Shown here: piece after piece, positions 1 through 64,000 of the stretch
Position numbering within the stretch: the first letter of the stretch is position 1
Layout of the letters: every line of letters starts with the position of its first letter
From: Octopus vulgaris
Taxonomy: Eukaryota
DNA: 64,000 nt
Reading direction: 5' to 3'
NCBI GenBank assembly: GCA_951406725.2
Contig: OX597818.1
Coordinates: forward strand, 95,666,001 to 95,730,000
Position numbers and translations under genes: made by a program
Notes under the pieces: model-generated
Seen by the model: only the letters and a program-made list of their open reading frames with translations
The model's database searches: none
Told to the model about the DNA's origin: nothing

Positions 1-2065
1 TCTTATCAACAAATTGTTGCTAATGGAAACCATCACCAGATTTTGCCTTGTCAATTAAATCAGCTCTTACGCAAGACCTTATAAAAACCTATTCTTCTTA
101 ACAATAGTATCATAGTTACTCTTGCTGCTGCTGTTGCTGCTGCTGCTGTTGTTGTTGTTGTTGTTGTTTAACTCCAGTTTAGTATTGATTTAATTGCAGG
201 TTGAGAGTTGATCGACCAACAATGCCCATTGTTCTATATTGACTTTTCAGTATTCAGCTGATGAACCAGCTGTGACCATCCCATTTTTATTCAGGTTTAG
301 TGTATATAGAAATATTTAATCCATGTGTTCTTGAATTTTTTTTAAGACAATAGGCTGTGATTTAAGGGAGGTTAAGGGACCAACTACAAGCTCTGTTAAC
401 GATCTCATGTTGTGGTTTGGTCCTTGGTCAGCTCTACATGTTCCAGCTGTGATCTTTCTCTCTTTATTTAGATATAGTGTGTCTTGGACCACATTAAAAA
501 AAATAGTAGGATGTCATTTGAAGGAGATTTGGTTTCTATTTCTAACAGATATTGGCTGTGTAGTTAAGAAGCTTGTTTCCCAACCATGTTGTTCTGAGTT
601 CAGTCTGACTGTGTGGCTCCTTGGGCAAGTGTTCTCTATTATAACCTCAAGGTGACCAAAGCCTTGTGAATGGGTTCAGCAGATGGAAAAGGAAAGACGC
701 CCATCATTTGTGTGGCACCATCACCAGCAGGGCCACCAAGTAACTTGCAAGGCAAGGAATTTTCAGGGTGGTGCCCCAGCATGACTGCAGTCTAGTGACT
801 GAAACAAATAAAAGATAGACTTTTCAATGCTTGCACAGGTCAGACTGTATTTGGAGGCAGATATTCTACAGCTGGATGTCCTTCCTGTTGCCAACCCTTA
901 CCTGTTTCCAAATATGGTAATGTTTCTGCATAGCCAGACATATTTTGTGAAAGACTGGAAATGAACAGCATCAAATCTACACTGTGAAATGGTTGGCATT
1001 TTGAACAGCATCCAGCTATAAAAACCATGCCAAAACTGACCTCACCTGTGCTGGTGCCATGTGAAAAGCACTCAATCCACTCTACAGAGTGGTTGGTGTT
1101 AGAAAGGGCATTCAACTGTAAAAAACCATACCAAAACAGACACAGAAGTCTGGTGTAGTCTTCTATCTGGCCAGCCCCTGTCAAACCACCCAACCCATGC
1201 CAGTATGGAAGATGATTAAATGATGATATGATAATGATGATGATGATGTATATATATATACACACACACACACACACATATACACACATGTCCATATAGT
1301 TGTATATATATATGTATGTGTGTGTGTGTTTGTATATCCTTGTTTGCCATCATGTGATGATTGTAAACAAGCATCACTGTCATACAAGTGATGTTGTTTG
1401 TTTCCAGTCTTCTACAAAATATATGTCTGGCCATGGGGAAATACAACCTTCTTTGGAACCAGGTGAGGGTTGGTAACAGCTGTAGAATATCTGCCTCAGT
1501 AAATTTTGTCTGACTTGTGCAAGCATTGAAAAGTGGATCTTTTATCTTTTACTTGTTTCAGTCATTAGACTGTGGCCATGCTGGGGTACCACCCTGAAAA
1601 ACTTTTAGTTCAATGAGTTGACCTCAGTACTATTTTTTTTAAAGCCTGGTATTTATTCTATTGTTCCCTTTTGCCAAACTTCTAAGTTATAGGGATGTAA
1701 ACACACCAATGCTGGTTGTCAAGCAGTGGTGGTGGGGAACATATACACACACACACACAACAGGCATCTTTTAGTTTCTGTCTACCAAATCCACTCACAA
1801 GGCTTTGGTCAGCCCAAGGCTAAGTAGAAGTTACTTGCCCAAGCTGCCACGCAGTGGGACTGAACCCAGAACCATGTAATTGAAAAGCAAGCCTTTTATC
1901 ATGCAGCCATGTCTGCACCATGCCTGAATGTTAAAAAAATGATGATGAGTGTAATTTCGTGATGGTTTAGCCATTGCCTCACCAAACCTCCTTTTGTTTT
2001 TGAATAATTTCTTCATGTGTAGAATGATAGTTGATAATTACATAACCTTTTATTCTGCTCCCTAG

Positions 2066-2166
2066 CATCCGTGCAGTCTATGGCACTGATGACATGCAAA
2101 ATGCTGTCCATGGCAGTGAGAACATGACATGTGCTGAGAAAGAAATAAAATTCTTTTTTCCAGATA
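2066..2166 (+). CDS. NME5: NME5 (nucleoside diphosphate kinase homolog 5) internal exon, end of NDK domain
   Basis: ctag|...|gtaagt boundaries; translates IRAVYGTDDMQNAVHGSENMTCAEKEIKFFFPD, containing the NDK NxxHGS motif; 101 nt; phase joins the 5251 exon. Earlier exons lie upstream of the window. Confidence 0.9.
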
Positions 2167-3880
2167 GTAAGTTGCTTCTTTTTGTGGATTTGTTTTTTCT
2201 CTCTCTTTTTTTCTTGCTATGAGTGAAGTATGATTGTAAGGGCTCTGAACGCCACCCATTGAACTTGCACCAAATCTTGATTTCTTACTCTGAAGATGTA
2301 TTGTGTAAACATGTGAATAGGAGCATGAGTACATAATCATTCAGCCTGCTAGAAATCACAACTTGCCATCTTTAGGATGGGCATGGCACACTAGATATTT
2401 GTCTGGCTTTCTGCAGTATATCCCCATTAAGTAAGGTAGGTATACAGAATGCTATTTTGAACTAATACTGCTTCTGTTGCCAATAGCAAATATTTTCCTA
2501 GCTTGCCAGCTATTTGCAACACCAGTGATTTGTTAATCAATTTTTTTCTATATCAGCAGAGGCTAAATTTATCTAAGTATGTGGTTGCAAGTGGATACTT
2601 GCTACTGAGAATGCTCAAAGACGCAGAAATGTAGATTTAGCAATTCCACTGTTGCTGCTGGACACTTTGTGTCCACTACTGATATATTCCTGTGATTTTT
2701 AGCGCTATACATCTATATGAGATGCTTTCTTGAGACAAATACTGCAGTTTTTGGCTTTCTACAGTATATCCACACTAAGATTTACATAATTTTATTAAAT
2801 AATATTTTCTACTCTAGGCACAAGGCCTGAAATTTTGGGGGAGGGGTCAGTCAATTAGATCAACCCTAGTACGCAACTGGTACTTAATTTATTCACCCCG
2901 CAAGGATGAAAGGCAAAGTCAACCTTGGCGAAATTTGAACTCAGAACATAAAGACAGATGAAATACCTATTTCTTTACTACCTACAAGGGGCTAAACACA
3001 GAGAGGACAAAGAAGGACAGACAAAGGGATTAAGTCGATTATATTGACTCCAGTGCATAACTGGTACTTATTTAATCAACCCTGAAAGGATGAAAGGCAA
3101 AGTCGACCTCAGCGGAATTTGAACTCATAATGTAGCAGCAGATGAAATACTGCTAAGCATTTCACTCGGTGTGCTAATGTTTCTGCCAGCTTGTCACCTT
3201 ATAATTCTATTACATAATGAAGACTTACATTCCTTCCCTATTCAAAACAAAGATGAGAGGCTAATGGCTAGAATGCATTTGATTTAGGCCTGCTCAGACG
3301 AGGTTCTATACTCAGTCAAGCTAAACATTTGTGAGAATATTCTATGACAGTATATTTAAAAGATATATGGAAAAGATATATTGTAAAGATATACTATGAA
3401 GAGATACCATGAAGACATACTGGAAAGATATATCACAATGATATACTGTGACGGCATTAGTATATATTGTGAAAATGTGTCTTTCATTTTTTATTCTTTT
3501 ACTTGTCACAGTCATTAGGTTGTGGCCATGCTGGGGCACCACGTTGAAGAATTTTAGTCAAATGAATCAACCTTAGTACTTAATTTTTTTAAAAAACTTG
3601 GCACTGTTCTATTGGTCTCTTTTGCCAAACTGTTAAGTTACAGGGAGATAAACACACCAAAGCTGGTTTCCAAGTGGCAGTGGAGCACAAACACACACAT
3701 ACATATATATACAATGGGCTTCTTTCAGTTTCCATTTATCAAGTCCATTCACAAGGCTTTGGTGGGTCCAGGGCTGTAGCAAAAAACACCACTGAATCGG
3801 GAACCATGTGGTTAGGAAGCAAACTTCTGACCACACAACCACACCTGCATCTATATTAGTATTTAATAAATATGTGCGTA

Positions 3881-4180
3881 GTGGAGGCACATGGCCAAGT
3901 GGTTAGAGCAGTGGACTCATGGTCAAGGGATCACAGGTTCGAATCTCAGACTGGGTGATGTGTGTGTTTATGAGTGAAACACCTAAGCTCCACATGCCTC
4001 CAGCAAAAGGTAATGGCAAACTTCTGCTGACTCTCTTGCCACAACTTTCTCTCATTCTTTCCTCCTGCATCTAGTAGCTCACCTGTAACAGACCGGCATC
4101 TTGTCCAGCTGGGGAACCTATACACCAAGGAAACCATCCCTTATGAGCCAAGCATGGCTTAAGAAGGAACAAACAACAAC
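3881..4180 (+). mobile_element. tRNA-derived SINE (family also at 29520 and 62845)
   Basis: Head tggaggcacatggccaagtggttagagcagtggactc...ggttcgaatct contains Pol III A/B boxes; (AAC)-rich tail; near-identical copy at 29520. Confidence 0.75.
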
Positions 4181-5250
4181 AAATGTGTGTATGGTTAAGA
4201 AACCTACTTCCCATTCATGATTTCATGTGACTTTGGGTTCAGTCTCACTGCACTACACCTTGGGCAAGTGTCTTCTACTATAGCCCCAAACCAACTAAAG
4301 CCTCGTGGGTGGATTTGGTAGCCAGAAACTGAAATCTATTTGTATATAATCAACAATGTTCTGAGTACTGTGGTTATTGCTTTCTTTGTAAATACTGTTA
4401 ACTTTCTACTAACCAAGTGCCTCAGTGCCATAAAAATACAAACCAAAGTATGTTTTATGTCACTATGATATTGTGGGGACGAAATGAATAGGAAGGAAAG
4501 GGCTGTGACATCAAGCCCCACCAGGACAGGAAGTGAGAGAGAGGCTGTAAGGGAAGCAAGACTAACATCGTCCTCTTTTGGTCTGGGGCAGTGGTAGTGA
4601 ACAGATGTGAGTGGACAAGCGAGTGAGCAGGGATTGATAGTAGCAGGTGAGAGGGGTAGGGCACATGTTTAGACTTAACGCAGCTGGACAACCAACAACG
4701 AGAGGTCAGTGAACCGTATTTTATTCCCTGCATTACAGTTCCTTTATTTCACAAATATATTCTTACATTATGTCTGTCTATCTAAAATCCATAAAACTTC
4801 ATTACAATGTTTATTTCATGTTACTGCTTAAGCAATGTATTCTCATATATATATATATAATGGTGCATTCTCATCTTTCTTAGTATCTCTCTCACTCCCT
4901 CTCTATTACAACTCCATCTAACTATTTTTTTCCCAATTTTTGTACTGTCACAATTTATATTTCTTTTCCTTTTTCTATTTTTGTTCCTCTTTTTCCATTT
5001 TTGTTTTTGAATATCGGATAAACAGATATGTATACACTAACATTATATAAACGTTACATATGATTGATTTTAATGATGTTAATTTTATATCATTAGGGAT
5101 TTCTCATATTGTTTTTGTTTGTTCTGTTTTATACCATGCATAATAGTATTTCATGTGTTATGGTGAGATGTTCTTATTTTATTTCACCATTCTAAAGAGA
5201 TTTCCACATTGATTAGGCTGACTGTTATAAATATAAGAATTTTTCTACAG

Positions 5251-5369
5251 GCATTCCTGACAATTTGCTGTCTCCTGAAGCAATGGATAATTATATGTCA
5301 AAACATATAAACCCAACCTTATTAAAAGGACTGACACAATTGTGTAAGGCGAAACCCATAGATCCTATA
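5251..5369 (+). CDS. NME5: NME5 exon, Dpy-30 motif
   Basis: ctacag|...|gtaagt; translates SIPDNLLSPEAMDNYMSKHINPTLLKGLTQLCKAKPIDPI, typical of the NME5 Dpy-30 motif (PTLLxGLTxLCKxKPxDP). Confidence 0.9.
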
Positions 5370-5678
5370 GTAAGTAGCATATTTCATTTCATTCTTTCTT
5401 TTCACTTAATAATACATACATTCTTAAGATGCTTGCTTTCCAACTTCCTGGTTCAGTCACACTGCTTGGCACCTTGGATAAGTGTCTTTTACTATAGCCT
5501 CAGGCTGATCAAAGCCTTGTGAGTGGATTTGGTTGACGGAAACTGAATGAAGTCCATCGTATATATACATATATATAATATGTTTTAATAAGTACCATGC
5601 TTTACCATTTTTGCTTATTAAAATAATAATGAAACAATCAATATATTACACTAATCTTTTATTGATTTATGATTTCAG

Positions 5679-5741
5679 ACTTATATTGCTGACTGGCTCA
5701 TTGAAAACAATCCCAACAAGCCACAAGTGAAACACAATTAA
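5679..5741 (+). CDS. NME5: NME5 last coding exon
   Basis: tttcag| then TYIADWLIENNPNKPQVKHN*, matching the NME5 C-terminal ADWLxxNNPNKP. Confidence 0.9.
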   Translation, partial: TYIADWLIENNPNKPQVKHN

Positions 5742-6503
5742 ACGATAATAATAAACATCTCAAATTCATTCATGCAGTTTGTTGTTTTCCCAAACATCCA
5801 CAACAGTAAGTTTTTTGATGTAAGGGCGTGGTTAGATCCCTGATGAACATAGGGTTTCTCACTGCCAGCCAAAATGTTACCACCATCACATCATTGTGTC
5901 CGCTTAGTCGTCTGTATTATGTTAGACACAATACACTGGTGCAAGAAGCAGAAGCATAGCATAGGAAGCAAGTGTTCAGTTAGCTTTCAGTGCTAAGTTC
6001 ACTTTTTTCTGTAGGACTGAAGAATATATTTGGACATCAGTCCAATGTCAGATTTTACTGACACTTACATGGCTGTATCATTAAGAAGTTTGCTTCCCAA
6101 CCACATGACTTTCAGGTTCAGTCCCACTGCGTGGCACCTTAGGTAAGCATCTTTCATTATAGCCTTGAACCATGAGTGGATTTAGTAAATGGAAGCCAAA
6201 AAAAGCCTGTTATATATGTATGTGTATATATATGTATGTATATATATATGTGTGTCTCCTTCTCTTGATCTTGTATAAGATGTGTATTACTGTCATACAA
6301 GCAGTGCCATTCATTTCCAACATTCTGCATAAACATGTCTAGATACAGAAAAATATCACCTTGCTTGGAGACAGGTGAGTATTAATAGCAGGAAGGGTAT
6401 CCAGCTGTAGAAAATCTGCCTCAGTGAACTTTGAAAAACTGAGAAAAAGTACTTTTTTCACCACAGAAAGAAAAATAAAATACAGACGTGTCTTTGTAAC
6501 TAC

Positions 6504-7903
6504 AACCATATTTAAGGGCGCATTGTTGAGAGTATGGATGATGCAATCACTGTTGGACAGGCACTTGTTTATGTATTCAGTTTTGGCCTCATTGAGGTAA
6601 AGACCTACACAATTTGAGGCTTGTTCAAGAGATTGTAAAAGAGACTGGGCATTGGAGAGAGAATCACTGATAAGAGTGATGTCGTCAGCAAAGTCAGTGT
6701 CTGTCAAGTACTCAGCTGGGTGTCTGGAACTTCTTCTTGGTTTTATTTCAAAGCCCTTGCCAGAGATGGTATCAACTGACATACGTAGCACATAATCAAC
6801 AACAATGATGAAAAGAAATGGGGCGAGTGTGTCTCCCTGCAGTATTCCGGCTTTGATTGAGAAAGATGATGTTTCTCCGTCAGGGGTTAAGATGGTTGAA
6901 GACGTATCTGTGTAGAGGACCTTGATGGCAGAAATGATTTTGTCTGGTATCCCATAGAGCTTAAGGATTTCAAACATCTTATACCTATCTACAGAATCAA
7001 ACGCTTTAGAAAAGTCTACAAATACCATTGCAAGATTGCGATTAAATGCTTTTGATTCTTCAATAAGTCTGTGTAGGCATAGTATCTGGCTCAGTGTTGA
7101 GCGCCCATGTCTGAATCCATTTTGGTTCTTTCGGAGCAAAGGTTCAACAAAAAGGACAAGACGATTTAGGATCAGTTTGTTGTACAGTTTTGCAGCAATT
7201 GACATTAGAGATATACCCCTATAGTTGGTGACGAGGGATAAATCGCCTTTTATACATAAACAAGTGCCTGTCCAACAGTGATTGCATCATCCATACTCTC
7301 AACAATGCGCCCTTAAATATGGTTTCTGATTATAAATATCTTGGGTCATACATATCATCAACTGGAAAAGACTTTCTAACTAGAAAGGGTATGGCCTGGT
7401 CAGCCTGTAATGACATGCATAAGATCTGGTCATCAAATCTAAGTAGAGACTTCAAACTTGAAATCTTCAAAGCCACAGTCGAACCAATTCTACTATATGG
7501 CTCAGAAACCTGGACATTATCAAAGAAGCTTGAGAGGCGGTTGGATGGAACCTACACTCGCCTCCTTATGAGAGCTCAAAATCTCTCGTGGAAGCGCCAT
7601 CCAACCAAAATGCAAATATATGGGAAACTACCACCTGTGTCATCTCTTGTGAAAGGTAGGAGAGTCCAGTTTGCTGGACATTGTTGTAGAGCTGAAAAAG
7701 AAGTAATTTCTACTCTTCTCCTCTGGAAGCCATCTACTCGCAATACCAGAGGGCGCACACTCTCCTACCCTGATGTAATCTCCAGGGATACAGGCATCCA
7801 GCAACAGGACCTCCGTAATGCCATGATGGACCGTGAAGTCTGGCATAGCATGGTAAATTCCATTGTCTCGACCACGGTCGAACAATGATGATGATGATGA
7901 TGA
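6504..7903. mobile_element. RTE-group non-LTR retrotransposon, 5'-truncated and 5'-inverted (6504-7251 minus, 7252-7903 plus)
   Basis: Minus ORF has RT motifs QNGFR, FVDFSKAFDS, GILQGDTLAP, DFADD. Plus ORF has YKYLGS, LLYGSETW and the C-terminal region. (TGA)n tail; TSD TGTAACTACAAC at 6495-6506 and 7904-7915. Confidence 0.92.
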
Positions 7904-8386
7904 TGTAACTACAACTAACAGCCAAATCTCTCTTAAAACACACCCTTTCATCAAAAGAAAGATTTACTGTATTTCAGGAAGAAAAAAAAAATGCAACAGG
8001 TCTGCTACATCAGAGGCAACTTTGGGCTAAAAAAAACAGTCAAACATACTTCACATTAAAAGATTATATATTAAATAATACTAATAAAATTGACAGTATA
8101 TCTTTGAAGTTTCGTTCCCTGGTAAAACTCCATGTATTTTAAACATTTTCTCATTATATGACATATTGTTGAAGCCAACCTTGTTTTCAATGTTATTTTT
8201 ATAGTAAAAAAGTTGTGCAAAAAAAAACAACTTTATTTGGTAGCTGAAAGATGTCAAAATTGGCAACTCAGTTTTTGAATTCATAAGGAACATAGGCACA
8301 CACACACAAATTCTGTTTTATATATATATATTAGAAATATTAAATTTCTAGATATCTCAGAGAGATATGAGCGGTGGTGGAACGAT

Positions 8387-8758
8387 AGAGCTGTTGTACA
8401 CTGTCAACATAACGTGACAGTCCCGTAAAGGGAATTACACCACCGCTATTTAGCCCTAGGAAGCATCAACGCTTCCTGTCGGCCTTGACACATTTCCTGT
8501 GTCCTTATGATTACAAAGGGGAAACAAGAACCTCCAACAGCTAGGCCCACATCCAGACTGATGATGAGCAAGACTCAGAAACATGTCTCTAGATGCGGGC
8601 CTAGCTGTTGGGGGTGCTTGTATCCCCTTTGTTAACTTAAGGACACAGGAAATGTGTCAAGGCTGACAGGCAGCGTTGATGCTTCCTAGGGCTAAATAGC
8701 AGTGGTGTAATTCCCTCTATGGGACTGTCACATTAAGTTGACAGTGTACAACTGCTCT
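8387..8758. repeat. Imperfect fold-back inverted repeat, ~170-bp arms with 30-nt loop (MITE-like or hairpin)
   Basis: 8387-8557 is the reverse complement of 8588-8758 with scattered substitutions. Confidence 0.9.
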
Positions 8759-9560
8759 CTCTCAAACCCAGCGTCCACCTACTCCCTCCACAACACTAGT
8801 CTCAAAAAGTCTTCATGTGAACGTGACCTGGGTGTTATTGTCGACAGTGATTTGCGTTGGACAAAACACATCGCTAAAATTGTCAAGAAGGCTGAGGGTG
8901 TCTTGGCATCACTCACCAAATCCTTTGTGAGCCGCTCTCCGGCTATCTATCTGCGGCTTTATATAGCTATGGTAAGACCTCACCTGGAATTTGCATCACC
9001 GGTCTGGAACCCCTATCTTGCCCAGGATATCAATCGTCTGGAAGCTGTTCAGCGACGTGCAACCAAAAGAATACCCTCCATCAGGCATTTGCCATATCCT
9101 GAACGCCTTACTTCCCTGGGCATGGACACATTGAAACTCCGACGTCTGGCAGCTGACTTGGCAGACACCCATAAAATTATCAACCATCGTACAAACAATA
9201 ACTATGAGCACCTCTTCAAACTCCACCCATCTATCACCCGTGGACACATTTACAAAGTAAGAAAACAGCACAGCTCCCATGACTTCAGGAAACATTTTTT
9301 CATGCTGAGAGTTGCTGAAGCATGGAACAAACTGCCGGCATCGGTTGTTAGTTGTCGGAGCACTGCATCCTTCAAAACTTCCATGCTTCCTGAGATTCGC
9401 CAACACTACACTTGATTTTCTCCCCTCCATACACACACAAGCATGTATCTGACTCATACATTGTTCGCTTTCCAGACATTTCTACATTACTGCATGTACT
9501 TTATATGCACTTTCTGACAAGTTGTGGTGCACCTGAGCACTGTATACAATAATTTCATTA
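8759..9560 (+). mobile_element. CR1/L2-group LINE 3' fragment with 3' UTR
   Basis: ORF 8738-9415 contains ERDLGVIVDSDL, VRPHLEFASPVWNP, LEAVQRRATK and TRGH...FF...WNKLP, typical of the CR1 RT C-terminus; (ATT)-type tail. Confidence 0.88.
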
Positions 9561-12500
9561 TATATCATTATATATATAGATAGATAAAAATATAAACAGC
9601 CGTGCACAAGGTGTTACTATGAAGGAAAAATGATTGTCACTAAACATGACTGATAGTGTCAAGACACCTACATTGCTAGAAATAAGAGCTAAAATGCTCT
9701 AATGTTGTAGTAAAAGTACATAATTGTATACATATATGCTCATGGGGCTGTAATCACCCAAAAACACCGGATCAAGAATTTCCTATACTGAACATTCAGT
9801 TTCGGTTATCTTTATAGCCTCTTCAGTAAAGACCACTCATTTGACTATTTCTGAGCTTAATCACCATCAGCATATGTATTTTCCAAATGAAAGTTTGTAG
9901 CTTAGTGGTTAGGGCATTTGGTTCATGATTGTAAAGTCAGGAGTTCAATTCCGACATTGTGTCCTTGGGCAAGACATTTTATTTCATGTTACTCCAGTCC
10001 ACTCAGCTGGTAAAAATGAGTAGTACATGTATTTCAAAAGACCAGCATTGTCACATTGTGTGTCATGCAGAATCGTTGAGAACTACATTAAGGTCTTTGG
10101 AGTACTCAGCCACTTGCATGTTAAGACCCATGCCAAATCAGACTGAAACCTAGTGCAGTTCCCCAGCTAACTAATTTTCAGTCAAACCGTCCAACTCATG
10201 CCAGCATGGAAAATGGATGATAATGATATACTGAAAGAGAGAGAGGGTACAAAGAAACTAAAATTTCTGAAAACCAATGCTAAGAAATACTCTTTATTTC
10301 TGTTCTACACTGTACATTAGTCGATCCTTGAACAATTCCATTGTGTCTTTGAGCAAGAGACTTTAATTTCTCTCTGATCCACCTGGCAAGAATGAGTTAT
10401 ACCTGAAATTTAAAGGGCCAACTTTGTTACATTTTGTATCATGCTAAATCTCCCTAAATACATTAAGGTACATGTCTGTGGAGCACTCAGCCACTTGCAA
10501 GTTAATTTCAGGAGCAGGCTATTTGGCTGATCACATCAACTGGCACACTTGTCCTCATAACTGACGGAGAGCTAGGCCTCAGTGGGCATTACCTAATTTA
10601 AATACTGTATTTTCCAACATATAAATCAATGTAGTATAAAGTGTAAACATTTAAACATCATTACTAACTTTCAAAATTTCACAAGGAAATTTTGGTCCTT
10701 CAAAGTCCCTTTTTTCAGCTGTAAATGTTAATCTAAAAAATTTGACTTGTATGCCAGAAAATATGGTACATCTCACTAAATTTATCATGTACAATGCTTA
10801 ATACTTGTTTTAGAATATTTATTGTCACTATAATGAATGTATTGTCTCAGCTATAACACTTCTCATTTGACTGCAAATCCAACCTCATGAATTGGATTTA
10901 AATTTTAATGACTCATTAACAAGTAAAAACTGAAAATAAACTTATAAGAAGTCTTAAATAGAAGTTTAATAATGGAGAAAACAAACACACATAGCTGTAA
11001 ATATTAAGCTGGTGAGTCAAACTCTCCCATACCTTTTTATATTGGGTCGATAATATATTATGCTAAAATACTGAGAGGCCATAGAGCATAGTGGTTGGGG
11101 TGTTATACTCGTGATCTTGACATCAGTGTCAATTCTTGAACCGGGAGGTTCATTGTGTTCTTGAGCAAAACACTCCATTTCACTTTGTTCTGTGATCACT
11201 TTAACACCTGGCGTGTGGTACACCATGCACCTGTTCAGACAGAGGGAGTGATGCTAATGTACAGCACAATCATTCCTGCAGGTTGTTCACCAAGAAATTG
11301 CAGAACTGCCTTTCTCAGACTTTGAAAGACTACCATCATCATCATCATCATCATCATCATGTTAAAATATTTGTCTGTTTTTTTTTTATCTGATTACCAG
11401 CACTACTTTTATTTCACAATGGATTAGGTTAGGGTCAGCAGGAGAAAAATAGTGACTAATCAACCTCTGATATAAAGTTACAAAATTACACAAGAAAAAA
11501 AAAATATTGAAAATTTCAAAATCCATCACATCCAAGTAAGCATTAAAAAGAAATAATGGGAAGCAGTTTTTAAAAACAATTGAATTTATATTCTATTTCA
11601 CTTCAGTTTAAGAAAAAAACATTACATAAATATTTTAAGGAATATGCCTTCAATGGTTGTTGGTTGCTTTTGATGTGGCTTCACTTTGAACTTGACAGCA
11701 GATTTTCTCTGCACCCACATTTTTCTTGAGGACATTGATATGCAAGTATAGATATGGGTACCAACTGTATCAATCTCACCAGTCTGGGAAAGCCGAGAAC
11801 TAATTTTTTTCTTTCTTTTATTTTACATCTCATCCTGCCATGTTACTAGTATGGCAATAAAGTATTTTGTGAATTTGCAGCAATTCTTATTATAAGTAGA
11901 TATCTTTCTTAGACCAAATGACTCGGTCATTTAGTAGGGAACATAATTTATGGTATCAACTTGATAGACTAAAAGAAGTCTAGTATCTTATCTGAGACCA
12001 CAGCACAATGGTTAGTCATTCACACAGAGCTCAATAAAGCACAACTAGAACTACAAATCCTATTGTTAGCAGTCTAGTTTAGCATCTTAACTCAATCATG
12101 TGCCATATATTATATATATATTTATAAAGATTTTTTAATTAGCTAATTTGCTTGTAAAATCAATGACTGCATGTCACTTGATTTCTATATATTGTGAGCA
12201 GGAGTGAACTACTGCTATTTCTAGTGGATGAGTGTCCACTACCAAAGATGACCCACAAAGAGGTTGAAACTGTACGGCCTGATGGTCTTGTGGCTAGAGG
12301 ATGGTGGGGGTCCACTCCCCTGCTTGCAATATATATTGAGTACAGATTGCATTGAATAATCAGCTGGAGGTGTTTTCCTAGGGTTAAAAATAGCAGTAAT
12401 ATCAGTTCCTATGGAACAGCCATGTTTAAATGGCAATAGATATTATTTCTTATTTACTGTTTTTTTTTTTTTCAGTCTATTTCTGTGTTGAAAAATGGGT

Positions 12501-12912
12501 TAGATAGGCTTTTCTTTTTCTTTTTTATTATTTTCTTAAAAATTAAAATATTTTATACAACAATAAATTTGTAAATTTGATGTAAATTTTTTGCTTACAG
12601 CTTGGTGGATAACTATGCTTTAATTGAAAACAGCTTGAAGCAGCATTAATGAATGGTATTCAAACAGGGAGCAAATAATGACTGCCACAGTGTTTAAACA
12701 CATGATCTTGTGGTTAGTAGTTACCCAGTAATATAACTGCTACCTACTGTAATTTTGTATAACAAATATTGAAGTAAATGAGATTTGGGGGAGTAGAGTA
12801 CGGCTTGAAGTTCTAGTGCCATTTGATAAAAAAATACAGAGGAACATATAATTATTTTTTCATATTGAATATTAACGAAAGATTTTATTGAAAAATTCTT
12901 CAGTGTACTTAA

Positions 12913-13126
12913 CCCTTTTGTTACCATCTGTTGAAATGCACTGCTTTTGTTTCAATTAATTTCGAAAATAATGAAGAATTTAGTAAAATAATTTTGCGAT
13001 TATTAAGCTGATGTTTGGAACTTGAATTTACAAAATTTTGATGGAAAATTTTAATTTAGATCACTTTAAAACATGGAGCTTTTATCATAGAACCAGGATG
13101 GTCCAGGCAGGTTTGTACCAAAAGGG
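12913..13126. mobile_element. piggyBac-type MITE
   Basis: TTAA|CCCTTTTGTTAC ... GTACCAAAAGGG|TTAA; related fragments near 24981, 37788, 45740 and 62257. Confidence 0.75.
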
Positions 13127-14741
13127 TTAAATCAACATTACTCATTGTCATGAAATATGGAGTTAACTTCTGTAGTTTCACATTCAATGCTTTGAAAAGA
13201 AAATATGACTGTTAATTGAAGAACAGTTATTGGACTTGTATCTCAGGTATCAGATATGTTGATGTAAGCACATTGATAATAATATTTATTAATGAAATCT
13301 TTATGAATTACTGCTTAATACTGATTTTAAAATATTTATTTGCACCATAGTGAATGTATAAACCACCAACAACACTTCCGTTGAAGGACTGTATCCTCAA
13401 CTTTTTTTTTAACAGTTGTTTCACTGTTGATTTTTATCATGGCCCAAATGATACAGTTGATGAAACTTGATTTGAACACATCCCCTCTACCACTGAAAAT
13501 GTTGAATAAGAGTCATTAGATAAATTGTGCGAATGTTTCCTAATATAAACCTTTTAACAAAGAGAGTTGTTCACACTCCGGCATAACACTAAATAGTTTG
13601 AAAAAAAAAACCCAGAGATCTATTGCTACTGGAATGATACTTCCAGTTTCTGTGTTAGTGGATTAGAGTCAAATAAGTATCACCAATCTATCACATTCAC
13701 AGATGAGTTGCTACATATTCCTGACAGCCAGGTAAACTCTGGTAATATAAACTAAAGTGTTCTGATTAGAAAACACAAGTCACCTTTAGTAAATTTCAAC
13801 TTGTAACCTAAGAGCACACTCCAATGGCTTCTCCACTTGGCCATCTCATTTTTAAGGAATAGTATAGTAATATGCCAAGTAAATAATCCTTAAAATCTGG
13901 GGAAAGAAAAATATTTAAGGACCAGTACCTAGCTCTAATTTCATGAAGTTCAGTAGATGTAGGATAAATCTTTGAGCTGGAAGAACACCGGCCTATCACA
14001 GCTGATGTTCCCCAGATAATCTAGAATATATCCATTCAGGGGTTATGGCAAACTAAGACAACATAAAATAAAGTGTCATACTTAGAAATATATTGAAACC
14101 ATTGTAGTGGTTTGAACTCTCAGCTTTTAAAACAATGAAAACATCTATTCGGCCATGTTGGGAGTAGAGAGGGATTAATGTCACCTTGTTTTCCTCAGCA
14201 ACAGGGATTAGGGCACACAATCAAATAGCAATATCAAATGGTTTGAAATGTCCTGGTTGCTTTTGGACTTCTGCTCTTGCTGTCAGTGAGGTCCAGACAG
14301 GAAGGACAAATTCAGGGTTAAGTTTTATTAGTAAAAAGCAAACAATTCCTAATTAATAAATAATTAAATAAAGGGTATTTAAATTAGATAGGGGAGATAG
14401 AAGGAGGATTACAGGTGAAGTACACAATCATAGTAAAGTCTGTTCATTTGTAAGGGTGGTACATGGTCCTTTGATTTTCCCAGCTTCATATAAAGAGAAT
14501 AAAAAGATATAAGAGGTGAGGGGCTCTAAGGAAAGGTCAGATATCAGAGGTTCAGCAGATGAGGAATTCGAGACGATGCTGTAACAGCATGTAGATCACA
14601 TACACAAACTATATATATACATGTATATATATATATATTTTGGAGAAAGTGTGTATATAAATATATAATGCAGGCAGATTCTCATAGAATATTGATGAAG
14701 AAAGAGCGGTTGTTGTAGAGAATGGTATGTCAAGAGGTTTC

Positions 14742-14838
14742 TCAAGAAGACCGTCGCACAATTAGGTATAGTGCTACACAGATGCTGATTACCATAATTA
14801 GTCCAATAACAACAAGCATAATACGGTTGTGGATGATC
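14742..14838 (-). CDS. VTI1A: VTI1A exon 8 (transmembrane anchor, stop)
   Basis: ccttcag| RIIHNRIMLVVIGLIMVISICVALYLIVRRSS*. Confidence 0.92.
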
Positions 14839-16483
14839 CTGAAGGTAGAAAGGAAATGACAGTTAATTTACTGACAAACAAACAACAACAATTATAATAA
14901 TTATTTTTTTCCTTGTGATGAGGTCATAAGTTTTGGTCATGGAGATAGAAATCCCAGAACTTGACTAGTGTATATTTTATCAAACCTCAGAAAGGGATGA
15001 ATGGCAAAGTTGATCTCAACAGGATTTAAGCACCAACTCTTCCAGACACTTGTCTAAAAATAATTATTGCTAATATTGGTACAGGCCACATATTTTACTG
15101 AGCCTAGAAAGATGAAAAACAAAGTCTACACTAATGGAATTTGAACTCAGAATGTAAAGCATTTTGTCTGACAATCTAACAATTTGGTCAGCTCATAATA
15201 ATTTTACCACAAGGGCAGCAATTTTGTGGGAGGGAATGAGTCGATTATATTGACCTCCAGTGTCCAACTGGTACTTATTTTATCGACCCTGAAAGGATGA
15301 AAGGCAAAGTCAACCTTGGCGGAATTTGAACTCAGAATGTAAAGACAGATGAAATGCTACAAAGCATTTTGCCCAGCATGCCAACGACTGTCAACTCACT
15401 GCCTTAAAATAATGATGATGATGATAATAAAAATAATCCTCTCTACTAAAAGCACAAGGCCTGAAATGTTGGGGGAGAGGACTAACCGATTACATTGACC
15501 CCAATGTTTCACTAGTATTTAATTTATTCTTTTCTACTCTAGGTATAAGGCCTGCAAATGGATGAAAGGCAAAGTCAACCTTGGTGGAATTTGAACTCAG
15601 AATGTGAAACAGATGAAATACCACTAAGCTTTTCACCCGGCGTGCTAACGTTTCTGCCAGCTTGCCGAAATTTCTGGATCAACCCCAGAACATAACTAGT
15701 ACTTAATTTATTGACCCTGAAAGGACCTCGGAGGAATAATAATAATAGTAATAATCCTTTCTAATTTTCACAAAGTTTTGAGGGAGGAGGATAGTCAATT
15801 ACATCTCAGTCACAAGAGGTTCTTGTGTTTTTTAAAACTTAAGAACCTCTAATGACTGTAAATTAAAGGAAAGAGAGTTTTCCTTTATGTCTACATTTTA
15901 AAAAATTCCTTTTAATGGAAATTAAAGACAGACCACCAGACACATCATAAACCATTCTGGTCTGGTTTACATAATTTTGATACTTGTAAAACACTGGTGA
16001 TGGTTGCTGAGGGTTTGATTACCTCCCCTGTGTTTTTCTCTATCTTTTTCTATTTCTATATGCACGCGCGCATTCAAACATCAACTACTTTGAATGCAGT
16101 TAACAAACCATCTTGTTATTTTAACAGCTTGATAAATGGCAAAGAAAAATGTGAGTATGTACATATGGGTGCATGCTGTCCTGTCATTACATTCTAATTG
16201 TAAAGGTAAGTCACTGTCATACAAATAGTGCAATTTTTTTTGCAACTGTGGCCACTTTGCTGTTCATGTTTGAAGGACAAAGAGAAATATGTTTCTAAAA
16301 AATAGATGAGGGTAGGCGAGAGGAAGGGTATCCAGCCAAAGAAAATTTACTTCAAAGAATTTTATCTGACCCACAAGAATGGAAAAGTAATCATTAAAAT
16401 GACAATTATGAAAATGATTACACACACATCATCGCCATATATATATATATGAAAGTAAGTGTTTACTGATAGAAATACCTTAC

Positions 16484-16545
16484 CTCTTCATCATACCAGT
16501 CAACAAACGTGAACTCTTCCCAAGAGCTGTATTCATCTCATCAAC
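16484..16545 (-). CDS. VTI1A: VTI1A exon 7
   Basis: 62 nt; VDEMNTALGKSSRLLTGMMK; AG/GT boundaries; Qb-SNARE motif. Confidence 0.92.
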
Positions 16546-18225
16546 CTGAAATTAACAAAGCAGTAGAAATCTCAAGAATTTTAGAGTAGAAGAAACAAGT
16601 TTCAGATTTACATCAATCTGCTTTGTCTGTCTGTCTGTATGTATATTTGGAACGGTCATTGTTGGAACAAATTTTTTTAAAGATGGAGTTCTTTCCTACA
16701 ACTGACAATATAATTAAGTAGGGAGTGGAGAAACCAGTAATTTTTTTTTTTCCATTCAGATAAAGTATTTATAGCTGAGACAGATTGGATGGGAGACCTA
16801 GCATGTTTAATGCTAGTTTAACACTGCCACATGGTCATTGGGTGACTTAACCGAAATTCATTCTGTTAAATCCTAGGTTCCCTTGCCACTCATGTTGTCA
16901 TGTAGGTCTACATACAACATCAACTGTATCAATCTCACACAGGAGGGCTTGCAAAGATCATGAACACTGTCCCTCCTTAATTGACTAACTCACTGACAAG
17001 AAATATATATATACATATCAATATTATCTATCTATCTATTTAAGGCGACAAGTTGGTAGAATCCTTAGCAAGCTGGGCAAAATGTTTAGCCTCATTTCAT
17101 CTATGTTTTGGGTTCAAATGCTGCAGGACTCAACTTTGCCTTTTATCCCTTCGAGGCCAATAAAAATAAGTACCAGTTGAGCACTGGAGTCAATTTAATC
17201 AACTTAGCCCCTCTCCGGAAATTGCTGACCTTGTGCCAAAATTTGAAACTGATGTTATCTATCTATATATCATCACCATCATCTTTTCCAGGTCTGTATA
17301 GATCAGAAGGAATTTGCTGAGGCAGATTTTTTACAGCTGGATGATCTTCCTATCACCAACATTCACCTGTTTCCAAGCAAAGGAACATTTCCCCATGGCT
17401 GGACAGGTTTTCATGAAAGATTGGATATGAGCATCACTGCCATACAAATGCTGTATGACACCGATCTTGTCTACAACCATCATGTGATGTATAGACAAAG
17501 AAATACAAAAATATATAGACATAAACAATGGGTGTATTTCAATTTCTGCCTAATAAATCCACTCACATGGTTGTCCACTTCTACACTTCCATAAAAACAT
17601 ATCTGACCAAAGGAAACTAATACCTTTCTGTAAAATAATAAGCATTAGCAACGTCATCCAGTTGTAGAAGCGATACCAAAGCAGGCATTGGAGCACAATA
17701 GGGTTCTCTGATTCATCAGATCCTGTCAAACCATCTAACATGTACCAACATGGAAAATTGGTGCATAATGTGAGATATTGTATGCTAAAAAGGGCATCCA
17801 GTCTTAGAAACCAAGTCAAAATGAAGCCTTTAAATGAGATGTGGTCCTCTGATCCATTCAAGAAAGCAGCAAAAACTCATCCAACCCATGCCAACATGGA
17901 CAGCAATGATATAACTATAATAAATAATACATTTTTGGGTAGGGAATTTACCCTTCCAGGTGGTTGAACATATGAGAGACCAGTAGTTAATATCTGAGAC
18001 TACTGAGGCTTGGCAGATCATATGATGAAAATTCTAGAAACAGAAACATGTTCTGTTGCAAGCATGTCCCTATTTAGCTGAATGGAGATTGGAACAATGA
18101 TGCTGAGGATGATGATGATGATGATGATGGTGTGAAAAGTGAGAGAAGTTTTTTCCATAGTATTACTGGTAAGATTTCAAACAAAAGTTATTTGACAATG
18201 GTTAGCTGTTAATGTTGTAACATAC

Positions 18226-18296
18226 CCTTCCTCTTGATCTGTTTATAGTCTGGCGCTGTGAATGAAGATTTTCTAGAATGGCAGATCCAATTTGTT
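18226..18296 (-). CDS. VTI1A: VTI1A exon 6
   Basis: 71 nt; EQIGSAILENLHSQRQTINRSRGR; AG/GT boundaries. Confidence 0.92.
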
Positions 18297-19060
18297 CTAA
18301 AAAAAATAAAGATATATATATATATATATAACATTCACACTTTGGCAAAACTTATCACAGAAAAAAAAATGTCTTCATTAAATAAAATGATTTTAATATT
18401 TTTTTTATGTTTTCAAAACATAGCTATGGGCTCTGTTAGAGTCAAGATGAAGTGAGAATGAGAGGGCTACATTGTTGGGTAACAATGTAGTTTGGAAGAA
18501 TATGGCTGGAATTCATCTATAACAAAGAAATGTTTTAGAAGTTAAACACTGACAAACAATAATGCAAAGTCTAAACCACGCATCTAAAATCTGGCATTGA
18601 CAAAACACTTTGTCCATTTCATCAAGATTGATTTTACAGTAACACTATATAATAAGTACTGACTTGTACCAGAATCGTGCATTTGTTCTTTATAAGTTAC
18701 ATATTTCGATACTGGAATAATTTGAACCTATTAAACTTTAAAAAGCAGTAAAACTAAAAAAAGCTGGGAAATCACTGTCCTAAATGTACTTTTTCCTATT
18801 CTTTTACTTGTTTCAATCACTGGACTGCGGCCATGCTGGGGCACTGTCATGAAGAATTTAATGAAACAAACTGACCCCAATACATTTTTTAAAAAGTCTG
18901 GTTGTTATTCTATCAAGTTCTCTTGCTCTACTGCAAGGTTACCAGGATGTAAACAAAGTAACGCCAGAGACAAACACAAACACATATAATACATACATAG
19001 TGAATTTGGTAGATGGAAACTGTGTGGAAGCCCGTTATGCATAATCCTTATGACATGAAC

Positions 19061-19287
19061 CAGTGGTTCTCAACTGAGGTTCATATGAGATTTTGTTATA
19101 GAAATTTATTTTTCCAGAAATTTGTTATACTTTGGCAATACACAAAATATTTTAGCAATTTTTTAAATACAATTCCTATTAATATTTAATCATAAAAATA
19201 CAATAGAATTTTTTTAAACATGGGAGTCCAGTAGAATAAAATAGGAATCTAAGGAGTCCATAGGCAAAAAATGGTTGAGAACCACTG
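19061..19287. mobile_element. hAT (Charlie-like) MITE
   Basis: TIRs CAGTGGTTCTCAAC ... GTTGAGAACCACTG. Confidence 0.75.
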
Positions 19288-19644
19288 ATTTAAACAGACA
19301 TTAAATGGTGATGATGATGACATGATAGGTTTCCACACAGTTTCCATCTGCCAAATCCTTTTACAAGGCATGGTTGGCTTAGGGCTATAGTAAAAGGTAC
19401 ATGCCCAAGGTACCATGCAAAGAAATTTAACTTGAAACCATGTGGCTGCAAAACAAGCTTCCTAACCACATGGCTATGCTGTATTATCTAAAGTCTACTT
19501 TTTAAGTGGTAGCAGACTATGATTTGAGAGAGATTTTGTTGTTATTTCTCACCAAATAGAGACTCTTGTTTGGCCATTGTGCAATAGATATATTCCTGAG
19601 TCTCCAAGTAGTTCTACACTGACAGTGGACATTAACCAGTAGTT

Positions 19645-20148
19645 GGATCTTTACCTTTTGACTGGCAGATTTAAAAAATAATTTTTTGTAAATAAACACT
19701 TTCAAACTTCGGACACTAGAAGAATCTGTCATATAAAACATTTTTTACTCTTAGCATTTTTGAGAAAAACTTATATATACGAAGTTATTTCACATTAAAA
19801 TAGTCCTATTTCGGTAATTTCAACCAATCAATGATGTGTATTCAGCTGAATAAAATTACTGCTGTTGTTTGTCAACAACAACTATTGGTGGTGTATTTTT
19901 CGTTTGTCACTATTATTTATGACATCGTTTGTGCGTTTGTACTGGTTTTAGCTGTAAGGTTTTAAGGTTAGGGTCTTGATTGGTTGAAATTACTGAAATA
20001 CTACAAATTTAATGTGAAATAACTTCGTAAATATAAGTTTTTCTCAAAAATGCTAAGAGTAAAAAATGTTTTATATGACACATTCTACCAGTGTCAGAAA
20101 ATGTTTAGTTATTATTTTTTAAATCTGTAGGTCAAAAGGTAAAGGTCC
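19645..20148. mobile_element. MITE with long TIRs and 8-bp TSD (Merlin-like)
   Basis: Inverted arms of ~170-190 bp (GGATCTTTACCTTTTGAC... / ...GTCAAAAGGTAAAGGTCC); TSD CAGTAGTT/CATTAGTT. Confidence 0.75.
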
Positions 20149-20263
20149 CATTAGTTTGGCTGCATTACACAATGCAGAAGACACAATGAGTCATTAAAGG
20201 CTAAGAGCAGAAACTTCTTATTAAATGCAAAAAGATGGGCAATAAGAGGATAAATACAATTAC

Positions 20264-20348
20264 CTGTTTCCACAGCAGTGTGATATCCATGATCTAGTTT
20301 CCGTCCAGATCTTTCCAACCGTTCTGTATTCTCCAGCAACCGAGTTCG
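20264..20348 (-). CDS. VTI1A: VTI1A exon 5
   Basis: 85 nt; RTRLLENTERLERSGRKLDHGYHTAVET, recognisably similar to vertebrate VTI1A (LLDNTERLERSSRRL). Confidence 0.95.
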
Positions 20349-20665
20349 CTACAAAACATCCATGAAGTAAACTTCTATTAATATTCTGACTAAACAAGGC
20401 AGTGAGTTGGCAGAATTGTTTGCATGCTGGGCAAAATATTTAGTGAAATTTCATCTGTTCTTACATTCTCATTATAAAATCTCACCAAGCCCAACTTTGC
20501 CTTTCGTCCTTACAAGGTTAATAAAATAAGTACCAGTTGAGCACAGGGGCTTATGTAATCGACTTAACCCCACTTCTCTGAACTTGCTGGTCTTGTGCCA
20601 AAATTTGAAATCAATATTCTGACTAAATTAGATAAGAGGTACAAGCAATTACAGCATAGTCCATT

Positions 20666-20900
20666 AAGGTGGCGAGCTGGTAGAATCGTTAGCACACTGG
20701 GCGAAATGCTTAGCAGTATTTCGTCTGTCTTTACGTTCTGAGTTCAAATTCTGCCGAGGTTGACTTTGCTTCTCATCCTTTTGGGGTCGATAAATTAAGT
20801 ACCAGTTACACACTGGGGTCAATGTAATCAACTTAATCCCTTTGTCTATCCTTGTTTGTCCCCTCTATGTTTAGCCCTTGTGGGCAATAAAGAAATAAAT
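20666..20900 (+). mobile_element. Octopus-type tRNA-derived SINE (representative; further copies ~2810-3200, 15080-15720, 17042-17250, 20395-20615, 22167-22378, 25417-25630, 55720-55880)
   Basis: ggcgagctggtagaatcgttagc...gagttcaaattctgccgaggttgactttgc...gataaattaagtaccagtt recurs many times on both strands. Confidence 0.85.
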
Positions 20901-21905
20901 ATCTTAGCCCTTTTCATACATTTTGGGTTCAGATCTCATTAGAGGTTGATTCTGCTTTTCTTCCTACTGCCTATCAATAAACTAAGTACCAATCATGTGC
21001 AAGAGTAAGTCAATCAATTTTATTATTGGTTTCTTCGTAATATTCAAAGCTTTGATTTTCTTCCCACCAGAGTTGATAAATAAGTAACAATCATATATTT
21101 GAAGAGCCAATTGATTATCCCCAGCCCCTACAAATCTGTGGCCTTGTATTAGAAATCCTAAATAACCATGGTAACTGCTTCATTAATTCAACAGATTCTC
21201 ATAGGAATGACATAAGCATTCCGACTTCCTAATTTCTCACCTCCAAACTGTATCACCATGACTGCCCTGCCACTCTCCCCAACACCCGTCTACCATCCCC
21301 AACTCATGCGCCACTGATCATTCGTCACTCCCTACATCCACCCTTCAATTCGACTTAGCCTTTGAAGCTATTACCTACCTACCTCCCATCTCCTGCAAAC
21401 CCCCCATCCACACTTCTAGTTCCACTGTCCCAACACACTTCTACTCACCTCATACCTTGAAGAGACACCTGGACTCGCAACTCTTACAAATCATTCTCAC
21501 TCTCTCTTTATGGTAAATAACTATGTAGCCCCTCTACAAGAACTTGCCTGCCCTCCTCCCACCTCTTTGAATGCTGCTCCCCATCCCACCCAGGGTTTTG
21601 TAGTCTCGCAAGCTGCATGGTGACTGCATTTGTGCCAGTGGCACAAAAGAGCACCTGGTACACACTATAAAGTGGTTGGCATTGAGAAGAGCAACCAGCC
21701 ATAGAAACCATGCCAAAGCAGACACTGGAGCACAATGTAATCCTCTGATCTTGTGGATTCTGTCAAACTATCAAACCCATGATAGTATGGAACATGCACA
21801 TTAAGTGATGATGATGAAACCTCATATATATATCTTCCAAACTGATCAACTTTGTATTACATGAAGCAACAAGTGTCTTCCACAATTCTCATATCTTAGG
21901 ACATA

Positions 21906-22449
21906 CAGGGTGATCCAAAAGTCCTGTCACCCACTAAGAACAATAGAGGAACAATATAATAATAATATCAAAAACATGTGCTGGTTTTAGTACATTCCCT
22001 TTTGTTCATACAGACCTTCTCGATGTGTGACAGTGTCAATGAAAGTGAATATACTAAAACCAGTACATATTTGGTAATATTATATTGTTCCTATCTGAAT
22101 GTTTGACTGTGTGGCTTAGACCATCTCTGCATGACTCATGCTCAGACGTTCAGATAATTTCCCTTTAGGTGGCAAGTTGGCCAAAACGTTAGCATGCCGG
22201 GCAAAATTCTTCGTGGTATTTCGACCGTCTTTACATTCTGAGTTCAAATTCCGCTGAGGTTGACTTTGCCTTTCATCCTTTCGGGATTGATAAATTAGGT
22301 ACCAGTTGCATACTGGTCCAATCTAATCGATTGGCCCCCTCCCCTAAAATTTCAGGCCTTGTGCCTAGAGTAGAAAAGATTTTTATATTGTTCTTCTGTT
22401 GTTCTTATTACTTTTCAGTAGAGAGTGACAAAACCTTCAGACCACTCTG
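21906..22449. mobile_element. Tc1/mariner-type MITE with a nested SINE
   Basis: TA|CAGGGTGATCC...GTCAC and GTGAC...GACCACTCTG|TA ends; SINE inserted at ~22167-22378. Confidence 0.6.
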
Positions 22450-22894
22450 TACATTTTTATCGTGAGCTTAGATGGATAGAAATCAAAACTAACAGATAAC
22501 TCCATTTTTGACCAGGTTTTCCTCATATTTCTATAACATATAATATTCTAATTTTACAAGTATTTTCAATATCATTCGTCCATCTTTAATATTGCTTATT
22601 CCATCATAGATACCATATTTTCTAGCATACAAGTCATAATTTTCAGACCAAAATTTACAGCCCACACCAAAAAAGGTAGGTTGGCTTATACACCAAATAC
22701 AACTTTGGAGGACCAAAAATTCCATGTGGAATGCAGCAGGAAGTGGAAAGATAATGCCAATGGCTGAAGGTTTACACTATATATTGTGCCAACTTGTATG
22801 CTGGAAAACAAAATAATTGATACAATGTATATCATATATAAACTGCAATACTTGAGGCAATATGGCTATTTTGAAACTAAATTGTTTACTTTAC

Positions 22895-22966
22895 CTGATC
22901 CTCAGCATCATGATGATCATCAAGCATGCAGTCATCTTTACTGTCAAGTCCCAGTTTAGCACGTCT
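22895..22966 (-). CDS. VTI1A: VTI1A exon 4
   Basis: 72 nt; RRAKLGLDSKDDCMLDDHHDAEDQ; gcag|...|gtaaag. Confidence 0.88.
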
Positions 22967-23790
22967 CTGCAACAAATTCAACAATGATAGGTTCAGATAC
23001 AAAAAATAATGACAGATGTCAAAAGATACAATAGACAATAACACAAACCAACAATAAATCACTTTTGATAGCACAATTTTACTGAAGTCTTCAGGAAAGT
23101 CAAGGTCCGTCAATCAACTTCTTTGCAAGTAATGGAGCCCATGTGGAACCATGTGGAAGTGTTTTGATGTTTCTAATAAAACTTGATTTGTTTGCCTATG
23201 TTTTTCAATAAACTCGGCTGAGTCATCTTTGTTTTTCATTTCATTTTTCTGAATTTTTCAAATTGTAAAGGTAATTTATGAACACTCAGTATAGTCTAAT
23301 ATTAATCTATCTCAGTGGTAAGAAGGTTCATATACTGGCAAGTGTTTTCAGTTGAATACAAGTGAAAGAAAGCCCATGGATTATGTTGATGATGTTGGAC
23401 AAATATAGATTAAATACATTCAACTATTTGACATGGAGACCTCAATTACTATCACAGCTTGCCACTTTGAAATAGTGCTGGTAGAACACTGCAAAAGAAC
23501 AATTATCAGGATCTCTTTGAAATAGATCATTACATTGTTGCACTTTTAAATACGTTATTAGATTGTTCTGAAATGTATCACACAGCACTGAACAGGAACA
23601 GTGCCCTGCAACAAGAAACTAGTGCTCAATTTTATCTGAATATAAATCTAGACCAATCTAGAATTCCTGGTGTATGAGTGAGTCCTCTATGCATATATGG
23701 GTAGGACAAAACATTACAATGCAGTACATAATTTTAATATTCACTTTTCCATCCTCTCAGCTATTTTGCATCAACCATCATACTTCGACA

Positions 23791-24165
23791 TGCAGGAGTA
23801 GCTGTGTGATAAGTAGCTTGCATACCAGCATGAACATGGTTCTGGGTTCAGTCCCAATGCATGGCACCTAGGGGAAGTGTCTTCTACTATAACCTTGGGT
23901 CGACCAAAGCCTTGTGAGTGGATTTGGTTGATGGAAACTGAAAGAAGCCTGTCGTATATACATATGTGTGTGTTTGTGTTTGTCCCCCTCACCATCACTT
24001 AACTGATTCTAGTGTGTTTATGCCCCTGTAACTTAGTGGTTCAGCAAAAGAGCCCAATAGAATAAGTACTAAGCTTACAAAGAATAAGTCCTGGGGTCAA
24101 TTTGTTCGAACAAAGGCGGTGCTGCAGTCAAGTGACTGAAACAAGTAAAAGAATAAAAGAATTAG
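23791..24165 (+). mobile_element. Second Octopus-type SINE family (copies also ~1545-1915, 3495-3850, 45781-45938, 50707-51091 on minus)
   Basis: gcaggagtagctgtgtg...ggttcagtccca...gtgtcttctactata...gtggatttgg...gactgaaacaagtaaaaga is repeated throughout the window. Confidence 0.85.
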
Positions 24166-24185
24166 AAAAAAATATTGCAACTCAC

Positions 24186-24296
24186 CACATCTGTTTGAAG
24201 TTTTGAAAGTTCTGTTTTGTAGCTTCGTACTCTTGTTTGATACTTTTGCCTGTCCTTGCTTGGTTGTTCCTTCACCTCCAGGTCCATCTGTTCCAG
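24186..24296 (-). CDS. VTI1A: VTI1A exon 3
   Basis: 111 nt; LEQMDLEVKEQPSKDRQKYQTRVRSYKTELSKLQTDV (LEQMDLEV signature). Confidence 0.95.
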
Positions 24297-26376
24297 CTAT
24301 GAAAACAAAAAACAACATAAAAATCATCTTTGTTACCAATGAATAGCTTTTAATTTTGAATAGATCAACTGTATTTTACAGAAAAAAAAAAAAATTAAAC
24401 TGACTGCAGAGTTACTGTATTTGCCAGTGTATAAAAGGCACACTCCTATTTTACAAGTATATTTTGTAGGAGAACAAATGTAAGATTCTGTGCATGTACA
24501 TTCAATACTGTAACAATGGACTGGAATCATCATCATCATCATTTAATGTCCATTTCCCATGCTGGCATGAGTTGGATAGCTTGACAGAAACCGGTAAGGC
24601 CAAATGCTGCACTAGGTTCCATAGTCTGTTTTGGCTTGGTTTCTACAGCTGGATGCCTTTCCTTACACCAATCACTCCAGAGTGTACTGGGTGCTTTTTA
24701 TGTGGCTGCTGCAATAAAGAGTTAAACCATAAATCTATCATAAATATAATACGTTATGGAAGTACAGTATTTCAACTTTATCTTCTTTCATATTCATTGT
24801 ATAGTTGTTTATATTTTGGTCAAGAGAATTGTCATACAGGACGTAAAATTTGTAATTTATTGGTTGTGATGTTTTGTGTAACTGTGATAGGCCACCAGGG
24901 TGGTGCATCACAGCTTTGGTTTATTTTTGTTATTCACTTGTTGCAAATACCTGACAGGCAGATGAAAACTTAATGCTCCTTTAACCCTTTAGCATTCAGA
25001 TTATTCGGTCAAGTGTAATGCTCATAGCTTCAAGATTTCAATGATGTGAGTGTTTATTTTTAGAATGACATTGTGGGGTATGTGTGACTGGTTGGATCTA
25101 GTCAGTTTGAACATAAAACAGATAGAATATTTTAGGCCAAATATGGCCAATTTAAAAGCCAAAGGATGATTTTTCATTTAAATGAATAAAAAATGGCTTT
25201 AAAAGGTAACAGAATCATTAAACAATGTAGGTCAGGTGTAGGTGATGTATGCGAAGGAAGGAGAAATGTTCAATTTTCATCTGCCTGTCAGCTATTCACA
25301 ATGAGCGAATGACGAGATGATGCAACCTCTCCACATACTGTAAGCAATCTTTCATATGTTTGTGCTAACAGTTCACAATAATTTGGCTTAGTTTCAACAT
25401 TGTATTATTAGTTAAAGCAGCAAGCTGGCAGAATCATTAGCATGCCAGGCAAAATGCTTAGCAACATTCTGTCGGTCTTTTTGTTCTGAGTTCAAATTCT
25501 GCTGAGGCTGACTTTGCCTTTCATTCTTTTGGGGTTGATAAAATAAGTACCAGGTCAAGCACTGGGGTTGACGTAATCAGCTTACCCCCTGCTCCAAACT
25601 TGCTGGCCTTGTGCCAAAACTTGAAACTAATATTAGTAATAATTATTGTACCTAGTTGTCCAGCTCCCTAGCCTATGACACTGTCTCCCATCCATAATAC
25701 AGCTGCACTTGACAGAGAAATTTTTGGATAGATTTTTAAAATAATACAAAAACAAAAACAAAAGCATGTCTTATACACTGGTAAATATGGTAATTAGCAA
25801 ATATTTTAGTTACACAAATATAAAAGAACCTAACAATGAAAATAATCCTCTGAAGGATATTTCCCTGACAAAAAGTGGGTCCTAACCAATATTTCTTTTC
25901 TCAACAACCTACTTCTTGCCTTTTATTGATGTAGACTGCCACTAATTACCAGCTGGTTAATTAGAACTGTGGAAAACAAGAAATAGTCGGTGCCCCTGAT
26001 GTATGACTATATCCTACTGGGAGAAAAGATGCGTAGAATTTTGCCCCAAAATGTTTCTTCTCTTCCAATCAATATTTAATCCAAGGTCAACTCTGATTTA
26101 ACAGACCTATAGCCACAAATATACAATTTGTGAACATTTTGTCTCTTTCACCCAGAAATAATTCATCTAGCATTTAATCAATGTCATTATCATCATTTTA
26201 ATGTCCATTTTCCCATGCGTGCATGGTTCAAACAGGATTTATTAAGGCATATTTTCTACAACTGCCCTGTCATCAACCCTCATCTGCTTCCAAGCAAGGT
26301 AATATTTCCCCCCATAGCTGGACATATCTTTACACTGCTTGTATAACGATTCTCTCTATTAAAGGTACAAAGCCAG

Positions 26377-26891
26377 AAATTTTGGAGGGAGTGACTAGTC
26401 AATTACATCGACCCCAGCGTTTCGCTGGTACTTATTTTATTGGCCCCAAAAAGATGAAAGGCAAAGTTGACCTCAGCACAATTTGAACTCAGAACATAGC
26501 AATGGACATAAGCATTTCGTCCAGCGTGCTAACAATTCTTCCAGCTCACCACTTTACATTGCTTATATAATAGTGACACTCATTTATATCTATTGATTGA
26601 TATCAAGACAAGGAGTCATATACACACACACATTTATCTGTGTGTGTGTATGACTCCTTGTCTTGATATCAATCAATAGATATAAATGAGTGTCACTATT
26701 ATATAAGCAATGTAAAGTGGTGAGCTGGAAGAATTGTTAGCACGCTGGACGAAATGCTTATGTCCATTGCTATGTTCTGAGTTCAAATTGTGCTGAGGTC
26801 AACTTTGCCTTTCATCTTTTGGGGCCAATAAAATAAGTACCAGCGAAACGCTGGGGTCGATGTAATTGACTAGTCACTCCCTCCAAAATTT
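26377..26891. repeat. Near-perfect ~515-bp palindrome (arms ~255 bp, ~6-nt centre) in VTI1A intron 2
   Basis: 26377-26632 is the reverse complement of 26639-26891; only two small indels were noticed by eye. Confidence 0.92.
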
Positions 26892-27953
26892 ATCTGTGTG
26901 TGTGTGTGTGTAGACAGATAGATGACATATAGAGATGATGGGCTTCTTTCAAATTCTGCCTACCAAATCCACTTACAAAGTTCAGGTTGGTCTAGGGCTA
27001 TAGCAGAAGACACTTGTTATAGGGGTCATGCAATAGAACTGAACATGGAACCATGTAGTTGGGAAATGAACTGCTTAACCACACAGCCATGCCTGCGCTT
27101 ATTGTGCCAATGTATCTCATTTTTTAAGAGAAATAAAATGTGATTTGAGGAAGATTTGTCTTCTATTTTTAACAGGTCAACAGGATGACATAATGATTTC
27201 TTTACTAACTCACAAGTCTGTTTGTGCTTCTAGATTTTACCTTTGGTTAAATTATATTTCAAAAAGCATAGTTTACTACTGCTGTTTTGGAGTTACCTCA
27301 TTAAATATTAAAATTATTTTATGTAACTGAAATTTTCTCTCACAAATAATGATTCTTGGAACAAGAAACTACAAACTAACATTATGTACTATTTCCACCA
27401 CTGTCCCCTTCACCTCCATCCAGAATATAAAACAGAAGCACATCAGCCCTTGAATATTACAATCAGGCAACAAAATTTCACATATGAGCAGCAGAAATAT
27501 TCTGAAGAGGTATTTTATATATTTTCAATAGTAACATATAGTGCAGCCTAAAGTCAAGGAGTTAACTAGCTGACCATATAGTCATAAGTTCAACCCCTGC
27601 TACAACCATTATGCTGGTTATTCTTGTCTGCCCATCTGTCAAACAGGAACCAGTTTGGTTACTGGTAGGAAGAGCATGTATAAGTGTCCAGTTTAAATGA
27701 AAAAAAAAATTTAATCACACTTGTACAGACAATTAAAATGAGACAGGGGTACACATCCTTTTACAAATAACCTATTTATGAATAACCTAATATAGCTTTT
27801 ACACTTTAATTGGAGGATGTACCTAATTTTAAACAAAATAAATTCTATTCATTCTATAATAAAAGGTTTTGTTGAGTGTAAAGCAATGTATACAATGAGT
27901 CTGTTCTTAAATCTAGGACATATAAAAAGAATTAATGACTGTTTCACACACAC

Positions 27954-27984
<31 letters not shown>

Positions 27985-28660
27985 AATATACACCAGATGT
28001 TGCATTGTATGGGGGTGAATGAAAGAGGGTTGTGAGCAAGAGAGAGAGCGAGAGACAGACAGAGAAAAGCAGAGTCTCACCTATTATGTTTGTCAATGGA
28101 GACTGACAACTATTGTATTTGGACAGAGATGATATTCAAATACGTTTAATATTTGTCAGCACATTTTCTCAAATGCAGCAATTGCTAACAGATACCTTCA
28201 AATATTGCATTTTTTCATGGAGATATTCAAATATGCTATCAATTAGTCTTGAGGACATATCCAAACTTGCTGTTTGTCAATCCAGTAGAAACTTCCAAAT
28301 ACACATGTTATTTATCAATCAAGATTTGCTATCTGTCACATTCAAACATGCTATTTGACAGTCCAGTTGACACAACCAATTTTATATACCACTTCAGCAG
28401 TCACATCCAAATTATATTAGTTATCAGTCCAGTGGACACTTTTAAATTATTTATATGCCAACCAAGGTAACACATCTCATACTTCCCAATTATTTGCCAG
28501 TATTTTTTCCTATACTTTCATTGCTCTCATACATTTCATCACCACCATCCTCATTGCCTTTACTCCAACCCACTCTTATATAATGCTGGGTAGCCATGTA
28601 TCTCTTCTATAACAAGACATCTATGCCTGACCCTCTATCATATTTTAAGCCTCCCAACTC

Positions 28661-29368
28661 CTAACTCTGAGCACCTTTTCAAACTCCACCTGTTTAACAC
28701 CCGTGGACATGTTTACAAAGTCAGAAAACAGCACAGCTCCCATGACTTTCAAAAACATCTTTTCACGCTAAGAGTTGCTGAAGTATGGGACAAACTGCTG
28801 GCATCAGTTGTTAGTTGTTGGAGCACTGCATCCTTCAAAACTTCCATGCTTCCTGAGATTTGCCAGCACTACACCTGATTTTCTCCCTTCCATACACACG
28901 CAAGCATGTAGCTGACTCATACACTGTTCACTTCCCAGACATTTGTATATTACTGCATATGCTCTATATGCACTTTTGACAAGTTGTGGTGCACCTGAGC
29001 ACTGTATACAATAATTTCATTATTATTTTAACACCCGTGGACATGCTTACAAAGTCAGAAAACAGCACAGCTCCCATGACTTTCGGAAACAATTTTTCAC
29101 GCTAAGAGTTGCTGAAGTATGGAACAAACTGCTGGCATCAGTTGTTAGTTGTTGGAGCACTGCATCCTTCAAAACTTCCATGCTTCCTGAGATTCGCCAA
29201 CACTACACCTCATTTTCTCCCCTCCATAAACATGCAAGCATGTATCTGACTCATACACTTTTCACTTCCCAGACATTTGTACATTACTGCAAATGCTTTA
29301 TACGCACTTTTGACAATTTGTGGTGCACCTGAGCACTGTATACAATAATTTCATCATCATCATCATTA
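28661..29368 (+). mobile_element. Two tandem CR1-group LINE 3' ends (same family as 8759-9560)
   Basis: aacacccgtggacat...gcacctgagcactgtatacaataatttc occurs at ~28697-29026 and ~29030-29368. Confidence 0.85.
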
Positions 29369-29519
29369 TAATATTTGCTGAAGAGTCCTATATCTTACAA
29401 AAGAGTCCTATATCTTACAGTGATTAATTTTGAGATAATAAAACACAATTTAAGAGAGTACAGGATTAGCACCTATTGGGCAATCTCAGACCATCCACAC
29501 ATCCAGCAAAGACAACTGA

Positions 29520-29807
29520 GTGGAGGCACATGAACTAGCGGTTAGAGCAGTGGACTCGCAGTTGAGGGATCGCAGGTTCAAATCTCAGACCGAGTGATGT
29601 CTGTGTTTACGAGCGAAACACCTAAGCTCCACGCGGCTCTGGCAGAAGGTAATGGTGAACTTCTGCTGACTATTTTGCCACAACTTTCTCTCGCTCTTTC
29701 CTCCTCCATCTTGCAGCTCACCTGCGACGGACTGGTGTCCCGTCCAGATGGGGAACCTATATGCCAAGGAAACCGGCCCTTAAGCATGGCTTGAGAAGGA
29801 AGGAACA
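29520..29807 (+). mobile_element. tRNA-derived SINE with 13-bp TSD
   Basis: A/B-box head; TSD CAAAGACAACTGA at 29507-29519 and 29808-29820. Confidence 0.85.
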
Positions 29808-30287
29808 CAAAGACAACTGAAGGGCTCTTGCTATCTCTCTTTCAAGTGAATATATCTCAGAAACTGAAGTTATATACAGGATGCAGTAGAGTTTGTTACT
29901 GTTATCTTTTTTTTTTTTACAGTTCTATATTCATTTGTTGCAAGAGTAAGATGGTCTTTGCAAGTGCAGCTACTTTTGTAACTGGATGCCTTTCCTACAG
30001 CTTATCAATCATGAAGTGGGAGTTAAACAATGCACTTAATTCTTCAGTAACCAGAGTTATATTCATTACTCAAGTGTACAAGAAAGTGGCTGTGATAGTA
30101 AGGTTTGAATTCAATCTTATAGTTGCTGAACCTAGGTTGTATTGATAAAATTATACATCAGTATGTGAAAAATCAATTTTTATGTAAACCTACATAGTGT
30201 TTTCATACACAGGCTTCCAGGAACTGTGAGAAGCTGATGGTTCTTCCTCTGGAGAAGAGAACTGTCAATCATAGTTAACATTCCAGA

Positions 30288-30990
30288 CAGCGGCGGCTCG
30301 TGTATAGGCACTGCAGAATTTCGCCCTATTTCCACTCTATATTATCGATAACATTCAATATAATGAGTCCTATTTTTCTTTAATTCTTTCTTTATTCTGG
30401 TACATTATATAATGCTTAAGCTTAATGTCAGTAGCCATCCCCTAGTTTATGTAAAAGATACAAATATCCTTATATAGAACTGTGCGGTTCACAGTTCCAG
30501 TGATGTGGTATTTGGCTGTTCTGCATATGTTCACATGTCCGAGATAGGAAGCTTCATGCTAGGGAGAGAGAGAGAGCACTGTTGTTCACGCAGTGCCGAC
30601 CCTGGTGTGCTAGTGAAAGGTAGTGTTTCTTTTTGACACTGCATATGTTGTGTTTAAAAATGTGTTTATATTCTTGAATGTAATAAAGTGTAGAATTAGA
30701 TTATTATCCTGCTTCCAGACAGTGTTGTTGCCAGGATTTGAAAAAGAGGGCAGATTTCCTCTCCTTATATTGTGATTAAGGGGAGATTTCTGAAAAACAA
30801 GGGGGAATTTGCGGCGGTGTTCTGTGAACAAATTAAACACACTACCAGGCAGTGGCTAAAACTCGAACTGATTAAGTTTATGTATAAATTTTCTTTTTAA
30901 ATGTTTGTTTCCTTTTACACAATATTAAAACAACGGCTTAAAAATTTCTGAAACAGCATCCCCACTAATTTTATCTATGAGCCGCCACTG
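30288..30990. mobile_element. hAT-type non-autonomous element
   Basis: TIRs CAGCGGCGGCTC / GAGCCGCCACTG; 8-bp TSD ATTCCAGA/ATCCCAGA. Confidence 0.75.
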
Positions 30991-31516
30991 ATCCCAGAGG
31001 ATCTATTTCAAAACAGTAGCATTCAGCACAAGTGCACGATAAAATTCTTGCAATAGATTCGACCTCACGACCTAGAAGTTAGTGGGCAAATACCGTTGCC
31101 CAATTGACTTTTCTGCTTTAACTCCACAATATTCTTGTAGCTTCCCCGAAAATTCCAATACAAACAGTAGTGGCAGGATAACGTGATGGTGGTTGTTGAA
31201 ATGCATTAATAACCAAACAGGCACATTATATTTCTGCCATACGATATCGGAAAACACTGAATTTATATTTCGGCTGCAATGAAATTCCCAAAACTTATAA
31301 AACATTAACTTGAAGGAGCAACGAAATCAGCTTCGAACAAGTGTAAATTTGTCATAGAATAAGTACCGGAAGTATACAGCTGACTAAATGAACGAAACTC
31401 TGGTTCGGAAGGATAATGATGTTTACGTGAGGAATGATAAATACTTATCAGATCCTGATCATTGTGTTTTTGTAACATAAAAATAAACAAAACACACACA
31501 CATATATATATATATA

Positions 31517-31700
31517 GGGGGGAAATTCACGAAAAAACAAAGCAAAATACGAAGACAGGTGGTGTAGAAAACAAACAGATGTATTAGTATAACGCTCGGG
31601 AATTGAAAAAGTCTTTAACGTTTCGAGCCTACGCTCTTCCACAAAAGAACACAGAAAGAAACAAGAGAAAAAAAAATGTGTGTAGTGGCTACCGATCAAA
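31517..31700 (-). mobile_element. Penelope-like element terminal-repeat remnant with degenerate minimal hammerhead motif
   Basis: Minus strand TTGTGGA-A-GAGC(GTAG)GCTC-GAAA-CGTT resembles the hammerhead layout of Penelope pLTRs, including palindromic AACGTT. Confidence 0.5.
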
Positions 31701-32011
31701 GAGAACAATTTTTTCTTAGTGGTCAGATTATATGGGGTCTACATTTAGCATATAGGAATCAACCTAGTGGTCATTCCTCTTATATGTAATATATATATAT
31801 ATATATTTAAGAGCGAAAGAAGGCGTGTAACTGTCAAAAGACGGCCAAGGGTTCTACCAATGGAAATTTCATTTACAGAATATGAGTATTATATATATAT
31901 ATAAAAAAAAACCCAAGTATTTTGGCAACATACAGATGCACTCTTTGTAGCGATTTATAATTAATGTTTTAATATATGGTATCACTAATTGGTTAATTAA
32001 AAATTACTTAC

Positions 32012-32070
32012 CAATTCCGAGGCCTCATCGAACAGCTTCTCCACTTGACGTACATGGCCTTGTTTCTCAA
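32012..32070 (-). CDS. VTI1A: VTI1A exon 2
   Basis: 59 nt; VEKQGHVRQVEKLFDEASEL; AG/GT boundaries. Confidence 0.92.
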
Positions 32071-32486
32071 CTGTTAAAAACAAAAACAAAATCAGCATAT
32101 AATTGTTGCTAGTATTTACAGTTGACGCAACCGGAGGAAAAGAGCAAAAATTAAACAGGTGTGTGTGTGAGTGTTGTGAAGTTATATTTTTTGTTAAACA
32201 CTTGAGAAGTTATATTTTCAAAACAATACTTGTGAAGTTATATTTATGATCTGACAATCTTAAGACAGTGAGAAATCTCTGTAAAACCAGGCGAAAGGAA
32301 AGATAACATACTGTCGAGGTGGCACAAGTGAATTACGTTACATTTTATATATTAATTATAGTCAAGGCGATCAGTTCAACTGGCAGCTGACTCGAGAAAA
32401 CATTGGTTTTATGAACACATTAGAGCCAAAAATAGCTGTGAAAATTCGAAAATTGAAAAAGGATCTGATAAAATGAATTGATTTAC

Positions 32487-32580
32487 CTCCATGTGAAAGA
32501 GTTATTTTTCCAATGAGATGAGTTATATCAGCAGTTAATGTGGAATATTGCTGTTGATAAGACTCCAACAACGAAGTCAT
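32487..32580 (-). CDS. VTI1A: VTI1A exon 1 (start); full CDS 651 nt = 216 aa Qb-SNARE
   Basis: MTSLLESYQQQYSTLTADITHLIGKITLSHG|gtaaat; the eight exons (94,59,111,72,85,71,62,97 nt) splice in frame. Confidence 0.92.
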
Positions 32581-32701
32581 GTTGTTCGAGGTGACAACGA
32601 GTAGACGGCGCTTTCTACTTCCGCTTAGCCTCTTTCTCACCAGCGACATTAAGGTGGAAGCAGTGATTTCTACATCGCCAGCTTTTTAATCCATCAACAT
32701 C
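32581..32701. promoter_or_regulatory. RPL34: Compact bidirectional promoter for VTI1A/RPL34, including the RPL34 non-coding first exon (5'TOP)
   Basis: CpG-containing stretch; ETS-type ACTTCCG at 32617-32623; TCT/TOP-like pyrimidine runs at ~32629-32638 and ~32682-32687; donor c|gtaag at 32701/32702. Confidence 0.7.
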
Positions 32702-33563
32702 GTAAGAATTCTTCATTTTTCAAACTTATATATGATCTTGTTTTATTTGTTATTCGTTCTATTATGTTTGGGGCTATTTTTTTTATAAATGTATTTCCCT
32801 GTTTGTCACAATAGATTGTTCGTGTTTCGAAGCATGTCTCCTCCAACGATCCTGAAAGCACTCACACATTTACTTTTTTAAAAGTTATTCTCTCAATCAT
32901 ATTCACTAATTTCTAATAGATTTGATCTCATTTAAAATAAGATATTATAAGCTAAAATAAGGTATAAACAAAAATGCTTAATAAGTTCAGTATAGCTGAT
33001 CATAAATCATATAACCACAGACATGCACATTTGAACCACGCTGTTCTCTATAAAGACTATAAAACGTGTATACCTTGATGTCCAGTCGTCAATTTAGGTT
33101 CTAAATTCTGTATGAAAAATAGTTTCGAGCTATCTTTAATTTTGACCCTAAAATTCTTAGATATTTGCCAGAAAACTTAAAAGTAGCTTAGTAAACAAGT
33201 TTCAAACCCGGGCTTATCTTTAGATATTTCAACCCAATCTTTATATATTTTCTAGTGTGTGCTTCTTGAAATTAAAAAAAATTAAAAATCACCAAAGACC
33301 CCCAACAACCGTATCAGGATTTGAAATTAGAAAGGTGGCGTTATTGAGTTTCTCCTCACCGGCGGTGTGTATTAGAAATATACCATGTGTCTGAATTATA
33401 TTTTTAATTTAAAAGCCAACGTGGATGCCTCTACGGGATAGTTCGATCTGCGTGAAAAAACATTCAAGTTATCCCTACTGACATAATTTGGACGGAAGTA
33501 GAAAATTTAATTACTAGAAAGCAGTTTATCTTGTTCTATAGACTTTTTGTCTTACAGAAAAAA

Positions 33564-33856
33564 GTTTATTTATTGCTTCATAATAATTTTTAGTATAACA
33601 ATATATTGATGAATAATTTTTGTTTCTTCTGTTCAGAGGAAACCAATTAGAAGTATGATTACATAAATTGATCAAAACATCATTTCCCTGTAACCCCTCA
33701 TCACATAAATTTACCTCGTTGCATTGGTAAAGTGATGCTTGCGCGCCACACATTATTCTTCTTTACTAGCTAACATTTATTTTATATACATAAAATCCCG
33801 ATTGAAGAGAAATTTCTAAATTTTCCTCTGACTCTAAAAAAAAAACTGATTACCAC
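33564..33856 (+). repeat. ~290-bp direct duplication, copy 1 (RPL34 intron 1)
   Basis: Near-identical to 35203-35483. Confidence 0.9.
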
Positions 33857-34414
33857 CACCTTATCCATAACGTTTAGTATCTTAATAGATGATTATTGAG
33901 ATATGTAAAAGTTTAAAATACTTTAATTGTAATATACATTAAAAAAAAATTCTGCATTCTGAAAAAAACTTGTGAGAAGGGAGAATGATGTTTCTAACGA
34001 AAGTTATGAGGAAACAGTAGGAGAATTATGTGAAACAACTACAGTAAAGAAAAATGAATTTTACAATTTTTTTACGATATTATCGTAATCGACACCGTTT
34101 AAAATGTATTTAGAAAAATTCCATTTTCAAAATGTGCATTTTTAAGAAAGTTATGGGGAAACAAAATCAGGGGAGGTGACAAACTTTTACACTTTTGTAG
34201 TTTTGTCAAGGTATTTTATCGAATGAACAGTAAGCAGCAACTAATTGTAATCCATTTGTGTGCAGTGAGTGGATTTTAATTAATTGTTCATGTGTCTTGT
34301 TTTTCTTCAAATTTCATCTCACTTTCTAGTGTTCATATAACAGATTAAAGTTCATATGTATTTCTCCAACATCCTCTTTGGTAGAACTTTAATCAGACTC
34401 TTTCTAATTTCTAG

Positions 34415-34479
34415 ATGACTCAAAGACTTACATTCAGACGTCGACTGTCTTACAATACCAAGTCTAACCGAAGGAAGGT
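34415..34479 (+). CDS. RPL34: RPL34 (eL34) first coding exon; full CDS 342 nt = 113 aa
   Basis: ctag|ATG MTQRLTFRRRLSYNTKSNRRK(V)|gtaagt, the eL34 N-terminal signature. Confidence 0.97.
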
Positions 34480-35202
34480 GTAAGTATTTTAAATGTCTCT
34501 TTCAAACTTCTGAGCATTTTTTGCTTTGTGTCTATCATGTCTGCATAAATGAGATAGATTTTACATTTGATATACTTCCTGTCTTAGTGTTTTGGTCAGA
34601 CACAACATAAATGATATACAAGTGAGGTTACTATGTATGACTTTATGGTCATAAGCCAAACATTATAAACTTTGGTCATTTTCTTCTGTTTGAGTGATAA
34701 GGGAAATTGGAAGATAAATTACAATGTAAAGCTAAATTATCAGTAATTTTAGTTCATTAATTTAATGCTTTTTTTTCTGTAATCAAATTATTTAATTTAA
34801 GTGTAATCTAAGGGAAAACATAGAGAGAGATAACACCATGTTAACTTAACTTCACTGACTTTTAACCCCAAAAGCATTGGGATTTGCACTTACATAGCAT
34901 GGACAGCTGAGCACATTTTATGAAAATGAGACTACCATGCGCACAAGAAAAATAGTTAAAATACCTTCTTAAGTTTTATATCATCTGAAAAGTCATTAGT
35001 TGAACTATTAGTCCTCTTGCATTCTGGGGTGTATTGGAGTGTTTGAGTAACATTAGACCCCAACAAACGCCCATAAATTAAATGCAACTATCTGGGCCAC
35101 GATCGTGGCCTGTCGACCTGTGCTTGATGGCCATGATCATAGCCTGTTGTGCTTTAAGTGTTAATTTATCTAATATCTGTAAATAGCTTTTCCACTGTAT
35201 TT

Positions 35203-35483
35203 GTTTATTTATTGCTTCATAATAATTTTTAGTATAACAATATATTGATGAATAATTTTTGTTTCTTCTGTTCAGAGGAAACCAATTAGAAGTATGATAA
35301 CATAAATTGATCAAAACATCATTTCCCTGTAACCCCTCATCACATAAATTTACCCCGTTGCATTGGTAAAGTGATTGCTTGCACACCACACATTATTCTT
35401 CTTTACTAGCTAACAAATTTATTTTATATACATAAAATCCTGACTGAAGAGAAATTTCTAAATTTTCCTCTGACTGATTACCA
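35203..35483 (+). repeat. ~280-bp direct duplication, copy 2 (RPL34 intron 2)
   Basis: Near-identical to 33564-33856. Confidence 0.9.
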
Positions 35484-36047
35484 CACACAAACATATAGTT
35501 GTATATTGCTTTTGTACACTTTCCATGCTAGATGAATGCATGTTATTTCAGGCATGGTTTTGCAGCCAGATACTAACTCTTAAGCTGTTTTCCAAGTAAG
35601 GGAGTCTTTAACCTACTTGTCTTTAAAAGCTCAAATACTAGACAATTTGTTCAGAGAAATGTCAGCATCATTTGTAACTCAGCCTTTTTCTTTTTAGGCA
35701 TAGAATGTACATGTTGGGTTTAATACAGTTTCTGGTTACCAGATTCATTTACAAGGTATTGGTCAGTATGATGATGCAGTTAAAGAGTTTTAAACTTGTT
35801 CAAGTTGCCACACTGGGACTGAATCCAAAACTGTGCAGTTGCAAAATGAACCTCTTTACCACACAAACTTATATCTGGTTATAAGATAGCCTCATAGGAA
35901 AGAATCAAGTTGGGTTGGTGGTATCTCTGGTGTTGCATTTTAAACAAACTTAACTGAAAGATAATTTTGTTAAATGTTCATATTTGTGAAATGGCTGTAA
36001 ATTAACACATATTTTTATTTCTTTTCTGTGATGATGAACAAAAACAG

Positions 36048-36061
36048 CTCCAAGACCCCTG
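36048..36061 (+). CDS. RPL34: RPL34 14-nt microexon (SKTP)
   Basis: aacag|CTCCAAGACCCCTG|gtaagt supplies the conserved KTPG and is needed to keep frame between 34479 and 36640. Confidence 0.9.
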
Positions 36062-36639
36062 GTAAGTGTGTTATTCTTTGTTTTGTATCAAATATTAGTT
36101 TGTAGTGAAAGAGCTGATAGTCTATTAGAGATTTTGGAACCTGTTATAGAAAAAAATCTGACTAGTAGGTCTTTCAAAGTATCGAGGTTTTGATTTAGGA
36201 AAATAATTAGCAAGACAAGTCAATGAGAACTCTTTTTGAATGTTCGACCTGCTAGAAATAGCAACCAAGTTTCCCTTGAATCATACCTTAGTGACTTTAT
36301 TACATTTATACCCTATGTTCTGTTTTGGTTGTCTTCAAGGAACACCACATTTACAATTAGGATGAGACCTTGATACACAAATGACCAAATTCAGTATTGC
36401 TACTTGTGTTCTTATTTCAATATTTAAATATTATGGAGGTAAATAGTCCAGAACAATACACACATACAGAATATGAAAATAAGACTGATGATAACAAACC
36501 TACTAAAATGTTTACATTTACACTAATTCAGTGACATTTTTGTCAATAGAAAGATTTATTCACCATTCCATCATTAGATATGTGAACATCTTGGTTATAT
36601 TGTTTATATATATTGTTTATAATTTTTTTTTTTTTTCAG

Positions 36640-36719
36640 GTGGTAAACTTGTATATCTTTACGTAAAAAAACTCGGTACCATACCTCGATGTGGTGATTG
36701 CAAGGAACCTTTGAGAGGA
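36640..36719 (+). CDS. RPL34: RPL34 exon
   Basis: GKLVYLYVKKLGTIPRCGDCKEPLRG; AG/GT boundaries. Confidence 0.97.
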
Positions 36720-38645
36720 GTAAGTTGATATGTGTATTTTCCCTGATAAAGTGTTTGTACACAATGCCTTTTTCATTTTCCCATAAGACTGAAAACTAAT
36801 AAAAAACAGTTCTATAAAGATGTAGGTTGCCTACTTCGTTAGATCATAGTTTCTTGACCATTTACAGAAGACTTGTGTAAATTAGATACTAACTACTACT
36901 GTCCCTATCCTTTACCACTCATGTAATTAAGGTGGTGGCTGTAATTATTGAATGTAAATAACTTGAATGAGTTTATTAGGTACATTATTCATATATGGAT
37001 AAATATAGTAGACATTGTCTATTACTTGTGATTCCTGTTGCAAATAAATTTAGTATATTTGAATTAAAGACATGACTGCTATTATCTTTTATGTAAAGTA
37101 CATTCTTTGCTAATTTGGTTAAAATAAGCATAATATAGCAGGCATTGTTCATTAGTACAATAAAAGCACCTATGATAGAAGTAAGAATGATTCTATATCA
37201 TGCTTGAGTAGCTTTCCAGAACCCCTATATAACTTTATTCATTACTCCCATTCATATTTCCACCCTAATATAAATTTACTTGCTATCCTCTCAATGGTTC
37301 TTAATGTGCCATGTCCAGTAGAATGGATTTCATTGAGAATCACTGATCTAGATAAGAAACAAGCTGTCCACTCTGACAGCAATTTTCATTAGTTTTATTG
37401 GAATATAGTTTAAATTTTAAACATTCTTTATGGCTTAATCACTGGGAACTCTTATGCATATTATAAGCATCTTTAAAAGTATCCTACAGTATATCTAAAA
37501 AAATACTTGTAAAAGTCCTAGAATTTTTTTGATTGATACTGGACTCCCAACTACATGGTTGTTCCACGTTCAGTCCCACTGCATGGAACTTTGGACAGAA
37601 ATTTTTTATATGTTTATTGGGAAGAGTATTTCTTCAAAAAATCTGTCTTCTATTCAATTTGTGTCAAAATGCCTACAAGAGGTTCATCTCAATTTCTATT
37701 TCTTCTTTCTCATTTTTACTGCTTTTGACACCATTATATTCCAAACATCCATTTAATGACAATTATTCAAACTCTTATTTTCATAATTAATCCTTTAGCA
37801 TTCATATTACTCAGTCAAATGTAGTGCTTATTTATTCACCTTGTTTTGAATTAATCATACATTATCTTGTAGCTTCAAGATTTTGATGATGTGATTGTTA
37901 TTTCTTAGAATGACATTGTAGAATAGGTATGAGAGGTTGGGTCTAATTAGTTTGGGTTGGATATGGCTAGTTTAATTCAAAGTTAGTGTTTCAATGGAAA
38001 TATACTAACAAAATGGTTAAAATCTTTGTCAAAATCCAGTCAGTAGCATTTTTGAAAATGTCAGCCACAGAAACACTGGCTGTTAAAATTGTACACCAAA
38101 AGTTAATAAGAATTGTAGGCTGTTTTTCTGTGTGATTTAATGAATTTCCATCTTCCACTTGTTTCAAAGGAATGTGGCCATGCTAAAGCACTGCCTTGAA
38201 GAGTTTGGTTGAACAAATCAATCTCAATACTTATTCTTTTTAAAGTCTTGTACTATTTTATTGGTCTCTTACTGAACTGCTAAGTTAAGGGGCATAAACA
38301 AACCATCAACAGGTTAAGTGGTTGGGGACAAACACATACATATGATGGGCTCCCTCAATTTCTGTGTACCAAATTCTCTTACAAGAAACTTGCCCAAGGT
38401 GCTGTGCAGTGGGACTGAACCTGAAAACACATGGTTGCAAAGTGAGCTTCTTAACTACACATAGCTGTACCCAGCAATTTAAAATTTTATAAGGCAGTAT
38501 AAAATTCCATGATATCTTGTGAGGACTTACTAGCTAGCATGTTGTCACAAATACCTATGATGGGGAGACAAGCCACATAATTCATGCAACAAGATTTTAA
38601 TGTCTAAAAATTTGTGGTAACTTTTGTTTCATTTGTTCAATTCAG

Positions 38646-38749
38646 ATCACTCCAGCCAGACCCATTAAATGGATGTCTATGTCCCGACGACACAAGAAGG
38701 TATCCCGAGCATATGGAGGTTCGAGGTGTCACAAATGTGTTAGAAACAG
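38646..38749 (+). CDS. RPL34: RPL34 exon
   Basis: ITPARPIKWMSMSRRHKKVSRAYGGSRCHKCVRNR; 104 nt. Confidence 0.97.
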
Positions 38750-38952
38750 GTATGTTTTCACATTTCATACAATAAGATGCAAGTGTATTTTACAAGTTTA
38801 ATAGTCAGTGTCGCATTGATCTTGGTGGTTGTTTTCAGTTTCTTTATCCTGATCTTACTGGTTCCATAAGTCAGCAGAAAGGGTCGGTTGACAGTATGTA
38901 CTGAGTAGGTTTACACTGGTTTGTGTTTAAATAGTTATGGAAATATGATAAC

Positions 38953-39016
38953 CAGTCAATTACAATTAAGCACTGAACTGTAACTATCTTCTGAAAAGAG
39001 CAAGGCTCATTAATTT
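38953..39016 (+). pseudogene. Decayed paralogue of the C/D snoRNA
   Basis: cagtcaattacaattaagcactgaactgtaactatcttctga...gctcattaa aligns to the snoRNA; boxes are broken. Confidence 0.55.
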
Positions 39017-39159
39017 CTGCAGTGAATGTTGGGTAGCTGAATATCATGGGTTATCACTGGGACAAGCAGAATCTTCAATTGATTATTGATCTGTATTATC
39101 ACAGATCTGTGTAACATGGTTCACAGTTGAGCATAGTGTGTTATCCCAGATCAGTTATC

Positions 39160-39568
39160 AACTACTTCTAGTTTTTCTCCCTGGAATATGGCGGAAGTTG
39201 TTCTCTGCACATTTTCAGGTGTTTATTGCTCCTGAGCATCTGCCACATATAAAAACTATTTTCCCAGTTAGCCTTCTTTTGATATTGCTGCACCTCTTAT
39301 GTGTCCATAGCTTGCACTGGGTACATCTTATAGAGTTTCTACCTATGCCTTTTCTACAGATCGAGCAGGGCCAACTACCTGAAGGGATTTGTGGTTTGCC
39401 TGCCTTTCTACTTATTAGGACTTTGGTTTTGGCTAGGTTGACTCTAAGGCCCTTCGAACCCGAAGGACGAACATTATTATTATTATTATTACTTATTAGG
39501 ACTTTGGTTTTAGCTAGGTTGACTCTAAGGCCCTTCGATTCTAATCCTTGTTTCCACACCTGAAACTT
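39160..39568 (-). mobile_element. RTE (BovB-like) LINE fragment with internal ~50-bp duplication
   Basis: GLESKGLRVNLAKTKVL occurs twice, followed by WPCSICRKGIGRNSIRCTQCKLWTHKRCS, the Cys-rich insert of these elements. Confidence 0.8.
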
Positions 39569-39615
39569 ACAAATACACAGTTATGTATAGTAAAAATATA
39601 TTTAGCAATTACATG

Positions 39616-39684
39616 TCAAATATGATGATTTAAGCACTGGGCTATGACTAAATGTCTGATTCTAGTGTGCTTCACTGATTTTGA
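39616..39684 (+). ncRNA. Box C/D snoRNA copy 1 (SNORD88/snR76-like)
   Basis: C box ATGATGA 39622-39628; guide AGCACTGGGC; D' ATGA; D box CTGA 39675-39678; stem TCAAA/TTTGA. Confidence 0.88.
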
Positions 39685-40050
39685 AGTTTTTTTTAATATT
39701 TGTTACTACAACTATTTTATTTCGATAATCTGACATGTGTTCAAGCAATGAATTTATAAATTGCTTGGAGATCTAAATTTTTCTGCTCATTATTTCCAAT
39801 CAATCAATTCAGACAGTATTGTATCACTTGAGATGTTAACCTCAGATTAATTCATGGACTACGTTGGTGACTTGCAGCTATGTCTCCATTTGACACCTCA
39901 TTGACCAATGTGAGATCTGAAGTCATGAATACCATTGTACATTGTAGCTAAGTGTATTATGTCCTCATTCTGTGGGGATTAGGTTTCACAGCAATAAGAA
40001 TTAATCACTGTACCAATATCAGGAACATAAATATTTCAGTATACTACTAA

Positions 40051-40126
40051 TCAGTCAATTACAATGAATTAAGCACTGAACTGTGACTATCTTCTGAAAA
40101 GAGCAAGGTTCATTGATCTCGGCCTG
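40051..40126 (+). pseudogene. Diverged snoRNA paralogue
   Basis: C box changed to ACAATGA, guide AGCACTGAAC, D box TTGA. Confidence 0.6.
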
Positions 40127-41351
40127 CTTTTTAATAGTTGACTTATTCAAAGTTACACCAGATGTGGAATGGTTGTTTCTGTGTTGTGATGTATAGATGT
40201 CGTCCTCATTGTTTTCATGTCCACTTCTGTGCTGGCATAAACTGCATGGTTAGACAGGATCTAACTTGCCTAAGTCTCTAAATTTCGTGTCAGTAATTAT
40301 TGATTAGCTGATTACTAATGAAGCCCTAAATATCAGTGCAAACAGGGTTCTGTGGTTAAGCGAGTGTTACCACCATACAGGTGGTAGTCTGCATTTCCAG
40401 TTTTCTGTGAAAAGTTCTCCAGCTATAGAAAGTCTTTTGATGGAATTCCATATAAGTATGAAAAGTGGACATTGAAATTATGCATATATTTGTGTGTACA
40501 CAAACACACACACCGATTCTTGTTTATCACTGTGGTTTGGTTCTAAATAGTACAGTGATGAATAAATCATCTCCATGCTGGAATAAATGGTAGGTCAATT
40601 GACAGCAAACTTGCAGCTCTCAGCAGTGAAGCATTCAATGTTACATTTTCTTGATTATCTCCAATTTCTCATGAAGAGAGTACACTCATCTATTTCATTT
40701 GTTAGGATTAGGTACTTTTGTATTTTTCTTTCCACCTGTCCAATGTTGATGGGTTCAGCTACATGAATCCATGTAAAAAATATGTAACCTTGTAACAAAT
40801 TCGTGTAAAGACAAGCAATGATCAGTGAATATTAGGTAGCTGAATATCATGGGCTATCACTGGGACATGTTTTTATGATACAAGCTGAATCTTCAATTGG
40901 TTATTGATCTGTATTATCACAGATCAGTGTAACATGGTTCACAGTTGAGCATAGTGTGTTATCCCAGATCAGTTATAAACATGGCTATGTGTGTGCATAC
41001 CCATAAATATATAATATATATACACACGTGTACATGACTGAGTGCCTATTCCCCATTTTTTTTATATTTGTGCACTGATTATAAAGAAAAGCTTCACTTT
41101 ATATAAACTTTGCCATGTTGTTCCTCCCAAAAGCAAGTCTGAGTTTGTTGATAGATTGAGGGATTATTACCTTGCTTGGAAATAGGTAATGTTTGGCATC
41201 AAGAAGGACTCAAGCCATGAATATTCTACTGTAGCAGTCTCATTTGGTCTATGCAAGCATCGAAAAGTAGATGTTAAAATTATATACATACACACACACA
41301 CACACACATACATACATAGTTATGTATAGTAAAAATATATTTAGCTATTAG

Positions 41352-41427
41352 TTGTCAAATATGATGATTTAAGCACTGGGCTATGACTAATTGTCTGATT
41401 CTAATGTGCTTCACTGATTTTTGACAA
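41352..41427 (+). ncRNA. Box C/D snoRNA copy 2
   Basis: C box 41361-41367; D box 41414-41417; stem TTGTCAAA/TTTGACAA. Confidence 0.9.
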
Positions 41428-41767
41428 GTTTTTTAATATTTGTTACTACAGCTATTTTATTTTGATAATCTGACATGAGAAATTGCTTGGGGATCTAAAT
41501 TTTTCTGCTCATTCTTTCCAATCAATCAATCAATCAATTCAGTCAGTATTTTATCACTTGAGCTTAATTCATGGACTACATTGGTGACCTGCAGCTATGA
41601 TTTCATTTGACACTTCAGAGACCAATGTGAGATCTGAAGTCATGAATACCATTGTACATTGTAGCTAAGTGTATTATGCCCTCATTCTGTGGAGATTAGG
41701 TTTCACAGCAATAAGAATTAATCACTGTACCAATATCGGGAACATAAATATTTCAATATACTACTGA

Positions 41768-41844
41768 TCAGTCAATTACAATGAATTAAGCACTGAACCA
41801 TGACTATCTTCTGAAAGCTGCAAGGTTTATTGATCTTGGACTGA
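41768..41844 (+). pseudogene. Diverged snoRNA paralogue
   Basis: As at 40051; terminal TCAGTC/GACTGA stem present. Confidence 0.6.
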
Positions 41845-42354
41845 ATTTTTATATTTGACTAATTCAATGTTACACCAGATGTGGAATGGTTGTTTCTGTG
41901 TTGTGTTGTGAAATAAAGATGGTTTTGATGTCATCATTATTGTTTTTATGTCCACTTCCGTGTTGGCATAAGCTGGATGGTGAGGCAGGATCCAACTTGC
42001 CTAAGTCTCTAAATTTCATGTCAGTAATTATTGATTAGCTGATTACTAATGAAACCATAAATATCAGTGCAAACAGGGTTCTGTGAGTGTTACCACCATA
42101 CAGGTGGTAGTCTACATTTCCAGTTTTCTTTGAAAAGTTCTCCAGCCATAGAAAGTCTTTTTAATGGAATTCCATGGAAGCATTAAAAGTGGACATTAAA
42201 ATGATAGACCAATGTGAGATCTGAAGTCATGAATACCATTGTACATTGTAGCTAAGTGTACTATGTCCTCATTTGGTGGGGATTATGTTTCACAGCAATG
42301 AGAATTAATCACTATACCAATGTTGGGAACATAAATATTTCAGTATACTACTAA

Positions 42355-42431
42355 TCAGTCAATTACAATGAATTAAGCACTGAACTGTGACTATCTTCTG
42401 AAAAGAGCAAGGTTCATTGATCTCGGACTGA
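42355..42431 (+). pseudogene. Diverged snoRNA paralogue
   Basis: As at 40051; terminal TCAGTC/GACTGA stem present. Confidence 0.6.
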
Positions 42432-43651
42432 ATTTTTATATTTGACTAATTCAGAGTTACACCAGATGTGGAATGGTTGTGTTGTGTTATGAAGTAAAGA
42501 TGGTTTTTATGTCCACTTCTGTGCTGGCATAAGTTGGATGGTTAGACAGGATCCAACTTGCCTAAGTCTCTAAATTTCATGTTAGTAATTAATGATTATT
42601 TGATTACTAATGAAATACACTCTTTAATGTAAGTTGTCACTTGGTACTAGAAATAGTAATAAATGCAGTTGGTATTGGACAAGACCATAGATATTAGTGC
42701 AAACAGGGTTCTGTGGTTAAAAATGAGTGTTACCACCATACAGGTGGTATTGTCTGCATTTCCAGTTATTTGTGTAAAGTTCTCCAGCCATGTGAAAGTG
42801 CATCCAGAAAATCGTTTGATGGAATTCCATCTAATGTATATAAGCATGAAAAGTGGACATTGAAATTATGCATATATTTGTGTGTACACAAACACACACA
42901 CCGATTCTTGTTTATCACTGTGGTTTGGTTCTAAATAGCACAGTGATGAATAAATCATCTCCACGCTGGAATAAATGGTAGGTCCATTGACAACAAACTT
43001 GCAGCCCTCAGCAGTGAAGCATTCAATGTTACATTTTCTTGATTATCTCCAATTTCTCGTGAAGAGAATACACTCATCTTTCATTTGTTAGGATTAGGTA
43101 CTTTTGTATTTTTCTTTCCACCTGTCCAATGTTGACGGGTTCAGCTACATGAATCCATGTAAAAAATATGTAACCTTGTAAAACATTCATGTAAAGACAA
43201 GCAATGATCAGTGAATATTAGGTAGCTGAATATCATGGGCTATCACTGGGACATGTTTTTATGATACAAGCTGAATCTTCAATTGGTTATTGATCTGTAT
43301 TATCACAGATCAGTGTAACATTGGTTCACAGTTGAGCATAGTGTGTTATCCCAGATCAGTTATAAACGTGTGTGCATACCCATAAATAATATATATACAC
43401 ACTTATGTGCATGACTGAGTGCCTATTCCCCATTTTTTTTATATTTGTGCACTGATTATAAAGAAAAGCTTCACTTTATATAAACTTTGCCATGTTGTTC
43501 CTCCCAAAAGCATGTCTGAGTTTGTTGATAGATTGAGGGATTATTACCTTGCTTGGAAATAGGTAATGTTTGGCATCAAGAAGGACTCAAGCCATGAATA
43601 TTCTACTGTAGCAGTCTCATTTGGCCCATGCAAGAATCGAAATGTAGATGT

Positions 43652-43687
<36 letters not shown>

Positions 43688-43730
43688 TACATACATAGTT
43701 ATGTATTGTAAAAATATATTTAGCTATTAG

Positions 43731-43805
43731 TTGTCAAATATGATGATTTAAGCACTGGGCTATGACTAAATGTCTGATTCTAGTGTGCTTCACTGATTTT
43801 GACAA
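43731..43805 (+). ncRNA. Box C/D snoRNA copy 3
   Basis: C box 43740-43746; D box 43793-43796; stem TTGTCAAA/TTTGACAA. Confidence 0.9.
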
Positions 43806-44460
43806 GTTTTTTTAAATATTTGTTACTACAGCTATTTCATTTTGATAATTTGACATGAGAAATTGCTTGGAGATCTAAATTTTTCTGCTCGTTCTTTCCA
43901 ATCAATCAATCAATTCAGTCAGTATTGTATCACTTGAGATGTTAACCTCAGATTAATTCATGGACTACATTGGTGACTTGCAGCTATGTCTCCATTTGAC
44001 ACCTCATTGACCAATGTGAGATCTGAAGTCATGAATACCATTGTACATTGCAGCTAAGTGTATTATGTCCTCATTCTGTGGGGATTAGGTTTCACAGCAA
44101 TAAGGATTAATCACTACCAATATTGTGAACATACTACTTGTACAATATTTAGATTTGCCATCCTCTTGTCCTTCAGTTTTTGTTCATTAGTAAATTGTAC
44201 ATCTAACAAATTAATTCAAGTGTCATATTCTGGCAGTAAACTTGGGCACCTATAGTTGATAATTAATTTGAAATTGTCTTCTAAATGTATTGTGATGTTC
44301 TTTGCTCAGATATGCCAGTCTGTGAAATTAATTCCTTTAGATGGCTTATGACTTAATATTTGTATCTGCTGTAGGAGTTGGATTTTTGATGAGTATAAAC
44401 AAACAGGTTAGATTAGATAAAGTTTGTAGAAGGTTTGATATGCTATAATGTAGGTGTCTA

Positions 44461-44510
44461 TCGAATATGATGTCTTAGCACCAAGCTGTGAGTGAACACT
44501 TGATTCTAAT
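44461..44510 (+). pseudogene. Decayed snoRNA copy
   Basis: tcgaatatgatgtcttagcaccaagctgtga...tgattctaat aligns with the 5' two-thirds of the snoRNA. Confidence 0.5.
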
Positions 44511-44883
44511 TTCATTTCTTCATATTTTCTGCATTATTGGTGGGCTGATGTTATTATTGTGTATCTATTTGATATTTTATGTGAAATATTGTTGAATTAG
44601 GTGTTTATGGTTTCTGAAAGTTTTTGATATATGAAACTGTGGAACAATAACTTCCAGACCACATCATACCCTAATTGATTGACAACAGCCGCTTTGATTA
44701 GCCATTCCGAATCCTTCTTAAGACTGATACATTTCAATAACCACTAAATAATCACACTTCCCATTTTATTTTTGCTATTAACCATCCTCACAACCCCCTT
44801 CGTGTCTATGATGGGGCCATGAACTATAGATAAAACTGTAGAATGAAAGAACATGTAAATCATTTGGATGTTATTGAATTATG

Positions 44884-44957
44884 TGGTCAAATATGATGAC
44901 TTAAGCACTGGGCTATGACTGATTCTGATTCTAATGTGCTTCACTGACTTTTGACCA
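44884..44957 (+). ncRNA. Box C/D snoRNA copy 4
   Basis: C box 44893-44899; D box 44944-44947; stem TGGTCAAA/TTTGACCA. Confidence 0.9.
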
Positions 44958-45938
44958 GGTTTAGCTTATTGAAAAAATACACCTTCACGATAAGGTCTGG
45001 CCTTGTACCTTGTGGTCCATGCTGACTAACATTAGTTTCCCTGTATAAAAACTAAATCCACAACAGTAGCCAGTATTTGCTTCACAAATTTTCCAAACTT
45101 TGAACCCCCATTTTGTGTTTGTTAACAATCTGCGTAAATTTGTTTTCGAAGTGATCGCTTCAAACTAGCATACTGAAAAAAATAAAAGTCTAATGGTTTC
45201 ACTTCCTAAGAAAGACTATAGATAAACTTTATCTCAGAAAAATTACTAATAAAAACATTTTTAAAGTTTTTTACTTCATTCCTATGTAAAATCGTCTTCG
45301 CTGTCGCCATTGCCGATTTGTTTCTTCAGAATCGCTTTCATTTTCGGATAAAAAAAATCCTATTCATTATTTTGTACACCACGTGCTTTAAGACCTCATG
45401 CATTCTTTTTCTCGATATCTCCCTATTTTCCGTTGGAAAAGCTTTAAATTCGGATCAATGCTTGATAACATGAAACTCCTATCCATTTTCAAAGTTGAAG
45501 AAAAATCGATGCCGAAAAAAATGTGGAGAAAAATCTCCCAAAATTCACTGAGTTGAGATATCACGTCAAGCAATGTTGGATACTATAAGCTAACTATTTA
45601 CAAAGTGAAATCGCATGTTTTAACGAATGTACCAATGAGATTTGGGTTCAAATTTACATTTAAATAACAATAGGTTCTCACGGCCGGGTTGGTATTATAA
45701 ACCAAAAAATTTTTCGGCTGGGTTAGTAACGAAAGGGTTAAACTGGCCAGATCCAGCCTCACACACCTTACCTGAATCATTCTTACTCTTTTACTTGTTT
45801 CAGTCATTTGACTGCGGCCATGCTGGAGCACCGCCTTTAGTCGAGCAAATCGGCCCCGGGACTTATTCTTTGTAAGCCCAGTACTTATTCTATCAGTCTC
45901 CTTTGCTGAACCGCTAAGTGACGGGGACGTAAACACCA

Positions 45939-46010
45939 GGTCAAATATGATGACTTAAGCACTGGGCTATGACTGATTCTGATTCTAATGTGCTTCACTG
46001 ACTTTTGACC
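45939..46010 (+). ncRNA. Box C/D snoRNA copy 5
   Basis: C box 45947-45953; D box 45998-46001; directly abuts a truncated SINE. Confidence 0.88.
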
Positions 46011-46167
46011 AGGTTTAGCTTATTGAAAAAATACACCTTCACGATAAGGTCTGGCCTTGTACCTTGTGGTCCATGCTGACTAACATTAGTTTCCCTGTAT
46101 AAAAACTAAATCCACAACAGTAGCCAGTATTTGCTTCACAAATTTTCCAAACTTTGAACCCCCATTT

Positions 46168-46209
46168 TGACTGATTCTGATTCTAATGTGCTTCACTGAC
46201 TTTTGACCA
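46168..46209 (+). pseudogene. 3' half of the snoRNA (no C box, no D' guide)
   Basis: tgactgattctgattctaatgtgcttcactgacttttgacca only. Confidence 0.8.
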
Positions 46210-46520
46210 GGTTCAGCTTATTGAATGACACCACTCTTACAGTGGGCAGGATGAGATTTGAAGTTATGGCTATATGTGTCTACTGTAGCCCTTCTATCAG
46301 CTTAAATATGCTTTCTGCTTTATGACCACTTCCTGGAGTAATCTGATCTAATTTGTATAGCTAAGTGACTAATAGTAGACGCAGGAAAGAATTGACCTAT
46401 TAGAGGTTGCAGAATGTGTGTTTGTATATGTTTAGATGAGCACAAAAGGGATATCAAATATGATGTACAAACCCGTTAGTCATGGGTTGTAGAAGAATAT
46501 TTGGGTGTTATTGAATTACT

Positions 46521-46592
46521 TGGTCAAATATGATGACTTAAGCACTGGGCTATGATTTACTGATTCTAGCGTGCTTCACTGATTTTTGACAA
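46521..46592 (+). ncRNA. Box C/D snoRNA copy 6
   Basis: C box 46530-46536; D box 46579-46582; shorter spacer; flanks diverged from other copies. Confidence 0.9.
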
Positions 46593-47050
46593 GTTTCTTT
46601 CAATTTCACTACAGCTAGTTGGTTTTGATAATTTGATTAAGAGATAATAGTCTGAGTCATCTAAAGAAAATATGAACGAAACTAATGAATCAATAAATAG
46701 CTTGGCGGTCTGTGTTTGCACTTTGCTTATTCTTTCAAACTAACCTATATTTGAGACAACCTCTTTGCATTTATCAGCTTAGAGGCAAAGTCAGATTTTG
46801 AAACCAAGCATTGCAGATATTGCCCAGTGAATATCTTTATAAGGCCATGAAGATCAAATGTCCAAAGAGATCTGGGGTTTAGGAACTCTTGGCATGCTAT
46901 CAGTTGAATAGTTTGGAGTTTTGCATATATAGCCATATTATTTCAGTCTCTTATTTGCTTAATAATAATAGTGTATGTCATGTGAAGAGCATTTATTTAA
47001 AACTGTAGAATGAAAGAACATGTAAATTATTTGGATGTTACTGAATTATG

Positions 47051-47124
47051 TGGTCAAATATGATGACTTAAGCACTGGGCTATGACTGATTCTGATTCTA
47101 ATGTGCTTCACTGACTTTTGACCA
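47051..47124 (+). ncRNA. Box C/D snoRNA copy 7
   Basis: C box 47060-47066; D box 47111-47114. Confidence 0.9.
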
Positions 47125-47867
47125 GGTTTAGCTTATTGAATGACACCACTCTTACAGTGGGCAGGATGAGATTTGAAGTTATGGCTATATGTGTCTACTG
47201 TAGCCCTTCTATCAGCTTAAATAAAAGTGTTAATGGCAGTGCAGCAGATTGCCCAGAGAATGTTTATGTATTGCCATATTAGATATAGTATGGCCAATGG
47301 TGACTTAACTATACATTCCAACTTATGCTTTTATCAGATACTAGATGTCCAGTGTCGTCATGAAGCTCAGCCTGTAGGGAATTGGTTCACACCAATAAAG
47401 GAAAAAGAATTCATTGAATCAATGTCAGAAACAAAGGTTTTATATGTATCACTCAGCAGTATTTAGATTCACCAACTGCTGGTATATGGGTTCAGGTTTT
47501 TGGTCTTTTATCAAGTATTCATATAAAAAATGATTAGTTGAATGAAGTGTTACAAAGTTTGGTCATCTACAGTTTATTGGAGTTTCTTGTGATTCTTTTT
47601 GATGTGTGAAACTGCAGACTGGTAAAAGTTCATTGTAATAAATTTAATAGCTTTACATTATTTGAGATTCTTTGCTGAAAATTGTTTTTCTTTAAAAGCC
47701 AGTAGGATATACTGAGTTCATTTGAGTGAATATTAACAACCACTAGCAAATATACCTATCTACGAGGGAGGGAAGTCATAACAGCAGTATGTATTGAGAA
47801 ATGTGTAAATGGACTTGATAAATTGCTGGGTGATGTCTTAGAGTAATCACATTGTTGGTGATACAGC

Positions 47868-48871
47868 ATTCTATTGCAGCTATATGATGTGTTTGTGACT
47901 AAGTGACATGTGATAATGATTCACTCCCGAACTGAAATAGGCTCCCAGCTTCTGTATTATGAATGGTTTTGTGGACCACTCCTAACAAAAGCCAGAGCTT
48001 CCTTTGGCCACTACATAAAAAGTATTAAGAAAAGTTATTTAGATATACTTTTATTTTAGTTGTTTACACTATCTTACACTTGTTAATACTCTTATACATT
48101 CAAAGTTCACAAATTTCCTTATTTAAATTATGAATTGTATTCCTTTCAGTAATATCAATGATTACAAAACTTCTTTGTAGACAATATTTTCTGTTTGGTC
48201 AAATTACTGAAGTCACTACTCATAGTGACGTATAACTGGCTGTGTGTAAACATTGGAGTGGGTAAAAATACACCTTCACAATAAAGTCTGGCTCTGTGCC
48301 TTGTTTACTGTGAATGTGCAAGCAGAATCATTAGGGTTGCAAAAAATCAAACTAAGACTTATCTGTCATTGTTGTTTTCAAATAATGTCTGGATGTTCTG
48401 GTAACGTGGTTTATTTTGATTGACAAAACTGACAACAGCCGCTTTGATTAGCCATTCCGAATCCTTCTCAAGACTGATACATTTCAATAACCACTAAATA
48501 ATCACACTTTCCATTTTATTTTTGCTATTAACCATCCTCACAACCCCCTTCGTGTCTATGATGAGGCCATGAACTATAGATAAAACTGTAGAATGAAAGA
48601 ACATGTAAATCATTTGGATGTTATTGAATTATGTGGTCAAATATGATGACTTAAGCACTGGGCTATGACTGATTCTGATTCTAATGTGCTTCACTGACTT
48701 TTGACCAGGTTTAGCTTATTGAAAAAATACACCTTCACAATAAGGTCTGGCCCTGTACCTTGTGGTTCGCAAAACCATTCATAATACAGAGGCTGGGAGC
48801 CTATTTCAGTGCAGGAGTGAATTGTCATCACATCACTTAGTCACAAACACGTCATATAGCTGCAATAGAAT
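47868..48871. repeat. ~110-bp inverted repeat pair (47868-47979 / 48762-48871) enclosing snoRNA copy 8
   Basis: attctattgcagctatatga...gaatggttttgtggaccac versus gtggttcgcaaaaccattc...tcatatagctgcaatagaat. Confidence 0.85.
48634..48707 (+). ncRNA. Box C/D snoRNA copy 8
   Basis: C box 48643-48649; D box 48694-48697. Confidence 0.9.
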
Positions 48872-49573
48872 ATGAAAATCCAGAGTTGCTCGTGGTCAGT
48901 GAATATTTAATAAAAATGCAAAGGTAGTTTATCAATTCAAAAATCGATATCCATCAAATAATCATACTCTATGATTTTTTAATGCTAAAAACCTTCCTGG
49001 CAACTGTATTTGTAATCACCCAAAATATCGTAACCATTAGTCCAGCTGTCTGGCTGTGAAGGGGGAACAAAGACAGACAGGTGGGCATAATGCCCATTAT
49101 AGTAAGATAGCACATCTGCCCATCTACAATGGGAAATACAGGGATAGTATTGCAATTCTAAACCCCCTAAATTCGCCAAATATATGGTGGGGAAATCTAG
49201 AGTTAATCCTCGTCGTTAGAGTTTTAACAAAAAAAAATCAAAGGTGATTTATTAATACAAAACTCAATATCCACTAAATAGTCATACTTTTTCACATTTT
49301 TCTTAAAAACCTTCCTGATTACCTCTTTCATAATCTTGAAAAGCATTGTAACCATGGTCCAGCCATGGAAAGGGAACAGACAGACAAACGGACATAATGC
49401 CCATTATAGTAAGATGAATGTATTTAGTTGATCCAGCCAAACCAATCTATTGGTTTGGCTGTATCAACCAAAATGTTTATAATAATTAGTCTATGAAACT
49501 GAAGACATAATCAAAGAATTTTGGGTGTACTGTATAAGGGTTATAAAAAATTTTCGTTTGGTGTCATTGAATT

Positions 49574-49648
49574 GGTCAAATATGATGACTTAAGCACTGG
49601 GCTATGATTCACTATTTTGATTCTAGTGTGCTTCGCTGATTTTTGACT
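49574..49648 (+). ncRNA. Box C/D snoRNA copy 9
   Basis: C box 49582-49588; D box 49636-49639; distinct spacer and flanks; guide unchanged. Confidence 0.9.
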
Positions 49649-50509
49649 GAGTTTTTAACTAATTGAATGAGAGATGGTTTTGGTTCTTTGGCAATGCCCT
49701 GTTTTAGTCTTAACTGCAATGGTTTGATCTGGTTAACTTCTAGATATTATGGTATTGATCAGTTGATCACCTAAGAAATATTCTGTCCATTGTAACTTTT
49801 TTTTTTGTGATTGTTAATCATATATGCATACACATTTTTTTACTGCATTCACATGACAGCTTTCCCTTTCATGCTGAATTAGTTAACTAGATAGTGTAGG
49901 CCTTGTGATACCAGCCTGTCCAAGATGGCCTCTGGTCCTGAATAACTTAGTAATCAATCAACCTTCATTTAAATTCCTCTAAAAAATGTATTAAGCATCA
50001 AAATTCCATTGTAATTTTATATACAAATTCTGGTCAGATGTTATGGTCAGGAACATATCCTATGTTAACATTGCTAATTTATCAGACTTCTGATAAAACA
50101 CTGGGTTGCTGTCTAACTTCAGATTCAGATGTGCTTTTTCAATTAATATCAAACACAAATGAGCCTCTGTTAAGTTACTAGAAATAGCAGTCAAATCTCT
50201 ACTATCTTAATAAGTTAGTTGTAGCTGGAATGTCTTTTTAGATCAAAGCTTAGGCTTAATTAGCATAAAATACTATTCATTTTGTAAAATATTTTAATTA
50301 ACCTAATGTTGAAGAAAGGAGACTTGTCATTACGTTTTATTTTCATTGTATTTTTGCTGTGATCAATCCCAAATCTTTTGAATCTTTCATACAGTTTACC
50401 TGACTTTTATCTCTATCATCCAGGAGTATCATCAGCAATTTTTTATACTCTACCCATTCTTCTGTGTATTTTTTTGTATTACTATGAAACTTTTTTTTTT
50501 ATTAACCAG

Positions 50510-50588
50510 GATTGTACGTGCATTCCTTATTGAAGAACAGAAGATTGTGGTCCGTGTACTGAAGGCACAAGAAGGCATGAAAAAATAA
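50510..50588 (+). CDS. RPL34: RPL34 last exon
   Basis: ccag|G IVRAFLIEEQKIVVRVLKAQEGMKK*. Confidence 0.97.
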
Positions 50589-50604
50589 ATTTTCATGGCA
50601 TGTT

Positions 50605-50610
50605 AATAAA
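50605..50610 (+). terminator. RPL34 polyadenylation signal
   Basis: AATAAA 16 nt after the stop codon, followed by GT-rich sequence. Confidence 0.7.
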
Positions 50611-50706
50611 TTTTGCTCTGTAAGTCTTGTTGTGTTAGTTATTTATCTCCGGTTTTGGTTACATTTAATGGCATAAAAGTACTGTAATTATTATAAAGAT
50701 ATATAT

Positions 50707-51091
50707 ACTCTTTTACTTGTTTCAGTCATTTGACTGCGGCCATGCTGGAGCACCACCTTTAATCAAGCAACTCGACACCGGGACTTATTCTTTTGTAAGC
50801 CCAGTACTTATTCTATTGGTCTCTTTTGCCGAACCGTTAAGTAACGGGGACATAAACACACCAGCATCGGTTGTCAAGCAATGCTAGGGGGTCAAACACA
50901 GACACACAAACACACACATGCATATATATACATGACGGGCTTCTTTCAGTTTCCGTCTACCAAATCCACTCACAAGGCTTTGGTCGGCCCGAGGCTATAG
51001 TAGAAGACACTTGCCCAAGGTGCCACGCAGTGGGAATGAACCCGGAACCATGTGGTTGGTAAACAAGCTACTTACCACACAGCCACTCCTG
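50707..51091 (-). mobile_element. Full-length SINE (second family)
   Basis: Reverse complement of the element at 23791-24165. Confidence 0.85.
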
Positions 51092-54000
51092 ATATATATA
51101 TATATGTATGTATATATATAATCTTTAATAAAACCAATATTGACACTGTCACCAAAATACATGAAACAATCTAGATCCACCTGTTCATTTTTTTTTCTTT
51201 TCTTTTACATAAAATATTGACATCAATCATATTACATTAGTAGTAATAGCTGAAAGATTATCTGATCTGTTGTCTGTGAGTTGCTAAATGGTATTTACTA
51301 CACATTTGATTCCCAACTTGTTTAAATTTATCTCCTGTTGCATCTTACTTTCCTTGTATTCTTTATTCATCTAATAGTACTCACTTTCTCTAAATACATT
51401 TAGTGCATAACTGTAGAAGTGTGTGCCCTGTTGTTTTCTGCCAGAAAGTTATAAACTTTCTGAAAACGGATGTTTTTTTAATGAAATTTTCTACAAATAT
51501 GTTTCAAGTATGTAGATTAAAATTATAGAGTTCTGGACTTGGGAAAGACAATCTCTGAATGTAAAGGGTTTTCAAATCAAGAAATAACTGCCATGGAGTT
51601 TCAACTTAAGTTTTCAATTTTTTAAATTACATATAATTTTACTCTACATGTGACAAATTTTGCTGAAAATTTCCCCTACAAATTCCGTCTGACCCATGCA
51701 AACATGGAAAAGTGGATATTAAAATGAATCAATGGGGTATATGTGAATTTATTTTACTTAGTAATTTCCTTCAAACATTGATAAATTACAGTATTTTACA
51801 ATAGTTACCCCATATCCATTCAAGTCTAATAATATGCACATGAAGGTTGGCATTTTTTATAGAATTGAGATAATTTTTAATTTTACTTATTTTATCTGTA
51901 ATTATAGTTTTGAGGCAAACTATGTTGTAGATTTCTATAAGAACTTTTGTTGTCCTCATACCACTTCAATATATTAATAAATAAAAATAACATTGTCTTA
52001 GAAAAACTGGTCTTAAATGAACAATTTATAGAATTAAATTGAAATGTATACCAGGTGTATTCTGACCTATGCAAATATGGAACAGTAGGTGTTAAAATGA
52101 TGGTTAATCAAGGAACAAAGTGTCCATGAACATTTATTTACAGGGCCTCCAAAGCTGGTGGACAGAAGGGAAGAAGGTATCTTCAAATTAGCAATCCAGC
52201 CTAAATGCTTGCAACTGAGTTTAATCTTTAAATTTTAATGGTTGTCACTTGATCTGAGAAAACAGCTTGCACAGACGGTTTTTTACTGATCAATGTTTGT
52301 GCTGCACATTAGCTCACTCCTTTCATCAAATAGGCATTTCCTATACAGGTGCACAGTGTGCTACACATCAGTTGTCACTAATCATACAGCTACATGAGAT
52401 AAAGTTCTGCTCAAGAGCATGAGGCATCCATTCCAACTTCCTTTGAATTCCATTAATCCACTACCTTGAACTGGAACTTTTCTTTTTCTTTCTCAACCCT
52501 GAAAAGTGAAGTTGATCACGGTGGGATCTGAACTCAGAGAGAAAAAAACCCAATCCCATGAAGCATTTTGTCTGGCATTAACAACTTTGCCAACTTCTGA
52601 TTAGAAATATTATTAAAAAGGCACTCACACTTAGTCATCAAAGACCTACTTTTCCACCAACCACAGATACTTTACTTATATGTTATATTTGTTGAAGTAT
52701 ACTGCCTTTGTTGAAGATAATTTTTGAATTCATGCTGAATTAACTAGATGATACCAACCTGTCGAAGACGGCCTCTGGTCCTGAATACTAACAATCAACC
52801 TCCATTAAATTCCTCTAAAATGTTTGTAATTAAGCATCAACATGTCAAAAGTTGAAATATACTGCCTTATTTTGAAAATAAATTTGTTATTAAGCAGGTG
52901 TTTGGGACATGAATTAGCATGAAATGCTCTTTTTTAAAGCGATGAAGACTGCTTTAAAACAAGTTTGTATCATAGAACTAGGTGTGATTTTGTGCAGGTC
53001 AGTATAAAAAAAACTCGAATTTTACAGAGTGAAATTTATTAATGGCAAAATATATATTACAATTGGCAATTTTATGAATGTTTTAAATTTTGCCTCATTT
53101 AACTGTTAATCCTTAGTTTATTCAATGTCCATTTTTCAAAATTAGCAAGGGTTGGACAGGCCACTTGTTTAAAGCAATATTTTATGGCTGAATAATCTTG
53201 CTGTCTATTGATCTTCCCTTACAAAGCTTGGGATGGTAGTGAAGAAGTAAATTAGGGCTTTGACATGTGAAAGTAGGTGTATGAATATTGAAGTTCTAAA
53301 ATGTAGGTTAACAAAGAAGCTTGCCATATAAGTATGCAAGTGTGTTTCCTTGTCATATAACATGATAGTTGTAAATGAGTGTCACTGTCATACAAGCAGT
53401 ACCCTTTGTTTCCAGTCTTATGAGAAACATGTTTGGCCACAGTGAAATATTACCTTGCTCAGAAACAGTTGCATGTTGGCAACAGAAGGGGCATTTGGTC
53501 ATGGAAACTGTCTCAACAAATTTTGTATGACCCATACAAACCTGAGAAAGTGGACATTATAACTATGATAATGGTTGCAGAGTGAAACATAGTCAACATA
53601 AGCTAGACTACTGATCTGCATCCACTAAGCTGTGGTTGAGAAGTTTGCTTCCTGACAACATGGTTTGAGTTGAATCCCACTGTGTGGCACTTTGGGCAAA
53701 TGTTTTCTACAATAGCCCAGACTGATCCAATCTTTCAGTGGATTTGGTTGGCAGAAACTCAAAGCAGCCTGTCATATTCATGTTTGTGGCTCTTTGTCTT
53801 GACATTGCATTGTAGTTGTAAACCAGTGTTACTGTCTTATAAGTGGTGTTGTTCATCTCCAATCCTGTGGAAACGCTTGATGGGGTATCTGGCCATAGAA
53901 AATCAGCTTGAATTCTGTCTGACCCATGCAAGCATGGAAAAGTGGATGTTAAAAAATGACAATATAATTATTACAGAGAGATTAAATATATTTTGAAAAT

Positions 54001-54122
54001 GTTTGCCAAAGAGTAGCAACAGGGTTTAGACCAGATCTTGAACATCCCAGAAGCACAGTGTACTGGTCTCTACTATTCTACAGTAAGTTTCCAATCCTAC
54101 ACTCAAGGAACCATGAGTTTTA

Positions 54123-54212
54123 TCACTGCTCTTCAGTTGGCTGCAAGGTTCTTATGTTTTTTGTTTCAACAATTTCCATTTGGTTATCAGCATTAAACTT
54201 GACAGGTTCCAC
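54123..54212 (-). CDS. Putative last exon of an uncharacterised saposin-like protein
   Basis: ttttccgtcag| VEPVKFNADNQMEIVETKNIRTLQPTEEQ*; phase 0 matches the upstream donor. Confidence 0.6.
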   Translation of the reverse strand: MEPVKFNADNQMEIVETKNIRTLQPTEEQ

Positions 54213-54281
54213 CTGACGGAAAAATAACCAATATAAGAGATTTTTAACAAACACTAAGAGGTAAAGATGGACTAACAAATA

Positions 54282-54483
54282 TGAGGGGGTGCTGAAAAGT
54301 TCCTGGTTTTAAGGGTATTGTGAAAGGCCTGGTTGGAGGCCCAGCCTTCAGATCTTTTATAGGGCTTAGAAAATCTGAAGGACTGCTGCACAGTAAGTGG
54401 GAATATGTTGAATAAAATAATAATTAACTGGTCCTCTTGTATTTTCTATTACCCAAAGCCAGTAACTTTTCAGCACCCATTTG
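54282..54483. mobile_element. Tc1/mariner MITE (partial copy ~59975-60060)
   Basis: TA-flanked TIRs GGGTGCTGAAAAGTT / AACTTTTCAGCACCC. Confidence 0.7.
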
Positions 54484-55295
54484 TACTAAATTTTCTCTAA
54501 ATTCAAATTCCCTGCTTTGCAGTACATTTAAGTTCTGTATAAGCATAGTTAACTGATAACATTAAATAAACTGGCATCTTGATTAGGAAATCTGGAGTTT
54601 ACAGAGACATAGGGTAGTGAATGGGGAATATCTGCTTTGTCTGTGGAAAGCAATATTTAAGGACACAAAACAAGTTAATGAGCTGATACAGAATAAATAT
54701 ATAGAATAGTATCCATATGTATTTAACCTCAGTTAAACTGGAACAGCATGGACCTTTTTGGCAGCCTGTGATGAGGGTCAGTCTGATCGTCCCAAAATGT
54801 CAAGATATAGTAAGGGAAGGTTATTAATTAGAATATATATAAAAAAGACTTGTCAGGTACAAATAAGACGTGTACAACAGAGTTCCTTAGGACTTTGGGA
54901 AATGTTTTCCAATGCCATTATACTAATATAATTGCAGTGCAAGGTTAAGGTAGATAACTCCCATTATAATAACAGTGGTGCCTTTGGATATTGAGCTAGA
55001 AATAGTAAGGCATATCATATCTTGCTGTAAAAACAATTATCCCAATAAACTAATCTCTTTCTCGCAAAAATTAGAAAATATATTTAAAATCTGGATATTT
55101 CATATCCAGTCAACAATCTTTCAATTTTTCTTTGTCTCAAACATGTTTTTGCTGGATCAGGGTTGAAACAACACAGGTTGAAAAAAGTTTGCTGTGAAGT
55201 CTAAATTATAAAACTGATCCCATTTATTTTGATTACACTTTCCTTGACTTCTATTGTTTATGTCAAAATACTTTGTAAACAAAAATGAGACTTAC

Positions 55296-55432
55296 ATTGG
55301 TTTGGTCCTCATTGTATTGACACTGTTCTAGTTTCTTGTAACACACATCTTGGATGAGTTTTAAATAGCTGACAGGTTCAACACTCTCATAATGTTCAAT
55401 AAAGGCTTCTTTAAAGATATCACCATGGTTGG
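55296..55432 (-). CDS. Exon of uncharacterised saposin-like protein
   Basis: tttcacag|...|gtaagt; NHGDIFKEAFIEHYESVEPVSYLKLIQDVCYKKLEQCQYNEDQTN; phase compatible on both sides. Confidence 0.72.
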
Positions 55433-55948
55433 CTGTGAAAGAATAGAAGCAGATGGAAACTAGTGTGTAACAGAATATACTATATTAACAAAAGCTGATG
55501 AATATATATACATGTATATCTAAGTTTTTATGTTGTATAGAAGAATATATTAATCAATGAAATTCCAACTTAGTTTGATTTTCATATTTTATTATTTACA
55601 ATCTGTACAATATTGAACTAAACTAGTACTTTCAATTGTGGAACATGACTGTCAATACATAAACCTGATGATTGCATAACTTATGAAAGTACTACTTTAT
55701 TTCAGTATTGTAAAATTGTTATTTCATCTGTCTTTATGTTCTGAGTTCAAATCCCACCGAGGTTAGCTTTGCCTTTCATCCTTTCAGGATTGATAAATTA
55801 AACACCCGTTGTGTACTGGGGTTGATGTAATCAACTGGCCCCCTCCCTCATTGGGCTTTGTGCCTAGAGTGGAAAAGAATATTGTAAATCAGAGTAACTT
55901 GGAATTTCATTGATTAATATAATATATATATATATGTGTGTGTGTATC

Positions 55949-55982
<34 letters not shown>

Positions 55983-56159
55983 GTTGTCTCTCAGTTTTAC
56001 TGGTAGATTAGTTCTGCGAGTTATTGCGTAAGTTGAAATTGTATCAACAGAAGCAAATGTATTTTTAATATCACAAATAAGAAACAAAATTTGAACAATC
56101 CTTTATTGAAATGGGTATAATAAATATGATTATCACGTGTGTGTGTATGTGGATATACA

Positions 56160-57800
56160 TATCCACATACAAGGGAATCTGATTTCCTTAAGTGTCCCAG
56201 TCACTCTCTGGAAGTTGTAGATCATTTTTTCTACCTAGGTTACCTAATTAGCAGTGGAGGAGGCTACACAGAAAGTGTAATTGCTAGAATAAGATTAGGG
56301 TGGAGAAAATTCAGAGGGCTTTTATCTCTGTTGGCAACTAAAAGTTTCTCTCCATATGAAGGGAAGATTGTATGATGCATGTGCACAAATTGCAATGCTG
56401 CAGGGTAGTGGGATATGGGCCTTGAATGCAGAGGACATGCAAAGACTGGAGAGAAGTGAAGCTGGTATGCTCTACTGGATATGCAATATCAATGTGCGTG
56501 TATGACAGAGCATTGGTGTATTGAGAGAGAAGTTGGGCATAAGAGGAATTAAGATGCAACATGCAAGAGAAGAGACTGCACTGGTTTGGTCATGTGATGT
56601 GGATGGATGAACACAATTACTTAAAGAAGTGCCAATTGTTTAAAGTGGAAGGAAGTTGCTGAAGAGGAAGATATGGGACAAAGTAGTGAAGGGTGATTTC
56701 AAAATGCTGAACATTATGAAGGAGAACTGAGATATGTGGCGCAATGCTGTACTCAAGAAGATCCATCCATCACTACAGAATTAAGATCCTAAAACCAAGG
56801 TGCCATGTAAAAAGCATTAGTTCGGGTGCTGGTTCCATATAAAAAGCGCTGATGATGGTCCCATGTAAAAAGCACCCAGTACACTTTGTGGATTGGTTGG
56901 CATTAGGAAGATCATCCAGCTGTAGCAGGCAAGCCAAAGCAGACTATGGAACGTGTTGCAGCCCCTGGCCACATCAGTTCCCATTAAGTCATCTAATACA
57001 TTCCAGCATGGAAAACAGACATCAATTGTTGATGATGATGTATATATGTTGATATATATATATATAAGTGTCTTGAGAGAAAAATTGGGCATAAATGGCA
57101 TTAGATGTACAAGAGAGACAACTGCGCTGGTATGGTCATGTGATGCATATGGACGAGGACAACTGTGTAAAGCGCTGATCTCTAACTGTAAAAGGAAAAT
57201 GTGGAAGGGGTAGATTCAGGAAGACACTGGACGAGGTGGTGAAGTGTTATCTTCAAACATTGGGTCTCATGGAGGCAATGACTAGTGACCAAGACCATTG
57301 GTGATATGCTATACCTGAGAAAACCCTTCAAGCTAAGTGAAACCATAGTCATGGCCAATGCCAGTGTCACGTAACAGGCACCTAAACCGGTGGCATGTAA
57401 GAAGCACCTTTCAAGCATTGGGGCTCACAGAAGCAATGTGACAAATACCAGTGTCACATAACTAGCACCTGTGCTGGTGTTGTATAACTAGACCCATTGC
57501 TGGTGGTATGTAAAAAGCACTTTTCGAGTGTTGGCTCTCACAGAGTAAATGACAAACGACCAAAACCTTCAGCAATATACCATACTTGAATAGAAGACCC
57601 ATCAAGTCAAGTATAATCATGGTTGTGGAAGGTACTGGTGACATGCAACTGGCACATAAAAGCACTTATTACACTCTTGGAGTAGCTGGCATTAGGAAGA
57701 CTAGCTGTAGACACCTTGCCAAATCAGACTGGAGTCTGGTGCAGCCCCTCAGCTTACCAGCTCTGGTCAAACTGTCCAACCCATGCCAGCATGGACAACA
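56160..57800 (+). mobile_element. Decayed RTE LINE 3' fragments and associated repeats
   Basis: LEVVDHFFYLG...ARIRLGWRKF and LREKLGI...LHWFGHV-like remnants with frameshifts. Confidence 0.7.
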
Positions 57801-59369
57801 GACGTTAAATGATGATGATGATGATATATATATATGTGTGTGTGTGTATGTATGTATGTATACACACAGAATGCACCAGGAAACCAAGAACAAAATACAG
57901 AAAAAAATACCCAGGGCACTACACAAAAAAGACAGGATACCCTCAGAATAACTGGTACAGCCATATACCCAACTACATCAGTCAAACAGGCCATTCAACA
58001 AAACCACTCTCAGTCCAAATGATGACCTCAATGTTGTTACAGAAGCACATATATATCAGGATTAATTAATTGCTTTCATCCTGAGCCAATATAAATAATT
58101 ATAGATACAACAGTCACAGAGTGATTAATGTAATTAGTTTACACACTGTAATTAATTAATCAGATGTTCAAGATGTGATTGGTAATAAAAGAAGATGCTT
58201 GCTTGAGAAGACGTATATGAAGACAAGAACGTAGCAATGGCGATGTGGATATGTTATCACTATGGTTACTGTGAATGTCTGATATGTTAATTGAAACAGG
58301 TGGCAACAAGTTGTGGTGGTAGTGGTAGTGGTGTTAATAAGATGTAGGGTCCTAATGTGGACAAAGAATGGTAATGTTATTATATATTAGATATTGTTTA
58401 TTGATGTAGTCTGGAGACAATCAAGAAGGGAGGGATGGGGAGGTAGCAGAAATTGTGACAAATCTAGATCTTTGAATTTCAAGAATAATATACTATACTT
58501 ACATGTAGTACCTATGCACTGTACATATTCAAGGTATCTATATACTGTATTCACAAAGTCACCTATATATTGTACCCACATAAGGTACTTGTACTGACAT
58601 AAAGTGCCTATATATATTAAATTCTTAAAGTACGTAATTGCTGTTCCTACACAACACATAATCATTGTCATCATCATCATCATGTAATGTCTGCTTTACC
58701 ATGTTTGCATAGGTTAGATGCAATTTTATTGAAGCAGATTTTTTTCTAGGGTTGAATGCCTTTCCTGTTGCCAACCCCCATCTGTTTTCAGGTAAGGTAA
58801 TATTTTCCCATGGCCAGATATATTTACAACATCAATTTTATGATAGTGATGCTTGTTTACAACTGGCACATGGGGTCAAGACAATGGTACACTCAAACAC
58901 AGATATATCCACTTTCCGTGTTGGCATGGGTTGGACGGTTTGACTGGGGACTGGTGAGCCAGATGGCTGCATCATGCTCCAGTCTGATCTGGCATAGTTT
59001 CTACAGCTGGATGCTCTTTCTAATGCCAACCACTCTGAGAGTGTAGTGGGTGCTTTTACATGCCACCAGCACGAGGGTCAGTTAGGCAATACTGGCAACA
59101 GCCATGCTCAAACAGTGTTTTTCACGTGTCATCTGCACAGGAGCCAGTCCAGCGGCACTGGCAACAACCTTGCTCAAATGTTGTTTTTCACATGCCATTG
59201 GCACAAGTGCTAGGAAGGCAACTCTAGTAACGATCACACTCGAATGGTGCTTTTTACATGCCACCGGCATGGAGGCCACTCAGTGGCCCTGGCAACGATC
59301 ATGCTCGGATGGTGCTCTTAGCGTTCCACTAGCACGGATGCCAATCACGTGGTACTGTCATCGAATTTG

Positions 59370-59465
59370 ATTTATATATGTGTATATTATTTATATATAT
59401 GCATATATTATTTATATACACATATACACACACATACATATATATATATACACATACGTATATAT

Positions 59466-59499
<34 letters not shown>

Positions 59500-59645
59500 A
59501 TACACATATATACACGCACACATATATATACACACCTACATAATATATATAAACACACATATACAAGCATATGCATACATCTATACATACATATATGTAT
59601 TAATGTGGATGAGTGTGTATATATACATATATATATATTATATAC
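59370..59645. repeat. (TA)n/(CA)n compound microsatellite
   Basis: Seen directly in the sequence. Confidence 0.95.
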
Positions 59646-60867
59646 ACGTGACAACAGCTTCTACACAGCTTCTGTTAACCAATAAAGAAAGCTGTCTAAC
59701 CTAAATCTACCAAGTCCAAATCCTGTCAGAGATGATTTTACACTTATCTCTAAAAGACCAAGTCAGTATTAATATATGCCTAGGGAACTGATTTAATCCA
59801 CTTCAACCAATCAGTCCCACACCATTTGACTTTATTTACACCAATAAACTACTTATATTTGAGTAATACTGTAGAACAAAAAAGAAACAATGAAAAACAA
59901 AAGCAATACCACCACTAACAACAACAACATCTACAGAAAAGATAAGAATAGCTTGGGGATATAATAGAGTGAGAGGGGAATATGTTGAATAAAATCATAA
60001 TTAACTGATCCACCTGTACTTTCTTTTAATCAGAGCCAGGAACTTTTCAGCACCCTCTCATACAAAGCTTTGGTCAGCTTGGGACTATAATAGAAGACGC
60101 CTAAGATACCACACACAGCCATGCCTGTGCCATCTGTAGGTTAAACAGTAAATACACTATGTAGGTATGAATACAAAAATTATTAAAAATCTCAACAAGC
60201 CCTTTATTAATGTTACTATTTTATGCATATAAAAATACTTTTTTAACTGCTTTCTCTCTCACTCTCCTGTCCTCCTTCAGTTATAGGGACCGTTTTAGGC
60301 TCTTTAGTTGTAAAGGTGACCTAACTAGTGGTGCTATGCAAAAAACACCTAGTACACCCTGTAAAGTGGTTGGCATTAGGGAAACCATACCAAACATTGG
60401 AGCATAATGTAATCATCAGATTCTGCTGAACTGTCCAGCCTATACCAGCATTTAGAGCCGATATTAAACAATAATGATGATGATAGCATGTACATTGTGT
60501 GTGTGTGTGTGTGTATACAGAGAGAGAGAGACTTGTGTGGGGGAAGTATATATGTATCATGTGTAAATAGACTGTGCAAAGCTTTACATTAAAGAATATT
60601 TTATAACTTTGCTTCAGGGTGGCCATGTGAATCAAGAGAAAGCAACACTATCAATGGAGTTGTATTTAGCCACAGACCCGAGTCTTTTAAATATCTTAAT
60701 CAGTCTTTTAATTTGATCCTCTGCAGCCTGGTTCTGACATAAGTTTCATATGATGATTAGTGGGTAATAAACAGTGTCTTGAATGTTAGCCATCAACCAG
60801 GTAAATGCTGCATTTTACTTACAACAGCTTCTCTTGAAACAATAACATTTAGATATATTTGACTTAC

Positions 60868-61020
60868 CTAAGAGCTCCTTGCAGGCTGTTAGCCTTAAAG
60901 GGTCATCCTGCATAAGTTTGTTGTCATTTGGGTTACATATAGAGTTTAGTGATTTGGACACTGCTGCTTCTATGCTATAGTGACCTTTACGTCCAATAAT
61001 CTGCAACCAGCGGTCAAGTT
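60868..61020 (-). CDS. Exon of uncharacterised saposin-like protein (acceptor uncertain: 61000, 61020 or 61041)
   Basis: LDRWLQIIGRKGHYSIEAAVSKSLNSICNPNDNKLMQDDPLRLTACKELL|gtaagt; splices in frame to 55432. Confidence 0.7.
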
Positions 61021-62844
61021 CTTCAAAACAATGAAAAGTTACTGTTTAGTATTAATTTACAGATGGTTCTATGTGTATGTATATACAAACTATGTACACA
61101 CACACACATTCACTCTTCTATATGAATCATAACATACAGGATTCCCACTTTGTCTACAAACATTCCACAAAAACAGATAAATACACACTGACTCTGACAC
61201 TAGCACTTGCATATCAACTCTAACAGCAGCACAACCACACATACAAACTAATTCTTTTGCACACATACATAGGTTCTAACATATATATTCATATACCCCT
61301 AAAGTAACACCAGTATACACATATATATATTATACATGTTAACACACATTGTAATCCTTAGATATAATTGCATCAGCATATCAGTAGTTTGGAGAGGTGT
61401 AGATGGCTGGGAAGTAGAGGTACATTGGTGGTTAGCTGAGATTGTAGTGAGGGCGTGAGTTTTAGTTGAGTTATTTTATTGCAGCTATGTTCCCTATGTT
61501 TTCTGAGAGGTTAGTTACTAAGCTAATTTATCCTGGGACATTACTACAGTGAAAGTTTTGGTGTTGACCCAGCTATAGTATCTTCTAACTCTTTGTTGTA
61601 AAGTGCCTAAGAGAAAGATAGGGAGAGGTATTAAGTATGTGAAAGAGAAAGAGTGTGTATGTGTTTGATGTGTTTTATGTGTGTGAAAGAGAGAGGCAGG
61701 AAGAGCAATAGACTTTGCTTTCTCGTTCCAAAACCAGCCTTCATCTAGCCATCAATGCTTTCATTATCAAGAAGCAGTTTGACCCTTGCCTAATTAAGAT
61801 AACACATCCTCTAACCAATCACTTGACCTCCATAGTACTTGAAGACAGTTAACTGGTTAGATATTGTTCATAGCTATTCAGACTATCTTTGTTTATAGAC
61901 GTTTCAACCATGGCCCCTCCAAAAGAGCAAAGTAGGAGACCAAAACCTTCTTCCTAGGTATGTTCCTTCACATCTTTCATACAACTAAATCCCATAATCT
62001 ACAAAACACCTATGTGAAGCAGTACAAAGAATACAGTCTGTGATTCTTTGACAAAGTCACCAACCACAGTCAGCTAAGATTTTAATGGACACCACAACAC
62101 AGATAAAACAACCCCCATAAAATCAAAAGAAGCTGTTAAGCATTACAGTTTGAAAACTTTCTTCCCACCTAAATTACAGCCAGAATTTGTGGTCTGGTGT
62201 TAAGCTGGCTTGTAATAGCCATACAGAATATTCTGCTCCTATCCTCCATAGCTCACTTAACCCTTTTGTTAACATATTGTAGTGTGATTGAAGAAAAGGA
62301 CAACAGAAAAAGAAGCAAACGGGAGAAAGAAATACAAAAGGCCTTACCTGTTGACCTCGGCAGAATGAGTGGTCACTCACGAAATAGACGTCTTTTCTCC
62401 CTGCTCGAACTGCCCACACGTGCTTCCTGCCCATGCATGCCCCTTTCACTCTTCCGCCGGCCCCTGCAGTCTTCACTTCCTTTTTGCCTCATCTACCATC
62501 CTCTCCACCAACACCACATAGCTCATCACAGCCCATAACACCGCTAACATCACACATATTTAGGTTGAAATATAGTGTTTGTTTCAGTTAACGAGCATTT
62601 TATTAAAATAACTTTGTCATTACTAAAATGGTAGTTTGGAATATAAATTAGCATGGGATTTTGATGGACAGTTTTAAAAGTGGATCACTTTAAAAAGGCA
62701 TTTGTATCATAAAAACAAAAGCAGTTCTAGGTAGGTCAGTGTCAAAAGTGCTTGACTAATGACATTCCTCTTAAAATAGCATCCACATTAGTTGCTGGTT
62801 TTTGCTTATATATCCACTTTACATACATACAATGTTTGTAACCC

Positions 62845-63196
62845 AGTGGTTAGGGCAGCGGACTCGCGGTTTCGATTCCCAGACCGGGCGTTGTGAGTGT
62901 TTATTGAGCGAAGACACCTAAAGCTCCACGAGGCTCCGGCAGGGGATGGTGGTGATCTCTGCTGTACTCTTTCACCACAACTCTCTCTCTTTCTTACTTC
63001 CTGTTTCTGTTGTACCTGTATTTCAAAGGGCCGGCCTTGTCACTCTCTGTGTCATGCTGAATATCCCCGAGAACTACGTTAAGGGTACACGTGTCTGTGG
63101 AGTGCTCAGCCACTTACACGTTAATTTCATGAGCAGGCTGTTCCGTTGTTCGGATCAACCGGAACCCTCGTCGTCGTAACCGATGGAGTGCTTCCC
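62845..63196 (+). mobile_element. tRNA-derived SINE (related decayed copies ~9900-10115 and 10320-10570)
   Basis: cagtggttagggcagcggactcgcggtttcgattcccagaccgggcg head; body shared with the other copies. Confidence 0.75.
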
Positions 63197-63251
63197 TCAT
63201 ACAAACAACTTATTCAAAGTTACTTCTTCATTCCACCTTATCACTACCATG

Positions 63252-63677
63252 GGCAATCTTTCGTCTCTAGTAGACCTTTCCGTCGATTTCCGTAAAAAAA
63301 TTTATTTTTTTTACATATGGGCTTGCGGGAACTTTTGAAGTAATGAGAGTGAAAGAGACTAAGAGAAAGCGATTGTATGACGAGGGAAGTTCTTTTGAAG
63401 TTACCGTGCATGGGAAGCATTGATGTACATATGTGTGTGTGTGTGTGTTTGATGGGGTGTGGGAGACAGACAGTATGTTGTGTAAGTGAAGTGCTTCTGT
63501 TAGTGTGTGTGAAGAGACAGAGTAATGTGTGAAAGAAAGAGATAACTGAAATTTTTTACTCGGTGTATGTGTATATGTATGTATATTACTTCAAAAGTTC
63601 CCGCAAGCCCATATGTAAAAAAAAAAAAAATTTTTACGGAAATCGACGGAAAGGTCTACTAGAGACGAAAGATCGCC
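63252..63677. mobile_element. Young Merlin-like MITE
   Basis: ~90-bp near-perfect TIRs starting GGCAA/GGCGA; perfect 8-bp TSD CTACCATG at 63244-63251 and 63678-63685. Confidence 0.85.
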
Positions 63678-64000
63678 CTACCATGTACACAGTTTGCAAA
63701 ATGTGAAAATTCCTATAATTACTCTATTCCAACAAATCAAATAGTTTTTGAAAGTGTCTTTTCCACCAACCTCAGATAATGCACTCCAGAAATAGTTCTT
63801 ATTTTCACAAAGCACTTCAATGTCTTTTAAATGTCATTTATGTCAACATACACACATATTTATAAACACACACAGCTCCAATCAAAGTTTCAGCTCACCT
63901 TTAATTGTGAATTGGCAAATTTCACAGAATGTACCTGGAAAAATATTTTAAAATGCAATGAGAAATAAAACAGTTATAAATTAATTTTGGAATTCAATAA

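Follow-up and report, generated by a model that had tools for sequence, protein, structure and literature searches.

A nine-copy array of SNORD88-type box C/D units within a single RPL34 intron of Octopus vulgaris

Site Cm3701 (3680) of human 28S rRNA and Cm2197 of yeast 25S rRNA are taken here to be equivalent, and the human SNORD88 copies are presumably carried one per intron. The human site is assigned to SNORD88A/B/C (RF00604; PMC5597630) and the yeast site to snR76, a member of the polycistronic snR72-78 cluster in which an additional base-pairing element lies between D' and C' (PMC3116282). Among animals, intronic snoRNA clusters form an established class. As reviewed, introns by rule carry a single snoRNA, and those with two lead to sno-lncRNAs; in human such an intron gives a stable sno-lncRNA and not two snoRNAs (PMC11028025). 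Among the 355 cluster rows in Table S1 of that source, 60 of which were considered, are listed as intronic clusters the ten paralogous H/ACA snoRNAs of Drosophila Arpc2 (Psi18S-525a-j), Psi28S-3316a-e of Drosophila dom, three C/D snoRNAs of Drosophila RpL28 (Or-CD11a-c) and three C/D snoRNAs of C. elegans top-2 (K12D12.6-8) (PMC11028025). Drosophila C/D snoRNAs are mostly found one per intron (PMC3089462), their distance to the 3' splice site being ~70 nt (PMC1821038).

The window analysed here is a 64,000-nt stretch of the Octopus vulgaris genome (assembly GCA_951406725.2, contig OX597818.1, positions 95,666,001 to 95,730,000 of the forward strand). Nine units with box C/D layout lie on the sense strand of its last RPL34 intron, all at the places given in the earlier note (Table 1). 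Plant snoRNA clusters are compact and often mixed. The array resembles those of rice in having several snoRNAs per precursor, also inside introns; it differs in being animal, homogeneous and spread over 10 kb. With the Drosophila clusters listed in Table S1 it shares the setting of paralogous copies in coding, often ribosomal-protein, genes (PMC11028025), but the large Drosophila arrays are H/ACA whereas this one is C/D, with nine copies, kilobase spacers and none near a splice site. C. elegans top-2, as listed there, also has several C/D snoRNAs in one coding-gene intronic cluster, numbering three. Mammalian sno-lncRNAs (Prader-Willi region, SLERT) likewise involve more than one snoRNA per spliced intron (PMC11028025); theirs are two and their product is the long RNA in between, whereas the array holds an rRNA guide for which no other source was detected. 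An intronic snoRNA cluster is defined as at least two snoRNA genes on one strand of a single host intron (PMC11028025), which nine same-strand units in one spliced intron fit, and with the Drosophila and C. elegans examples of Table S1 already known (PMC11028025), the "undescribed polycistronic system" of the earlier note goes too far.

Table 1. Features of the RPL34 locus (positions in the window).
Feature	Position	Strand	Box C start	Score	Remarks
RPL34 host gene	32620..50588	+			113-aa translation
RPL34 5' non-coding exon	~32620..32701	+			start approximate
RPL34 coding exons	34415-34479, 36048-36061, 36640-36719, 38646-38749, 50510-50588	+			
Last RPL34 intron, array host	38750..50509	+			GT..AG, spliced in X1, X3, X10
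B0, decayed paralogue	38952..39025	+			box C lost
c1, SNORD88-type box C/D unit, lineage I	39615..39686	+	39622	23.1 bits	terminal stem shortened
B1, diverged paralogue	40050..40128	+		E 7e-7	64-68% alike; broken box C and two mismatches in the guide
c2, lineage I	41352..41427	+	41361	26.7 bits	8-bp terminal stem
B2, diverged paralogue	41767..41846	+		E 6e-6	
B3, diverged paralogue	42354..42432	+		E 8e-7	own closing stem
c3, lineage I	43731..43805	+	43740	25.5 bits	8-bp terminal stem
C, likely decayed paralogue	44460..44530	+			62-69% alike; retains box C, with altered guide and no box D
c4, lineage II	44884..44957	+	44893	33.3 bits	within 342-bp block copied from c8 region into repeat
c5, lineage II	45939..46010	+	45947		heads 231-bp exact copy of c4 and 3' flank, behind repeat fragment
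3' half copy	46168..46226	+			no box C or guide; 141-bp copy of c7 3' half and flank
c6, lineage III	46521..46591	+	46530	22.8 bits	extended flanking stem, p=0.05
c7, lineage II	47051..47124	+	47060		core identical to c4
c8, lineage II	48634..48707	+	48643		core identical to c4
c9, lineage IV	49574..49648	+	49582	24.9 bits	nearest 3' splice site; D box 870 nt away

The host intron measures 11,760 nt. A spliced joint skipping exactly this length is present in the contigs of 3/3 RNA-type runs, which are assembled contigs of presumed RNA nature whose depth was not used for ranking, and is missing from a fourth run, presumed to be DNA. The RPL34 exons give an intact translation; one of them is a 14-nt microexon (36048-36061), which together with the first exon forms loose ends of RNA contigs. 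Searches for other structured RNAs in the duplicated spacers and upstream introns gave no Rfam match of note and fold z-scores of -0.2 to -0.9.

Box C (RUGAUGA, here ATGATGA) near the 5' end and box D (CTGA) near the 3' end are found in 9/9 units and D' (ATGA) is equally invariant, as had been claimed. The 14-mer TTAAGCACTGGGCT occurs nine times on the + strand and never on the - strand, against 0.0003 occurrences expected by chance in the window. The terminal stem announced for every unit is strong in eight of nine (-8.2 to -14.2 kcal/mol), that of c1 being cut to ~5 bp (-2.8 kcal/mol). The compensatory change reported for this stem does exist, as T-A in c2 and c3 and G-C in c4, c5, c7 and c8, yet it amounts to one pair and one event, and the same two positions hold a mismatched G-A in c6 and a G-U in c9.

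The 10-nt guide forms 10/10 Watson-Crick pairs with the 28S rRNA of this genome, at a site unique among its 18S, 5.8S and 28S rRNAs. The D'+5 base is the third C of the 28S GCCCAGUGCU site, which is the SNORD88 site, so that the target proposed in the earlier note holds on the octopus's own 28S. A search with the Rfam SNORD88 model (RF00604), also proposed there, matches all nine units at 22.8-33.3 bits, below the curated cut-off of 46. The guide is identical to the model consensus and likeness extends to its position beside D', the short C-to-D' layout and the GUGC motif of the consensus 3' half; on the other side, the array scores 13-23 bits under the cut-off, its unit is ~72 nt long against 91 model positions, and, compared with human SNORD88, its host is RPL34 with nine copies in one intron. 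A SNORD88-type identity of the guide is thus supported, and we file the units as probably working like SNORD88 rather than as formal Rfam members. The second, D-side guide gave no convincing target in our search, the best having 8-9 pairs including G-U and differing between copies.

DNA and pattern searches of the genome found no convincing copy of the array snoRNA outside the RPL34 intron; because of this, the guide for this 28S site most likely comes from that intron. Two further genome matches to the guide pattern (C2 and C16; control 0) have no array flanks and are probably chance or unverified. A pattern scan of metagenomes returned 47 loci, none with RPL34 by tblastn, which are plant-like homologues or chance matches; in one (L016), which is plant-like, two copies carrying this guide are clustered.

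Among the nine units lie six decayed or half copies that are absent from the earlier note: four diverged B copies, one C copy, found by eye and pairwise alignment and not by nhmmer, and one half copy. New targets were considered for B and C and rejected, with at most 7-8 pairs in rRNA. Judging from the sequences of these relics, copies free of constraint do undergo loss of boxes and guide bases.

The nine copies reduce to four old lineages plus recent local duplicates, with five sequence types only between boxes C and D. The cores of c4, c5, c7 and c8 are identical and sit within 140-340-bp blocks 98.5-100% alike, c5 having been copied without any upstream flank; c1-c3 belong to segmental duplications 86-92% alike. 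Recent duplications and repeats make up the spacers in patchwork fashion. Across the four lineages the boxes and guide have 0/25 variable columns, against 12/33 for other internal columns (p=4e-4) and 24/33 for near flanks (p=3e-9), in a test with few columns and a partly uncertain flank alignment; with c4, c6 and c9 alone p is 6e-5. The 3' flanks of c3 and c6 can be aligned over ~75 nt, therefore the flanks are homologous and diverged. The contrast drawn earlier between fixed boxes and guide and varying spacers and flanks consequently stands for the four lineages; it does not extend to the identical cores of c4, c5, c7 and c8, nor to c1-c3, whose core (2/57 variable columns) and flanks (31/349) are not significantly different (p=0.13). 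Five of the nine copies are recent duplicates, too young for selection of their own to be visible.

This pattern bears on whether one copy, probably c9 as the nearest to the 3' splice site, does all the work and the others are duplication passengers yet to decay. We consider this improbable: in the three lineages other than that of c9, 25/25 functional columns are unchanged despite diverged flanks and spacer, and in the 3' half all four near-identical duplications (4/4) overlap one of the snoRNAs (probability by chance 1e-4 to 3e-4, assuming independence). Some observations would nevertheless fit, namely the five recent duplicates, the lack of significant core conservation in c1-c3, the birth and death seen in six relics, and the expression of about a third of annotated human snoRNAs given in PMC10234308. 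If only one copy works, the array is a curiosity of local duplication. The near-identity of some blocks (98.5-100%) could also betray an assembly artefact, which is extremely unlikely since the blocks are short and nested with distinct junctions, and the local surroundings of c1, c6-c9 and the half copy are found in contigs of runs from four studies. Contig joints are found from 44673/44674 to 45017 at the c4 block; among the listed contig pieces, none covers c4-c5 or spans the whole intron.

The scope of the layout was understated in the earlier note, as it recurs in all four ribosomal-protein hosts examined. Introns with several C/D snoRNAs are present in 4/4 of these hosts, those of RPL4, RPL7A and RPL13A being defined by coding continuity and not by RNA. 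RPL4 has five SNORD18 within one 6,977-nt intron, RPL7A two SNORD24 and the only SNORD36 match within one intron, and RPL13A three SNORD33-like copies and a fourth paralogue within one 4,585-nt intron, followed in the next intron by three copies of another guide. In the four introns whose two ends could both be mapped, the second RPL13A intron not being among them, the distance from the last snoRNA to the 3' splice site is 870, 1,592, 429 and 1,312 nt; the first value is that of c9, in agreement with the ~860 nt announced for RPL34. The genome also has a SNORD31 array of nine, whose host gave no Pfam match over cut-off in the 133 scanned of 187 open frames, and a U14 array of six, each copy with a weak acceptor 61-102 nt downstream. 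SNORD57 had no match in the genome search. SNORD15, considered as another array, was discarded: it comprises two distant copies plus a third that has a poly-A tail. Local duplications cover 35-80% of four arrays against 0-9% of ten controls, a partly circular comparison as arrays were chosen for having copies.

From RPL34 (nine copies), RPL4 (five), RPL13A (three to four and three), RPL7A (three, mixed), SNORD31 (nine) and U14 (six), it could be imagined that this lineage dropped the splicing-coupled, one-per-intron C/D route genome-wide, its C/D snoRNAs maturing from multi-snoRNA introns by a dedicated endonucleolytic step and the dosage of rRNA-methylation guides being tuned through local amplification; we regard so broad a change as unlikely, though a serious candidate. 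Many intronic snoRNAs of C. elegans have independent promoters. That each octopus copy has its own promoter, independent of the host transcript, is very unlikely. One 7-mer is common upstream to 5/7 families (2% of controls), but 6-mer and 8-mer tests are not significant (20% and 83%), every copy has the sense orientation of the host and c5 came without its upstream flank.

Release of several copies from one intron is a real problem, as the earlier note saw; the hidden exons and recursive splicing that it envisaged are unsupported in the sequence and in the listed joints. Such a mechanism would give each copy an intron of its own in minor, quickly degraded transcripts. No acceptor was found 40-130 nt behind any of the nine copies (best scores -5.3 to 0.7; background median -1.1; true acceptors 1.9-10.1 in 7/8), using a simple scoring matrix that also fails one of eight true acceptors, and the 3' splice site ~60-90 nt behind each snoRNA that hidden exons entail is seen in 0/9 copies. 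The sole AG|GT site with a good acceptor, at 39218, is upstream of all nine. Unspliced sequence joins c6 to c7, and c9 to the last exon, in RNA-type contigs, and splicing between copies has no support among the 15 joints listed of 341. In favour of hidden exons are the restriction to these listed joints, from contigs that drop rare variants, and the U14 copies with their acceptors, where the layout may exist in this genome; for RPL34 we hold hidden exons most improbable. A CAG|GT just after the lineage II stem was rejected as a recursive site, being missing from other lineages and a weak donor.

The analysis detected no endonuclease signal; in 1/9 copies (c6, p=0.05) the flanking stem was better than those of shuffled flanks. 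Extended external stems were accordingly dismissed as a general feature, being no better than shuffled flanks in 8/9 copies. The known fate of mammalian two-snoRNA introns (PMC11028025) counts against release of several guides from the RPL34 intron. It would favour a sno-lncRNA as main product, with ends at the outermost assembled copies and mature guide as a minor species; we find this decidedly improbable, given that the guide itself and not just the boxes is invariant, that no other source of it was found, and that the spacers are a patchwork. Alternatively, distant copies may assemble rarely, giving about one snoRNP per intron while exonucleases trim through empty copies. Additional copies would then make a single assembly more probable, which explains why several of them are under selection, and known machinery would suffice to account for conserved lineages, large distances to the 3' splice site and the absence of a shared cleavage structure. 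We hold this fairly unlikely: the strong terminal stems of eight copies predict efficient assembly according to PMC10234308, and the single SNORD36 of RPL7A, behind two intact SNORD24 copies, would be penalised.

The hypothesis that we tentatively prefer, at somewhat less than an even chance, is a locally amplified SNORD88-type guide family co-transcribed with RPL34 and freed from one spliced intron. Recent short local duplications raised four copies to nine. A terminal stem of 7-8 bp would close the kink-turn of each unit, and the unit would load C/D core proteins with no branch point close by to assist; such stems reportedly make up for distance (PMC10234308, PMC4150776). After splicing and debranching, an endonuclease would cut the 0.5-2.4-kb spacers, and trimming to protein-protected ends would yield several guides per intron, in the manner of plant and Drosophila clusters. 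Guide dosage would be the likely benefit, in a genome where these snoRNAs left the splicing-coupled position. Splicing-independent assembly, with several guides cut and trimmed from one intron, is at present the best reading of the locus.

The five C-to-D sequence types of RPL34 could serve to tell endonucleolytic release from low occupancy and from the activity of one copy alone. The RPL34 intron shows snoRNA birth and death within one intron, by duplications centred on the snoRNA, and a natural test case is offered by a genome where multi-C/D introns occur in 4/4 examined ribosomal-protein hosts, with no snoRNA at the splicing-coupled position.

The RPL34 feature is a real intronic cluster of SNORD88-type guides. 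Its nine units (c1 to c9) lie where the earlier note had placed them, all on the plus strand and with box C, guide, D' and D invariant across units; 0.0003 chance occurrences of a 14-mer of the units would be expected. The RPL34 exons translate into an intact 113-aa protein, a 14-nt microexon included, and the exon-exon joint across the 11,760-nt intron, which has GT..AG ends, is found in contigs of 3/3 RNA-type runs and is absent from a fourth run, presumed to be DNA. That the array is an artefact is barely credible. The coding microexon, whose acceptor is preceded by a purine-rich stretch, is present in RNA contigs. RPL34 introns 1 and 2 share a 270-bp block (two copies 96.7% alike) that has no match in Rfam and no unusual fold. 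Between c6 and c7, run X10 (organism label B) carries ~118 extra bases at window 46807, the place where a contig of run X20 ends; these bases are likely an insertion polymorphism.

All nine units match the Rfam SNORD88 model as anticipated, but at 22.8-33.3 bits, below the cut-off of 46; the consensus guide of the model equals the array guide letter for letter. With the 18S, 5.8S and 28S taken from the rDNA of the same genome, the guide forms ten Watson-Crick pairs at a site that occurs once in the three RNAs, and the third C of this 28S site faces the fifth base before D', in agreement with the target proposed earlier. Cm3701 (3680) is reported as the site guided by human SNORD88 (PMC5597630) and 25S position 2197 as that of yeast snR76 (PMC3116282). 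A genome-wide DNA search (2.8 Gb, 227 contigs) gave 10 matches, all within the RPL34 intron, and a genome-wide pattern search gave the nine array units and two lone matches, these two putative only. The guide also recurs in a metagenome locus, in a pair of plant-like C/D snoRNAs 574 bp apart.

Self-comparison of the window reveals that the nine units are not nine independent copies. Four older lineages underlie recent duplications and are represented in the alignment by c3, c4, c6 and c9. Across these four, the claim that boxes and guide are fixed while the rest varies stands: 0/25 columns of boxes C, D', D and guide are variable, against 12/33 other inside columns and 24/33 near-flank columns. 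It is not borne out within c1-c3: these units belong to segmental duplications that are 86-92% alike, and their core is not significantly better conserved than the flank (p=0.13). An identical core is common to c4, c5, c7 and c8, in blocks of 140-340 bp; that of c4, 342 bp long, comes from the c8 region and is inserted in a repeat that is uninterrupted elsewhere in the genome. c5 and a 3' half copy are each preceded by a repeat fragment, and since their junctions share short bases, both may have arisen by local template switching. All four near-identical blocks overlap a snoRNA (chance 1e-4 to 3e-4 if the events were independent), and two of the four may represent a single duplication event. 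The same intron has five further copies, four of type B and one of type C, that are 61-78% alike to the intact units, with broken boxes and mismatched guide; copies therefore do decay in the RPL34 intron, and the four lineages did not. That one copy of the array does all the work is rather improbable. In the B paralogue and its other copies the closing stem is kept with a different sequence and the fold is fairly good (z about -2), which suggests function for a time after divergence.

Unspliced RNA-type contigs span c6 to c7, and c9 into the last RPL34 exon. Terminal stems are firm in eight copies, and longer flanking stems did better than shuffles in c6 only. Such terminal stems are reported to offset the distance from the branch point, which is a low-ranking predictor of snoRNA expression (PMC10234308, PMC4150776). 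We tentatively favour a route in which units would assemble without coupling to splicing, after which the spacers between them would be cut and the ends trimmed. Release of the guide by exonucleases alone, at low occupancy of the copies, is unlikely. Taking these two routes jointly, several copies probably yield mature guide from the one intron. A sno-lncRNA as the main product of the intron is quite improbable. The hidden exons envisaged earlier fared badly with a crude matrix: it shows no acceptor in the 40-130 nt behind any of the nine copies, and one good AG|GT in the intron, upstream of the whole array. No splice inside the intron occurs among 15 of 341 joints, a sample that rare junctions could escape, and we consider hidden exons very doubtful. 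No convincing upstream promoter motif is common to the copies, and own promoters deserve scarcely any credence.

The genome was searched with seven C/D families besides SNORD88 (SNORD18, SNORD36, SNORD33, SNORD31, U14, SNORD15 and SNORD57), four of which have reached three or more copies by local amplification. All ribosomal-protein hosts examined (4/4, RPL34 included) have at least one intron that carries three C/D snoRNAs or more; outside RPL34 the intron limits are set by coding continuity only. Both ends could be mapped for four introns, and there the distance from the end of the last snoRNA to the 3' splice site is 429-1,592 nt. The SNORD18 copies of the RPL4 intron lie within duplications of 250-730 bp, 95-98% alike, and a decayed copy is found in an upstream intron. 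One RPL7A intron contains the sole SNORD36 match in the genome together with a pair of SNORD24-type copies; the pair is 76% alike, and both members retain boxes and guide. A further SNORD24-type copy sits in an upstream RPL7A intron. In RPL13A one base of the D-side guide differs in two paralogues, and a different 28S guide is present three times in the next intron, whose 3' limit falls outside the mapped stretch.

Locations of snoRNA loci and accompanying features (G000, the animal's own genome; L, fetched loci, L016 being a metagenome contig)
Feature	Location	Strand	Detail
SNORD18	L059:2384-9360; copies G000:C3:75046562-75051771		x5, one RPL4 intron, 6,977 nt
Decayed SNORD18	L059:765-839		upstream RPL4 intron
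RPL7A snoRNAs	L057:1772, 2871, 4308, 5095		
RPL7A intron with SNORD36	L057:2527-5584		
RPL13A snoRNAs	L068 (G000:C3:898000-907900)	minus	SNORD33-like x3 + fourth paralogue, one 4,585-nt intron
SNORD31	L062-L063, G000:C6:131056400-131067086		x9 over 10.7 kb
U14	L058:1350-7643		six copies + two relics (one truncated, one decayed)
Open frame	L060:8746-9789		
SNORD15-like	L067:5040-5165 (G000:C19:20191539)		
C/D candidate	L065:3692		
Plant-like C/D pair	L016:2149-2746		
RPL34 microexon	window 36048-36061	
RPL34 duplicated block	window 33563-33832, 35202-35474		introns 1 and 2
B paralogue	window 42354-42432		

Seven of the nine SNORD31 copies are near-identical, in a patchwork of duplications of 200-600 bp, and no host gene was found at this locus. 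Since a weak acceptor follows each intact U14 copy, these copies are possibly arranged one per intron; their host is probably a non-coding multi-snoRNA gene. Alongside U14, the locus carries a U25/snR56-like RNA that matches 18S over 14 nt, together with one more C/D candidate; upstream of the cluster is a long open frame, a putative mariner-type transposase. SNORD15 is dispersed in the genome, not arrayed; one SNORD15-like copy has a poly-A run behind it and is probably a retrocopy of the gene on contig C21. A separate C/D candidate lies at L065. The genome search with SNORD57 gave no match.

In animals, one snoRNA per intron is reported as the predominant rule, intronic clusters are defined and sno-lncRNAs are described (PMC11028025). 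Our cluster-size comparison covers 60 of the 355 'intronic cluster' rows of that source, and larger C/D clusters may stand among the others; the 60 include Drosophila Arpc2 with ten H/ACA paralogues and, for the C/D class, a cluster of three in Drosophila RpL28 and another of three in C. elegans top-2. Unlike the ten-member Arpc2 cluster, the RPL34 array is of the C/D class. Drosophila C/D loci are reported as one per intron and H/ACA loci as clustered (PMC3089462), and another study shows four C/D isoforms, each in its own intron at about 70 nt from the splice site (PMC1821038). Titles and abstract openings of a mostly open-access literature yielded nothing on how snoRNAs are organised in cephalopods or molluscs and no large C/D array in a single animal intron. 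The new processing system put forward in the earlier note is plausible as a hypothesis. The cluster itself is a variant of the known intronic-cluster kind. Its apparent novelty among such clusters lies in the C/D class, the size and the apparent spread of the arrangement through the genome.
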